Virus genome (UHGV): UHGV-1632715
Direction: 5' to 3' (one strand)
Source of the DNA: a virus
DNA: 10,490 nucleotides
Shown here: positions 1 through 10,490 of the stretch, piece by piece
How the letters are laid out: the number at the start of each line of letters is the position of its first letter
Numbering within the stretch: the first letter of the stretch is position 1
The notes under the pieces: generated by a model
What the model saw: the letters and a program-made list of their open reading frames with translations, nothing else
What the model was told of the DNA's origin: nothing
The model's database searches: none
Made by a program: the position numbers and the translations under genes

Positions 1-7
1 GGAATGA

Positions 8-298
8 TTAACAGCTTTTGTTTGGATACTGCCTTCGTGAGTGAACTACATTTACGATCTCGATGTTAGATGCTGTTACTCGGTAAAGTATTATGTAGTT
101 AGGATGGGTCACTATCTCACGAAGGCCTAGAGCTCTTTCGCTTGGTGGATACAGGTAAGGGTGTTCAGTAAGTGACAAAACTGATGTTTCAATGCGTATT
201 TTTAGTCTACGTGCAGCGGGAGGGTTTTCCTTGGCAATATAGGCTACGATCTGACGCAAATCATCACGCGCAGAAGGTAGCCATAAAATGGGCAGCAT
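8..298 (-). CDS. parE2: Type II toxin, ParE/RelE superfamily (ParE2-like)
   Basis: 96-aa ORF starting MLPILWLPSARDDL with a ParE-like layout by eye. Its ATG overlaps the upstream antitoxin stop by one base (TAATG on the coding strand). Paralog number (parE1 vs parE2) is not certain from memory. Confidence 0.8.
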   Translation of the reverse strand: MLPILWLPSARDDLRQIVAYIAKENPPAARRLKIRIETSVLSLTEHPYLYPPSERALGLREIVTHPNYIILYRVTASNIEIVNVVHSRRQYPNKSC

Positions 299-489
299 TA
301 CTCACTCCTGTTCGTCGAAGCTATTTGCGCAATAAGGTTTTCCATTTCAGCCATTACTTCGTCATGCGGAATTGCAGGACGGGGGTCTGCGAGGCTTGCT
401 GCCACTTTGGTGCGTAACCATTCGTTATAGCTGTTTTCTTGTTCGATTGTTTCAAATTCTGAAATTATCGGGGAAAGGACTGTACTCAT
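298..489 (-). CDS. paaA2: Small antitoxin of the PaaA2 family, partner of ParE
   Basis: 63-aa ORF. The segment SEFETIEQENSYNEWLR..SLADPRPAIPHDEV matches my recollection of PaaA2 from E. coli O157; the C-terminal third differs from what I remember. GGAGG lies 7 nt upstream of the ATG (plus-strand CCTCC at 497-501). It sits immediately upstream of, and is translationally coupled to, the toxin. Confidence 0.75.
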   Translation of the reverse strand: MSTVLSPIISEFETIEQENSYNEWLRTKVAASLADPRPAIPHDEVMAEMENLIAQIASTNRSE

Positions 490-506
490 GTTCTAACCTC
501 CTCAGA

Positions 507-1007
507 TTAGGCGCGAAGACCTTTTTGCGCCTCTAGCCACCGCGCAACGGTTTCTTCAATTGATTCTTTTTTCTCCTTCATTTCCTTAAGCATTTTCTCT
601 TTGTCTTCTTTTGGGAAAGCCCTGAACGTCTGGATCAAATCTCGCTCTATAGGTTCTATATTAAACGGAAGTTCGTTTTCCGATTGTTCCATCTCTGCGG
701 GTAAAGCGACAACATTATCCTGCTGCAGTTCTTGGGGGTACATCCTTACAATTCGTAACAAGTCTGCCATATCTGGTCTAATTGACTCAGGCGGAACTTG
801 TAGCAACCCAGCGAACTTGATAACAGCCTCTAGATTTAAAGGTGTCTGACCATTTAGATAATGGCTTACTGCCCCTTGTGTCGAAAAACCCAGAATTTCT
901 GCCGCACGCTCTTGGGTTAACCCAAGTTGAGTTTTTTTCGTCGTCCAGATTTCTTTCAGTCTCTGGGCGGCTTGCAGGTCGATCTCTGACAGGGGTTTTC
1001 TTTTCAT
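507..1007 (-). CDS. paaR2: Prophage repressor, XRE/CI-type HTH (PaaR2-like), no recognisable S24 peptidase domain
   Basis: 166-aa ORF with an N-terminal HTH (QLGLTQERAAEILGFSTQGAVSHYLNG) of lambda-CI pattern. The C-terminal half is charged/helical with no GDSM or Ser-Lys autocleavage motif seen. It is divergent from the cro-like gene across an operator-bearing spacer and is followed 17 bp later by the antitoxin gene. Confidence 0.8.
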   Translation of the reverse strand: MKRKPLSEIDLQAAQRLKEIWTTKKTQLGLTQERAAEILGFSTQGAVSHYLNGQTPLNLEAVIKFAGLLQVPPESIRPDMADLLRIVRMYPQELQQDNVVALPAEMEQSENELPFNIEPIERDLIQTFRAFPKEDKEKMLKEMKEKKESIEETVARWLEAQKGLRA

Positions 1008-1041
1008 ACCTTCAATTCTAATAAGATTATTAATCTCTTTG

Positions 1042-1058
1042 AAATAGCAGTGCTATTT
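1042..1058. promoter_or_regulatory. Candidate operator: perfect 17-bp palindrome AAATAGCAGTGCTATTT
   Basis: Exact inverted repeat around a central G, located in the divergent repressor/cro-like intergenic region. Confidence 0.5.
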
Positions 1059-1067
1059 ACTTTTAAA

Positions 1068-1082
1068 AATAACAATGCTATT
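1068..1082. promoter_or_regulatory. Candidate second operator half-site pair AATAACAATGCTATT
   Basis: Differs from the first palindrome core (AATAGCAGTGCTATT) at two positions; centres are about 25 bp apart, and a TATTAAT -10-like hexamer lies nearby. Confidence 0.45.
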
Positions 1083-1114
1083 AATATTCATGGTCACATA
1101 ACATGAGGTGAACA

Positions 1115-1378
1115 ATGAATCTTGGAGAATATTTGCATCATTCCCGTATAACCCAGAAAGATTTTGCTGAAATTGTTGGGGTAACCCAAGGGATGGTAAG
1201 CCATGTTATTACTGGACGGGCGAAACTTACGGGGGGGAAAGTTTTACGCTGGTGTGAAGCAACAGGGTGGGTAGTGACCCCGCACGAGATTGATAGCAGT
1301 ACTTACCCCAACCCAACCGATGGCATACCTGTTGACTATCAGGCTAACACACAACCCGCGCTGGGAGTTGATTCATGA
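1115..1378 (+). CDS. ydaS: Cro-like HTH regulator (YdaS family)
   Basis: 87-aa ORF with HTH ITQKDFAEIVGVTQGMVSHVITG. GAGGTG SD at 1105-1110 precedes the ATG at 1115. It is the first gene of the rightward operon and its stop overlaps the next start (ATGA). Confidence 0.7.
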   Translation: MNLGEYLHHSRITQKDFAEIVGVTQGMVSHVITGRAKLTGGKVLRWCEATGWVVTPHEIDSSTYPNPTDGIPVDYQANTQPALGVDS

Positions 1379-1800
1379 AAATCAAGCATGAACACATCCG
1401 CATGGCGATGAATGTCTGGGCGCATCCGGACGGCGAAAAAGTACCGGCTGCGAAAATTACCAAAGCGTATTTCGAGCTGGGAATGACGTTCCCGGAACTG
1501 TATGACGACAGCCATCCGGAAGCCCTGGCCCGTAATACCCAGAAAATTTTCCGTTGGCTGGATAAAGACACCCCTGATGCTGTTGAAAAAATGCAGGCTC
1601 TGTTACCGGCGATCGAAAAGGCGATGCCGCCTTTGCTGGTGGCCCGTATGCGCAGTCACAGCTCTGAATATTACCGTGAGATCGTCGAACGGAGGGATCG
1701 GCTGGTGAAAGATGTGGATGATTTTGTCGCAGCGGCGATCGCCTGGGGCACCCTGACTAACAGTGGTGGTCAGCCTGGTAATGCTGTTGTCGTGCATTGA
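1375..1800 (+). CDS. ydaT: YdaT-family protein (CII functional analogue of Rac/CP-933P-like prophages)
   Basis: 141-aa ORF with N-terminus MKIKHEHI and C-terminus VVVH, matching my recollection of YdaT. Start overlaps the ydaS-like stop. Confidence 0.65.
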   Translation: MKIKHEHIRMAMNVWAHPDGEKVPAAKITKAYFELGMTFPELYDDSHPEALARNTQKIFRWLDKDTPDAVEKMQALLPAIEKAMPPLLVARMRSHSSEYYREIVERRDRLVKDVDDFVAAAIAWGTLTNSGGQPGNAVVVH

Positions 1801-1868
1801 CCAACAATATTCATGCCGGATTTCTTCCGGATGTTCGAGGGTAAAGTTCGGTATCAGATGAGGTGAGT

Positions 1869-2900
1869 ATGGCTAATGCCTGGCTCAGATTGTGGCATGA
1901 CATGCCAAATGATCCCAAATGGCGAACCATTGCCAGGGTCTCAGGACAGCCAATCGCAACAGTGATGGCGGTGTATATCCACCTTCTGGTGAGTGCGTCA
2001 CGAAATGTCACGACATGTCACGGCGTGTCACTACGTGGTCACATTGATGTCACGACGGAAGATTTAGCAAGTGCGCTTGATGTGACGGAAGACGTAATTG
2101 ATTCAATTTTGCATGCAATGCAGGGGCGGGTTCTGGATGGTGACCTTATTTCCGGATGGGAAAAACGTCAGGTGCTGAAAGAGGACAATGGTAACGTTTC
2201 GCAAACGGCAAAATCCCCGGCAGAGCGCAAGAGAGCGCAGCGGGAGCGGGAAAAGCTGCGGAAACATAATGCTGATTGTCACGATGAGTCACGACGTGTC
2301 ACGCATCTGTCACGACAAGTCACGACAGATAAAGATACAGATACAGAATTAAACCCCACACATAACGCGCGCGAGAGTATTCCGACCAGTGAGTCGAATG
2401 GTGCGCCGTTGCAGACAGCCGAACCTGAATACCTGGACGGCCTGAGCGAACCCATCGGGAAATTTTCGATGACTACTGTCTGGCAGCCGTCGCCGGATTT
2501 TCGACAACGGGCGGCAGTGTGGGGTATGGCTCTGCCTGAGCCGGAATTTACACCTGCTGAGCTTGCCGCATTCCGGGATTACTGGATGGCGGAGGGGAAG
2601 GTTTTCACGCAGGTTCAGTGGGAGCAGAAATTTGCCCGCCACGTGCAGCACGTCAGGGCACAGGTAAAACCAGTCAGCAAGGGGGGAAGCCATGCAGCAT
2701 CAGGTGGCACGGCATCACGGGCAGTTCAGGAAATCCGGGCAGCACGCGAACAGTGGGAACGTGACAACGGATTTATCAGCAACGGAAACGGCCTGGAAGC
2801 TGTGGGAGCTTATGGGGGAGGTGTATTCGAACCGCTGGACTCAGAAGAACGGGGCCGCACCTTCGAAGCTCTGGATTGCCCAGATTGGCACGATGACTGA
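1869..2900 (+). CDS. Replication initiation protein (O-like replisome organizer) with DnaT-like C-terminal region
   Basis: The N-terminal WLRLWHDMPNDPKWRTIA region is replisome-organizer-like. The central/C-terminal segment GKFSMTTVWQPSPDFRQRAAVWGMALPEPEFTPAELAAFRDYWMAEGKVFTQVQWEQKFAR aligns by eye with the E. coli DnaT C-terminal domain. The gene contains two iteron clusters. ATG 1869 is preferred over GTG 1863 because GAGGTGAG at 1858-1865 serves as the SD. Confidence 0.75.
   Translation: MANAWLRLWHDMPNDPKWRTIARVSGQPIATVMAVYIHLLVSASRNVTTCHGVSLRGHIDVTTEDLASALDVTEDVIDSILHAMQGRVLDGDLISGWEKRQVLKEDNGNVSQTAKSPAERKRAQREREKLRKHNADCHDESRRVTHLSRQVTTDKDTDTELNPTHNARESIPTSESNGAPLQTAEPEYLDGLSEPIGKFSMTTVWQPSPDFRQRAAVWGMALPEPEFTPAELAAFRDYWMAEGKVFTQVQWEQKFARHVQHVRAQVKPVSKGGSHAASGGTASRAVQEIRAAREQWERDNGFISNGNGLEAVGAYGGGVFEPLDSEERGRTFEALDCPDWHDD
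1997..2058. repeat. Iteron cluster 1: about six GTCAC(G)-core repeats at ~10-bp phasing
   Basis: Repeat starts at 1997, 2007, 2017, 2027, ~2038 and 2049 (gtcacgaaat / gtcacgacat / gtcacggcgt / gtcactacgt / ggtcacattgat / gtcacgacgg), inside the initiator gene. Confidence 0.6.
2278..2329. repeat. Iteron cluster 2: five GTCACG-core repeats at ~10-bp phasing, followed by an A/T-rich stretch
   Basis: Repeat starts at 2278, 2288, 2298, 2309 and 2319, followed by gataaagatacagatacagaattaaa at 2330-2355. Confidence 0.6.
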
Positions 2901-3354
2901 ACAGCAAATCCGGCTGGTCTGCCGTCAGTGCATGGACCGCTGCCGGGCGGGTGAAACGTGGCCCCCGGACCTGGCTGAGTTTGTTGCGCTGATTTCGGAG
3001 AGTGGGGCAAATCCATTTGGTCTTACGGTGGATGCCGTGATGGAAGAGTACCGGCGCTGGCGCAATGAATCCTGGCGATACGACGGGAGTGATAAATACC
3101 CGTGGCCACAGCCTGTGCTGTACCACATCTGCCTCGAAATGCGTACCAGAGGGATTGAGCGCCAGATGACGCAGGGTGAGTTAAAACGACTTGCGGAACG
3201 GCAACTGACGAAATGGGCAAAGCATGTTGGTAACGGGATGAGTGTTCCGCCAGTGCGACGACAACTGGAAGGGGCGAAACACCCGCAAGGGCCAACGCCA
3301 ATTGAACGGCTGAAACAGGAATACGAACGCCGGAAGGCAGCTGGTTTTATTTGA
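2692..3354 (+). CDS. Replication protein P-like (helicase loader family of lambda P)
   Basis: By-eye similarity to lambda P: YPWPQPVLYHICLEMR vs YPWKSNAHYWLVTNLYQNMR, GMSVPPVRRQLEG vs GEAIPEPVKQLPVMGG, and an upstream TMTEQQ-like segment. ATG 2692 is preceded by GGGGGG at 2681-2686. It overlaps the initiator gene by 209 nt in another frame; alternative starts are 2812 and 2893. Confidence 0.7.
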   Translation: MQHQVARHHGQFRKSGQHANSGNVTTDLSATETAWKLWELMGEVYSNRWTQKNGAAPSKLWIAQIGTMTEQQIRLVCRQCMDRCRAGETWPPDLAEFVALISESGANPFGLTVDAVMEEYRRWRNESWRYDGSDKYPWPQPVLYHICLEMRTRGIERQMTQGELKRLAERQLTKWAKHVGNGMSVPPVRRQLEGAKHPQGPTPIERLKQEYERRKAAGFI

Positions 3355-3387
3355 ATCTGAGAAACGATTTTGTCGGAGGAAATTTTA

Positions 3388-4113
3388 ATGGAAACCGTAT
3401 TTGACGCACTGAAAGCACTGAAAAGAGCCTCTTCACAGGTAGTGGCGGCCCGCCTTGGAATCAGCCGTGAAGATGCGGTCAACGAACTGTGGAAACTGAA
3501 GCGCCGCGGTGAAGCGGATAACAAGGGTTCGATGTGGCGGCTGATTCAGGCTGGTGAAAGTGAACCGGTGTCACCGGTACCGAAAGTGACAGCGCAAATG
3601 CTGACTGAGGCGATTGAACAACATGGCCCACAAACGGCGGATGAGCTGGCACTGATGTTCGGGATTACCTCCCGCCGGGCGAATTCATCGCTGGCCATGG
3701 CAATCAGCAAAGGGCGTCTGATTCGCGTGAATCAGGGCGGTAAATTTCGTTACTGCATACCGGGCGCTGATTTACCGGCAGAGCCGGAAGCTGCATCCGT
3801 AGCGGAAACCGATGGTAAAGCCTTTCCTCAGCCAGCAGGTGTTGCGTTACCTGTCCGGGAAGCAGAAACACAGGAAGAAATAAAAACGGAAAGTGTGGCG
3901 GTCACAGTGCAGTCACAGCCGTCGTTCACCAGAAAACATCCGGATGGTCTGATTTTACCATCGCTGCATGTGGCTAACCGCGAGCTGCGCCGGGCAAAAG
4001 GTCAGGTTCAGAAGTGGGAGCGAGTCTGCGCCGCGCTGCGGGAGCTGAACAAGCACCGGGATATTGTTCGACAGATTACTGATTCTTCCCGCCGTGTTGT
4101 ATCGGAAAAGTGA
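3388..4113 (+). CDS. Hypothetical phage protein (two winged-helix-like segments; possibly DUF1627-like)
   Basis: ATG 3388 is preceded by GGAGGA at 3375-3380; the ORF track began at an upstream TTG. No catalytic motif recognised. Confidence 0.6.
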
Positions 4114-4128
4114 TTGCCGGAGGCGCTT

Positions 4129-4521
4129 ATGGCAAAAGTATTTACACCAGAAGAGCGGGAAGAAGTGAAGGCGCGCATTGTGGAATTCGTGCGCCTGAGC
4201 GGACGAGAAACTTTTCGACAACTGGCAGATAAAACGGGTGTCAGTAAGACCGCTATTCGTCGTTTATCTGGTGCGCTTGCGGCCAGTGGTGATGTCTGGC
4301 TCTCTGGTTGCGGGGTATTTCCATCAGAGCAGGCGTATCGCGTATGGCGTAAGACACCGGAGAAGGCTGCTGACCCGACACTGATTCGAAAGTTACCTGA
4401 CGGAGAAATACGTCGTTACAACAGACGGCAGAACATAATTTGTCGTGAGTGCAGGAGGAGCGAAGTTATGCAGCGTGTGCTGGCGTTCTATCGGGGAAAC
4501 TTTCAGGAGGTGATGGAGTGA
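4129..4521 (+). CDS. Hypothetical protein with HTH-like segment and C-terminal Cys pair
   Basis: ATG 4129 is preceded by GGAGG at 4118-4122. Contains ETFRQLADKTGVSKTAIRRL (HTH-like) and CRECRR. The stop overlaps the next start (GTGA). Confidence 0.55.
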   Translation: MAKVFTPEEREEVKARIVEFVRLSGRETFRQLADKTGVSKTAIRRLSGALAASGDVWLSGCGVFPSEQAYRVWRKTPEKAADPTLIRKLPDGEIRRYNRRQNIICRECRRSEVMQRVLAFYRGNFQEVME

Positions 4522-4814
4522 GGGTCAGAGTTTATATTGCCGGTCCAATGACGGGATATGAAAATTTCAACCGCGAGGCGTTTCACAGGGCGGAAGATGC
4601 GCTGAAACGGGAAGGGCATACCGTTTTAAACCCGGCAGTACTTCCGGACGGGCTGACACAGCCGCACTACATGGATATTTTCATGGCAATGATTCGTTGT
4701 GTGGATGCGATTTACATGCTGAATGGCTGGCAGCGGTCAGCGGGCGCTAAGGCAGAGCTGGCACTGGCGGAGAAACTGGGGCATGCAGTGATTTATCAGG
4801 AGGTGGCTCAATGA
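4518..4814 (+). CDS. DUF4406-like protein (nucleoside 2-deoxyribosyltransferase-like fold family)
   Basis: The motif RVYIAGPMTGYENFN...V.NP...ML.GW..S.GA..E matches the DUF4406 pattern as I recall it. Proposed GTG start at 4518, 7 nt after GGAGG at 4506-4510, gives 98 aa; the 121-aa track ORF likely over-extends upstream. Confidence 0.6.
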   Translation: MRVRVYIAGPMTGYENFNREAFHRAEDALKREGHTVLNPAVLPDGLTQPHYMDIFMAMIRCVDAIYMLNGWQRSAGAKAELALAEKLGHAVIYQEVAQ

Positions 4815-5272
4815 GAGAGGTTAACTATGAGGCGCTTCGTGAGGCAGCACAAAACTATCAGTCGACGCTGGCGTGGTATCAGGCTATCCCGGACAGCCCA
4901 AATGCTGAACGGGATTGTGATGCGGCTCTTGCTGCGTTTAAGCGTCACATCCGTCATCGGGAAGCGGATATTATCGCTGATTTGCTGGATGGACTGGAAG
5001 AAGCAAAATCACAACTCAAAGAGCAGCGTGAGTATTACGAAGGCGTTATCTCTGATGGGAGCAAGCGTATTGCTGAACTGGAAGCGCGGGAAGTTCAATT
5101 ACCGACTCGCTACGACCTTCGATATGGACACCCGATAAATGCAGATGAGCGACATGTCATGATACCTAAAGAAAATGGCAGTTGGCTTTACCTGATTGAC
5201 CTAGAACACGCATTACGCGTCTCTGGCATTCGCATCAAAGGAGAGGAGCATGGAAATAAAACCAGAGGATGA
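4811..5272 (+). CDS. Hypothetical phage protein
   Basis: 153-aa ORF whose ATG overlaps the previous stop (ATGA); GGAGG at 4798-4802. No family recognised. Confidence 0.6.
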   Translation: MREVNYEALREAAQNYQSTLAWYQAIPDSPNAERDCDAALAAFKRHIRHREADIIADLLDGLEEAKSQLKEQREYYEGVISDGSKRIAELEAREVQLPTRYDLRYGHPINADERHVMIPKENGSWLYLIDLEHALRVSGIRIKGEEHGNKTRG

Positions 5273-5606
5273 GTTAAGCAATATCGTTTTATTTCCGGTA
5301 AAAGAGGATGACCCTCGTAATCAGGTTAATTTTCTTTATGAGCCATCGGAAAGACCATATTGTCATCACGCCTCTGTCCGGGTTGACGAAAAAGAGCGTC
5401 AGGTCCGCTGTAAAATCTGCGGTGCAGTTGTGGAGCCATTTGACTGGATGCTCTCTGTGGCGAAAAGAGAAACCAGACTGGCAGATGATGTAAGGCACTT
5501 GCGCCAGGAGGAGCGGGAAAGGCGAAAAAATATAGAAAAGCTAATTCAGATTGAGCGTAACGCGAAAGCGCGGATACGCAGGGCGACAAAATCCAGAACT
5601 GAATAA
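5250..5606 (+). CDS. Hypothetical protein with zinc-ribbon-like motif and basic coiled-coil tail
   Basis: 118-aa ORF with CHH...CKICG spacing and a C-terminal RQEERERRKNIEKLIQIERNAKARIRR. Overlaps the upstream gene by 23 nt. Confidence 0.55.
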   Translation: MEIKPEDELSNIVLFPVKEDDPRNQVNFLYEPSERPYCHHASVRVDEKERQVRCKICGAVVEPFDWMLSVAKRETRLADDVRHLRQEERERRKNIEKLIQIERNAKARIRRATKSRTE

Positions 5607-5699
5607 TTAAATTTAGCTCTGTTAAAAATTTAATCCTTAACCGGAGGGATTTCTGCACCCTCAGAACATCAGGAGGCCGCCCGAAAGGGCGGTAGTTAA

Positions 5700-5882
5700 A
5701 TGCGAAAGTTTAAAATAATTATTGAAACGGGAATAGCCGGTGGAGATTTCGAGGATGAATTCGAAGTGGATGATGATGCGACGCCTGATGAAATACATGA
5801 CGAAGCAAAAGATATTTTCTTTAACTACTGCAATTACTCATATCACGAAATAAAAGACGAAGAGGAAGAGCAAAATGGCTGA
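5700..5882 (+). CDS. Small highly acidic protein (60 aa)
   Basis: About 20 Asp/Glu against 5 Lys/Arg by my count. AGGAGG at 5671-5676 is separated from the ATG by a 6-bp GNRA-loop hairpin (5677-5692). Confidence 0.5.
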   Translation: MRKFKIIIETGIAGGDFEDEFEVDDDATPDEIHDEAKDIFFNYCNYSYHEIKDEEEEQNG

Positions 5883-6051
5883 TTTTGGTTCAACTAAATA
5901 CAACGTCAGTTTTGAAGCATGGCATGAACTGTTAATGGACTATGCAGAGTTACGTGGTGGCAGTGCTGCTGATGCTGAAGCATGGCGTGATGATTATGAA
6001 GCAGGAAAAACTCCGGTCGAAGCATATTGTGATGAGTGGGGCGATGAATGA
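5875..6051 (+). CDS. Small acidic protein (58 aa), not in the ORF track
   Basis: Hand translation: MADFGSTKYNVSFEAWHELLMDYAELRGGSAADAEAWRDDYEAGKTPVEAYCDEWGDE. Its ATG overlaps the upstream stop (ATGGCTGA) and its stop overlaps the next ATG at 6048. Confidence 0.4.
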   Translation: MADFGSTKYNVSFEAWHELLMDYAELRGGSAADAEAWRDDYEAGKTPVEAYCDEWGDE

Positions 6052-6563
6052 GCGAGATTAATTATCAGGAAGGGCATGAAACGGCAGGGGAGGCAAAAAC
6101 AGTTGCATGGCGATATCGCTACGTGAAAAAAGACGTTACAGACTTTCAGGGGAAGCCGTGGGCTGGTGACTGGAAATATGTACCGACAAAAGAGGATTGT
6201 AACGACAGGCCGAACTATGAAATTCAGGCCTTATTCATCGGCCCGCCAGTCCCGGTGACATCAGAAGGACTGGTTAAAGCCGTGCGCTTTTATGAACAGG
6301 TAAAGCGTGAGAATCCGCCAGTCGAAACAGGAGCATGGAAGGATGCTGTTGACTGGGTGCTCAGAGAGGCCTGCTGCGCTGCCATTCTGGGTAAAGCCGA
6401 CAATCCACCAGCATCCGGCAATCAGGTTAGCGAATTAACAATGTGGGTTAAACGACTGGTCAGTCAACTGAAAAAAGCTCAGCCGGACTGCAAATTACCG
6501 GAGAAGGCGATGGATTACCTGAAACGAAATGGACTGATAAGCGTGGAGGATGTTTTACGATGA
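6048..6563 (+). CDS. Hypothetical phage protein
   Basis: 171-aa ORF, translationally coupled to the upstream small ORF. No family recognised. Confidence 0.6.
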   Translation: MSEINYQEGHETAGEAKTVAWRYRYVKKDVTDFQGKPWAGDWKYVPTKEDCNDRPNYEIQALFIGPPVPVTSEGLVKAVRFYEQVKRENPPVETGAWKDAVDWVLREACCAAILGKADNPPASGNQVSELTMWVKRLVSQLKKAQPDCKLPEKAMDYLKRNGLISVEDVLR

Positions 6564-6683
6564 ATATTTAGACTAAAGAGTTTGTAACGCTATGTAAGTG
6601 ATTTTTTCTGGTTTAGATATTTATATGTCCGGCCAAATTGAGGTGTGTTTAAATGTTATTGCACATTGATTGTAGGGGGAATA

Positions 6684-6863
6684 ATGAAAAACGCATTGCA
6701 GTTTTTGTTTGTTGCGTTCTGGTTGTTCGCATCATGTATGCCCATCATCTTCACAGCAAGGTATATGGAAAAAATTGATGTTTTGATATTAATGTTTGGA
6801 CATATAAATGCCCTTTTTTTAGGGGTGTTCATGGCGGTCATGTGCATTGAATACTGGCGGTAA
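6684..6863 (+). CDS. Small hydrophobic protein (59 aa, two predicted TM helices) in AT-rich island
   Basis: ATG 6684 is preceded by AGGGGGA at 6673-6679. Hydrophobic segments ALQFLFVAFWLFASCMPIIF and INALFLGVFMAVMCIEYW. Base composition is visibly lower in GC than the flanks. Confidence 0.4.
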   Translation: MKNALQFLFVAFWLFASCMPIIFTARYMEKIDVLILMFGHINALFLGVFMAVMCIEYWR

Positions 6864-6918
6864 ATACAGCGAACGCCATTGGTTTAGTTGGATATTTACT
6901 GTGCCGGACAAAAACGGT

Positions 6919-6946
6919 TTGCGGGGAAATCTTAGTTAAGTAGAAT
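6919..6946 (+). promoter_or_regulatory. Candidate promoter for hok mRNA (-35 TTGCGG, 16-bp spacer, -10 TAGAAT)
   Basis: Hexamers at 6919-6924 and 6941-6946; the predicted start lies just upstream of the tac-like 5' element. Confidence 0.35.
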
Positions 6947-6950
6947 AACT

Positions 6951-6964
6951 GCGGGTGCTTGAGG
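6951..6964 (+). promoter_or_regulatory. 5' element of hok mRNA (tac-like) complementary to the 3' fbi-like element
   Basis: GCGGGTGCTTGAGG is the near-perfect reverse complement of CCTCAACGCACCCGC at 7329-7343, with one unpaired base. Confidence 0.55.
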
Positions 6965-7065
6965 CTATCTGTCTCAGGCATGAACACCAAAAGGCAGATA
7001 GAGAAAAGCCCCAGTTAACATTACGCGTCCGGCAAGACGCTTAACATTAATCTGAGGCCATATCT

Positions 7066-7272
7066 ATGCTCTACACACGTAGGTTAGCCTCTTACGGACC
7101 GAAAGGTCAAGGAGAAGCAGGCTATGAAGCAGCAAAAGGCGATGTTAATCGCCCTGATCGTCATCTGTTTAACCGTCATAGTGACGGCACTGGTAACGAG
7201 GAAAGACCTCTGCGAGGTACGAATCCGAACCGGCCAGACGGAGGTCGCTGTCTTCACAGCTTACGAACCTGA
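7066..7272 (+). CDS. mok-like overlapping reading frame (modulator of hok translation)
   Basis: 68-aa ORF in a different frame that starts 58 nt upstream of hok and spans almost all of it, as in hok/mok loci. Confidence 0.45.
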   Translation: MLYTRRLASYGPKGQGEAGYEAAKGDVNRPDRHLFNRHSDGTGNEERPLRGTNPNRPDGGRCLHSLRT

Positions 7273-7279
7273 GGAGTAA
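7124..7279 (+). CDS. hokD: Hok/Gef-family type I toxin (HokD/RelF-like), 51 aa
   Basis: Hand translation MKQQKAMLIALIVICLTVIVTALVTRKDLCEVRIRTGQTEVAVFTAYEPEE matches my recollection of HokD. Flanked by the mok-like frame, 5'/3' complementary elements and a terminator. Below the ORF-track length cutoff. Confidence 0.85.
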   Translation: MKQQKAMLIALIVICLTVIVTALVTRKDLCEVRIRTGQTEVAVFTAYEPEE

Positions 7280-7328
7280 GAGACCTGGCGAGGGAGAAAT
7301 CCCTCGCCACCTCTGATGAGTCAGGCAT

Positions 7329-7343
7329 CCTCAACGCACCCGC
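7329..7343 (+). promoter_or_regulatory. 3' fbi-like element of hok mRNA
   Basis: Complementary to 6951-6964; it lies between the hok stop and the terminator. Confidence 0.5.
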
Positions 7344-7349
7344 ACTTAA

Positions 7350-7377
7350 CCCGCTTCGGCGGGTTTTGTTTTTTCCT
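7350..7377 (+). terminator. Rho-independent terminator of hok transcript
   Basis: Stem CCCGC / GCGGG with a UUCG tetraloop (7350-7363), followed by the T-run ttttgttttttcc. Confidence 0.7.
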
Positions 7378-7446
7378 GGCATTCTGGTTTACAATTCGCA
7401 CGCCAGCCTGAACAACTGGCACCTGCTGCGCCAGCAGAGACAACCG

Positions 7447-7725
7447 ATGGCGCACGATACCAAATTACACAATTCTAATGATTCTGCCGTCTTTGCCAGT
7501 AGGTGCGGACGGCGTTTTCACGCATTCAAATCAGACTGGTTCCAGCATCCTCCATGCACTGAAGAGCAGGCGGAATGGATAATTCGGTGTTACCGCAGGC
7601 GCGGATACGAGGTTAAGAAAGCTCTTAGCCTCGACTACCGTCACTGGATAATCTCAGTCAGACTCCCTTACTCCGAACGCCCACCGCGTCCGTCCCGCAC
7701 ATTCCAGCAACGCATCTGGAGGTAA
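7447..7725 (+). CDS. Hypothetical small protein (Rem-like by position)
   Basis: 92 aa from ATG 7447; the track ORF starts earlier at a non-ATG codon. It sits between hok and the DUF968-like gene, as rem does in Qin, but the sequence identity is not recalled. Confidence 0.45.
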   Translation: MAHDTKLHNSNDSAVFASRCGRRFHAFKSDWFQHPPCTEEQAEWIIRCYRRRGYEVKKALSLDYRHWIISVRLPYSERPPRPSRTFQQRIWR

Positions 7726-7726
7726 C

Positions 7727-8785
7727 GTGCGGGTATTACTTCGACCTGTTCTGGTACCGGAACTCGGGCTGGTGATCGTTAAGCCGGGCCGTGAATCCAT
7801 GCCGGTATTCCACAATACCCGGGTACTGGTGGAGCCGGAACCGAAAAGCATGCGTAATCTGCCGTCCGGAGTCGTCCCTGCTGTTCGCCAGCCGCTGGCG
7901 GAGGATAAATCATTACTGCCATTTTTCAGCGACGAACGAGTGATTCGTGCTGCTGGTGGCGCTGGCGCATTGTCTGACTGGTTACTGCGCCATGTTAAAT
8001 CCTGCCAGTGGCCACACGGTGATTATCATCACAGCGAAACCGTCATTCACCGTTACGGTACCGGCGCGATGGTGTTGTGCTGGCACTGCGACAACCAGCT
8101 GCGTGACCAGACATCCGAATCACTCGGGCAACTTGCTCATCAAAACCTGTCAGCATGGATGATTGACGTCATCGGTCACGCAATAAGCGGTACGCAGGAG
8201 CGTGAATTATCTCTGGCTGAATTATCCTGGTGGGCGGTCCGCAATCAGGTGGCGGACGCGCTACCGGAAGCGGTATTACGTCGTTCGCTGGGGTTGCGTG
8301 CGGAAAAAATCCGCTCAATGTACCGTGAAAGCGACATCGTACCGGGAGAGCAGACCGCCACCAGCATACTGAAACAGCGCACAAAAAATCTTGCGCCGCT
8401 GCCTCACGCCCACCAGCAACAGAACCCACCACAAGAAAAGACGGTGGTCAGCATTGCCGTTGATCCGGAATCTCCGGCTCAGTATCTCCAGCGCCAGAAA
8501 CCACAACGGGAAGAGATGCCTGTATACACGCGCTGGGTAAAAACGCAGAAATGCATGACGTGTGGCAATCAGGCAGATGATCCGCATCACATCATTGGTC
8601 ATGGACTGGGAGGGATGGGAACAAAGGCTGACGATTTGTTTGTTATTCCGTTGTGCCGTAAATGCCATAACAAACTACATGCCGGAGTAAAAGATTTTGA
8701 AGAAAAACACGGCAGTCAGTTGTTGTTGCTGATTCGTTTTTTAATGCACGCGAGAAATTCGGGTGTTCTGAAGTGGAAAGCATAA
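7727..8785 (+). CDS. Possible DUF968-family phage protein (YdfU-like) with C-terminal HNH-like Cys/His motif
   Basis: 352-aa ORF with GTG start 5 nt after GGAGG (7717-7721), directly after the upstream stop. The C-terminus CMTCGNQADDPHHIIGHGLGG...CRKCHNKLH resembles an HNH/zinc-finger signature. The DUF968 assignment is from memory. Confidence 0.6.
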   Translation: MRVLLRPVLVPELGLVIVKPGRESMPVFHNTRVLVEPEPKSMRNLPSGVVPAVRQPLAEDKSLLPFFSDERVIRAAGGAGALSDWLLRHVKSCQWPHGDYHHSETVIHRYGTGAMVLCWHCDNQLRDQTSESLGQLAHQNLSAWMIDVIGHAISGTQERELSLAELSWWAVRNQVADALPEAVLRRSLGLRAEKIRSMYRESDIVPGEQTATSILKQRTKNLAPLPHAHQQQNPPQEKTVVSIAVDPESPAQYLQRQKPQREEMPVYTRWVKTQKCMTCGNQADDPHHIIGHGLGGMGTKADDLFVIPLCRKCHNKLHAGVKDFEEKHGSQLLLLIRFLMHARNSGVLKWKA

Positions 8786-9151
8786 ATGACCGAACGCATA
8801 GAATTTGTTTTGCCTTACCCGCCGACGGTGAACACTTACTGGCGACGCCGTGGCAGCACATATTTTATCTCGGAGGAGGGAAAGCGTTATCGCCGGGCTG
8901 TGGCGCTTATTGTTCGCCAGCAGCGGCTGAAATTAAGCCTGTCCGGAAGGCTGGCGATAAAGGTGATTGCAGAGCCACCGGATAAGCGTCGTCGCGACCT
9001 GGACAACATTCTGAAAGCACCGCTGGATGCGCTGACGCATGCGGGGTTGTTAATGGACGATGAGCAGTTTGATGAAATCAATATTGTACGTGGTCAGCCA
9101 GTATCTGGTGGACGGCTGGGTGTGAAGATTTACAAAATTGAGAGTGAGTGA
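8786..9151 (+). CDS. rusA: Holliday junction resolvase RusA
   Basis: 121-aa ORF; the core PDKRRRDLDNILKAPLDALTHAGLLMDDEQ aligns with E. coli RusA ([23 protein letters not shown]..DDAQ) as I recall it. Confidence 0.9.
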   Translation: MTERIEFVLPYPPTVNTYWRRRGSTYFISEEGKRYRRAVALIVRQQRLKLSLSGRLAIKVIAEPPDKRRRDLDNILKAPLDALTHAGLLMDDEQFDEINIVRGQPVSGGRLGVKIYKIESE

Positions 9152-9714
9152 GCGTAAATATGATATATCCGGAAATTACAGGCAAAAGCGGCGAGCATTT
9201 ACGCCTAAAAACGCTGGAAGCAGTCTGGATCCAAGGGCGATTACGGATGTGGGGGCGTTGGTCGTATATTGGCGGCGGTAAGACGGGAAATATGTTCAAC
9301 CAATTACTGACCTCTAAAAAGCTGACAAAAACGGCAATTAACGAGGCGCTCCGGAGGATGAAAAAAGCTGGTCTGGACAAACCTGAACTTGAGGCTTTTT
9401 TGCGGGATATGATCAACGGCAATCAAAAAAGCTGGCTGGCACATTGTACCGATTCAGAGGCGTTAATAATCGACAGGGTTATTGGCGAAGTCCTGGCAGG
9501 CTATCCCGGGCTGCTCAATGTCCTGAGTCAGCGTTATGTGGGGCGGGGGATGACTAAGCGCAAAATGGCTGAACTGCTGAATGATGCACACCCGGAATGG
9601 AGTTTAAGAACCTGTGAAAGACGCATTGAGCATTGGCTAAAGGTGGCAGAATTTATTTTGTACAAACCAATGGTTATGGCTTTTGGTATAGAGAAAAAAG
9701 TTATTGCTTTTTGA
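9148..9714 (+). CDS. Putative late-gene antitermination protein (Q-like), assigned mainly by position
   Basis: It is the last gene before a promoter-like sequence, a hairpin and a strong terminator, downstream of rusA as in lambdoid nin-Q regions. The start is either GTG 9148 (overlapping the rusA stop) or ATG 9160. I cannot match the sequence to a specific Q family. Confidence 0.5.
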   Translation: MSVNMIYPEITGKSGEHLRLKTLEAVWIQGRLRMWGRWSYIGGGKTGNMFNQLLTSKKLTKTAINEALRRMKKAGLDKPELEAFLRDMINGNQKSWLAHCTDSEALIIDRVIGEVLAGYPGLLNVLSQRYVGRGMTKRKMAELLNDAHPEWSLRTCERRIEHWLKVAEFILYKPMVMAFGIEKKVIAF

Positions 9715-9793
9715 CGTAAAAACTGCTTCAATTCCGGTACGCTTCGCAAAGCCGTACCACGAGGCGAATAGCAGACATGGACATTTGAAAGAG

Positions 9794-9816
9794 CCCGCTT
9801 TTTGCGGGTTTTTTTA
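9794..9816 (+). terminator. Rho-independent terminator (tR'-like)
   Basis: Stem CCCGC / GCGGG with loop TTTTT, followed by the T-run ttttttta. Confidence 0.8.
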
Positions 9817-9926
9817 TGCCTGAAAAACGGCACAGAACATTAAACGCGCTGGTGGTTGCGAATACCGGTCTTTCAGCTTGCTGGCTTTTCCGACAAGAGT
9901 TATTGGTATGTTACGTTAACCAGAAA

Positions 9927-10136
9927 ATGGAAAAAGACATGCTAAAACAGCAGGATATGACCGAAACCGCCAGAGTGGTGTTTAATGAATTAAGTGCCAC
10001 CGAACCGGCGACAGTCGGGGAGATTGCGCAGAATACTTACCTTTCACGCGAACGCTGCCAGTTAATACTGACCCAGCTTGTTATGGCGGGGCTGGCAGAC
10101 TATCAGTTCGGTTGTTACAGACGCCTTCAGTCCTGA
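9927..10136 (+). CDS. Small winged-helix-like protein, start uncertain
   Basis: The segment VFNELSATEPATVGEIAQNTYLSRERCQLILTQLVMAGLADYQ is wHTH-like. Candidate ATGs at 9927, 9939 and 9957; the track ORF begins at 9816, inside the upstream terminator. Confidence 0.4.
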   Translation: MEKDMLKQQDMTETARVVFNELSATEPATVGEIAQNTYLSRERCQLILTQLVMAGLADYQFGCYRRLQS

Positions 10137-10146
10137 AGGCTTTTTT
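10123..10146 (+). terminator. Rho-independent terminator
   Basis: Stem GCCTTCA / TGAAGGC (7 bp) with loop GTCC, followed by TTTTTT; the stop codon of the preceding ORF lies in the stem. Confidence 0.55.
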
Positions 10147-10466
10147 ATTTGTGGTAAATGGGCGGCTGGTGGGTGTGGTGGTTGTTGCTTTCCCGTTGCT
10201 GAAAAAGAAAGCATCAGGCGATTAGCAGGGTATCAGTTACCCGTTGAAATTTTTAAATACCTCACAATTCAGGCGGTTGACTGTTGTCTGGTTTGCGGGG
10301 AGTTTGTTAAAAGAAACTGGCATGGTGAATCCCCCTGTGCGGAGGGGCAATCAGCAACTGGTGTTTTGTCACCGACCCTTATCCTTTCTGTGCGGGTTCA
10401 GGTGCTGATACTGAACTCACCGGGAGGCACCCGGCACCATGCAATGGCACATAGCGCCACTCTCCA

Positions 10467-10490
10467 GCCCCTCTCCGGAGGGGCTTTCTT
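10467..10490 (+). terminator. Hairpin with short T-rich tail, possible terminator, truncated by window end
   Basis: Stem GCCCCTC / GAGGGGC with loop TCCG, followed by tttctt. Confidence 0.35.

Follow-up and report, generated by a model that had tools for sequence, protein, structure and literature searches.

Part of the window, the whole stretch of 10,490 nt analysed here, forms the left half of a lambdoid immunity region, the lysis-lysogeny switch of an E. coli prophage with int/xis/exo/dicB to the left and O/P-type replication genes to the right. Three genes are packed on its minus strand. These are a repressor gene with an HTH_3 match (507-1007; 166 aa), a paaA-family antitoxin gene matching Pfam PaaA2 (298-489; 63 aa) and a parE-family toxin gene matching Pfam ParE_toxin, a ParE1/CP-933M-like allele (8-298; 96 aa). 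Between the stop codon of the repressor gene (507-509) and the ATG of the antitoxin gene (489-487) there is a gap of 17 nt (490-506), which holds a GAGGAGG Shine-Dalgarno sequence 5' of the paaA-family gene. Base 298 belongs both to the antitoxin TAA (300-298) and to the toxin ATG (298-296), a one-base overlap. This packing had been described in an earlier, sequence-only reading of the DNA, and both the ORF list and the sequence agree with it. A consensus scan of the window predicted no promoter or terminator between the three genes. An intrinsic terminator lies 3' of parE, outside the window, in L001, a locus identical to window positions 1-2248. We infer that the repressor, paaA and parE are co-transcribed as one operon. 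When compared with their relatives, all three genes showed purifying selection (dN/dS 0.03-0.22, and 0.03-0.10 for the toxin gene, with synonymous sites near saturation). This marks them as genuine genes, as opposed to chance ORFs.

The assignment of the pair to the ParE toxins and PaaA2-family antitoxins held in Pfam and PDB searches. The 96-aa protein matched the ParE_toxin family (PF05016; 4e-18, 66.2 bits, cutoff 23) and, over residues 1-93, the ParE2 crystal chain 5cw7_B (5.7e-35, PDB sequence search). In the alignment it is 64% identical to ParE2 and 86-96% identical to E. coli class-1 alleles. The 63-aa protein matched PaaA2 (PF21217; 2.9e-22, 78.8 bits, cutoff 27), NCBIfam NF050103 (1.6e-26, 92.1 bits, cutoff 50) and the PaaA2 structure 3zbe (1.7e-22, PDB sequence search), and it is 63% identical to PaaA2. 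It is short, positioned directly 5' of parE and, lacking a DNA-binding domain, requires regulation by another protein. For the O157 homologue, toxicity, neutralisation by the cognate antitoxin, Clp-lability of the antitoxin and addiction have been described (PMC8630535). By analogy, ParE of the window would be toxic, PaaA would neutralise it and be turned over in a Clp-dependent manner, and the locus would be addictive. ParE2 reportedly does not bind GyrA.

The repressor matched Pfam HTH_3 (1.7e-9). AlphaFold and profile searches divide it into a DNA-binding domain (aa 1-~90, nt ~738-1007, minus strand), a disordered linker (aa 93-112) and a C-terminal domain (aa ~119-165, nt ~510-653). The N-terminal domain is about 35% identical to that of lambda cI (1lmb; phmmer 1.6e-9), and lambda cI N-terminal domains were also the best Foldseek matches of the model (TM 0.84-0.94, rmsd 1.1-1.5 Å). 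The C-terminal domain is modelled as short and all-helical, with two helices in ~50 aa. The last ~45-60 aa are homologous to PaaR2-/PaaR1-type proteins (48-68% identity), whereas the DNA-binding domain belongs to another lineage. The C-terminal domain also matched the C-terminus of DicA (NCBIfam NF007257 positions 75-130, E 1e-6), while the whole repressor reached 28.7 bits against this family, whose cutoff is 101. Judged from these alignments and models, the repressor is a chimera of a lambda-cI-like DNA-binding domain and the conserved helical C-terminal domain of the PaaR proteins. Neither the PDB sequence search nor Foldseek returned a PaaR2 or DicA structure; their matches were confined to N-terminal domains of lambda cI and to generic XRE proteins. 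The C-terminal domain therefore has no structural precedent there.

A separate observation, absent from the sequence-only reading, is that the repressor is no PaaR2 orthologue. Only the C-terminal ~50 aa are shared, and the DNA-binding domain is lambda-cI-like. We rejected orthology for the DNA-binding domain and kept homology for the C-terminal domain.

No Peptidase_S24 domain (PF00717) was found in the repressor by Pfam at E<=0.1. The search is able to detect this domain, since PF00717 was found in P0033, a distant relative that shares the N-terminal domain. The sequence-only reading was thus right that S24 motifs are missing, and the short all-helical C-terminal domain of the AlphaFold model fits this. 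On these two grounds we ruled out RecA-type autocleavage of the repressor. We also rejected an SOS-controlled antirepressor: the window has no LexA box (CTGTN8ACAG), and the single match in L001 is no more than expected by chance. PaaR2 has no peptidase motif and does not respond to mitomycin C (PMC8630535).

Upstream of the repressor, the consensus scan found a PRM-like promoter (1015..1043, minus strand; -35 TTCAAA, 17 nt, -10 TAGAAT). No properly spaced Shine-Dalgarno sequence was seen 5' of the repressor ATG. Since the -10 element ends only 7 nt before the A of this ATG (1007), the repressor mRNA is probably leaderless, like those of lambda cI and paaR2, with a start site deduced from the promoter position. 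Experimentally, paaR2 was demonstrated to be leaderless in the CP-933P system (PMC8630535). A palindrome, TAATAAGATTATTA, was also seen over the PRM -10 (1019-1032).

The motif AATAGCANTGCTATT occurs between the repressor and the cro-like gene, at the position of OR. Copy 1, AATAGCAGTGCTATT (1043..1057), is a perfect 7-1-7 palindrome and abuts the PRM -35. Copy 2, AATAACAATGCTATT (1068..1082), has 1 mismatch, lies 25 bp from copy 1 and overlaps the putative PR -10. A third copy was not found at up to 3 mismatches. Outside the window the same motif stands at OL, just beyond parE, in L001, L003 and L007, and the 25-bp spacing recurs at OL in L001. All three loci with the cI-like N-terminal domain in their repressor have the motif, compared with none of the four that have other DNA-binding domains. 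Since PaaR2 has an unrelated DNA-binding domain, we assigned the operators from motif position and co-occurrence only. The putative PR-like promoter of the cro-like gene (1056..1084, plus strand; TTTACT, 17 nt, TGcTATTAA) was read by eye and is below the scanner threshold. Its layout is the same as that of the PL-like promoter which the scanner found at OL in L001 (TTTACA, 17 nt, TG-TATTGT).

These sites bear on whether the locus has lost its function and is only left over from a cryptic prophage in decay. Decay would agree with the L001 prophage, identical to that of the window, which has an IS4 insertion and several frameshifted genes, and with CP-933P and CP-933M, both of which are cryptic (PMC8630535). 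However, the three ORFs are intact and under purifying selection, diverged alleles have kept the operators at OR as well as at OL, and 842 of 5426 complete E. coli genomes carry the TA cassette. We therefore regard a functionless remnant as extremely unlikely. The repressor type of the window was found in 72 of the same 5426 genomes. Among 50,697 phage records the repressor-TA block was absent and the ydaT end alone matched, so the block is known from prophages and not from deposited phage genomes.

Divergent from the repressor lies a gene for a cro-like (YdaS-type) HTH regulator (1115..1378, plus strand; HTH_3 4.9e-6, PHROG 35 transcriptional repressor 3.7e-16), in the same position as in CP-933P. 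It is followed by ydaT (1375..1800, plus strand), which encodes a CII-like activator (Pfam YdaT_toxin 2.6e-10; PHROG 163 'CII-like transcriptional activator' 4.8e-47). At the ydaS/ydaT junction we predicted a YdaT site, TTGATTCATGAAAATCAA (1368..1385), which has zero mismatches to the recognition motif TTGATTN6AATCAA given in PMC9986795. This is the PRE-equivalent position, as in CP-933P, where PRE lies between ydaS and ydaT (PMC8630535).

Such neighbours argue for a regulator that belongs to the prophage. The three genes could instead form a self-contained tripartite TA system with a split antitoxin, in which the regulator works mainly for the TA pair and not as master repressor of the prophage. 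The family was originally described as a three-component TA system, and the need of PaaA for an outside regulator would suit this. Nevertheless, the operator motif recurs at OL/PL, where it would control early-left genes, and the repressor faces the cro-like and cII-like genes with their exact YdaT site. Its DNA-binding domain is lambda-cI-like and in relatives is carried by S24-type phage repressors (P0033). Moreover, PaaA-ParE pairs in other Proteobacteria do without a PaaR-like gene: none was found by tblastn near the pairs in 80 non-E. coli loci, where the upstream ORFs are heterogeneous. Since the pair exists elsewhere without it, the regulator is a part of the prophage and not of the TA system, and we consider a self-contained tripartite system very unlikely.

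With operator copies on either side of the repressor-TA block, the TA pair has the position of rexAB, between OL and OR. The rexAB-equivalent slot downstream of the repressor, proposed in the sequence-only reading, is thereby supported, also by the cro-like, ydaT and O/P neighbours. The likeness is positional only: we found no homology of the pair to RexA or RexB, and its sole Pfam matches are ParE and PaaA2. Prophage TA modules have often been proposed as defence systems. A pair in this slot, between OL and cI, would be made alongside the repressor in lysogens and might mainly be an anti-phage module for abortive infection or exclusion, a RexAB replacement and not an addiction module. The biological role of paaA-parE is left open in PMC8630535. 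Against a defence role, the pair shows no kinship with RexAB, no PADLOC defence model matched any of the three proteins, and a defence phenotype for paaA-parE is not reported in the literature we searched. Experiments on the homologue demonstrated post-segregational killing and the stabilisation of plasmids. An anti-phage role as the main function therefore seems improbable to us, and we favour addiction of the immunity region.

One contiguous stretch of the operon, which we call the interface block (173..354, minus strand), encodes antitoxin residues 46-63 and toxin residues 1-42, the N-terminal alpha-hairpin. No other part departs strongly from PaaA2/ParE2. Compared with the PaaR2-type locus L005, 30-50% of the nucleotides are identical within the block and 67-83% on either side of it. 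When class 1 and class 2 proteins of E. coli are compared, identities of 0.11 and 0.52 are seen inside the block and of 0.85 and 0.80 outside. The window antitoxin has the C-terminal peptide MAEMENLIAQIASTNRSE where PaaA2 has ERRMAERFAKMRKERSKQ. The suggestion that the C-terminal third of the antitoxin is a variant toxin-binding region was essentially right: this region differs from PaaA2 and covaries strictly with the toxin hairpin. It is not unusual, however, since three C-terminal classes were found, of which the window has the commoner one and PaaA2 represents the minority. The window C-terminus matches the second O157 paralogue, of CP-933M type (86% identity). The classes appear to be ancient and at least three in number.

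The two halves of the interface block covary (Mantel r=0.53, reached in 0 of 999 permutations). In ParD-ParE structures, an antitoxin segment contacts the N-terminal hairpin of the toxin. Taken with the covariation, this structural knowledge suggests that the C-terminal part of PaaA fits the toxin hairpin. In the literature searched we found no residue-level PaaA2-ParE2 contacts, only the general description of a 'helix-helix-strand' around ParE. PaaA1 and PaaA2 do not cross-neutralise, according to PMC4803016, which cites Hallez 2010.

We tentatively propose, and give it a little less than an even chance, that paaA-parE consists of two independently inherited modules. The outer module would cover the N-terminus of the antitoxin together with the C-terminal body of the toxin, and the inner one would be a junction block of ~180 bp that codes for both specificity surfaces. 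The inner block would exist in at least three ancient classes, and recombination would apparently pass it among alpha-, beta- and gamma-proteobacteria, giving insulated paralogues in one step. The cassette would stay tied to the repressor C-terminal domain while the DNA-binding domain, the operators and cro are swapped, and heteroimmune prophages would for this reason all keep the same addiction module. The literature searched holds no two-module description of paaA-parE, and the original papers on the system may already note part of it. The covariation of antitoxin tail and toxin hairpin within one block provides a simple, testable reason for the lack of cross-neutralisation between the O157 paralogues, and natural chimeras for studies of ParE-antitoxin specificity.

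Taken together, the gene identities, the architecture, the operators, the covariation and the purifying selection observed here, and the published experiments on the O157 homologue, in our judgement make it very likely that the locus is an immunity region in which a non-cleavable CI-analogue repressor forms an operon with paaA and parE and which would be protected by addiction. The operon would be transcribed leftward from the PRM-like promoter. The repressor would bind AATAGCANTGCTATT at OR and, in identical or related genomes, at OL beyond the parE terminator. It would thereby shut off the rightward cro-like/ydaT operon and the leftward early operon and sustain its own operon, so that the TA pair would be produced in the lysogenic state, like rexAB. 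PaaA would neutralise ParE by wrapping around it, and the surfaces of the antitoxin tail and the toxin hairpin would set the cognate specificity. Since the antitoxin would be labile, as in paaA2-parE2, losing or replacing the immunity region would poison the cell through the stable ParE. Both the prophage and its immunity region may be stabilised in this way. The addiction payoff is itself a proposal, since ParE2 activity was detected in neither state of the O157 switch (PMC8630535).

Among known systems, canonical ParD-ParE pairs (RK2, Caulobacter, Mesorhizobium, Vibrio) have the same toxin fold and an antitoxin segment that wraps ParE likewise (PMC8251345). They differ in the antitoxin, since PaaA has no DNA-binding domain and relies on a separate regulator. 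DicA of the Qin prophage (E. coli K-12) shares the cI position, the match over the C-terminal ~55 aa and the lack of S24, but its N-terminal domain is different and the family score of our repressor is far below the cutoff. We know of no TA pair 3' of dicA. Lambda cI-rexA-rexB is also a leftward, PRM-driven operon between OR and OL with accessory genes 3' of the repressor and then a terminator, and the repressor N-terminal domains are homologous (~35% identity, TM ~0.9). Unlike in lambda, the S24 autocleavage domain is missing from our repressor, a type II TA pair unrelated to RexA/RexB takes the place of the accessory genes, and two copies were detected at each operator site instead of three.

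The paaR1-paaA1-parE1 genes were reportedly presented by Hallez in 2010 as a second O157:H7 system. From the strain (EDL933), an ECs1072-family neighbour and a statement in PMC8630535, we infer that L002 is this paralogue, of CP-933M/Sp4. Its toxin and antitoxin are 86% identical to ours, and the repressor C-terminal domain is the same. The antitoxin C-terminus (MAEMENLIAQIA...) and the toxin hairpin (SARDDLRQI...AARRLKIRIE) are also the same, which places the two loci in one interface class. The L002 repressor (133 aa) has an N-terminal HTH of another type, so its immunity specificity and operators differ from those of the window.

The closest described relative by arrangement is paaR2-paaA2-parE2 of prophage CP-933P. 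Hallez is said to have placed it in the immunity region in 2010, and Sterckx reportedly studied this system of CP-933P/Sp12 (E. coli O157:H7) in 2014 and 2016. In CP-933P the counterparts of CI, Cro and CII are PaaR2, YdaS and YdaT, respectively (Jurenas 2021, PMC8630535), and the same work describes PL/OL, the YdaT-activated PRE, bistability and plasmid stabilisation. The window agrees with CP-933P in the order and packing of the three genes and in their place opposite ydaS/ydaT. It also agrees in a PaaA without DNA-binding domain, a repressor without S24 whose C-terminal ~50 aa are conserved, a probably leaderless PRM-type promoter, operators at OR and OL and a YdaT site at PRE. The two differ in the toxin (64% identity) and antitoxin (63%), nearly all of it in the antitoxin C-terminus and the toxin hairpin, and the window belongs to interface class 1 whereas PaaA2/ParE2 belong to class 2. 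Our repressor has 166 aa and is lambda-cI-like, compared with the 123 aa of the PaaR2 type (L005 CDS), which starts with MQKKE. PaaR2 itself forms octamers. The operators follow AATAGCANTGCTATT, while the CP-933P palindromes are built on the GTTTAGTAA consensus. Two copies per site were detected in the window and L001, whereas lambda and CP-933P have three or four.

The locus is thus a new allele of the known paaR-paaA-parE system and not a new kind of system, in line with the sequence-only reading, which had called it probably not novel. Since a TA pair in a prophage lysogeny switch is already published, the window leaves the general picture unchanged. Its modest value is comparative: the same TA cassette and repressor tail are joined here to another DNA-binding domain, lambda-cI-like, with other operators. 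Such a combination agrees with a published proposal in which the TA pair safeguards the immunity region when heteroimmune phages recombine.

The three minus-strand genes are packed tightly. The stop codon of the repressor gene (507-1007, 166 aa) lies 17 nt from the ATG of the antitoxin gene (298-489, 63 aa), with a GAGGAGG ribosome-binding site in the gap, and base 298 is common to the antitoxin TAA and the ATG of the toxin gene (8-298, 96 aa; TAATG). Both spacings were described by the sequence-only reading and are seen in the sequence. The protein families proposed there were matched in profile and structure databases. The 96-aa protein matched Pfam ParE_toxin (4e-18) and, among solved structures, ParE2 (5cw7_B, 5.7e-35). 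The 63-aa protein matched Pfam PaaA2 (PF21217, 2.9e-22), NCBIfam NF050103 over its cutoff (1.6e-26) and the PaaA2 structure (3zbe, 1.7e-22), and the 166-aa protein matched Pfam HTH_3 (1.7e-9). Against diverged alleles, all three genes showed a dN/dS of 0.03-0.22, indicating strong purifying selection.

The repressor is chimeric. Its N-terminal ~90 residues matched the lambda cI DNA-binding domain (1.6e-9), and Foldseek placed this domain on lambda cI with a TM of 0.84-0.94. The AlphaFold model (26 homologues, mean pLDDT 76) predicts a helical domain (residues 8-89) that is joined by a disordered linker (93-112) to two C-terminal helices (119-130 and 133-165). The repressor had been proposed to lack S24 autocleavage, and we observed no Pfam match to Peptidase_S24 at E<=0.1. 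An S24 fold in the C-terminus was ruled out, as the model has just 50 helical residues there. This C-terminal domain is the only part that the window repressor has in common with the PaaR1- and PaaR2-type repressors (48-68% identity) and with the DicA C-terminus. Since PaaR2 is reported to octamerise (PMC8630535), it is plausibly an oligomerisation module. The repressor relatives P0013-P0023 (240-255 aa) carry cI-like and PaaR1-like HTH domains in tandem, followed by the PaaR C-terminal tail. In Salmonella and others, the same N-terminal domain bears a short helical tail that is more divergent, and in the relative P0033 a 41% identical N-terminal domain is joined to a genuine S24 peptidase domain. 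As far as the sequences tell, E. coli prophages all retain the toxin-antitoxin (TA) cassette and the repressor tail, and swap the DNA-binding domain, the operators and cro. This is in line with the proposal that, when heteroimmune phages recombine, the TA pair protects the immunity region (PMC8630535).

The repressor ATG (1007) and the cro-like gene (1115) are 107 bp apart. The spacer holds two putative operator copies, a perfect palindrome AATAGCAGTGCTATT at 1043-1057 and a copy with one mismatch at 1068-1082, 25 bp from the first. A PRM-like promoter is predicted on the minus strand (-35 TTCAAA, -10 TAGAAT at 1020-1015), and its -10 ends 7 nt ahead of the A of the repressor ATG. This position, together with the lack of a correctly spaced Shine-Dalgarno before that ATG, suggests that the repressor mRNA is leaderless, as was shown by experiment for lambda cI and paaR2 (PMC8630535). 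A 6-2-6 palindrome, TAATAAGATTATTA, lies over the PRM-like -10 at 1019-1032 and might serve as a third operator or be bound by the cro-like protein specifically. An exact TTGATTN6AATCAA is found at 1368-1385, where it spans the stop codon of ydaS and the start of ydaT; PMC9986795 gives this motif as the site of the CII-analogue YdaT. The prophage CP-933P of E. coli O157:H7 has a CII-activated PRE-like promoter at the equivalent ydaS/ydaT junction. The ydaT product matched the PHROG 'CII-like transcriptional activator' (4.8e-47). The window contains no LexA box.

The window ends just before OL, so we turned to L001, the E. coli SW070917 prophage locus, which is base-for-base identical to window positions 1-2248 and divergent thereafter. 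There, an intrinsic terminator comes after parE, along with two operator copies (11913-11927 and 11938-11952, with the same 25-bp spacing as at OR) and a leftward PL-like promoter toward ydfA/dicB, with its -10 inside an operator. This stretch (L001 11913-11993) corresponds to window coordinates of about -87 to -8. The motif was present at OR and OL in three loci sharing the window-type DNA-binding domain (L001 and the E. coli loci L003 and L007) and absent from four loci with other repressor types, which supports the AATAGCAGTGCTATT-type motif as the candidate repressor operator. This conservation of the operators, like the dN/dS, contradicts an inert remnant, the least credible of the alternatives. 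With operators on both sides, the repressor-TA block sits between OL and OR, the very position that cI-rexA-rexB has in lambda, and the proposed rexAB-equivalent slot is upheld. A self-contained TA module with a split antitoxin is very improbable, as it is contradicted by the OL operators and the cro/cII surroundings. We also consider a Rex-like anti-phage role of the TA pair unlikely, since PADLOC gave no match and no phenotype of this kind is reported. Most probably, the block is a lysogen-expressed, repressor-driven and probably leaderless operon encoding a non-cleavable CI analogue and an addictive PaaA-ParE pair. The repressor would drive the operon in the lysogen, yielding the CI analogue, PaaA and ParE together. 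It would not be cleaved, and the stable ParE would be freed when the immunity region is lost or replaced.

Window bases 1-1500 are 100% identical to the SW070917 chromosome, where L001 is annotated as a lambdoid prophage integrated beside potC. It carries integrase, excisionase, exonuclease, dicB and ydfA left of the TA pair, and the cro-like gene, ydaT, a DnaT-domain replication protein, a lambda-P-like protein, hokD, rusA and others right of the repressor. An IS4 transposase insertion in the early-left region (L001 8549-9895) and several frameshifted genes suggest that this prophage is defective (cryptic). The repressor-TA block was absent among 50,697 deposited phage genomes. The TA cassette was present in 842 of the 5426 complete E. 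coli genomes, and the window-type repressor in only 72. The window also has a sok antisense RNA match at 6953-7126 (+) (Rfam RF01794, 109.5 bits) and hokD is annotated in L001, a second, type I TA module (sok/hokD) in the same prophage as paaA-parE. A match to the gammaproteobacterial sRNA STnc100 (Rfam RF02076, 132.5 bits) is clipped by the window end (10291-10490, +). The mechanical ORF list gives an overlap of ~200 nt between the DnaT-domain replication gene (1863-2900, +) and the lambda-P-like ORF (2692-3354, +). The P gene of L001 has a later annotated start and an 8-nt overlap, so the long start is probably not the used one.

We fetched and aligned representatives of the E. coli variants. 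L005 is of the PaaR2/PaaA2/ParE2 type: its antitoxin equals the PDB sequence and its repressor starts with MQKKE, the start found by N-terminal sequencing of PaaR2 (PMC8630535). L002 (EDL933), which adjoins an ECs1072-family gene, is of the other type, and we infer that it is the paaR1-paaA1-parE1 system of CP-933M, where a homologue was placed by the same authors (PMC8630535). The window antitoxin is 86% identical to that of L002 and 63% to that of L005; for the toxin the values are 86% and 64%. The antitoxin C-terminal third does differ from PaaA2, as had been noted, but it is not peculiar to the window: the peptide MAEMENLIAQIA... is shared with L002 and four further E. coli alleles.

In the alignments, differences from the PaaA2/ParE2 type cluster at residues 46-63 of the antitoxin and ~8-42 of the toxin. 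Because the genes abut, the antitoxin tail and toxin hairpin are encoded side by side in a single DNA block (about 173-354), where nucleotide identity to L005 is 30-50% versus 67-83% on either side. Scanning one genome per species, we found PaaA-ParE pairs at 80 loci (L008-L087) in alpha-, beta- and gamma-proteobacteria, 52-73% identical to the window toxin. With truncated ORFs left out, 74 pairs from other loci and the window pair were analysed, and three antitoxin-tail classes were observed. The 59 class 1 pairs, including the window, have the tail VMAEMxxxI... and always the toxin N-terminus SARxDL...AARRLK. Class 2 (11 pairs, including PaaA2) combines VERRMAERLAxLR with ESADxDL...AAERLW, and class 3 (5 pairs) VMAKxRALLDxKK with EWxxSA...AAxRLF, likewise always. 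Mantel tests on distance matrices of the operon segments (999 permutations) showed which segments are co-inherited: antitoxin 46-63 correlated with toxin 1-42 (r=0.53, reached by 0/999), as did antitoxin 1-45 with toxin 43-92 (r=0.52, 0/999). For antitoxin 46-63, r was 0.03 against antitoxin 1-45 (reached by 289/999) and 0.06 against toxin 43-92 (142/999). Within the E. coli, Acidithiobacillus-like and Acetobacteraceae loci, class-1 and class-2 operons are 74-86% identical in their outer parts and only 9-14% in the antitoxin tail. Recombination or gene conversion, with breakpoints on both sides of the interface block, would produce such a pattern.

In ParD-ParE structures, the C-terminal part of the antitoxin lies against the N-terminal hairpin of ParE. 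The general description of antitoxin-ParE binding in PMC8251345 agrees with such a contact. The covariation of the block offers a structural reason for the missing cross-neutralisation between PaaA1/ParE1 and PaaA2/ParE2, stated in PMC4803016, which cites Hallez 2010. Neither a PaaR-like regulator nor a conserved upstream gene was found beside the pairs outside E. coli (L008-L087), which supports a mobile two-gene cassette captured downstream of a prophage repressor. PaaA has no DNA-binding domain, also where no PaaR-like gene adjoins.

The arrangement has already been described, as the sequence-only reading expected when it assigned the genes to the paaR2-paaA2-parE2 family. In CP-933P, PaaR2 is a functional CI analogue, YdaS a Cro analogue and YdaT a CII analogue (Jurenas et al. 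2021, PMC8630535). The same paper reports a PL/OL on the far side of the TA genes, a bistable switch, plasmid stabilisation by the locus, and a PaaR2 that lacks the autocleavage motif and shows no response to mitomycin C. The original observation was real and correctly interpreted, and what may be new is limited to the covariation of the interface cassette and the modular build of the repressor. The window is an allele of this known system, with a class-1 interface and a new repressor DNA-binding domain.

Follow-up and report, generated by a model that had tools for sequence, protein, structure and literature searches.

A putative iteron-type replication origin with two phased arrays inside the initiator gene of a CP-933P/Sp12-like lambdoid prophage

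The initiator gene of a lambdoid prophage of the CP-933P/Sp12 type probably contains the vegetative replication origin of that same prophage, as judged from comparative sequence analysis. The putative origin is of the iteron type and consists of two arrays of short, helically phased direct repeats and a purine-rich A/T tract that abuts the second array. The window, i.e. the whole stretch of 10,490 nucleotides that was analyzed (UHGV virus genome UHGV-1632715), is the immunity and replication region of such an E. coli prophage. The − strand encodes parE2, paaA2, and paaR2 (the cI analogue) at positions 8-1007. A cro-like gene (1115-1378) and a YdaT/cII-like gene (1375-1800) come next, followed on the + strand by the replication initiator gene (1869..2900), the product of which has 343 residues, and by a λ-P-like helicase loader gene (2893..3354). 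The start of the loader gene overlaps the stop of the initiator gene (ATGACTGA), and its product matches Pfam PF06992 (E = 3e-15) as well as phrog_109, the P-like helicase loader family (E = 4.5e-54). Genes for DUF1627 and DUF977 (Ren-like) proteins are located downstream of the loader gene. In a paper on CP-933P, the repeat-bearing gene is termed 'a homolog of o', and no origin analysis accompanies the term (PMC8630535). CP-933P-type prophages are described there as cryptic (PMC8630535), and hence the window's own copy of the origin may no longer fire.

The initiator ORF carries eleven direct copies of the GTCAC(G) repeat on its + strand, grouped in two clusters. The proximal cluster, referred to as array 1, spans 1997..2054 and contains six GTCAC(G) iterons, with GTCAC at 1997, 2007, 2017, 2027, 2038, and 2049, in steps of 10, 10, 10, 11, and 11 bp. 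The distal cluster, referred to as array 2, spans 2278..2324 and contains five GTCACG iterons, with GTCAC at 2278, 2288, 2298, 2309, and 2319, in steps of 10, 10, 11, and 10 bp. The sequence-only reading had proposed about eleven such repeats in two clusters, phased with the helix and embedded in the initiator gene. All of these points hold: the spacing of 10–11 bp corresponds to one copy per helical turn throughout, the orientation is uniform among the eleven direct copies, and both arrays lie within the ORF 1869-2900. GTCACG is the full form of nine of the eleven copies. Only the six core bases are informative, and the 4-bp spacers between cores carry almost no information and vary freely across relatives. 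Tandem Repeats Finder called period-10 arrays at 1997-2042 and 2278-2326, and additionally a 21-bp period in array 2. Array 1 is located upstream of array 2 and separated from it by about 230 bp. That this distance is constant carries no information, as the intervening DNA codes for a conserved domain free of indels.

The enrichment of the motif is far above chance. Counted on both strands of the whole window, GTCAC occurs 31 times, compared with 17.5 ± 4.1 times in shuffled sequences. Going by the shuffle frequency, one strand of 333 bp should hold about 0.28 copies, which gives a Poisson probability of about 1.5e-14 for eleven or more. Neither the motif count nor Tandem Repeats Finder revealed another repeat cluster of similar kind in the window. 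Aside from the direct copies, a single inverted copy (GTCACA on the − strand) is located at 2081..2086, 33 bp downstream of array 1. Another inverted match at 2140 lacks conservation in relatives and is probably due to chance. The arrays had been considered different from CRISPR, and rightly so: a 6-bp core with a period of 10–11 bp in a conserved ORF is unlike CRISPR repeats, which are about 24–48 bp long and alternate with unique spacers of similar length. Between positions 1000 and 3500, promoters and terminators were predicted in numbers at the level of shuffled sequences. A promoter-like match on the minus strand, running from 2302 to 2275, was rejected, as it is built of iteron complements and scores only 9/12.

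The initiator protein is composed of an N-terminal domain with a predicted winged-helix fold (residues 1 to about 135), a disordered linker (about residues 144–190), and a DnaT-like ssDNA-binding domain (residues 199–265; Pfam PF17948), which is encoded by 2463..2663 on the + strand. The DnaT-like domain is the only Pfam match of the full-length initiator. In a Foldseek comparison, it superposes on the DnaT structures 4ou6 and 6aeq with a TM-score of about 0.9 and a sequence identity of 57–58%. The likeness to E. coli DnaT is confined to this domain, whereas the N-terminal half and the phage context are different. An identity as full-length DnaT was rejected, since the initiator scores 94.5 bits against NF002770, the equivalog cutoff of which is 201, and only the ssDNA-binding domain matches. 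The initiator also matches PHROG replication-initiation families, and some of its relatives are named 'phage replisome organizer' by NCBI. As for the N domain, four diverse representatives matched no Pfam model in hmmscan at E ≤ 10, and in NCBIfam the initiator matched DnaT alone, with nothing for the N domain. Hence, the protein cannot be assigned to the O-like or the Phage_rep_org_N group. In structure comparison, the putative winged-helix fold of the N domain appears closest to those of the DnaD N-terminal domain and the plasmid initiator RepA. Array 1 encodes residues 43–62, which form the end of helix 3 and the loop/hairpin before helix 4; this loop is a lower-confidence region of the predicted structure. 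Array 2 encodes residues 137–152, where the disordered interdomain linker begins.

Directly abutting array 2 is the purine-rich A/T tract (2325..2356, + strand; ACAGATAAAGATACAGATACAGAATTAAACCC), a putative DNA-unwinding element. It is 32 bp long, with an A+T content of 69% and a purine content of 66% on the + strand. The tract comprises (ACAGAT)n / GATAMA repeats, called by Tandem Repeats Finder as a period-6 ACAGAT array at 2325-2347, followed by AATTAAACC. The 30-mer starting at 2324 is the least stable one in the whole initiator gene, its nearest-neighbour dG being −32.1 while 30-mers of the window have a mean of −41.2 with a standard deviation of 3.5. The A/T-rich stretch that the sequence-only reading had placed after the second cluster is thus confirmed. 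In most tract-bearing loci, the tract begins 8–10 bp beyond the first base of the last iteron copy. It encodes DKDTDTE, which is inside the disordered part of the protein, and it stays GATAAA/GATACA even where the G+C content of the host is 60–70%.

In E. coli, the matches fall into three classes, namely full-length matches, matches to the N-terminal part only (query 6-548), and matches to the C-terminal part only (from query 530-551). As the match breaks at query 530-551, the breakpoint corresponds to window positions 2329-2350, i.e. the tract, which is therefore the mosaic joint. The same C-terminal half, together with the same P gene, is carried by two other initiator types. The first one has a DUF1376/YdaU domain at its N terminus (Rac-SA53 and TW08637), and the second one, found in strain TK3046, has an unrelated N-terminal half that matched no family, its annotation naming just a DnaT-like ssDNA-binding domain. 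Both types carry repeats of their own (TGTTCAAACA; ACCCAAAAACGG) just upstream of the common tract, and the tract junction, AAAGATACAGAT...AATTAAACCCCACACATAAC, is common to these initiator types. The N domain and its arrays, for their part, pair not only with DnaT-like C-terminal parts but also with Phg_2220_C or unassigned ones. The layout, in which a specificity module (N domain and iterons) is followed by an unwinding tract and a loader-interaction module, is the classical lambdoid arrangement. The tract is retained with different N domains as well as with different C-terminal domains, and its reader is therefore not necessarily the DnaT-like domain. Part of the tract conservation may come from a role as a recombination linker and from generic unwinding properties, and not from recognition by the DnaT-like domain.

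The mosaic joint bears on the alternative that the initiator binds the arrays solely for regulation, through autorepression of pR transcription, titration, or handcuffing as by P1 incA, and that the origin is elsewhere in the prophage. Two separated arrays resemble those of plasmids with a control array, such as P1 and F. Besides, both arrays sit in a transcribed gene, and no A/T tract accompanies array 1. However, array 2 keeps a fixed place beside the gene's least stable tract, other initiator types have this array-plus-tract unit as their joint too, as in λ-type origins, and no further repeat cluster of this kind is present in the window. We consider a purely regulatory role unlikely, and retain the iteron-type origin as the preferred reading.

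The region is widespread and its layout is conserved. A megablast search found it in 1267 of 5426 complete E. coli genomes, with a full-length match in 658 (about 12%). All E. coli relatives that were fetched have kept both arrays, with 4 to 6 copies per array. The window exceeds most relatives by 21 bp in each array; in array 1, the extra 21 bp contain two iterons and add seven residues to a loop with pLDDT below 50. In G5295, a strain of O157:H7, array 2 is longer by a single 10-bp unit, and the gene is annotated as a frameshifted pseudogene. Beyond E. coli, a search with the N domain gave 880 protein clusters, and a genome scan gave 63 loci distributed over Gamma-, Beta-, and Alphaproteobacteria, Acidobacteria, and further groups, the locus G+C content being 33–70%. 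Pseudomonas, Bordetella, Klebsiella, Serratia, and even Acidobacteria have prophages with the module. Among 50,697 phage records, 24 contain the N domain, and no model phage is among them.

Of the 63 loci, 61 were usable for a census of arrays. Two phased arrays occupy the same two gene positions in 41 of these, so the split into two arrays, which had been regarded as unusual, is instead the norm for the family. Ten loci have the distal array alone, five were scored as having the proximal array only, and five have no array. In our judgement, the five proximal-only loci are for the most part artefacts or distal arrays of just two copies. Array 2 together with the tract occurs in nearly all relatives. 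Array 1 is absent from about ten loci, and in one locus (L059) it is displaced to another part of the domain.

The repeat core varies by clade. It reads GTCACG, GTAACG, CGAACGC, or GTGACGC, with the positions in the gene unchanged. All of these forms have ACG(C) in common and vary in the three bases before it. The core types largely track a tree of the N domain that was built without the iteron-encoded residues, with a few apparent switches. This concordance weighs against the possibility that the repeats are bound by another protein, either a host factor or a further DNA-binding protein of the phage, such as the DUF1627 or DUF977 (Ren-like) product. The evidence on the identity of the binding protein is indirect, and the survival of the tract upon exchange of either domain would fit a different binder. 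On the other hand, the core largely follows the N-domain phylogeny from Acidobacteria to Enterobacteria, which is hard to reconcile with a single host factor. Nor are the repeats sites for known candidates: the IHF consensus is absent from the whole window, DnaA-box-like matches are at chance level in the window with none in the arrays, and a role of the arrays as extra cI/cro-like operators was rejected, as the operators at about 1030-1085 carry a different motif. Binding by another protein is hence very unlikely, and the initiator itself is the better candidate.

Selection at the DNA level is evident from codon usage. The test set contains 24 GTCAC-clade relatives with a GC3 of 0.30–0.83; these sequences are mutually related, and arrays and controls were compared within the same sequences. 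In array 1, the codons of Val47 (GTC), Thr48 (ACG), Gly57 (GGT), and Val61 (GTC) are each frozen in 24 of 24 relatives. In array 2, the same is true of His138 (CAC, 22 of 22), Ser148 (TCA, 24 of 24), and Val151 (GTC, 24 of 24). Equally conserved valine, threonine, serine, and glycine residues outside the arrays use all of their codons. The relative codon entropy is 0.14 for array 1, 0.17 for array 2, and 0.25 for the tract, compared with 0.83 for 64 other conserved columns, and the difference between arrays and control columns is significant (Mann-Whitney p = 2.5e-9). In the tract, the aspartate and lysine codons are GAT and AAA in 13–22 of 14–22 relatives, whatever the G+C content, whereas aspartate and lysine outside the tract prefer GAC and AAG. 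The hexamer is translated in all three frames, giving VT, SR, and CH or GH, respectively, and the constraint therefore acts on the nucleic acid and not on the peptide. Taken across a locus G+C content of 33–70%, the comparison strongly supports DNA-level selection on the arrays and the tract. What such conservation shows is a function at the DNA or RNA level, without telling which function it is.

The inverted copy helps to distinguish between the two levels. Most loci of the GTCAC clade have it at an identical offset, and the codon of Val72 is GTG in 20 of 20. In one locus of the GTAAC clade (L034), the inverted position reads GTTAC, i.e. the inverted form of that locus's own core. This change of the inverted copy together with the core, observed in one locus, argues for recognition of duplex DNA. 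Alternatively, the GUCACG motifs might act on the mRNA, as sites for a translational regulator or as part of an mRNA structure. The sense strand carries all eleven direct copies, and synonymous-site conservation would look the same for a DNA or an RNA function. Nevertheless, an RNA-level role is highly improbable in view of the conserved inverted copy, the 10–11 bp spacing, which is the helical repeat of duplex DNA, and the link of the arrays with a recombination joint and a duplex tract of low stability. The idea that the repeats are functionless, being either a microsatellite-like product of slippage or a low-complexity protein segment, could appeal to the variable copy number (21 bp more per array in the window than in most relatives, and the 10-bp frameshift in G5295), but it has next to no credibility, as the layout is constant while the core changes, and the three-frame reading together with synonymous sites frozen over the whole GC3 range rules out both a protein repeat and neutral slippage.

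We infer from these comparisons how the putative origin may work: the N domain would bind, the tract would melt, the helicase would be loaded, and the two arrays would differ in their roles. The GTCACG cores are candidate binding sites, or iterons, for the winged-helix N domain of the initiator, one per helical turn. The origin core would consist of array 2 (2278-2324) and the abutting tract (2325-2356). Initiators lined up on array 2 would destabilize the tract, which would then open, and the DnaT-like C-terminal half, together with the P-like loader, would recruit the DnaB helicase of the host to the melted stretch. We assign array 2 and the tract to the core because they are nearly universal, because array 2 abuts the least stable DNA, and because they are located in the linker and at the mosaic joint. 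Array 1 and the inverted copy at 2081-2086 would serve as an auxiliary site upstream, given that about ten loci lack array 1 and that L059 has it at another place. The auxiliary site might be stimulatory, strengthening initiator assembly by, for example, looping to array 2 or raising the local concentration of initiator. It might also be restraining, acting through titration, handcuffing, or a block to transcription through the gene.

A more elaborate two-site logic is conceivable, and we put it forward as a doubtful extension. Array 2 and the periodic (GATAMA)n tract, which lies about 9 bp beyond the last iteron copy, would be comparable to a phage version of the DnaA-box/DnaA-trio system, in which initiators bound to the duplex iterons pass one strand of the periodic tract to their ssDNA-binding modules. 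Array 1 and the inverted copy would form a loop or roadblock and, lying in the DNA for a loop of the binding domain, would couple synthesis of the initiator to occupancy of the origin. The core would be reprogrammable, its specificity being changed via the three bases 5' of the constant ACG(C).

The simpler model, an iteron-type origin with a core and an auxiliary array, was compared with known systems. The principle of building an origin from iterons and an A/T tract within the initiator gene is textbook knowledge in the case of λ. The λ ori lies between the N-terminal part of O, which binds DNA, and the C-terminal part, which interacts with the loader, and N- and C-terminal modules recombine at the origin; every iteron has the form of an inverted repeat, to which a dimer of O binds. 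Like λ, the prophage studied here has iterons in the initiator ORF, an A/T-rich tract on one side of them, and the gene of a P-type loader next to it. In λ, an array of four iterons of about 19 bp and an AT-rich tract are found in the middle of O, and the O protein binds ssDNA (PMC7466680). In Stx phages, extra iterons (six in total) lengthen O and are needed for replication (PMC7466680); in a similar way, extra iterons add residues here, with each gain or loss of 21 bp corresponding to seven residues. In contrast to the single array of ~19-bp iterons in λ, the window has two arrays of 6-bp direct cores, and its initiator, with DnaT as its only Pfam match and a DnaT-like C-terminal half, is not homologous to O. 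The likeness to the λ ori in O that the sequence-only reading had drawn therefore stands for the origin-in-gene layout, the tract, the joint, and the P-like loader, but does not extend to the initiator.

The same principle is known for replisome organizers of Gram-positive phages and for RepA_N plasmids. The RepA protein of RepA_N plasmids (pSK41/pTZ2162, PDB 4pta) and the N-terminal domain of DnaD are among the closest known systems. According to the description of PF09681/TIGR01714, which covers lactococcal replisome organizers, a low-complexity region of the protein reflects direct repeats in the DNA that serve as the origin. Repeat-encoded stretches of VT, SR, and CH are present in the initiator here. 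In SPP1, oriL is inside gene 38 and comprises direct repeats as well as an AT-rich DNA-unwinding element bound by G38P (PMC6316719). The replisome organizers of SPP1 and lactococcal phages share with the present system the placement of repeats and an AT-rich stretch within the initiator gene. They differ in that PF09681 has no detectable match to the four N domains (hmmscan, E ≤ 10), and in that their hosts are Gram-positive, whereas the present family is found in Proteobacteria and Acidobacteria. Moreover, the second origin of SPP1 is 13 kb away, while the second array here is within the same gene.

Two separated clusters of the same iteron, one belonging to the origin core and the other having an auxiliary or regulatory role, also occur in P1 (incC/incA), F ori2, P4 (ori/crr), and the SaPI ori. 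In the SaPI ori, the two iteron sets flank an AT-rich region. In these systems, the arrays flank the initiator gene or are kilobases apart, whereas both arrays here are within the coding sequence, where they encode a loop and a linker of their own presumed binding protein. Furthermore, the A/T tract here is outside the array pair and not between the arrays.

The literature, searched by topic and by iteron sequence, yielded no description of this origin or of the N-domain family. Regarding the 'Eru' types of Stx phages, the gene lists of Eru1-3 contain no match to the module, and the two papers on these types mention neither iterons nor DnaT. In the literature found, four features are undescribed: the initiator family itself, with an N domain that has no Pfam model; the conserved two-array layout within one ORF; the 6-bp direct cores spaced one per turn, with clade-wise switching of the three bases before ACG(C); and the conserved periodic purine tract.

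The logic of the proposed origin will not surprise a replication specialist, but the system is solid, widespread, and tractable. If the model is true, it would define the origin and the initiator specificity code of an unstudied replication module with full-length matches in roughly 12% of the complete genomes of E. coli, O157:H7 prophages of the CP-933P/Sp12 type among them. It would be of practical use for annotating origins in such prophages, and for obtaining compatible or incompatible phage-derived replicons. The coding sequence is a clear example of double constraint, with presumed regulatory DNA placed where the protein has a loop and a linker. The family is also a natural experiment, in which the scaffold and the layout are constant while the core of 6–7 bp exists in at least four forms, and it is thus suited to learning how a winged-helix initiator reads its iteron.

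The window carries, at 8-1007 on the minus strand, a three-gene toxin-antitoxin operon, paaR2-paaA2-parE2, which identifies it as a CP-933P/Sp12-type immunity region (PMC8630535). The operon consists of the ParE_toxin gene parE2 (8-298), PaaA2 (298-489), and the HTH cI-like regulator paaR2 (507-1007), all on the minus strand. Two small RNAs were matched by Rfam on the plus strand, namely the sok antitoxin RNA at 6953-7126 (109.5 bits) and the sRNA STnc100 at 10291-10490 (132.5 bits), the latter clipped by the window end. A small ORF at 7066-7272 overlaps the sok match and is placed where a hok-type toxin is expected.

The iterons are the GTCAC(G) repeats inside the initiator gene. On the minus strand, a weak sigma-70-like match (GTGACA-16-GACAAT, 9/12) lies at 2275-2302; it consists of iteron complements, and the overall number of sigma-70-like matches is at chance level. 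The distal array varies in copy number, with L002, the locus of E. coli O157:H7 G5295, having six copies at 679-735 instead of five, a gain of 10 bp. The G5295 initiator gene is frameshifted in the RefSeq annotation. Slippage by a 10-bp iteron unit would knock out the initiator gene, while array differences of 21 bp (two units) between relatives preserve the reading frame. In the initiator protein search, very many database entries are labelled 'partial' (185-280 aa), which points to frequent breaks of short-read assemblies within the initiator gene or close to it, possibly owing to its presence in several related prophages.

The proximal array differs in position in one relative. In L059, from a Gemmataceae MAG, the proximal CGAACGC array lies at gene offsets 192-222, about 60 bp deeper than in all other members, where the alignment places helix 63-70 of the window's initiator protein. 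This shift implies that an upstream array was gained or relocated independently. L054 (Serratia MAG) and L065 (Pantoea) have the conserved N domain followed by a different C-terminal part with the motif YVYYV...GIS.NPW.R. After the N domain, at gene offsets ~320-470, they carry CTACGTAG-type repeats, and the GATAMA tract, the purine-rich A/T tract that abuts the distal array in the window, is absent there. These two loci look like a divergent architecture.

The C-terminal half of the window's initiator and the P gene, encoding a lambda-P-like helicase loader, are common to three other E. coli prophage initiators. L071 and L073 are DUF1376/YdaU-type initiators, and L072 has an unrelated N-terminal half with no family assigned. 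Directly 5' of the same A/T junction, L071/L073 and L072 have their own, different repeats (TGTTCAAACA; ACCCAAAAACGG), which are probably origins of other specificities.

Follow-up and report, generated by a model that had tools for sequence, protein, structure and literature searches.

The window analysed in this study is a 10,490-nt stretch of viral DNA (UHGV virus genome UHGV-1632715), and positions 3388-6563 of it carry a block of eight closely packed genes, designated g1 to g8, with the following features:

3388-4113, + strand: g1, DUF1627 (YdaW-like), 241 aa, basic
4129-4521, + strand: g2, DUF977 / Ren-like wHTH protein, 130 aa, pI 10
4518-4814, + strand: g3, DUF4406, 98 aa, GTG start
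4811-5272, + strand: g4, Ead/Ea22-like, 153 aa
5250-5606, + strand: g5, zinc ribbon protein, 118 aa
5607-5699, + strand: spacer between g5 and g6, non-coding, 93 nt
5700-5882, + strand: g6, DUF7167, small acidic protein, 60 aa
5875-6051, + strand: g7, small acidic protein, 58 aa
6048-6563, + strand: g8, mosaic protein, 171 aa

As given in the preliminary description, all eight open reading frames were present on the + strand at these coordinates. The shared strand is in line with a single operon. Overlaps were found at five of the seven junctions (4, 4, 23, 8 and 4 nt), and those described earlier were exact, namely GTGA at 4518-4521, ATGA at 4811-4814 and 6048-6051, ATGGCTGA at 5875-5882 (g6/g7, 8 nt) and the 23 nt shared by g4 and g5 at 5250-5272. 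The proposed single unbroken chain of eight coupled genes did not hold, as it is interrupted twice, by a 15-nt gap between g1 and g2, in which GGAGG lies 5 nt ahead of ATG 4129, and by the 93-nt gap between g5 and g6. RefSeq annotates the same starts and overlaps in homologous prophages, and overlaps are kept even where a neighbour has been replaced, with a different wHTH gene overlapping the DUF4406 gene by 4 nt in two of the loci compared (L007 and L009). The coding status of the genes is supported by pN/pS values mostly of 0.05-0.5 where divergence suffices, and also by their family matches. Such overlaps are usual in tightly packed phage operons, so those of the block are not in themselves unusual. 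The layout suggests translational coupling, and each of g1-g5 has a good Shine-Dalgarno sequence of its own, so that coupling may be unnecessary there.

Upstream of the block lie a cI-like repressor, cro, YdaT, a DnaT-like O and a lambda-P-like gene (2893-3354), and downstream lie hok/sok (6953-7279), DUF968, RusA and a Q-like gene (9148-9714). The earlier designation of the block as nin-like was right as to its position between the replication genes and Q and wrong as to its content, since no NinB-NinI homologue was found with Pfam or PHROG. The ren/nin interval of lambda occupies the same site in the rightward early operon, from the helicase-loader gene to Q, and its genes, like those of the block, are small, overlapping and non-essential in type. 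Unlike in lambda, g2 is preceded by DUF1627 and is 34 aa longer than Ren, and recombination/junction functions come from the downstream DUF968 and RusA.

The nin region of lambda contains the transcription terminators tR2-tR4, and their removal gives N-independence. A crude consensus scan of the + strand within 3388-6563 gave no promoter- or terminator-like sites beyond chance; the region upstream of g1 had no promoter-like site, and the 93-nt spacer had neither a promoter- nor a terminator-like one. The same scan found no flanking terminators beyond chance; one weak site was seen at 3329-3345, and the counts were not above shuffled expectation. These results, together with an orientation and tight packing like those of an early operon and the lack of a PADLOC match, make it very improbable that the block is a prophage-expressed locus for lysogenic conversion or superinfection exclusion, transcribed apart from the lytic programme. 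Such a locus would fit the proximity of hok/sok and of ParE/PaaA2, another known autonomous module near the block, and the moron-like drop in GC from ~0.53 in g1-g4 to 0.42-0.46 in g5-g7. Transcription of the block would most likely begin only once the prophage is induced or a cell infected, with the cro-ydaT-O-P transcript running on into it.

We next consider the eight products. Five of them passed Pfam gathering thresholds (DUF1627, DUF977, DUF4406, Ead/Ea22 and DUF7167) and all eight were assigned to a PHROG family, replacing the earlier statement that only one, DUF4406, belongs to a recognisable family. The winged-helix (g1, g2), zinc-ribbon (g5) and acidic (g6, g7) proteins described before were all present. 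The claim of unknown function stands in so far as none of the eight products returned a housekeeping phage function; it goes too far for the relatives of Ren and Ea22, which have been studied, and for g3, whose enzyme fold is confident. No product matched NCBIfam above threshold. No PADLOC match was credible, the best (E 0.006-0.05) covering short HTH-like stretches, and five of the eight proteins had none at all. Rfam placed no RNA family within the block; its only families were sok and STnc100, both outside, along with weak matches at chance level. PDB sequence searches, with single sequences of g3, g5 and g8 and with profiles of g3 and g5, returned no meaningful relatives. Literature searches on DUF4406, DUF1627, DUF977, DUF7167 and LygF found no functional study, and the searchable literature held no demonstrated biochemical activity for DUF1627, DUF4406, DUF7167 or PHROGs 1621, 519 and 660.

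The product of g1 matched PF07789 with 276.5 bits (cutoff 28.1) and phrog_630. It consists of two winged-helix-like regions (residues ~1-55 and ~66-125), an acidic/Pro-rich linker and a C-terminal helical region, and both halves gave sub-threshold wHTH matches in Pfam. RefSeq homologues are DUF1627 proteins encoded immediately after replication protein P, and in the prophages compared DUF1627 always adjoined the 3' side of the helicase-loader gene, whether lambda-P-like or a DnaC-like 'ATP-binding protein'. Pas sRNAs were considered as part of the block and rejected, as a paper mentioning DUF1627 locates them downstream of Q, near the genes for esterase, holin and lysozyme. The product of g2 matched PF06163 (141.9 bits against a cutoff of 22.1) and phrog_142, 'Ren-like exclusion protein' (E 3.8e-43). 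Aligned with lambda Ren by BLASTP it showed 28% identity (E 2e-8), and a C-terminal CRE/KECRxSxxMxRVLAxY motif is common to both; by these similarities g2 is a homologue of lambda Ren.

The structure of g3, which matched PF14359 (123.5 bits, cutoff 22) and phrog_355, was predicted with AF2 (mean pLDDT 90.0, pTM 0.83). In a Foldseek search of this model against the PDB, the first 13 matches were all NDT, MilB or DNPH1 with probability 1.00, the best being 2a0k NDT, 4ohr MilB, 8pqr NDT and DNPH1. The TM-scores were 0.69-0.78 by query and only ~0.5 when normalised by target, g3 having 98 aa and the targets 130-160 aa. On this model, g3 can be said with confidence to have, in a miniature form of 98 aa, the nucleoside 2-deoxyribosyltransferase/MilB/DNPH1 fold, the flavodoxin/Rossmann-like fold shared by NDT, the MilB-BcmB CMP N-glycosidases and DNPH1 (Rcl). 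Two features of NDT and DNPH1, the Tyr that ends strand 1 and the SxGxxxE motif bearing the nucleophile Glu, are kept in g3, and Y6, S74, G76 and E80 were invariant across 30 homologues. An hhalign comparison with human DNPH1, in a sequence with self-consistent residue numbers, paired Y6 with Y24 and E80 with E104 in a weak match (E 0.13); in this weak alignment the possible Asp equivalent, D53, was offset by 2 residues from D80 of DNPH1. The base of a (deoxy)nucleotide would probably be cleaved or transferred via Glu80. In the characterised NDT and DNPH1 enzymes (130-160 aa) a C-terminal segment completes the substrate/phosphate site; g3 is without that segment and scored 14.2 bits against PF05014 (Nuc_deoxyrib_tr), below the cutoff of 28.8, so it may bind nucleotides and not cleave them.

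The neighbours of g1-g3 and of their relatives bear on the question of whether these three genes form an auxiliary replication module, with the remaining genes as unrelated passengers. The two winged-helix proteins would then work on the O/P-helicase complex or at the origin or close to it, with g3 conditioning the nucleotide pool. In favour of this are the constant place of DUF1627 right after the helicase-loader gene, the exonuclease or MazG-like nucleotide genes that adjoin relatives of DUF4406 in Arthrobacter and other phages, and the MazG-like pyrophosphatase fusions among the PHROG matches. However, some prophages have unrelated small DNA-binding genes in place of g2, many loci are without g3 and g4, and a repeat search in and beside the block gave short chance-level matches only, with no origin-like iterons. 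Ren, which lets lambda escape Rex exclusion, is non-essential in lambda, which also argues against such a module. In favour of it, Ren occupies the same place in lambda, is described as probably replication-linked and, as O does, interacts with Rex proteins, in its case by two-hybrid assay (bioRxiv 10.1101/2021.04.19.439022). Taken together, we consider the replication module rather unlikely.

Two genes of the block have Ea22-like beginnings. The product of g4 matched PF13935 (46.1 bits, cutoff 27) and phrog_250, and its residues 1-108 aligned with residues 1-118 of lambda Ea22 at 39% identity, including EQREYYEGVISDGSKRIAELE. The alignment ends at residue 108; the C-terminal 45 aa are unrelated, and the NMR-solved dimeric CTD of the lambda type was not matched. 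By this alignment g4 has the N-terminus and coiled coil of the Ea22 type, joined to another C-terminal domain. Such CTDs vary among phages (PMC10834534), and Ea22 favours lysogeny (PMC7093339, PMC10834534). The product of g8 (phrog_660, E 1.2e-72) combines a MSEINYQ Ea22-like start, a small beta domain (~17-64), a helical region (~66-110) and a C-terminal helical region (~111-171), modules which each occur separately in other proteins. Most of its 1645 homologues cover 56-67% of the query, and their other ends include DUF551 and Ea22 domains. Beyond the first 7-16 residues, g8 and Ea22 proteins had nothing in common. No Pfam, NCBIfam, PADLOC or PDB match was found for g8, and its AF2 model was poor (pLDDT 53.5, reaching 74-82 only at residues ~20-60).

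In the g5 product (phrog_1621, E 2e-56), a C-x-H...C-x2-C zinc ribbon and a DPFD-like motif accompany a long helix whose end is the basic ERNxKARxRR motif, and the protein gave a sub-threshold TFIIB Zn-ribbon match. Its relatives, present also in 933W-type phages, form 698 clusters (50% identity) at E<=1e-3, and C38, H40, R50, C54 and C57 were conserved in 38 diverse members. By these features g5 is a member of a large unnamed zinc-ribbon and coiled-coil family; sequence and profile searches found no PDB relative. A relationship of g5 to lambda Ea8.5 was considered and dropped, as there was no similarity. The spacer that follows (5607-5699) contains AGGAGG at 5671-5676 and the hairpin CCGCCC-GAAA-GGGCGG at 5677-5692, then 7 nt before the ATG of g6, with a predicted RNA fold of -30.3 kcal/mol (z -2.46). 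This Shine-Dalgarno sequence and hairpin were kept upstream of g6 in every context examined; the IMG/VR scan with g6 gave only 100%-identical proteins, so the hairpin is conserved without real covariation evidence. It appears that g6 uses its own Shine-Dalgarno sequence, brought near the AUG by the conserved hairpin. The products of g6 (PF23768, 55.1 bits against 24.4; phrog_1997) and g7 (phrog_519, E 2e-22 over the C-terminal half of the profile; no Pfam family) have net charges of -15 and -11 and pI values of 4.05 and 4.06, respectively. In RefSeq the homologues of g7 are hypothetical proteins that always follow DUF7167. The g5-g6-g7 trio was near-constant across 80 IMG/VR loci, an association that may point to a functional unit within the block.

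The distribution of the block was examined in complete E. coli genomes, where some part of it was found in 3759 of 5426 and at least 80% of it in 311. In syntenic prophages, g2, g4, g5 or g8 is swapped for alternative genes, or insertions lie between g5 and g6. Among the 80 IMG/VR loci g3-g4 occurred in about a third and g8 was variable, and in many loci without g3 and g4, g2 abuts g5. Stx phage ArgO145 has a segment of Ea22-g5-orf-g6-g7-Ea22-DUF4014-HNH-ParE/ParD in its leftward region, and an E. coli 10205 prophage has the same segment in its rightward one. The lambda/Stx exo-xis region (ea22, ea8.5, orf61, orf63, orf60a) holds the g4-g5-g6-g7-Ea22-like cassette in ArgO145, whereas in the present DNA it belongs to the rightward operon. 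According to the literature, exo-xis genes modulate lysogeny and induction (PMC7093339, PMC3824215). Gene content varied from module to module among the related prophages compared; the block is not one unit, is very common in E. coli and consists of modules that recombine independently.

All these results suggest that we are probably dealing with a Rac/YdaT-type lambdoid prophage of E. coli whose rightward early operon has the block as its accessory part. The block is composed of mosaic modules and is not one machine. A 5' set after the replication genes comprises g1 as a putative tandem winged-helix DNA-binding protein, the Ren-like g2 and the putative DUF4406 enzyme g3. The second set, g4, g5-g6-g7 and g8, is an 'Ea22 cassette' that is exo-xis/leftward in other phages. 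Translation would probably proceed in two tight runs, g1-g5 and g6-g8, within which overlapping stop and start codons would favour re-initiation. If Ren and the genes of the exo-xis region are a guide, the products are likely to act as non-essential modulators of lysis-lysogeny, replication, host physiology and phage-phage or phage-defence conflict.

A single defence or anti-defence system comprising all eight genes was rejected because the genes assort independently. A counter-defence or host-takeover island, made up of the whole block or of some of its genes, is also unlikely. In such an island g1 would block abortive-infection toxins, g6/g7 would be protein or DNA mimics inhibiting host nucleases or restriction, and g3, as a mini-NDT, would destroy either a modified nucleotide or a nucleotide signal. 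The remnant gene ydaW of K-12 Rac matches g1 residues ~75-138 and appears in the list of prophage 'blockers' that an overexpression screen gave for the retron-Sen2 toxin RcaT (bioRxiv 10.1101/2020.06.22.160242). This ydaW protein is the truncated K-12 form and the listing is a screen result, for which no targeted follow-up was found in the text consulted. The tiny size (58-60 aa) and strong negative charge of g6 and g7 would suit mimics, yet acidity alone is weak evidence. The homology of g2 to Ren, the N-glycosidase/transferase fold of g3 with its catalytic motif kept, and presumed early expression with the high gene-content turnover typical of conflict genes all point towards an island; on the other hand, no product showed a sequence match to known defence or anti-defence proteins. 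We regard as doubtful that at least one module has an undescribed counter-defence function, be it g1 as blocker of abortive-infection toxins of the retron RcaT type, g5-g6-g7 as mimic-type inhibitor complex or g3 as an enzyme destroying an immune nucleotide signal or a toxic or modified nucleotide.

As an accessory part of the early operon, the block is of an already known kind, an ordinary mosaic array of catalogued families and not a new system. Thousands of E. coli genomes already have its genes annotated under DUF or hypothetical names, and its layout is typical of lambdoid early operons. The finding is of little weight as such, and its value is as a pointer to families extremely common in prophages of pathogenic and commensal E. 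coli, Stx phages included. Four leads emerge, namely the mini-NDT with a conserved motif, the Ren homologue, the YdaW-family retron-toxin blocker of the screen and the near-invariant g5-g6-g7, any of which could shed light on the tuning of induction, or the evasion of host immunity, by temperate phages.

The order of the first four genes of the block was also found in Rac-SA53 (ydaW-LygF-rac19-ead), where DUF1627, DUF977, DUF4406 and ead follow ydaU/ydaV. Protein identity was ~66-68% for g1 and g2; other genes follow ead, and the region is interrupted by IS1. In K-12 Rac the DUF1627 gene is retained as the fragment ydaW, adjoining rzpR.

The window covers the immunity-to-Q segment of a lambdoid prophage from E. 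coli. All eight ORFs of the block at 3388-6563 (g1 to g8) were present as in the preliminary description, and the junctions quoted there were exact in the sequence: GTGA at 4518, ATGA at 4811 and 6048, ATGGCTGA at 5875 and a 23-nt overlap at 5250. Identical starts are called by RefSeq for these genes in homologous prophages, and pN/pS was mostly 0.05-0.5 where divergence sufficed, which marks the ORFs as real coding genes. Pfam families were assigned with the gathering scores as cut-off, and every product fell into a PHROG family.

Features of the window, with Pfam scores and PHROG families for g1 to g8
8-489, minus strand: ParE/PaaA2 toxin-antitoxin pair, directly adjoining the repressor gene
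507-1007, minus strand: cI-like repressor
1115-1378, plus strand: cro
1375-1800, plus strand: YdaT-family gene
1863-2900, plus strand: DnaT-domain O-like gene
2893-3354, plus strand: lambda-P-like gene, directly preceding the block
3388-4113, plus strand: g1, DUF1627 (276 bits), PHROG 630
4129-4521, plus strand: g2, DUF977 (142 bits), PHROG 142
4518-4814, plus strand: g3, DUF4406 (123.5 bits), PHROG 355
4811-5272, plus strand: g4, Ead/Ea22 (46 bits), PHROG 250
5250-5606, plus strand: g5, PHROG 1621
5700-5882, plus strand: g6, DUF7167 (55 bits), PHROG 1997
5875-6051, plus strand: g7, PHROG 519
6048-6563, plus strand: g8, PHROG 660
6953-7279: sok/hok, after the block
7727-8785: DUF968
8786-9151: RusA
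9148-9714: Q-type antiterminator

Only DUF4406 had been recognised before among the eight products, but five of them exceed Pfam gathering scores. The winged-helix-like, zinc-ribbon and acidic proteins noticed earlier correspond to g1 and g2, to g5, and to g6 and g7, respectively.

The distribution of the block was determined by Megablast against 5426 complete E. coli genomes. Some part of it was found in 3759 genomes, and at least 80% of it in 311 of these. Syntenic prophages share a conserved frame, inside which modules are swapped: P or a DnaC-like loader, DUF1627, DUF977 or another small DNA-binding gene, DUF4406, an Ea22-like gene and g5; then nothing, a 213-nt ORF or a 408-nt ORF with HNH; then DUF7167, g7, g8 or an Ea22-like gene, and hokD. 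The homology breakpoints coincide with gene or domain boundaries. In a sample of 80 IMG/VR loci, each encoding an identical g6, the g5-g6-g7 trio was almost constant and g8 was variable, while g3-g4 were present in about one third and g2 abutted g5 in another third. On the best-supported reading, the block is a mosaic array in which non-essential early genes form separately exchangeable modules and would share a transcript with the replication genes.

The block resembles the ren/nin interval, as its rightward-operon counterpart, joined to an Ea22 cassette of exo-xis type. A segment of about 4 kb (Ea22-g5-ORF-g6-g7-Ea22-DUF4014-HNH-ORF-ParE/ParD) was common to the rightward operon of a Rac-type prophage of E. 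coli 10205 (L006 3924-7780) and, in Stx phage ArgO145 (L003 5016-9394), to the leftward exo-xis region. Because this multi-gene segment occurs in both, the sequence comparison shows that the Ea22 cassette has been exchanged between leftward and rightward early operons. The ParE/ParD pair of these two loci is related to the pair at 8-489. Full-length Rac (Rac-SA53) has the same gene order as the block, ydaW-LygF-rac19-ead, whereas only a ydaW fragment remains in K-12.

The block had also been described as one chain of eight translationally coupled genes. Five junctions are plausible sites of coupling, as we infer; the chain is broken at g1/g2 (15 nt) and at g5/g6 (a 93-nt non-coding spacer), and a good Shine-Dalgarno sequence of its own precedes each of g1 to g5. 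No promoter-like or terminator-like site was found in the spacer (5607-5699). At 5671-5702, an AGGAGG Shine-Dalgarno sequence is followed by the hairpin CCGCCC-GAAA-GGGCGG (6-bp G+C stem, GAAA loop), 7 nt and the g6 ATG. This unit was kept with g6 in every genomic context examined, whatever precedes it, and the stem varied only by C-to-U changes that retain G-U pairs. In T4 genes 25 and 38, a hairpin places the Shine-Dalgarno sequence at a working distance from the AUG. By analogy, the g6 hairpin probably shortens the effective Shine-Dalgarno-AUG distance; if so, g6 would open a second translational run, independent of g5.

The AF2 model of g3 (alignment of 30 sequences; pLDDT 90, pTM 0.83) matched nucleoside 2-deoxyribosyltransferases, the CMP/hmCMP N-glycosidases MilB and BcmB, and DNPH1/Rcl in a Foldseek search of the PDB, with query-normalised TM of 0.69-0.78. 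Y6, S74, G76 and E80 are invariant across the family, and we take them to be in register with the catalytic Tyr and the SxGxxxE nucleophile motif in DNPH1; this register comes from an hhalign match, itself weak, to a DNPH1 sequence with self-consistent residue numbering. On present evidence, g3 is predicted to act like an NDT/DNPH1-type enzyme. It is a distinct minimal family, since it has only 98 aa, lacks the C-terminal part of the characterised enzymes and fell below the PF05014 threshold in the Pfam search. DUF4406 relatives are widespread among Vibrio, Arthrobacter, Mycobacterium and Aeromonas phages, sometimes adjoining exonuclease or MazG-like genes.

By sequence, g2 is a homologue of lambda Ren (28% identity, E 2e-8), with which it shares the ECRxSxxMxRVLAxY motif near the C-terminus; it also matched phrog_142, 'Ren-like exclusion protein'. 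Ren is described as probably replication-linked, with Rex proteins as interaction partners (bioRxiv 10.1101/2021.04.19.439022). A replication-auxiliary triad within the block was ranked below the mosaic array.

In its N-terminus and coiled coil, the g4 product is 39% identical to lambda Ea22, with EQREYYEGVISDGSKRIA.LE identical, whereas its C-terminal domain is unlike that of Ea22. Ea22 favours lysogeny (PMC7093339; PMC10834534). From the literature on their relatives, the block genes may have modulatory roles. A locus expressed from the prophage was another reading ranked below the mosaic array.

The g1 protein is basic; it carries two winged-helix-like regions, and its C-terminus is helical. 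An overexpression screen listed the K-12 ydaW remnant among blockers of the retron-Sen2 toxin (bioRxiv 10.1101/2020.06.22.160242), which is no more than a lead. None of the eight products had a credible NCBIfam or PADLOC match, and a counter-defence island also ranked lower than the mosaic array. For single genes of the block, any of these three lower-ranked readings may still hold. The block had been proposed as the most plausible site of undescribed function in the window. It is not a new system, as all components belong to catalogued families and the arrangement is already annotated in hundreds of genomes; an undescribed counter-defence function in one module is still conceivable, though unlikely.

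With 698 clusters at 50% identity, the g5 family is large, and its signature is sharply conserved (C-x-H...C-x2-C, DPFD, and ERNxKARxRR at the end of a long helix, in homologues P0257-P0390), though it has neither a Pfam entry nor a structure; the remaining matches, to TFIIB zinc-ribbon and coiled-coil, were all sub-threshold. The g6 and g7 products are strongly acidic (60 aa, net charge -15; 58 aa, net charge -11). A short internal repeat, EAWHE ... EAWRD, lies in g7 at 5913-5990, as a 15-nt direct repeat 63 nt apart. The g8 product is a three-module mosaic protein: it begins, like Ea22-type proteins, with MSEINYQ, and most of its 1645 homologues have only one or two of the modules in common with it and possess different ends. 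Its AF2 model (pLDDT 53.5) was too poor for use.

Between g8 and sok/hok, an AT-rich spacer (GC about 0.39) contains an unannotated, strongly hydrophobic 59-aa ORF (6684-6863, plus strand; MKNALQFLFVAFWLF...). It had no PHROG match, was intact in three other E. coli prophages (98-100% identity), and is possibly a small membrane-protein moron. The sok antisense RNA (Rfam RF01794, 109.5 bits) overlaps the start of the hok-family toxin gene at 7124-7279, whose product is the same protein as RefSeq hokD of related prophages. An STnc100 sRNA (Rfam RF02076, 132.5 bits) lies 3' of the Q gene at 10291-10490, interrupted by the window end.

Follow-up and report, generated by a model that had tools for sequence, protein, structure and literature searches.

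A portable Shine–Dalgarno–hairpin cassette ahead of two very acidic small genes and of unrelated accessory genes in E. coli lambdoid prophages

We report that a short Shine–Dalgarno (SD)–hairpin cassette, located directly upstream of two small and very acidic genes in a viral DNA, is a portable unit that, in lambdoid prophages of E. coli, heads accessory genes of at least four unrelated families. The DNA analyzed, hereafter called the window, is a stretch of 10,490 nt from the virus genome UHGV-1632715. The reading that we prefer, with a probability of about 0.6, is that the two acidic genes ORF1 and ORF2 are coupled accessory genes standing behind a portable split ribosome binding site (RBS) of the T4 gene 38/25 type, which serves as a recombination linker as well.

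The leader of ORF1 and its reuse

The features needed for the following discussion are listed by their window positions:

5250..5606, + strand: ORF0, 118 aa, PHROG 1621; ends 93 nt before ORF1 and lies outside the cassette
5633..5699, + strand: conserved long leader, from AATCCTTAACC to the start codon; kept before ORF1 and before unrelated genes
5644..5662, + strand: second hairpin, GAGGG-AUUUCUGCA-CCCUC; weak (−5.8 kcal/mol, z −1.9)
5671..5676, + strand: Shine–Dalgarno AGGAGG, 23 nt 5' of the ATG; duplex with the 16S 3' end −10.3 kcal/mol
5672–5694 plus flanks, + strand: 25-nt cassette GGAGGCCGCCCGAAAGGGCGGTA, comprising SD and hairpin
5677..5692, + strand: hairpin CCGCCC-GAAA-GGGCGG, 6 bp; occupies 16 of the 23 nt of the SD-to-start spacer
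5693..5699, + strand: spacer UAGUUAA, 7 nt, A/U-rich, without SD
5700..5882, + strand: ORF1, 60 aa, net charge −15, pI 4.05; Pfam DUF7167, PHROG 1997
5862..5865, + strand: GAGG Shine–Dalgarno of ORF2, 9 nt 5' of the ORF2 ATG, as read from the sequence
5875..6051, + strand: ORF2, 58 aa, net charge −11, pI 4.06; PHROG 519
6048..6563, + strand: ORF3, 171 aa, PHROG 660, related to the Ead/Ea22- and DUF551-type tail

The first-pass annotation of this DNA had pointed out the AGGAGG at 5671–5676, the 23-nt gap and the 6-bp GAAA hairpin at 5677–5692, and all three were reproduced at exactly these positions. The spacer (5677–5699) is 23 nt long, of which 7 nt are left between the hairpin and the ATG, and a TAA at 5697–5699 closes the upstream frame. 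For the hairpin a folding energy of −12.4 kcal/mol (z −3.3) is predicted; an additional seventh pair, G5676–U5693, is possible and brings the predicted value to −14.4 to −15.5 kcal/mol. Both arms have a predicted unpaired probability of 0.00 and are hence paired in essentially the entire ensemble. The chance expectation for the exact cassette in the window is 0.00. Upstream of ORF1 no exposed SD other than AGGAGG was found. The arrangement corresponds to that of a split RBS, for which the SD should lie more than about 15 nt from a start that has no exposed SD at the canonical distance, and in which the hairpin is situated wholly between SD and AUG; the effective spacing is 7 nt here, with about 5–11 nt as the criterion. 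The 3' arm itself contains an SD-like GGGCGGU (anti-SD pairing −8.3 kcal/mol), which is locked in the −14.4 kcal/mol stem.

Some further features of the leader deserve mention. The earlier assignment of the loop as GNRA is right for the GAAA found here, but it does not extend to the haplotypes that carry a GGCA loop. When the full leader is folded, the SD is predicted to be just 34% unpaired, with UCCU (5634–5637) pairing with AGGA (5671–5674). The long leader contains two SD-like strings (GGAGGG at 5643–5648 and AGGAGG) and two anti-SD-like strings (UCCU at 5634–5637 and CCCUC at 5658–5662), and alternative conformers are conceivable. The second hairpin at 5644–5662, also flagged at first pass, is there as a sequence but could not be upheld as a functional structure: a G-to-T change breaks its central pair, uncompensated, in 20 copies, and the element is absent from the short-leader contexts. 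It is probably under no structural constraint. Upstream of 5633 the sequence is without conservation. There, at 5616–5633, gctctgttaaaaatttaa is similar to the boxA and spacer of lambda nutL (gctcttaaaaattaa), apart from two small insertions (two indels). A lambda-type nut site should have a boxA with a boxB hairpin within about 8 nt, be conserved and lie just downstream of an early promoter; here the GCCC-GAAA-GGGC stem is about 45 nt off, the position is deep inside the operon and the stretch varies between haplotypes. Because of this missing conservation the resemblance is probably due to chance, and we rejected the nut site.

The search of the leader against Rfam gave no family match at gathering or permissive thresholds, and neither a terminator nor a promoter was found in a scan of the leader. 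An intrinsic terminator could be dismissed, as 5000–7200 contains no terminator-like site and the tail after the stem, UAGUUAAAUG, has no U-tract. The terminator scan covered 5000–7200 only. Two G+C-rich stems followed by U-tracts fall outside this range, at 7340–7366 (cccgcttcggcgggtttt) and 9790–9816 (gcccgctttttgcgggttttttt), immediately ahead of the ORFs that begin at 7366 and 9816. Judged by sequence, and in contrast to the hairpin of the ORF1 leader, these resemble ordinary intrinsic terminators.

A scan of 662 mechanical ORF starts from 17 sources for the layout of a distant SD plus an intervening hairpin furnished only copies of the cassette and one weak unrelated case, and some of the copies precede other genes. 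The systematic extraction of the cassette drew on 337 fetched loci. In these, GGAGG-CCGCCCGAAAGGGCGG-TA precedes four gene families:

DUF7167 proteins: spacer of 6–7 nt
DUF4014 membrane proteins of 72 aa: spacer of 6 nt
MTELTKE/MAELTKE Ead- or DUF551-type proteins: spacer of 8–9 nt
MQEIKENIRQQL family: spacer of 9 nt

Indeed, the start codon lies 6–9 nt past the hairpin in all four families, although the spacer sequences differ; the spacers are A/U-rich and no SD was found in them. The ATGs served in this way are independently annotated CDS starts. Among the fetched loci we counted 259 leader copies of the long type. The 61-nt long leader occurs at 3132 places in 2355 of the 5426 complete E. 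coli genomes (~43%), with up to 7 copies per genome, and these copies are never annotated. In phage records it was detected in 19 only, all of them E. coli lambdoid phages. The cassette sequence was not found in the searchable literature.

We next describe what is joined at the cassette. The Stx phage ArgO145 carries a 70-aa gene, ending in ...CGATTAA, that is linked through the cassette to ORF1, and its DUF4014 gene has the long leader in front. E. coli ATCC 25922 shows the reverse arrangement: a 90% identical homolog of the 70-aa gene is linked through the cassette to DUF4014, and ORF1 follows the long leader. In the four-way alignment each upstream flank is thus seen with each downstream gene (4/4 combinations), and the switch takes place within the 25-nt cassette. 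Genes are exchanged at the cassette, and since it is repeated, it provides a patch of homology for gene exchange between prophages.

The variation among the leader copies gives a mixed picture of constraint. Across 25 ORF1 leader haplotypes the length from SD to ATG is invariant, and the GGAGG core of the SD is kept in nearly all copies. About 91% of the leader copies fold at −13 kcal/mol or better; a destabilized stem is present in about 5–9%. Within the 25 haplotypes, 93.7% of the stem cells are paired; 12 cells preserve the pair by wobble, 11 break it, and there is a single compensatory change, from G-C to A-U. This is no excess over 500 shuffles, and the covariation test of the stem was hence not significant, with a result no better than the shuffled controls. 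Among 43 nucleotide haplotypes the stem is the most polymorphic part of the leader, varying at 8 of 12 sites, whereas the conservation of SD, loop and spacers equals that of codon positions 1–2. The polymorphism of the stem could be caused by tolerance of G-U pairs or by a quasi-palindrome mutational hotspot. At one locus (L105) the leader is identical at 61 of 62 nt, while the ORF1 protein is 72% identical and the sequence further upstream unrelated. Another lineage, whose protein is 75% identical, has kept GGAGG and each of the 12 nucleotides of the stem, while loop (GGAA) and spacer have changed. To judge from these two comparisons, the data would favour a constraint on the leader. Five loci have lost the SD and half of the stem with ORF1 intact. 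DUF7167 homologs of ≤70% identity have an ordinary SD 7–9 nt upstream, showing that the hairpin belongs to the E. coli prophage lineage and not to the protein family.

How the cassette may work

In the reading that we prefer, ORF1 would have no conventional RBS, its sole exposed SD being the AGGAGG 23 nt upstream. The very stable GAAA hairpin of 6–7 bp would fold and take up 16 of the 23 spacer nucleotides, which would set the AGGAGG about 7 nt from the AUG and allow initiation. The same 25 nt, often within the 61-nt leader, would supply the RBS to unrelated accessory genes, and the repeated copies would give homology where accessory genes swap between prophages. Because the stem covariation is not significant, we infer rather than demonstrate an RNA mechanism in which the folded hairpin is what makes initiation work. 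With this limit, the first-pass suggestion that the hairpin brings the SD to a working distance is borne out and broadened: the fixed geometry, the sole exposed SD and the occurrence before four families argue for it.

The main rival, which we nevertheless consider very unlikely, inverts the role of the stem. Here the hairpin would mask the working SD, namely the GGGCGGU in its 3' arm 6–7 nt from the AUG, with AGGAGG acting as a standby site or being irrelevant, and expression would need melting of the stem by a translating ribosome from upstream, a helicase or temperature. Indeed, GGGCGGU is at an ideal distance from the AUG with its anti-SD pairing of −8.3 kcal/mol; however, opening the stem costs about 14 kcal/mol for the 8 gained, so that masking is energetically disfavoured. 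In the short-leader contexts the stop codon of the upstream gene lies 5 nt before the SD, and terminating ribosomes could thus open the stem, but in the window ORF0 stops 93 nt upstream, which is too far for translational coupling. Masking would be in line with the persistence of stem-weakening variants in 5–9% of the copies, and with loci of the L009 type, which retain only the 3' arm and a 4-bp stem and have an intact ORF1. What pure masking leaves unexplained is that AGGAGG or GGAGG abutting the stem is conserved before every gene family; additionally, it is clear from the T4 precedents that a hairpin of this kind can be accommodated by ribosomes.

It is also unlikely, in our estimate, that the cassette is an element acting at the level of DNA or RNA stability with no special role in initiation. 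It could then be a recombination linker, a module boundary, an mRNA-stabilizing or -processing stem-loop, a weak terminator or a pause site, and its position by start codons would merely reflect that mosaic junctions fall at gene boundaries. The four flank combinations joined at the cassette and its presence up to 7 times per genome agree with this, as does the stem, which lacks significant covariation and is hypervariable, as quasi-palindromes can be in DNA. The missing terminator-like U-tract and the missing Rfam match speak against it. More directly, no separate SD lies between the hairpin and the start of the downstream genes, so the cassette must supply their RBS, and the distance from hairpin to start is held at 6–9 nt in four unrelated families with differing spacer sequences. 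C-to-U changes that keep a G-U pair are common on the 5' arm (coding strand) and would point to an RNA structure, but chance transitions give the same pattern.

Going beyond the split RBS, one may speculate that the leader is an express-and-exchange cassette, a self-sufficient split RBS open to acquisition by any small gene, with which Red/RecET-type recombination swaps small genes whose products, the two acidic proteins among them, serve counter-defence or modulate nucleases, the turnover of this cargo being sped up. We regard this extended proposal as rather improbable. It loosely resembles an integron, from which it differs in that exchange here proceeds by homologous recombination.

The acidic proteins and their surroundings

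The finding of two adjacent, very acidic small ORFs, with net charges of −15 (60 aa) and −11 (58 aa), was confirmed. ORF1 contains 9 D and 11 E versus 4 K and 1 R. It matches Pfam DUF7167 (PF23768) with 55.1 bits (E 7.9e-15), above the gathering cut-off of 24.4 bits, residues 2–53 aligning to profile positions 1–60 of 60. ORF2 matched no Pfam family; PHROG 519 matches it at E 2e-22 and covers only profile positions 76–137 of 143. The ORF2 domain is also present in longer proteins, among them a NADAR fusion. The GAGG of ORF2 is embedded within the ORF1 codons for the acidic C-terminus. The two genes overlap by 8 nt (ATGGCTGA), an overlap seen in 192 of the 196 loci having both genes, and ORF2 and ORF3 overlap by 4 nt (ATGA). 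Among the 43 nucleotide haplotypes, synonymous and nonsynonymous variants number 21:20 in ORF1 (expected under random change, 93:447) and 15:18 in ORF2 (expected 102:420), and third codon positions are the most polymorphic. Judged by this pattern, by their family matches and by their overlap, ORF1 and ORF2 are genuine overlapping genes under purifying selection that should be translationally coupled; by its ATGA overlap, the translation of ORF3 would in turn be coupled to that of ORF2. RefSeq annotates both ORFs, ORF1 under the name DUF7167 family protein. ORF2 had been described as absent from the ORF track, which was incorrect: it is in the list of the mechanical ORF finder and in RefSeq (WP_000753058.1), and therefore is not an overlooked gene.

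The TAA at 5697–5699, in frame before the ORF1 ATG, is GAA in about one third of the haplotypes. In these, gene callers place the ORF1 start further upstream, reading through the hairpin, and call a protein of 87 aa. The protein clusters concerned are P0002, P0003 and P0006. In the representative of P0003 (n = 139) the canonical ATG of ORF1 is AGG, which leaves the upstream start only.

The window is the nin-like, early accessory part of an E. coli lambdoid prophage of the Rac/Qin type, with replication genes upstream and a sok/hok module, DUF968 and RusA downstream. A 481-nt region spanning the finding is present in 2544 of the 5426 complete E. coli genomes, and in 695 of these records the best copy is ≥99% identical. 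In ArgO145 the same genes are located in the early-left ead/Ea22 region, so that the module moves between accessory regions. As to the neighbours, ORF0 (5250–5606) contains two CxxC pairs with a weak zinc-ribbon match and has a basic, coiled C-terminal tail. The sok antisense RNA (Rfam RF01794, 109.5 bits) lies at 6953–7126 and overlaps the hok/mok-type ORFs 7066–7272 and 7124–7279; together (6953–7279) they are a type I toxin–antitoxin module within the prophage. In ATCC 25922 the locus equivalent to this module is annotated as hokD. A match to the sRNA STnc100 (RF02076, 132.5 bits) at 10291–10490 is cut by the end of the window.

Both proteins stand out by their charge. Acidic residues make up 33% of ORF1 and 26% of ORF2, and the net charge per residue is −0.25 and −0.19, respectively, with all other window ORFs within about −0.04. 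The median net charge is −13 (range −18 to −6) in a set of 61 DUF7167 proteins, whose sources are enterobacterial or are Yersinia, Pseudomonas and Enterococcus, and −10 (range −15 to −4) in 32 ORF2 relatives. Strong acidity is thus a family-wide trait in both families. DUF7167 relatives were found in Klebsiella, Citrobacter, Yersinia, Pseudomonas and in 140-kb Enterococcus herelleviruses, and have in common the nearly invariant motif FEVxDDATxEEIxxEA. The nearly invariant acidic positions of ORF1 are E22, D25, D26 and E35. A search of 1.84 billion proteins gave 58 representative clusters of ORF2 relatives, and in the ORF2 family an aromatic core (F13, W16, W37, Y41) is conserved together with G44 and P47. 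A β-hairpin plus helix is predicted for ORF1, and three helices for ORF2.

Different genes follow the DUF7167 homologs of ≤73% identity, and 198 phage records, mostly of virulent Ackermannviridae, contain an ORF2 relative without DUF7167. We therefore ruled out an obligate two-protein system of ORF1 and ORF2, since other genes follow the diverged DUF7167 and relatives of ORF2 do without it; the two families are, by their distribution, independent modules. Together they span Enterococcus herelleviruses, Ackermannviridae, T5-like and lambdoid phages. A DUF2800/PD-(D/E)XK exonuclease overlaps or abuts the DUF7167 homolog in Klebsiella Guernseyvirinae (L217:3501–5025, L219:3501–5025), and in an IMG/VR contig a RecA-dependent (Ref-like, PF16786) nuclease adjoins a DUF7167 homolog (L096, downstream of 2677). 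An ORF2-type domain (71% identical) forms the C-terminal part of a NADAR-domain fusion protein in Escherichia phage EP_H11 (L221:2506–3162), and also in phage IME392. The NADAR family is linked to the reversal of ADP-ribosylation. As a functional clue we set the fusion aside, two T5-like phages being too thin a basis. The nuclease neighbours and the fusion are weak leads toward nucleic-acid enzymes. PHROGs lists both PHROG 1997 and PHROG 519 under unknown function, PADLOC and NCBIfam gave no match for ORF1 or ORF2, and a literature search on DUF7167, the RefSeq accessions and the PHROG ids returned nothing useful. Our leading guess is that ORF1 and ORF2 act by binding a host or phage nucleic-acid enzyme.

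A more specific idea, already raised at first pass, is that the two proteins are DNA mimics or electronegative decoys that block DNA-binding defences of the host, such as restriction, BREX or RecBCD-like nucleases. This idea is about the proteins and can hold alongside a split RBS in the leader. The high negative charge behind this idea held up and is conserved family-wide, with acidic residues at 33% and 26%, and ORF1 has the near-invariant E22, D25, D26 and E35. Both genes sit in early accessory regions; in unrelated phages DUF7167 genes are found beside the PD-(D/E)XK/DUF2800 exonuclease and the Ref-like nuclease, and the ORF2 domain is joined to NADAR in two T5-like phages. A precedent is TifA, a small acidic protein that inhibits type IV restriction enzymes and is not a strict DNA mimic (PMC11322646). 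No relationship to a known mimic emerged: models and sequences of ORF1 and ORF2 showed no fold or sequence similarity to any solved protein, mimics included, and PADLOC has no match. Since it is only the charge that speaks for it, we treat the mimic as a plausible guess and, on the whole, a somewhat unlikely one. As the DUF7167 and ORF2 families are without assigned function and spread across distant phages, they are, at a guess, reasonable candidates for a counter-defence screen.

Comparison with known systems

If our preferred reading is true, gene finders and RBS calculators systematically mis-score the starts served by the cassette. The cassette would furthermore be a compact natural part for structure-dependent translation, and it would give a concrete sequence basis for the reshuffling of small accessory genes among lambdoid prophages.

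For the proteins, the closest comparison is with Ocr of T7, ArdA and TifA of the Enterococcus phage phi47, which like ORF1 and ORF2 are small early phage proteins very rich in Asp/Glu. The Asp/Glu share is 29% in Ocr and 21% in TifA, compared to 33% in ORF1 and 26% in ORF2. ORF1 and ORF2 are, however, much shorter than Ocr and ArdA and have no detectable sequence or fold similarity to them. TifA was considered as a possible relative and set aside; its description gives an SH3-like predicted fold and a different phage type. A curated assignment is that of ORF1 to DUF7167 (PF23768)/PHROG 1997, a full-length match above the curated threshold to a family without assigned function.

For the leader, the comparison is with the split initiation regions of T4 genes 38 and 25, reportedly described by Nivinskas et al. 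in 1999 and by Malys and Nivinskas in 2009. To our knowledge, hairpin-bridged RBSs are documented for a couple of T4 genes and regarded as curiosities. A hairpin cuts the SD–AUG spacing of gene 38 from 22 to 5 nt and that of gene 25 from 27 to 11 nt, both with support from mutations and probing; the gene 25 structure is limited to close T-even phages (PMC3014915). ORF1 shares several features with them. In all three cases the distance from SD to AUG is too large (23 nt for ORF1 against 22 and 27 nt in T4), the stem-loop lies wholly in between and leaves an effective spacing of 5–11 nt (7 nt for ORF1), no other SD is exposed, and the arrangement is confined to a shallow clade with distant homologs using ordinary sites. 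The proof differs, since the T4 structures are established by mutation and chemical probing, whereas ours is read from sequence with covariation that is not significant. The reuse differs as well: T4 has one structure per gene, but here a near-identical 25-nt unit stands before at least four unrelated families, at recombination junctions.

The second comparison is with the boundary sequences of lambdoid phages. A linker idea is attributed to Susskind and Botstein, and boundary sequences were reportedly noted at lambdoid mosaic junctions in the comparisons of the HK620/HK97 era. Like these, the cassette is short, conserved and intergenic, borders accessory genes that can replace one another, and is the point where alternative flanks meet. 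Its 25–61 nt are within the homology length used by Red/RecET-type recombinases. What sets it apart from the boundary sequences is the SD–hairpin–start architecture, through which it would also serve expression. The proteins, in summary, belong to known families, while the leader is a new, reusable, widespread and unannotated form of a known translation device.

What the first reader, a model, noticed from the sequence alone, without database searches (positions are those of the whole stretch)
6564..6900. AT-rich island encoding a tiny two-helix membrane protein
Base composition drops visibly across about 330 bp relative to both flanks, which is typical of a horizontally acquired moron. The only plausible ORF is a 59-aa protein with two hydrophobic helices and an AGGGGGA SD. 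Candidate roles are small membrane toxin, superinfection-exclusion factor or holin-like modulator. It sits directly upstream of the hok locus, which is also a membrane toxin.
Basis: partly seen in the sequence, partly recalled or inferred. Interest (0 to 1): 0.5.

Follow-up and report, generated by a model that had tools for sequence, protein, structure and literature searches.

The report
Unannotated small prophage membrane protein gene
The AT-rich patch holds a real but routinely unannotated 59-codon gene for a tiny envelope protein, carried next to the hok toxin locus in lambda-like prophages of about a third of E. coli genomes; what it does is still unknown.

Summary
Bases 6564-6900 are the lowest-GC stretch of the window (35.6% against 49.8%). 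They contain one ORF with a ribosome-binding site (6684-6863, 59 aa, AGGGGGA 4 nt upstream) that has two hydrophobic segments. A complete hok/sok locus follows immediately.

The ORF is a real gene. A second clade (44% identity, same length and ends, no indels) sits in a decayed prophage remnant at ttcA. Between the clades dN/dS is about 0.19, and only 0.18% of neutral simulations keep the frame open.

The family is confined to E. coli/Shigella prophages. It matches no Pfam, PHROG, NCBIfam or PADLOC model, and RefSeq left it unannotated in all 40 records sampled.

"Moron" fits only partly. The gene is accessory, because most hok loci lack it. But its third-codon GC (0.52) matches its neighbours, I found no promoter or terminator of its own, and it is always fused to the hok leader.

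An invariant Ser17-Cys18 fits a lipobox pattern, so it may be a small lipoprotein with one membrane helix rather than a two-helix hairpin.

Function is inferred only: an envelope-acting accessory protein, most likely superinfection exclusion or modulation of a host membrane protein.

The parts
6564..6683 (+). AT-rich leader (31.7% GC) between the stop codon of the upstream phrog_660 gene and the ORF
   Evidence: Composition. It is nearly invariant among 120 IMG/VR copies, while the upstream gene's 3' end is highly mosaic. Its similarity to clade B is weak and gapped (z=2.35). No sigma-70 site reaches 9/12.
6674..6680 (+). Shine-Dalgarno site AGGGGGA; the last G is 4 nt before the ATG
   Evidence: Sequence. 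The common polymorphism 6677 G/A gives AGGGGG or AGGAGG, so both alleles keep a strong site. Clade B has AGGGA 6 nt before its ATG.
6684..6863 (+). ORF59: coding sequence for a 59-aa envelope protein (stop codon included)
   Evidence: Clade B homologue of the same length; dN/dS about 0.19; neutral simulations keep the ORF in 0.18% of runs; it is the only frame open in both clades.
6693..6758 (+). Hydrophobic segment 1 (residues 4-25): either the first membrane helix or, up to Ser17, a lipoprotein signal peptide
   Evidence: Hydropathy; AF2 helix 2-26.
6723..6737 (+). Lipobox-like L-F-A-S-C (residues 14-18); Ser17-Cys18 invariant between the clades
   Evidence: The pattern matches at Cys18 in clade A and clade B, against 6.8% of shuffles of segment 1. 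Invariant columns are listed.
6780..6848 (+). Hydrophobic segment 2 (residues 33-55), with conserved F38-G39, N42-A43-L44 and G47 (a G39xxxA43xxxG47 small-residue face)
6814..6820 (+). T7 homopolymer inside the ORF; a site of frameshift variants
   Evidence: Frameshifted database proteins P0020, P0023 and P0025 diverge here. One of 116 anchored IMG/VR copies is truncated at this point.
6864..6909 (+). 3' spacer between the ORF59 stop and the left edge of the hok module; no terminator found
   Evidence: Homology to hok loci that lack the island starts at 6910 (TW14359) or 6934 (ZH193). The terminator scan found nothing here.
6919..6946 (+). hok promoter-like site: TTGCGG, 16 nt, TAGAAT
   Evidence: 8/12 match. 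It lies just upstream of the start of the Rfam hit at 6953.
6953..7126 (+). hok mRNA leader, the region targeted by Sok (Rfam RF01794). It is always contiguous with the island.
   Evidence: 109.5 bits against a gathering score of 59. It follows the island at the same distance in 101 of 102 copies.
7124..7279 (+). hokD-type toxin gene (51 aa); the overlapping mok reading frame is 7066-7272
   Evidence: Pfam HOK_GEF E=1.2e-23; ORFs; annotated hokD in RefSeq.
7348..7375 (+). Intrinsic terminator of the hok transcript; the usual right-hand edge of the conserved module
   Evidence: Terminator scan. Homology breaks at 7373 in most loci.

Best explanation
ORF59 (6684-6863) is a real, translated accessory gene in the region between the replication genes and the Q antiterminator (the 'nin' region) of lambda-like E. 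coli prophages. It encodes a 59-residue cell-envelope protein.

Shown:
- The protein sequence has been under purifying selection between two old clades.
- The gene is optional among related prophages.
- It always travels fused to the hok/sok leader.

Inferred:
- It is transcribed mainly by read-through of the early-right operon, because I found no promoter or terminator of its own.
- It inserts into the inner membrane with both ends in the cytoplasm. Positive charges sit at the two termini, and the loop is acidic in clade B.
- It works by helix-helix association, with itself or with a host membrane protein, through the conserved G39xxxA43xxxG47 / N42 face of the second helix.

The biological role I consider most likely is envelope-level protection of the lysogen or infected cell: superinfection exclusion, or modulation of a host membrane protein.

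My sub-probabilities: real coding gene about 0.9; inner-membrane location about 0.8; exclusion or host-protein modulation rather than toxin about 0.55.
For: Coding status:
- Exhaustive HMMER and a profile search found clade B (P0037, P0042): 59 aa, 44% identity, same start and stop.
- Between the clades pN=0.33 and pS=0.71, so dN/dS is about 0.19. Identity by codon position is 58/73/50% (chi-square P=0.03).
- The same 71 substitutions placed at random keep the ATG-to-stop frame in 0.18% of 20,000 simulations. The BLOSUM62 score is 166 against a simulated 77 +/- 16 (0 of 5,000 reach it).
- There are no indels in the ORF, while both flanks align only with many gaps.
- It is the only frame open in both clades.
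- A ribosome-binding site is kept in both alleles and both clades.
- GC3, hydrophobicity and periodicity all exceed chance ORFs.
- 115 of 116 DNA-anchored copies are intact.

Membrane character: hydropathy; AF2 two-helix model; conserved polar and small residues.

Accessory status and linkage.

Operon context: repressor, cro, ydaT-like, O-like, P, DUF1627, DUF977 ... ORF59, hok ... DUF968, RusA, Q, all on one strand except the repressor.

Retention: clade B is intact in a remnant whose integrase, permease and hok are all broken, and it is present in 1,045 of 5,426 genomes.
Against: - There is no expression data of any kind.
- Within the clades, 13 of 14 polymorphisms are nonsynonymous. Recent constraint therefore looks relaxed, or the test has no power at 95% or higher identity.
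- Frameshift variants at the T7 run exist in databases.
- No homologue has a known function, and no family model matches.
- The fold search is uninformative.
- Topology and the oligomerisation face are read from the sequence only.
- The lipobox-like motif could mean the first helix is cleaved off.
- Read-through transcription is argued only from the absence of consensus promoter or terminator hits. The scan is insensitive: it also missed the hok and sok promoters at its default threshold.
Confidence: 0.6

Rival explanations
1. It is a small lipoprotein, not a two-helix hairpin. Residues 1-17 are a signal peptide cleaved by signal peptidase II before the lipid-modified Cys18. That leaves a 42-residue lipopeptide held by its lipid and by one C-terminal membrane helix, with only about 14 residues facing the periplasm. 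Small phage lipoproteins such as Cor and Llp block receptors used by superinfecting phages.
For: - MK-N, a 12-residue hydrophobic core and L-F-A-S-C fit the PROSITE PS00013 lipobox pattern and its position rules in clade A and in clade B (I-V-I-S-C). The pattern is recalled from memory. Only 6.8% of shuffles of segment 1 match it.
- Ser17, Cys18 and Pro20 are invariant.
- Residues 1-17 are 29% identical between the clades, against 50% for residues 18-59, as expected for a signal peptide.
- The common A16V variant is lipobox-compatible.
Against: - Phe at position -3 is unusual in clade A.
- Hydrophobicity continues for about 7 residues past the Cys, which suits a 22-residue membrane helix.
- No Pfam lipoprotein-attachment model hit appeared even at E up to 10.
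- A lipoprotein with an extra membrane helix is uncommon.
- Rare natural variants lack the Cys or the Ser.
Confidence: 0.3
2. It is a membrane toxin comparable to the type I toxins or to the two-helix toxin GhoT. It depolarises or permeabilises the inner membrane when expressed, and it forms a double-toxin cassette with hok.
For: - It is small and very hydrophobic, and sits next to hok in both clades.
- Polar residues lie inside the helices and there is a glycine-zipper-like face.
- The long-range 12-nt perfect complementarity between 6619-6630 and 6798-6809 could restrain translation.
Against: - No HOK_GEF, GhoT or other toxin model matches.
- No antisense promoter or terminator and no structured RNA were found. 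The fold z-scores are -1.55 and -1.58, and Rfam gives no hit in the island.
- No partner gene is present.
- The strong ribosome-binding site looks unprotected.
- Clade B stays intact in a remnant where hok itself has been destroyed. An unregulated toxin would be unlikely to survive there.
Confidence: 0.15
3. It is functionally coupled to Hok. It might be an immunity or modulator protein, or transcription through it might alter the hok mRNA leader. That would explain why the two have stayed adjacent through extensive mosaic reshuffling.
For: - The island is contiguous with the hok leader in 101 of 102 copies.
- Clade B, whose synonymous sites are saturated relative to clade A, is still followed within 55 nt by a hok remnant.
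- No terminator separates the two.
- There is a 10-nt perfect complementarity between 6824-6833 and 6979-6988, which lies in the hok leader.
Against: - About 84% of hok-leader places in E. coli lack the island, so Hok does not need it.
- Only two independent lineages support the linkage.
- Clade B persists without a working hok.
- About 0.2 ten-nt complements of this kind are expected by chance in 700 bp (my estimate).
- In about 19 of 102 copies a 3.3-kb insert separates the leader from the hok coding sequence.
Confidence: 0.1
4. The ORF is not functional. The island would then be an AT-rich non-coding spacer or regulatory region upstream of hok (for example H-NS-bound DNA or a recombination linker), with the open frame a by-product of T-rich sequence.
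For: - ORF length alone is not unusual (15.6% of shuffles).
- RefSeq left it unannotated in all 40 records sampled.
- Within-clade changes are almost all nonsynonymous.
- The leader and the ORF are equally conserved within clade A.
Against: - The between-clade signature of protein-level selection and the conserved frame.
- The flanks carry indels but the ORF carries none.
- The ribosome-binding site is conserved.
- GC3 and periodicity exceed chance ORFs.
Confidence: 0.07

Closest known systems
Prophage morons and nin-region accessory genes of lambda-like phages (for example lambda bor and lom, HK97 gp15)
   Same: It is an optional small gene in a variable slot of an otherwise syntenic prophage, it has locally low GC, and it encodes an envelope protein. 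It is present in inducible phages (PhiR42_1, vB_EcoS-640R1, vB_EcoS-813R8) as well as in cryptic prophages.
   Different: I found no promoter-terminator pair of its own. Its synonymous-site GC equals that of its neighbours. It is never seen as a free-standing insertion and always comes with the hok leader and the conserved 3' end of the upstream gene.
Hok/Gef type I toxins (Pfam PF01848), the immediate neighbour
   Same: A small, hydrophobic inner-membrane peptide encoded in the same prophage slot.
   Different: There is no sequence match. It has two hydrophobic segments rather than one. It has no mok-type leader ORF, no fold-back elements and no antisense RNA.
GhoT/OrtT two-helix membrane toxins (57 aa)
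   Same: Similar length and predicted two-helix architecture.
   Different: No Pfam hit even at E up to 10, no GhoS-like partner gene, and a prophage context.
Small phage lipoproteins that exclude superinfecting phages (Cor of phi80/N15, Llp of T5), and the lipobox-plus-C-terminal-helix layout of unimolecular spanins (T1 gp11)
   Same: An N-terminal lipobox-like motif conserved at Cys18, small size and prophage origin. The lipobox plus C-terminal membrane helix resembles the u-spanin layout (the comparison is from my own knowledge).
   Different: There is no sequence similarity. The stretch between the Cys and the helix is only about 14 residues, far too short to span the periplasm. The gene is not in the lysis cassette. 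Lipidation is untested.
Class II holins and pinholins (for example S21, about 70 aa with two membrane helices)
   Same: Two predicted membrane helices in a small phage protein.
   Different: It lies upstream of Q rather than in the late lysis cassette. No holin family model matches. There is no dual-start motif.

Membership tests
Prophage moron (in the sense of Hendrix and Juhala) | Present or absent between otherwise related prophage genomes | tested here: met
   The island occurs at 1,631 places and the hok leader at 10,426 places. TW14359 and ZH193 prophages with the same DUF1627-DUF977...hokD-DUF968-RusA-Q layout lack it.
Prophage moron (in the sense of Hendrix and Juhala) | Own promoter and terminator, allowing expression from the repressed prophage | tested here: not met
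   No sigma-70 site reaches 9/12 and no intrinsic terminator lies in 6564-6909. The best upstream site scores 8/12. None was found upstream of clade B either. The scans are insensitive, so this is weak negative evidence.
Prophage moron (in the sense of Hendrix and Juhala) | Base composition foreign to the surrounding genome | tested here: inconclusive
   Overall GC is 35.6% against about 50%. But GC3 is 0.52, against 0.49-0.55 in neighbouring genes, so the dip lies in codon positions 1 and 2 and in the leader. Clade B has GC3 of 0.33.
Hok/Gef type I toxin-antitoxin | Match to the HOK_GEF protein family | tested here: not met
   No Pfam hit for ORF59, while the neighbouring gene scores E=1.2e-23.
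Hok/Gef type I toxin-antitoxin | Cis-encoded antisense RNA and a structured mRNA leader | tested here: not met
   Rfam gives no hit in 6564-6900. The fold z-scores are only -1.55 and -1.58. No antisense promoter or terminator was found.
Bacterial lipoprotein (signal peptidase II substrate) | Lipobox with an invariant Cys at residues 15-35, a basic N-terminus and an uncharged hydrophobic core | tested here: met
   The PS00013-type pattern (recalled from memory) matches at Cys18 in both clades.
Bacterial lipoprotein (signal peptidase II substrate) | Actual lipid modification and cleavage | not testable with these tools
   This needs globomycin treatment, palmitate labelling or mass spectrometry. 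The Pfam lipoprotein-attachment models gave no hit.
Class II holin / pinholin | Located in the late lysis cassette next to an endolysin, with a match to a holin family | tested here: not met
   The gene lies upstream of Q. The holin and lysozyme genes lie downstream of Q in the matching genome. No holin model matches.
GhoT/OrtT toxin | Sequence membership in the family | tested here: not met
   No Pfam or NCBIfam hit at E up to 0.1, or up to 10 for Pfam.
Known anti-phage defence proteins (PADLOC) | Match to a defence-system model | tested here: not met
   No families matched for clade A or clade B.

The most novel reading that the evidence does not exclude
ORF59 and hok form an ancient two-gene envelope module in which ORF59 has a host-beneficial activity of its own, for example blocking DNA entry or a receptor of competing phages. 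That would explain why it has been kept intact, effectively domesticated, at the ttcA site in about a fifth of E. coli genomes after the rest of the prophage, hok included, decayed.
Probability: 0.12. Interest if true: 0.6.

Novelty: new member of a known kind. Interest (0 to 1): 0.35.

Why it matters
A conserved small envelope protein is carried by roughly 29% (clade A) and 19% (clade B) of complete E. coli genomes. RefSeq annotated none of the 40 copies sampled, and no family database holds it. Transcriptomic, proteomic and transposon studies that rely on RefSeq annotation will therefore miss it.

Small prophage membrane proteins are a known source of superinfection exclusion and of regulators of host transporters. 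This one offers a clean test case: two diverged alleles, natural presence and absence, and a copy retained in a dead prophage.

The lipobox question also matters for predicting where the protein acts. Beyond that it is an ordinary uncharacterised accessory gene, not a new kind of system.

Tried and rejected
- Family searches for ORF59 and clade B found nothing significant: Pfam, PHROGs, NCBIfam and PADLOC. At E up to 10 there were only weak hits: DUF4212 at E=0.032 (clade B members only), plus MPS-4 and DUF443, which I read as hydrophobic noise.
- A PDB sequence profile search gave no hits at E up to 10.
- Foldseek against viral structures gave a best E of 0.78, generic helical hairpins only.
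- Structured-RNA readings were rejected: no Rfam hit in the island and unremarkable folding energy on both strands.
- The antisense 63-aa ORF (6656-6847, minus strand; annotated in phage PhiR42_1) was rejected because it has three stops in clade B.
- The 72-aa GTG-start version (6645) was rejected because a stop lies 5 codons upstream of the ATG in clade B.
- K-12 Qin was checked as a possible carrier. It lacks the island and keeps only 7110-7373.
- A full-text search for the peptide found no paper.
- Hok and prophage papers do not mention an upstream ORF.
- One exact-match scan of species-representative genomes found only Shigella flexneri. That scan needed an exact 29-mer, so it says little about other species.
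- Within-clade dN/dS has too few changes to be decisive.

Full report
**The observation**

The window is the early-right arm of a lambda-like E. coli prophage. It runs from a repressor (507-1007, minus strand) through cro, a YdaT-like gene, O-like and P-like replication genes, DUF1627, DUF977, an Ead/Ea22-like gene and several small genes. It continues with a 171-aa phrog_660 gene (6048-6563), the island, hok/sok, DUF968, RusA and Q.

Bases 6564-6900 are 35.6% GC against 49.8% for the window. Only 0.18% of 337-bp windows are as low.

The ORF runs from ATG 6684 to TAA 6863 (59 aa), with AGGGGGA at 6674-6680. It has hydrophobic segments at residues 4-25 and 33-55, separated by RYMEKID. AlphaFold2 on a 10-sequence alignment predicts helices 2-26 and 31-58 (pLDDT 71.7).

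Downstream, Rfam finds the sok/hok leader at 6953-7126 (109.5 bits). Pfam finds Hok at 7124-7279. The description is correct.

**Is it more than chance?**

ORF length alone is not significant: 15.6% of dinucleotide shuffles give an ATG ORF of 59 aa or more. An ORF of 50 aa or more preceded by a Shine-Dalgarno-like site occurs in 1.1%. Compared with chance ORFs from shuffled island sequence, GC3 (0.52, P=0.002), hydrophobicity (P=0.02) and three-base periodicity (P=0.036) all stand out.

**Is it a gene?**

A word-indexed search found only close E. coli/Shigella relatives, including frameshifted forms. An exhaustive HMMER search of 1.84 billion representatives, followed by a profile search, found a second clade (P0037, P0042). 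It is 59 aa, 44% identical, with the same first and last residues.

Comparing the two coding sequences gives:
- 71 differences in 180 nt and no indel;
- pN 0.33 and pS 0.71, so dN/dS is about 0.19;
- identity of 58%, 73% and 50% at codon positions 1, 2 and 3.

Placing the same 71 substitutions at random keeps an ATG-to-stop frame in 0.18% of simulations. It gives BLOSUM62 scores of 77 +/- 16 against the observed 166.

The flanks are only weakly similar and align with many gaps. In clade B every other frame, including the antisense ORF that one phage record annotates and the 72-aa upstream extension, is broken by stops.

Both clade A alleles (AGGGGG and AGGAGG) and clade B (AGGGA) keep a ribosome-binding site. 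I conclude the ORF encodes a protein that has been under selection.

There is a caveat. Within the clades, 13 of 14 polymorphisms are nonsynonymous. At 95% or higher identity this cannot distinguish relaxed selection from lack of power.

In a sample anchored on DNA outside the ORF, 115 of 116 copies are intact.

**Distribution and context**

Clade A is in 1,552 of 5,426 complete E. coli genomes at 95% identity or higher. It is also in three induced phages and a few plasmid records. RefSeq annotates nothing there in all 40 sampled records. GenBank submitters call it 'hypothetical' or 'membrane protein'. K-12 lacks it.

Homology to the window breaks on the left inside the upstream gene, at 6398, 6417 or 6483. 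On the right it usually breaks at 7373, the hok terminator. The upstream gene's 3' end is highly mosaic, whereas 6568-6875 is almost invariant.

In 101 of 102 copies with enough sequence, the island is followed at a fixed distance by the hok leader. About 19 of these carry a 3.3-kb flxA-ydfV-relBE insert between the leader and the hok coding sequence.

The converse does not hold. The hok leader occurs at 10,426 places in 4,520 genomes, so most hok loci lack the island. Prophages of TW14359 and ZH193 with the same overall layout carry other genes in the slot. Their homology to the window starts at 6910 and 6934 respectively.

Clade B is in 1,045 genomes, always at one locus. That locus is a decayed prophage remnant at ttcA, flanked by an integrase fragment, a DUF1627 fragment, a frameshifted metal-transporter permease and uspF. 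It is also followed, 55 nt after its stop, by a fragment of hok that matches window 7192-7257 at 80%.

**Is it a moron?**

The gene is accessory, which fits. Three things do not fit.
- Its GC3 (0.52) equals that of neighbouring genes (0.49-0.55). The AT-richness lies in codon positions 1 and 2 (52% T at position 2, as expected for hydrophobic residues) and in the 120-nt leader.
- No promoter or terminator of its own passes even a relaxed scan.
- It is never found detached from the hok leader.

I read it as one cargo gene of a recombining module: the 3' end of the upstream gene, ORF59, and hok/sok. It is most probably transcribed by read-through of the early-right operon. That last step is inference from negative scans.

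**What the protein looks like**

Conserved residues are W13, S17, C18, P20-I-I, T24, Y27, L36, F38-G39, N42-A-L, G47, I55-E56 and W58-R59.

Basic residues sit at the N-terminus and at R59. The loop is acidic in clade B. This suggests both termini are cytoplasmic. G39, A43 and G47 form a small-residue face beside the polar N42 and H/Y40. Such a face is typical of helix-helix association (my own knowledge).

MKNALQFLFVAFWLFAS|C fits the classical lipobox pattern at Cys18 in both clades, against 6.8% of shuffles. The first 17 residues are less conserved than the rest, 29% against 50%. The protein may therefore be a small lipoprotein with a single C-terminal membrane helix. I give that about 0.3.

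**Function**

Nothing known matches: Pfam, PHROGs, NCBIfam, PADLOC, PDB sequences and a viral fold library all gave nothing useful.
- A toxin role is disfavoured. There is no antisense RNA or partner gene, and clade B survives where hok was destroyed.
- A holin role is disfavoured by position, upstream of Q.
- Coupling to Hok is suggested by the conserved adjacency, but it rests on two lineages, and most hok loci do without ORF59.

I commit to an envelope-acting accessory protein that works by association within the inner membrane. The most likely roles are superinfection exclusion or modulation of a host membrane protein. This is inference.

**Verdict**

This is a real, widespread, systematically unannotated small-protein gene. 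It is a new member of the familiar class of uncharacterised small prophage membrane proteins, of moderate interest.

Noticed in passing
window 7110-7125; L002 (phage PhiR42_1) 4623-7897; about 19 IMG/VR loci such as L115 and L134: In some prophages a 3.3-kb segment (an IS in some copies, then flxA, ydfV and relBE) sits between the sok/mok leader and the hok coding sequence, with a 16-nt overlap (7110-7125) at the junctions. This appears to be the origin of the K-12 relBE-hokD arrangement, in which hokD has lost its leader.
   Followed up: partly
L286 2339-2443 (E. coli O157:H7 TW14359): A different 34-aa hydrophobic ORF (MSDDISLAMEGALAVIAVVGVYCLVVFLMDRLGN, WP_001278450.1) occupies the same slot just upstream of hokD and is followed by a palindrome. 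The slot may repeatedly host small membrane peptides.
   Followed up: no
L285 2978-5711 (ST131 chromosome NZ_OX637964.1): ISEcp1-blaCTX-M-15 (with the WbuC gene) is inserted in the ttcA prophage remnant, about 600 bp upstream of the clade B ORF.
   Followed up: no
window 10291-10490: Strong Rfam match to sRNA STnc100 (132.5 bits, gathering score 47), downstream of the Q antiterminator gene and cut off by the end of the window.
   Followed up: no
window 7288-7369: Sub-threshold Rfam match to the Salmonella prophage RNA IsrK (27.8 bits, gathering score 50). It covers the hok 3' fold-back region and terminator.
   Followed up: no
window 6814-6820: A T7 run inside ORF59 is where most frameshifted database variants diverge (P0020, P0023, P0025; 11-24 members each). 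These could be real length variation or homopolymer sequencing errors.
   Followed up: partly
window 6619-6630 / 6798-6809, and 6824-6833 / 6979-6988: A perfect 12-nt inverted repeat pairs the leader with the ORF interior. The common C/T change at 6801 would still allow a G-U pair. A perfect 10-nt repeat pairs the ORF 3' end with the hok leader. Either could be chance. Neither was tested for conservation.
   Followed up: no
window 6549-6573 / 6777-6801, and 6613-6637 / 6888-6912: Two imperfect 25-nt direct repeats (76% and 72% identity). The second pair brackets the ORF, and its downstream copy ends at the left edge of the hok module. The best pair is reached by 2% of mononucleotide shuffles. 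Meaning unknown.
   Followed up: partly
window 6398-6563: The last 55 or so codons of the upstream phrog_660 gene are shared with several other PHROG families (924, 8171, 30109). The common left-hand recombination breakpoints (6398, 6417, 6483) lie here. This stretch is highly polymorphic, while the island beside it is nearly invariant.
   Followed up: partly
L276 3001-3180 compared with window 6684-6863: Clade B has GC3 of 0.33 and clade A 0.52. The two copies have very different synonymous-site composition, which may reflect AT-biased decay in the remnant or amelioration of clade A.
   Followed up: no

Follow-up and report, generated by a model that had tools for sequence, protein, structure and literature searches.

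An apparently intact hok/mok/sok-type toxin-antitoxin locus of the hokD/hokW lineage in the early region of a lambdoid prophage

Described relatives of the locus

For tac, fbi, ucb, dcb and the protective 3′ stem-loop, both the names and the functions are taken from the literature on the hok/mok/sok (parB) locus of plasmid R1, as summarised in PMC9841398. A phage-borne relative, hokW-mokW-sokW, is found in the Stx2 phage 933W and in the Sakai prophage Sp5. It is known that hokW is toxic, that sokW neutralises hokW from its own promoter, and that the locus aids the release of Sp5 (PMC8621323). A recent survey has found hok to be enriched in prophages (bioRxiv 10.1101/2025.08.07.668861). Here I describe a locus at positions 6919-7373 of a 10,490-nucleotide stretch of viral DNA (UHGV virus genome UHGV-1632715; the whole stretch is called the window). 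Judged from its sequence, it is very probably a full and canonical type I toxin-antitoxin locus of the hok/mok/sok kind, intact and belonging to the hokD/hokW lineage. Its elements are the following.

6919-6946, plus strand: hok/mok promoter, read from the sequence (−35 TTGCGG at 6919-6924, 16-nt spacer, −10 TAGAAT at 6941-6946)
6953-7373, plus strand: predicted full-length hok mRNA of about 420 nt, from the putative start G6953 to the terminator U-tract
6953-6964, plus strand: tac (translational activator element), GGGUGCUUGAGG (GGGTGCTTGAGG), the 5′ partner of the fold-back
6971-6981, plus strand: anti-tac segment, predicted from the minimum free energy (MFE) folds of the first 30-45 nt to form a metastable 5′ hairpin with tac in the nascent transcript
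7006-7014, plus strand: ucb (anti-Shine-Dalgarno box), AAGCCCCAG, predicted partner of the mok Shine-Dalgarno (SD) sequence when the RNA is closed and of tac when it is open
about 7074 to 7003, minus strand: predicted Sok-like antisense RNA of about 72 nt, placed from the annotated sokW of phage 933W and an alignment
7054-7057, plus strand: mok SD sequence GAGG, 8 nt 5′ of the mok ATG (7066), read from the sequence
7066-7272, plus strand: mok reading frame, intact, 68 codons, out of frame with hok and ending 7 nt before the hok stop
7087-7091, plus strand: dcb (GCCUC), predicted to pair with the mok SD region in the open form (Rfam consensus helix and MFE fold of the first 140 nt)
7110-7081, minus strand: Sok promoter, read from the sequence (−35 TTGACC at 7110-7105, 18-nt spacer, −10 TAACCT at 7086-7081)
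7124-7279, plus strand: hok toxin gene, 51 aa, MKQQKAMLIALIVICLTVIVTALVTRKDLCEVRIRTGQTEVAVFTAYEPEE, with the SD sequence GGAG at 7111-7114
7287-7308, plus strand: GC-rich hairpin of the 3′ untranslated region (UTR), GGCGAGGGA-GAAA-UCCCUCGCC, forming in the full-length and in the truncated folds
7329-7341, plus strand: fbi (fold-back inhibitory element), CCUCAACGCACCC (CCTCAACGCACCC), the 3′ partner of tac, with C7335 bulged
7348-7373, plus strand: intrinsic terminator, AACCCGC-UUCG-GCGGGTT (7348-7365; 7-bp stem, UUCG loop) followed by a T-run

The hok-mok locus of Escherichia phage Rac (MN652886) is 95.2% identical to the window at the DNA level. Its mok has the same frame and the same length, its annotated Mok protein is 93% identical, and it has the same UUCG terminator. 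The two loci differ by a few substitutions only (e.g., I19V in Hok), and rem lies downstream in phage Rac where the window has a 90-aa ORF. The hokW locus of 933W shows 91.6% DNA identity over 6910-7351 and 92% identity in Hok. Its hok −35 and −10 elements, tac, fbi and the Sok −10 are identical to those of the window, and its Sok hairpin has the same extended tip. In contrast, mokW shares the frame of hokW and extends it N-terminally, while in the window one extra T at 7107 puts mok into a frame other than that of hok. Furthermore, no UUCG terminator was found within 45 nt after the fbi of 933W, the C-terminus of Hok reads TAYEPEE in the window and VDYESEK in HokW, and the 933W locus is found close to the right-hand genome end rather than in the nin region.

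The loci of plasmid R1 (parB) and of the F plasmid (flm) share the whole architecture with the window: tac, the predicted metastable hairpin, ucb, the mok SD, a dcb overlapping the Sok promoter, an out-of-frame mok, the 3′ hairpin, fbi and the terminator. Their leaders belong to the same Rfam family and the Sok promoter block is conserved. However, the Hok of the window is only 41% identical to theirs, and their tac and fbi read GGCGC.../...GCGCC instead of GGGUGC/GCACCC, with a different fbi register and no bulged C. The Sok-target hairpin of the window carries an insertion of about 16 nt at its tip as compared with R1 and F. The host replicons also differ, being conjugative plasmids for R1 and F and a prophage for the window.

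The Hok protein itself is that of Escherichia coli K-12 HokD (RelF; Qin prophage), with 100% identity over the whole length. The DNA identity is 98.5% over 7110-7367, comprising the hok coding sequence (CDS), the 3′ hairpin, fbi and the terminator, and the downstream neighbourhood (DUF968, then rusA-type genes) is that of the window. Unlike the window copy, the K-12 hokD starts 14 nt 5′ of the hok ATG and is fused behind relBE (upstream relB-relE). It has no promoter, tac, ucb, mok start or sok, all of which are present in the window, and K-12 derivatives match the 415-nt mRNA sequence (6953-7367) from 7110 onwards only.

The original prediction set this intact copy against many disrupted chromosomal loci. 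This holds relative to K-12, but intact copies are the norm: among 5426 complete E. coli genomes, 4938 have some match to the 415-nt query, and in 4009 a copy spans 80% of it or more. In E. coli SW070917, the 415-nt stretch is found with 100% identity and its CDS is annotated as hokD. A reading of the window locus as a disrupted one was dropped, as none of the two ORFs, the two promoters, tac, fbi and the terminator is missing and all of them match those of functional relatives. The locus is real and correctly read, yet it is ordinary and already annotated in thousands of genomes; its intactness is correct but unremarkable outside K-12. Many phage records name the gene "RelF inactive antibacterial toxin" or "mobile element protein".

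Prophage setting and coding capacity

The window is the early region of a lambdoid prophage. The following genes were found around the locus.

8-298, minus strand: ParE toxin (PF05016 ParE_toxin, E=4e-18)
298-489, minus strand: PaaA2 antitoxin (PF21217 PaaA2, E=2.9e-22), immediately preceding the ParE gene
507-1007, minus strand: HTH repressor
1115-1378, plus strand: cro-like gene, divergent from the repressor
1375-1800, plus strand: YdaT
1863-2900 and 2692-3354, plus strand: O-like and P-like replication genes
3370-6863, plus strand: several nin-type ORFs
6919-7373, plus strand (sok on the minus strand): hok locus
7727-8785, plus strand: DUF968
8786-9151, plus strand: RusA
9148-9714, plus strand: Q-like DUF1133

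The hok locus is situated in the nin region, with the replication genes on one side and DUF968-rusA-Q on the other. A strong STnc100 match was seen at 10291-10490. The prediction of two toxin systems in this prophage segment, a ParE module and hok, agrees with what was found: ParE_toxin and PaaA2 form a type II module beside the type I hok locus, and an NCBIfam RelB-family antitoxin model matches in the module with 92.1 bits (cut-off 50).

By analogy with the hokW-sokW locus of Sp5, the role of the present locus is likely to be prophage-linked killing or lysis, that is, help with phage release on induction, or addiction to the element. It is also conceivable, though rather improbable, that the module mainly serves phage exclusion (abortive infection) by the lysogen instead of maintenance or lysis help; a superinfecting phage would shut off host transcription, Sok would be depleted and Hok released. 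The presence of the ParE/PaaA2 module fits a prophage accumulating toxin systems, but no enrichment of hok near defence systems was found (bioRxiv 10.1101/2025.08.07.668861), and the one experiment available for a close relative favours a role in Sp5 release (PMC8621323). The window holds nothing that separates these roles, which are not mutually exclusive.

The 51-aa product had been assigned to the Hok family and an overlapping mok-like frame had been noted, together with a candidate promoter and a UUCG-loop terminator. All of these, as well as the 5′-3′ complementarity treated below, are present at the predicted positions or at most 2 nt off. Hok matches PF01848 HOK_GEF (E=1.2e-23, 82.9 bits, cut-off 22) and PHROG 251 "MokW-like host killing" (E=2.8e-33), while its matches to the NCBIfam Hok models stay below their curated cut-offs (48.5 vs 73). 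The 68-aa Mok, whose frame differs from that of hok, matches PHROG 37205 (E=6.8e-23).

The TTGCGG and TAGAAT hexamers of the hok promoter, 16 nt apart, and the terminator stem-loop followed by its T-run were confirmed in the sequence. A consensus promoter scan listed neither the hok nor the sok promoter, both being sub-consensus and below its threshold; the hok promoter was missed because of its weak −35, which fits the consensus at three of six positions. Therefore, conservation was used as the basis instead. Fourteen homologues that cannot otherwise be aligned in their upstream DNA share a TAnAAT hexamer at a fixed distance from a conserved GG(G/C) start, and this spacing supports the −10 element and an mRNA start at G6953. 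The Rfam model RF01794 matches the leader (6953-7126, plus strand) over its full length (1-157) with 109.5 bits (gathering score 59; E=9e-25); the match begins exactly at 6953 and ends at the hok AUG. This family is named "sok" although it models the sense-strand hok leader. The whole RNA (6953-7367) folds with an MFE of −172.8 kcal/mol (z=−9.2).

The antisense gene had not been delimited earlier; its position is now given as about 7074 to 7003 (minus strand). In its fold (−28.6 kcal/mol, z=−4.6), the predicted Sok-like RNA begins with 15 unpaired nucleotides, continues as a long hairpin and ends in CUUUUC. Complementarity to the mok SD and start codon is found in this 5′ tail and in the flank of the hairpin. 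Its promoter lies in a block, CTCCTTG(A)CC...GTAAGAGGCTA(A/T)(C/T)CT, that is common to the window, 933W, Rac, an IncY plasmid, hokC and the flm of the F plasmid.

A locus of intact sequence might nevertheless be a physiologically silent relic whose weak promoters or RNA processing do not suffice for killing, and there are reports of this for several chromosomal hok loci. Earlier tests of the chromosomal hokA, hokB and hokC showed no post-segregational killing (summarised in bioRxiv 10.1101/2025.08.07.668861), and an intact sequence is no guarantee of activity. In the window, both promoters are sub-consensus and were missed by the scan, the Sok −10 TAACCT fitting only three of the six consensus positions. 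On the other hand, the same TTGCGG/TAGAAT (hok) and TAACCT (sok) elements occur in the hokW-sokW locus of 933W/Sp5, a working toxin-antitoxin pair that affects phage release (PMC8621323). Moreover, the regulatory elements and the two reading frames have all been retained in different genera, with compensatory changes, implying ongoing selection. A silent relic is regarded as improbable.

The fold-back pairing and the predicted switch

It was proposed originally that the 5′ end of the mRNA pairs over 14-15 nt with a 3′ element, as in the fold-back that keeps full-length hok mRNA inert. The complementarity is present and unique in the window, but its extent is smaller at the RNA level. The tac/fbi duplex has 12 bp and one bulged C (7335), since positions 6951-6952 lie upstream of the likely start at 6953; the DNA-level repeat runs 2 nt further (6951-6952 with 7342-7343), beyond the RNA start. 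The fbi sits seven bases 5′ of the terminator stem. When the reverse complement of 6953-6964 was searched for with a gap of 0-1 nt allowed, its single other occurrence in the window of 10.5 kb was 7329-7341; 0.01 matches are expected there by chance, and two matches were seen in none of 200 shuffles. In the MFE fold of the full-length RNA, the 5′ end is paired to 7329-7341, and this pairing is gone after 3′ truncation, in accordance with the proposed fold-back of the tac/fbi type.

The energy of the best duplex between tac and the 3′ UTR (−21.5 kcal/mol) is no better than that of the best of 30 shuffled tac sequences (−21.9 kcal/mol). This test does not discriminate for the window because the 3′ UTR is GC-rich, and it was replaced by the exact-match statistics and covariation. 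Thus, the case rests on exact complementarity, position and covariation, not on energy.

For the comparison, hok loci were gathered from phages, plasmids and one genome per species across bacteria (79 loci). The one-per-species loci are mostly enterobacterial (Escherichia, Shigella, Kluyvera, Photorhabdus, Pantoea, Citrobacter, Erwinia, Klebsiella, Leclercia, Buttiauxella, Dryocola and Sodalis), while a few lie on short contigs labelled with unrelated genera. Four plasmid loci (L004, L008, L009 and L010) were left out of the comparison. An Rfam search did not find the leader in them, and two of the four (L004 and L008) have an IS or a transposase gene directly upstream. Where a tac-like 5′ end has been kept, its best partner is found 335-385 nt downstream in nearly every locus. 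In homologues of many genera, the partner is always just 5′ of the terminator. Copies with no fbi partner are visibly damaged; for example, IS421 is inserted right after hok in the IncY plasmid locus L013.

It was revealed that the two sides of the helix have changed together. The hokD/hokC/hokW lineage has GGGUGC/GCACCC, while the R1/F and Photorhabdus lineages have GGCGC/GCGCC. Further compensation was found in GAGG/CCUC versus GAGA/UCUC, and a U7-to-C change in the tac of Enterobacillus is met by an A-to-G change in its fbi. I then aligned 31 full-length mRNAs of about 12 genera (Escherichia, Kluyvera, Photorhabdus, Pantoea, Citrobacter, Erwinia, Klebsiella, Leclercia, Dryocola and others) by plain MAFFT, which is blind to structure. 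The fbi is aligned column for column. The tac/fbi structure is paired in 83.7% of the cells, as compared with 29-61% when the 3′ partner is slid by 1-3 columns. At one covarying pair (columns 4/437), the 31 homologues have CG in 15, UA in 13, UG in two and a mismatch in one.

RNAalifold, unguided, predicted the tac/fbi helix from the same 31 homologues (columns 2-6 with 435-439) as the sole long-range helix recovered. It also predicted the metastable 5′ helix (columns 9-13 with 20-24), in which one pair is GC in 16, GU in nine and AU in six sequences, and the 3′ UTR hairpin (columns 372-378 with 385-393); compensatory changes are found in the two of them. One fixed register of tac/fbi does not serve for all homologues; the proximal five or six pairs are clean and the distal six score poorly, because the R1-type and Photorhabdus-type loci have no bulged C and are shifted by one column. 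The distal half is kept in the duplexes of the individual sequences. A disruption of the pairing among homologues had been named as the outcome that would speak against the fold-back, and the covariation analysis gave the opposite result.

It is hardly credible, then, that the complementarity is a chance match or a DNA-level inverted repeat with no role in RNA folding: the uninformative duplex energy and the 2-nt extension of the repeat past the RNA start are what such a reading would have in its favour, and the 0.01 expected matches, the constant place of the partner before the terminator at 335-385 nt in many genera, the IS element found where the partner is missing and the compensatory substitutions speak against it, the covariation effectively refuting it already.

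In the full-length MFE structure, GCCCCAG at 7008-7014 is paired with 7052-7058, sequestering the mok SD (GAGG, 7054-7057). In the MFE structure of the leader alone, 6953-6960 is paired with 7006-7012, which is the Rfam consensus helix, and the fold of the first 62-140 nt is exactly the open Rfam structure with the tac/ucb helix, the Sok-target hairpin and the SD/dcb helix. A forced tac/ucb helix costs 12.8 kcal/mol in the full-length RNA and 2.6 kcal/mol after truncation at 7326. The MFE structure of the 3′-truncated RNA was expected to flip to the open form. No flip occurred; the mok SD stays closed and the energy gap only shrinks, the open form lying 2.6 to 5 kcal/mol above the closed MFE of the truncated RNA depending on the cut site. 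Thermodynamic folding thus supports the direction of the switch, without reproducing the switch on the whole molecule. The 3′ UTR hairpin (7287-7308) may correspond to the protective stem-loop of the truncated hok mRNA of R1, a role taken over from the R1 system (PMC9841398).

A sub-threshold isrK match was noticed on the hok 3′ UTR. A link to the Salmonella IsrK found no support in the literature and was set aside. In a BLAST search with the 3′ UTR, no Salmonella or Gifsy-type record was among the 40 matches listed, although two Salmonella records were counted.

Proposed mechanism and meaning

By homology with the hok/sok system of plasmid R1, the locus would work as follows. A weak constitutive promoter would give an mRNA of about 420 nt from G6953. 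In the nascent RNA, tac would be held in the local metastable hairpin with 6971-6981, which forms in silico. In the full-length RNA, tac would pair with fbi (7329-7341) just 5′ of the terminator, as indicated by folding and covariation. The ucb would then occlude the mok SD, so that mok and the translationally coupled hok would remain untranslated and Sok would be unable to bind. Slow exonucleolytic trimming from the 3′ end would take off fbi, tac would pair with ucb, and the mok initiation region and the Sok target hairpin would open. As long as it is made, the unstable antisense Sok would pair across the mok start and the duplex would be destroyed. Once Sok falls, whether because the element is lost, transcription is blocked or the prophage is induced, Mok and then Hok would be translated, and the 51-aa Hok peptide would insert into the inner membrane and kill or lyse the cell.

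The locus lies in sense orientation inside the delayed-early rightward operon, between the P/nin genes and Q. Hence the idea, doubtful as it is, that early-promoter read-through after induction might cross the Sok promoter and silence Sok by transcriptional interference; such transcripts would carry mok-hok without tac at their 5′ end and would not be lockable by fbi. If this were true, prophage induction would itself bring about Hok release, with Hok as an early lysis helper, and Sok decay alone would not be needed. As a lesser variant, a processed 3′ fragment consisting of the hairpin, fbi and the terminator, with the sub-threshold IsrK-like match, might act as a separate small RNA.

The locus is already known and opens no new question. 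Its practical value is in annotation; public records label the hok CDS alone here and omit mok, sok and the RNA elements. The window provides a clean, fully mapped example of an apparently intact hokD-type locus, while the laboratory reference, K-12 hokD, is a 5′-truncated remnant.

Reading frame of mok and natural variants of the hok locus

It was found that the frame of mok relative to hok differs between close relatives. The window, phage Rac, and an IncY plasmid all carry mok out of frame with hok. Unlike the mok of the window, the annotated mokW of phage 933W ends at the hok stop codon and is therefore in frame with hok. The window and 933W differ by a single-base indel at T7107, which also falls within the -35 element of the antisense RNA Sok. 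An ORF search of the chromosomal hokC for an out-of-frame mok found none.

The mok frame difference was located as follows.
Window, 7107: mok frame difference
L001 (a collected homologous hok locus), 1656-1868: mok frame difference

Two plasmid loci are natural "mutants" of the hok architecture. On the IncY plasmid CP081764 (L013), IS421 sits immediately 3′ of hok, and the insertion has thus removed fbi, the 3′ partner of the mRNA 5′ end. The Enterobacter plasmid OW967487 (L010) has an R1-type hok with relB-relE immediately 5′, an order resembling the K-12 relBEF fusion.

Tyr47 codon and 3′ UTR of hok

The Tyr47 codon of hok, UAC (7262-7264, within 7260-7268), lies inside UUACGAA, and UACGAA is identical in all 31 aligned hok mRNAs. 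In hokB, TadA is reported to edit A to I in this context, changing Tyr to Cys. TadA A-to-I editing has also been described for hokC, hokD, and hokE (bioRxiv 10.1101/2025.08.07.668861). With the 31 mRNAs, RNAalifold instead paired the UUAC at Tyr47 with the GUAA overlapping the hok stop codon.

In an Rfam search, the hok 3′ UTR gave two isrK matches (27.8 and 33.2 bits) below the gathering score of 50.
Window, 7288-7369: sub-threshold isrK match
L003 (a collected homologous hok locus), 1360-1440: sub-threshold isrK match

The isrK-like stretch covers the hok 3′ hairpin, fbi, and the terminator. The Rfam isrK family is the Salmonella Gifsy-1 sRNA. A literature search for a link between the hok 3′ UTR and isrK found none. 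BLAST with the 3′ UTR counted two Salmonella records, and no Salmonella/Gifsy-type record was among the 40 matches listed. The likeness may be a chance resemblance of two hairpins.

Neighbouring genes and RNAs

The GC content of the window is lowest (36%) at 6601-6900, where a highly hydrophobic ORF lies just 5′ of the hok promoter.
6645-6863: 72-aa ORF

Searches of Pfam, NCBIfam, and PHROG with this ORF gave zero matches; one possible identity is a moron for a small membrane protein. A strong Rfam STnc100 match (132.5 bits, gathering score 47) was found at 10291-10490, 3′ of the gene for the Q-like antiterminator (9148-9714). The match runs off the window end and probably belongs to the late-promoter leader region.

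On the repressor side, three minus-strand genes are divergent from the cro-like gene and YdaT.
8-298, minus: ParE
298-489, minus: PaaA2
507-1007, minus: HTH repressor
1115-1378: cro-like gene
1375-1800: YdaT

The "YdaT_toxin" label makes this the third toxin-named gene in the window. The ParE-PaaA2-HTH repressor order looks like the three-gene PaaR2-PaaA2-ParE2 arrangement of an E. coli O157 cryptic prophage. In that prophage, the toxin-antitoxin regulator also serves as the immunity repressor.
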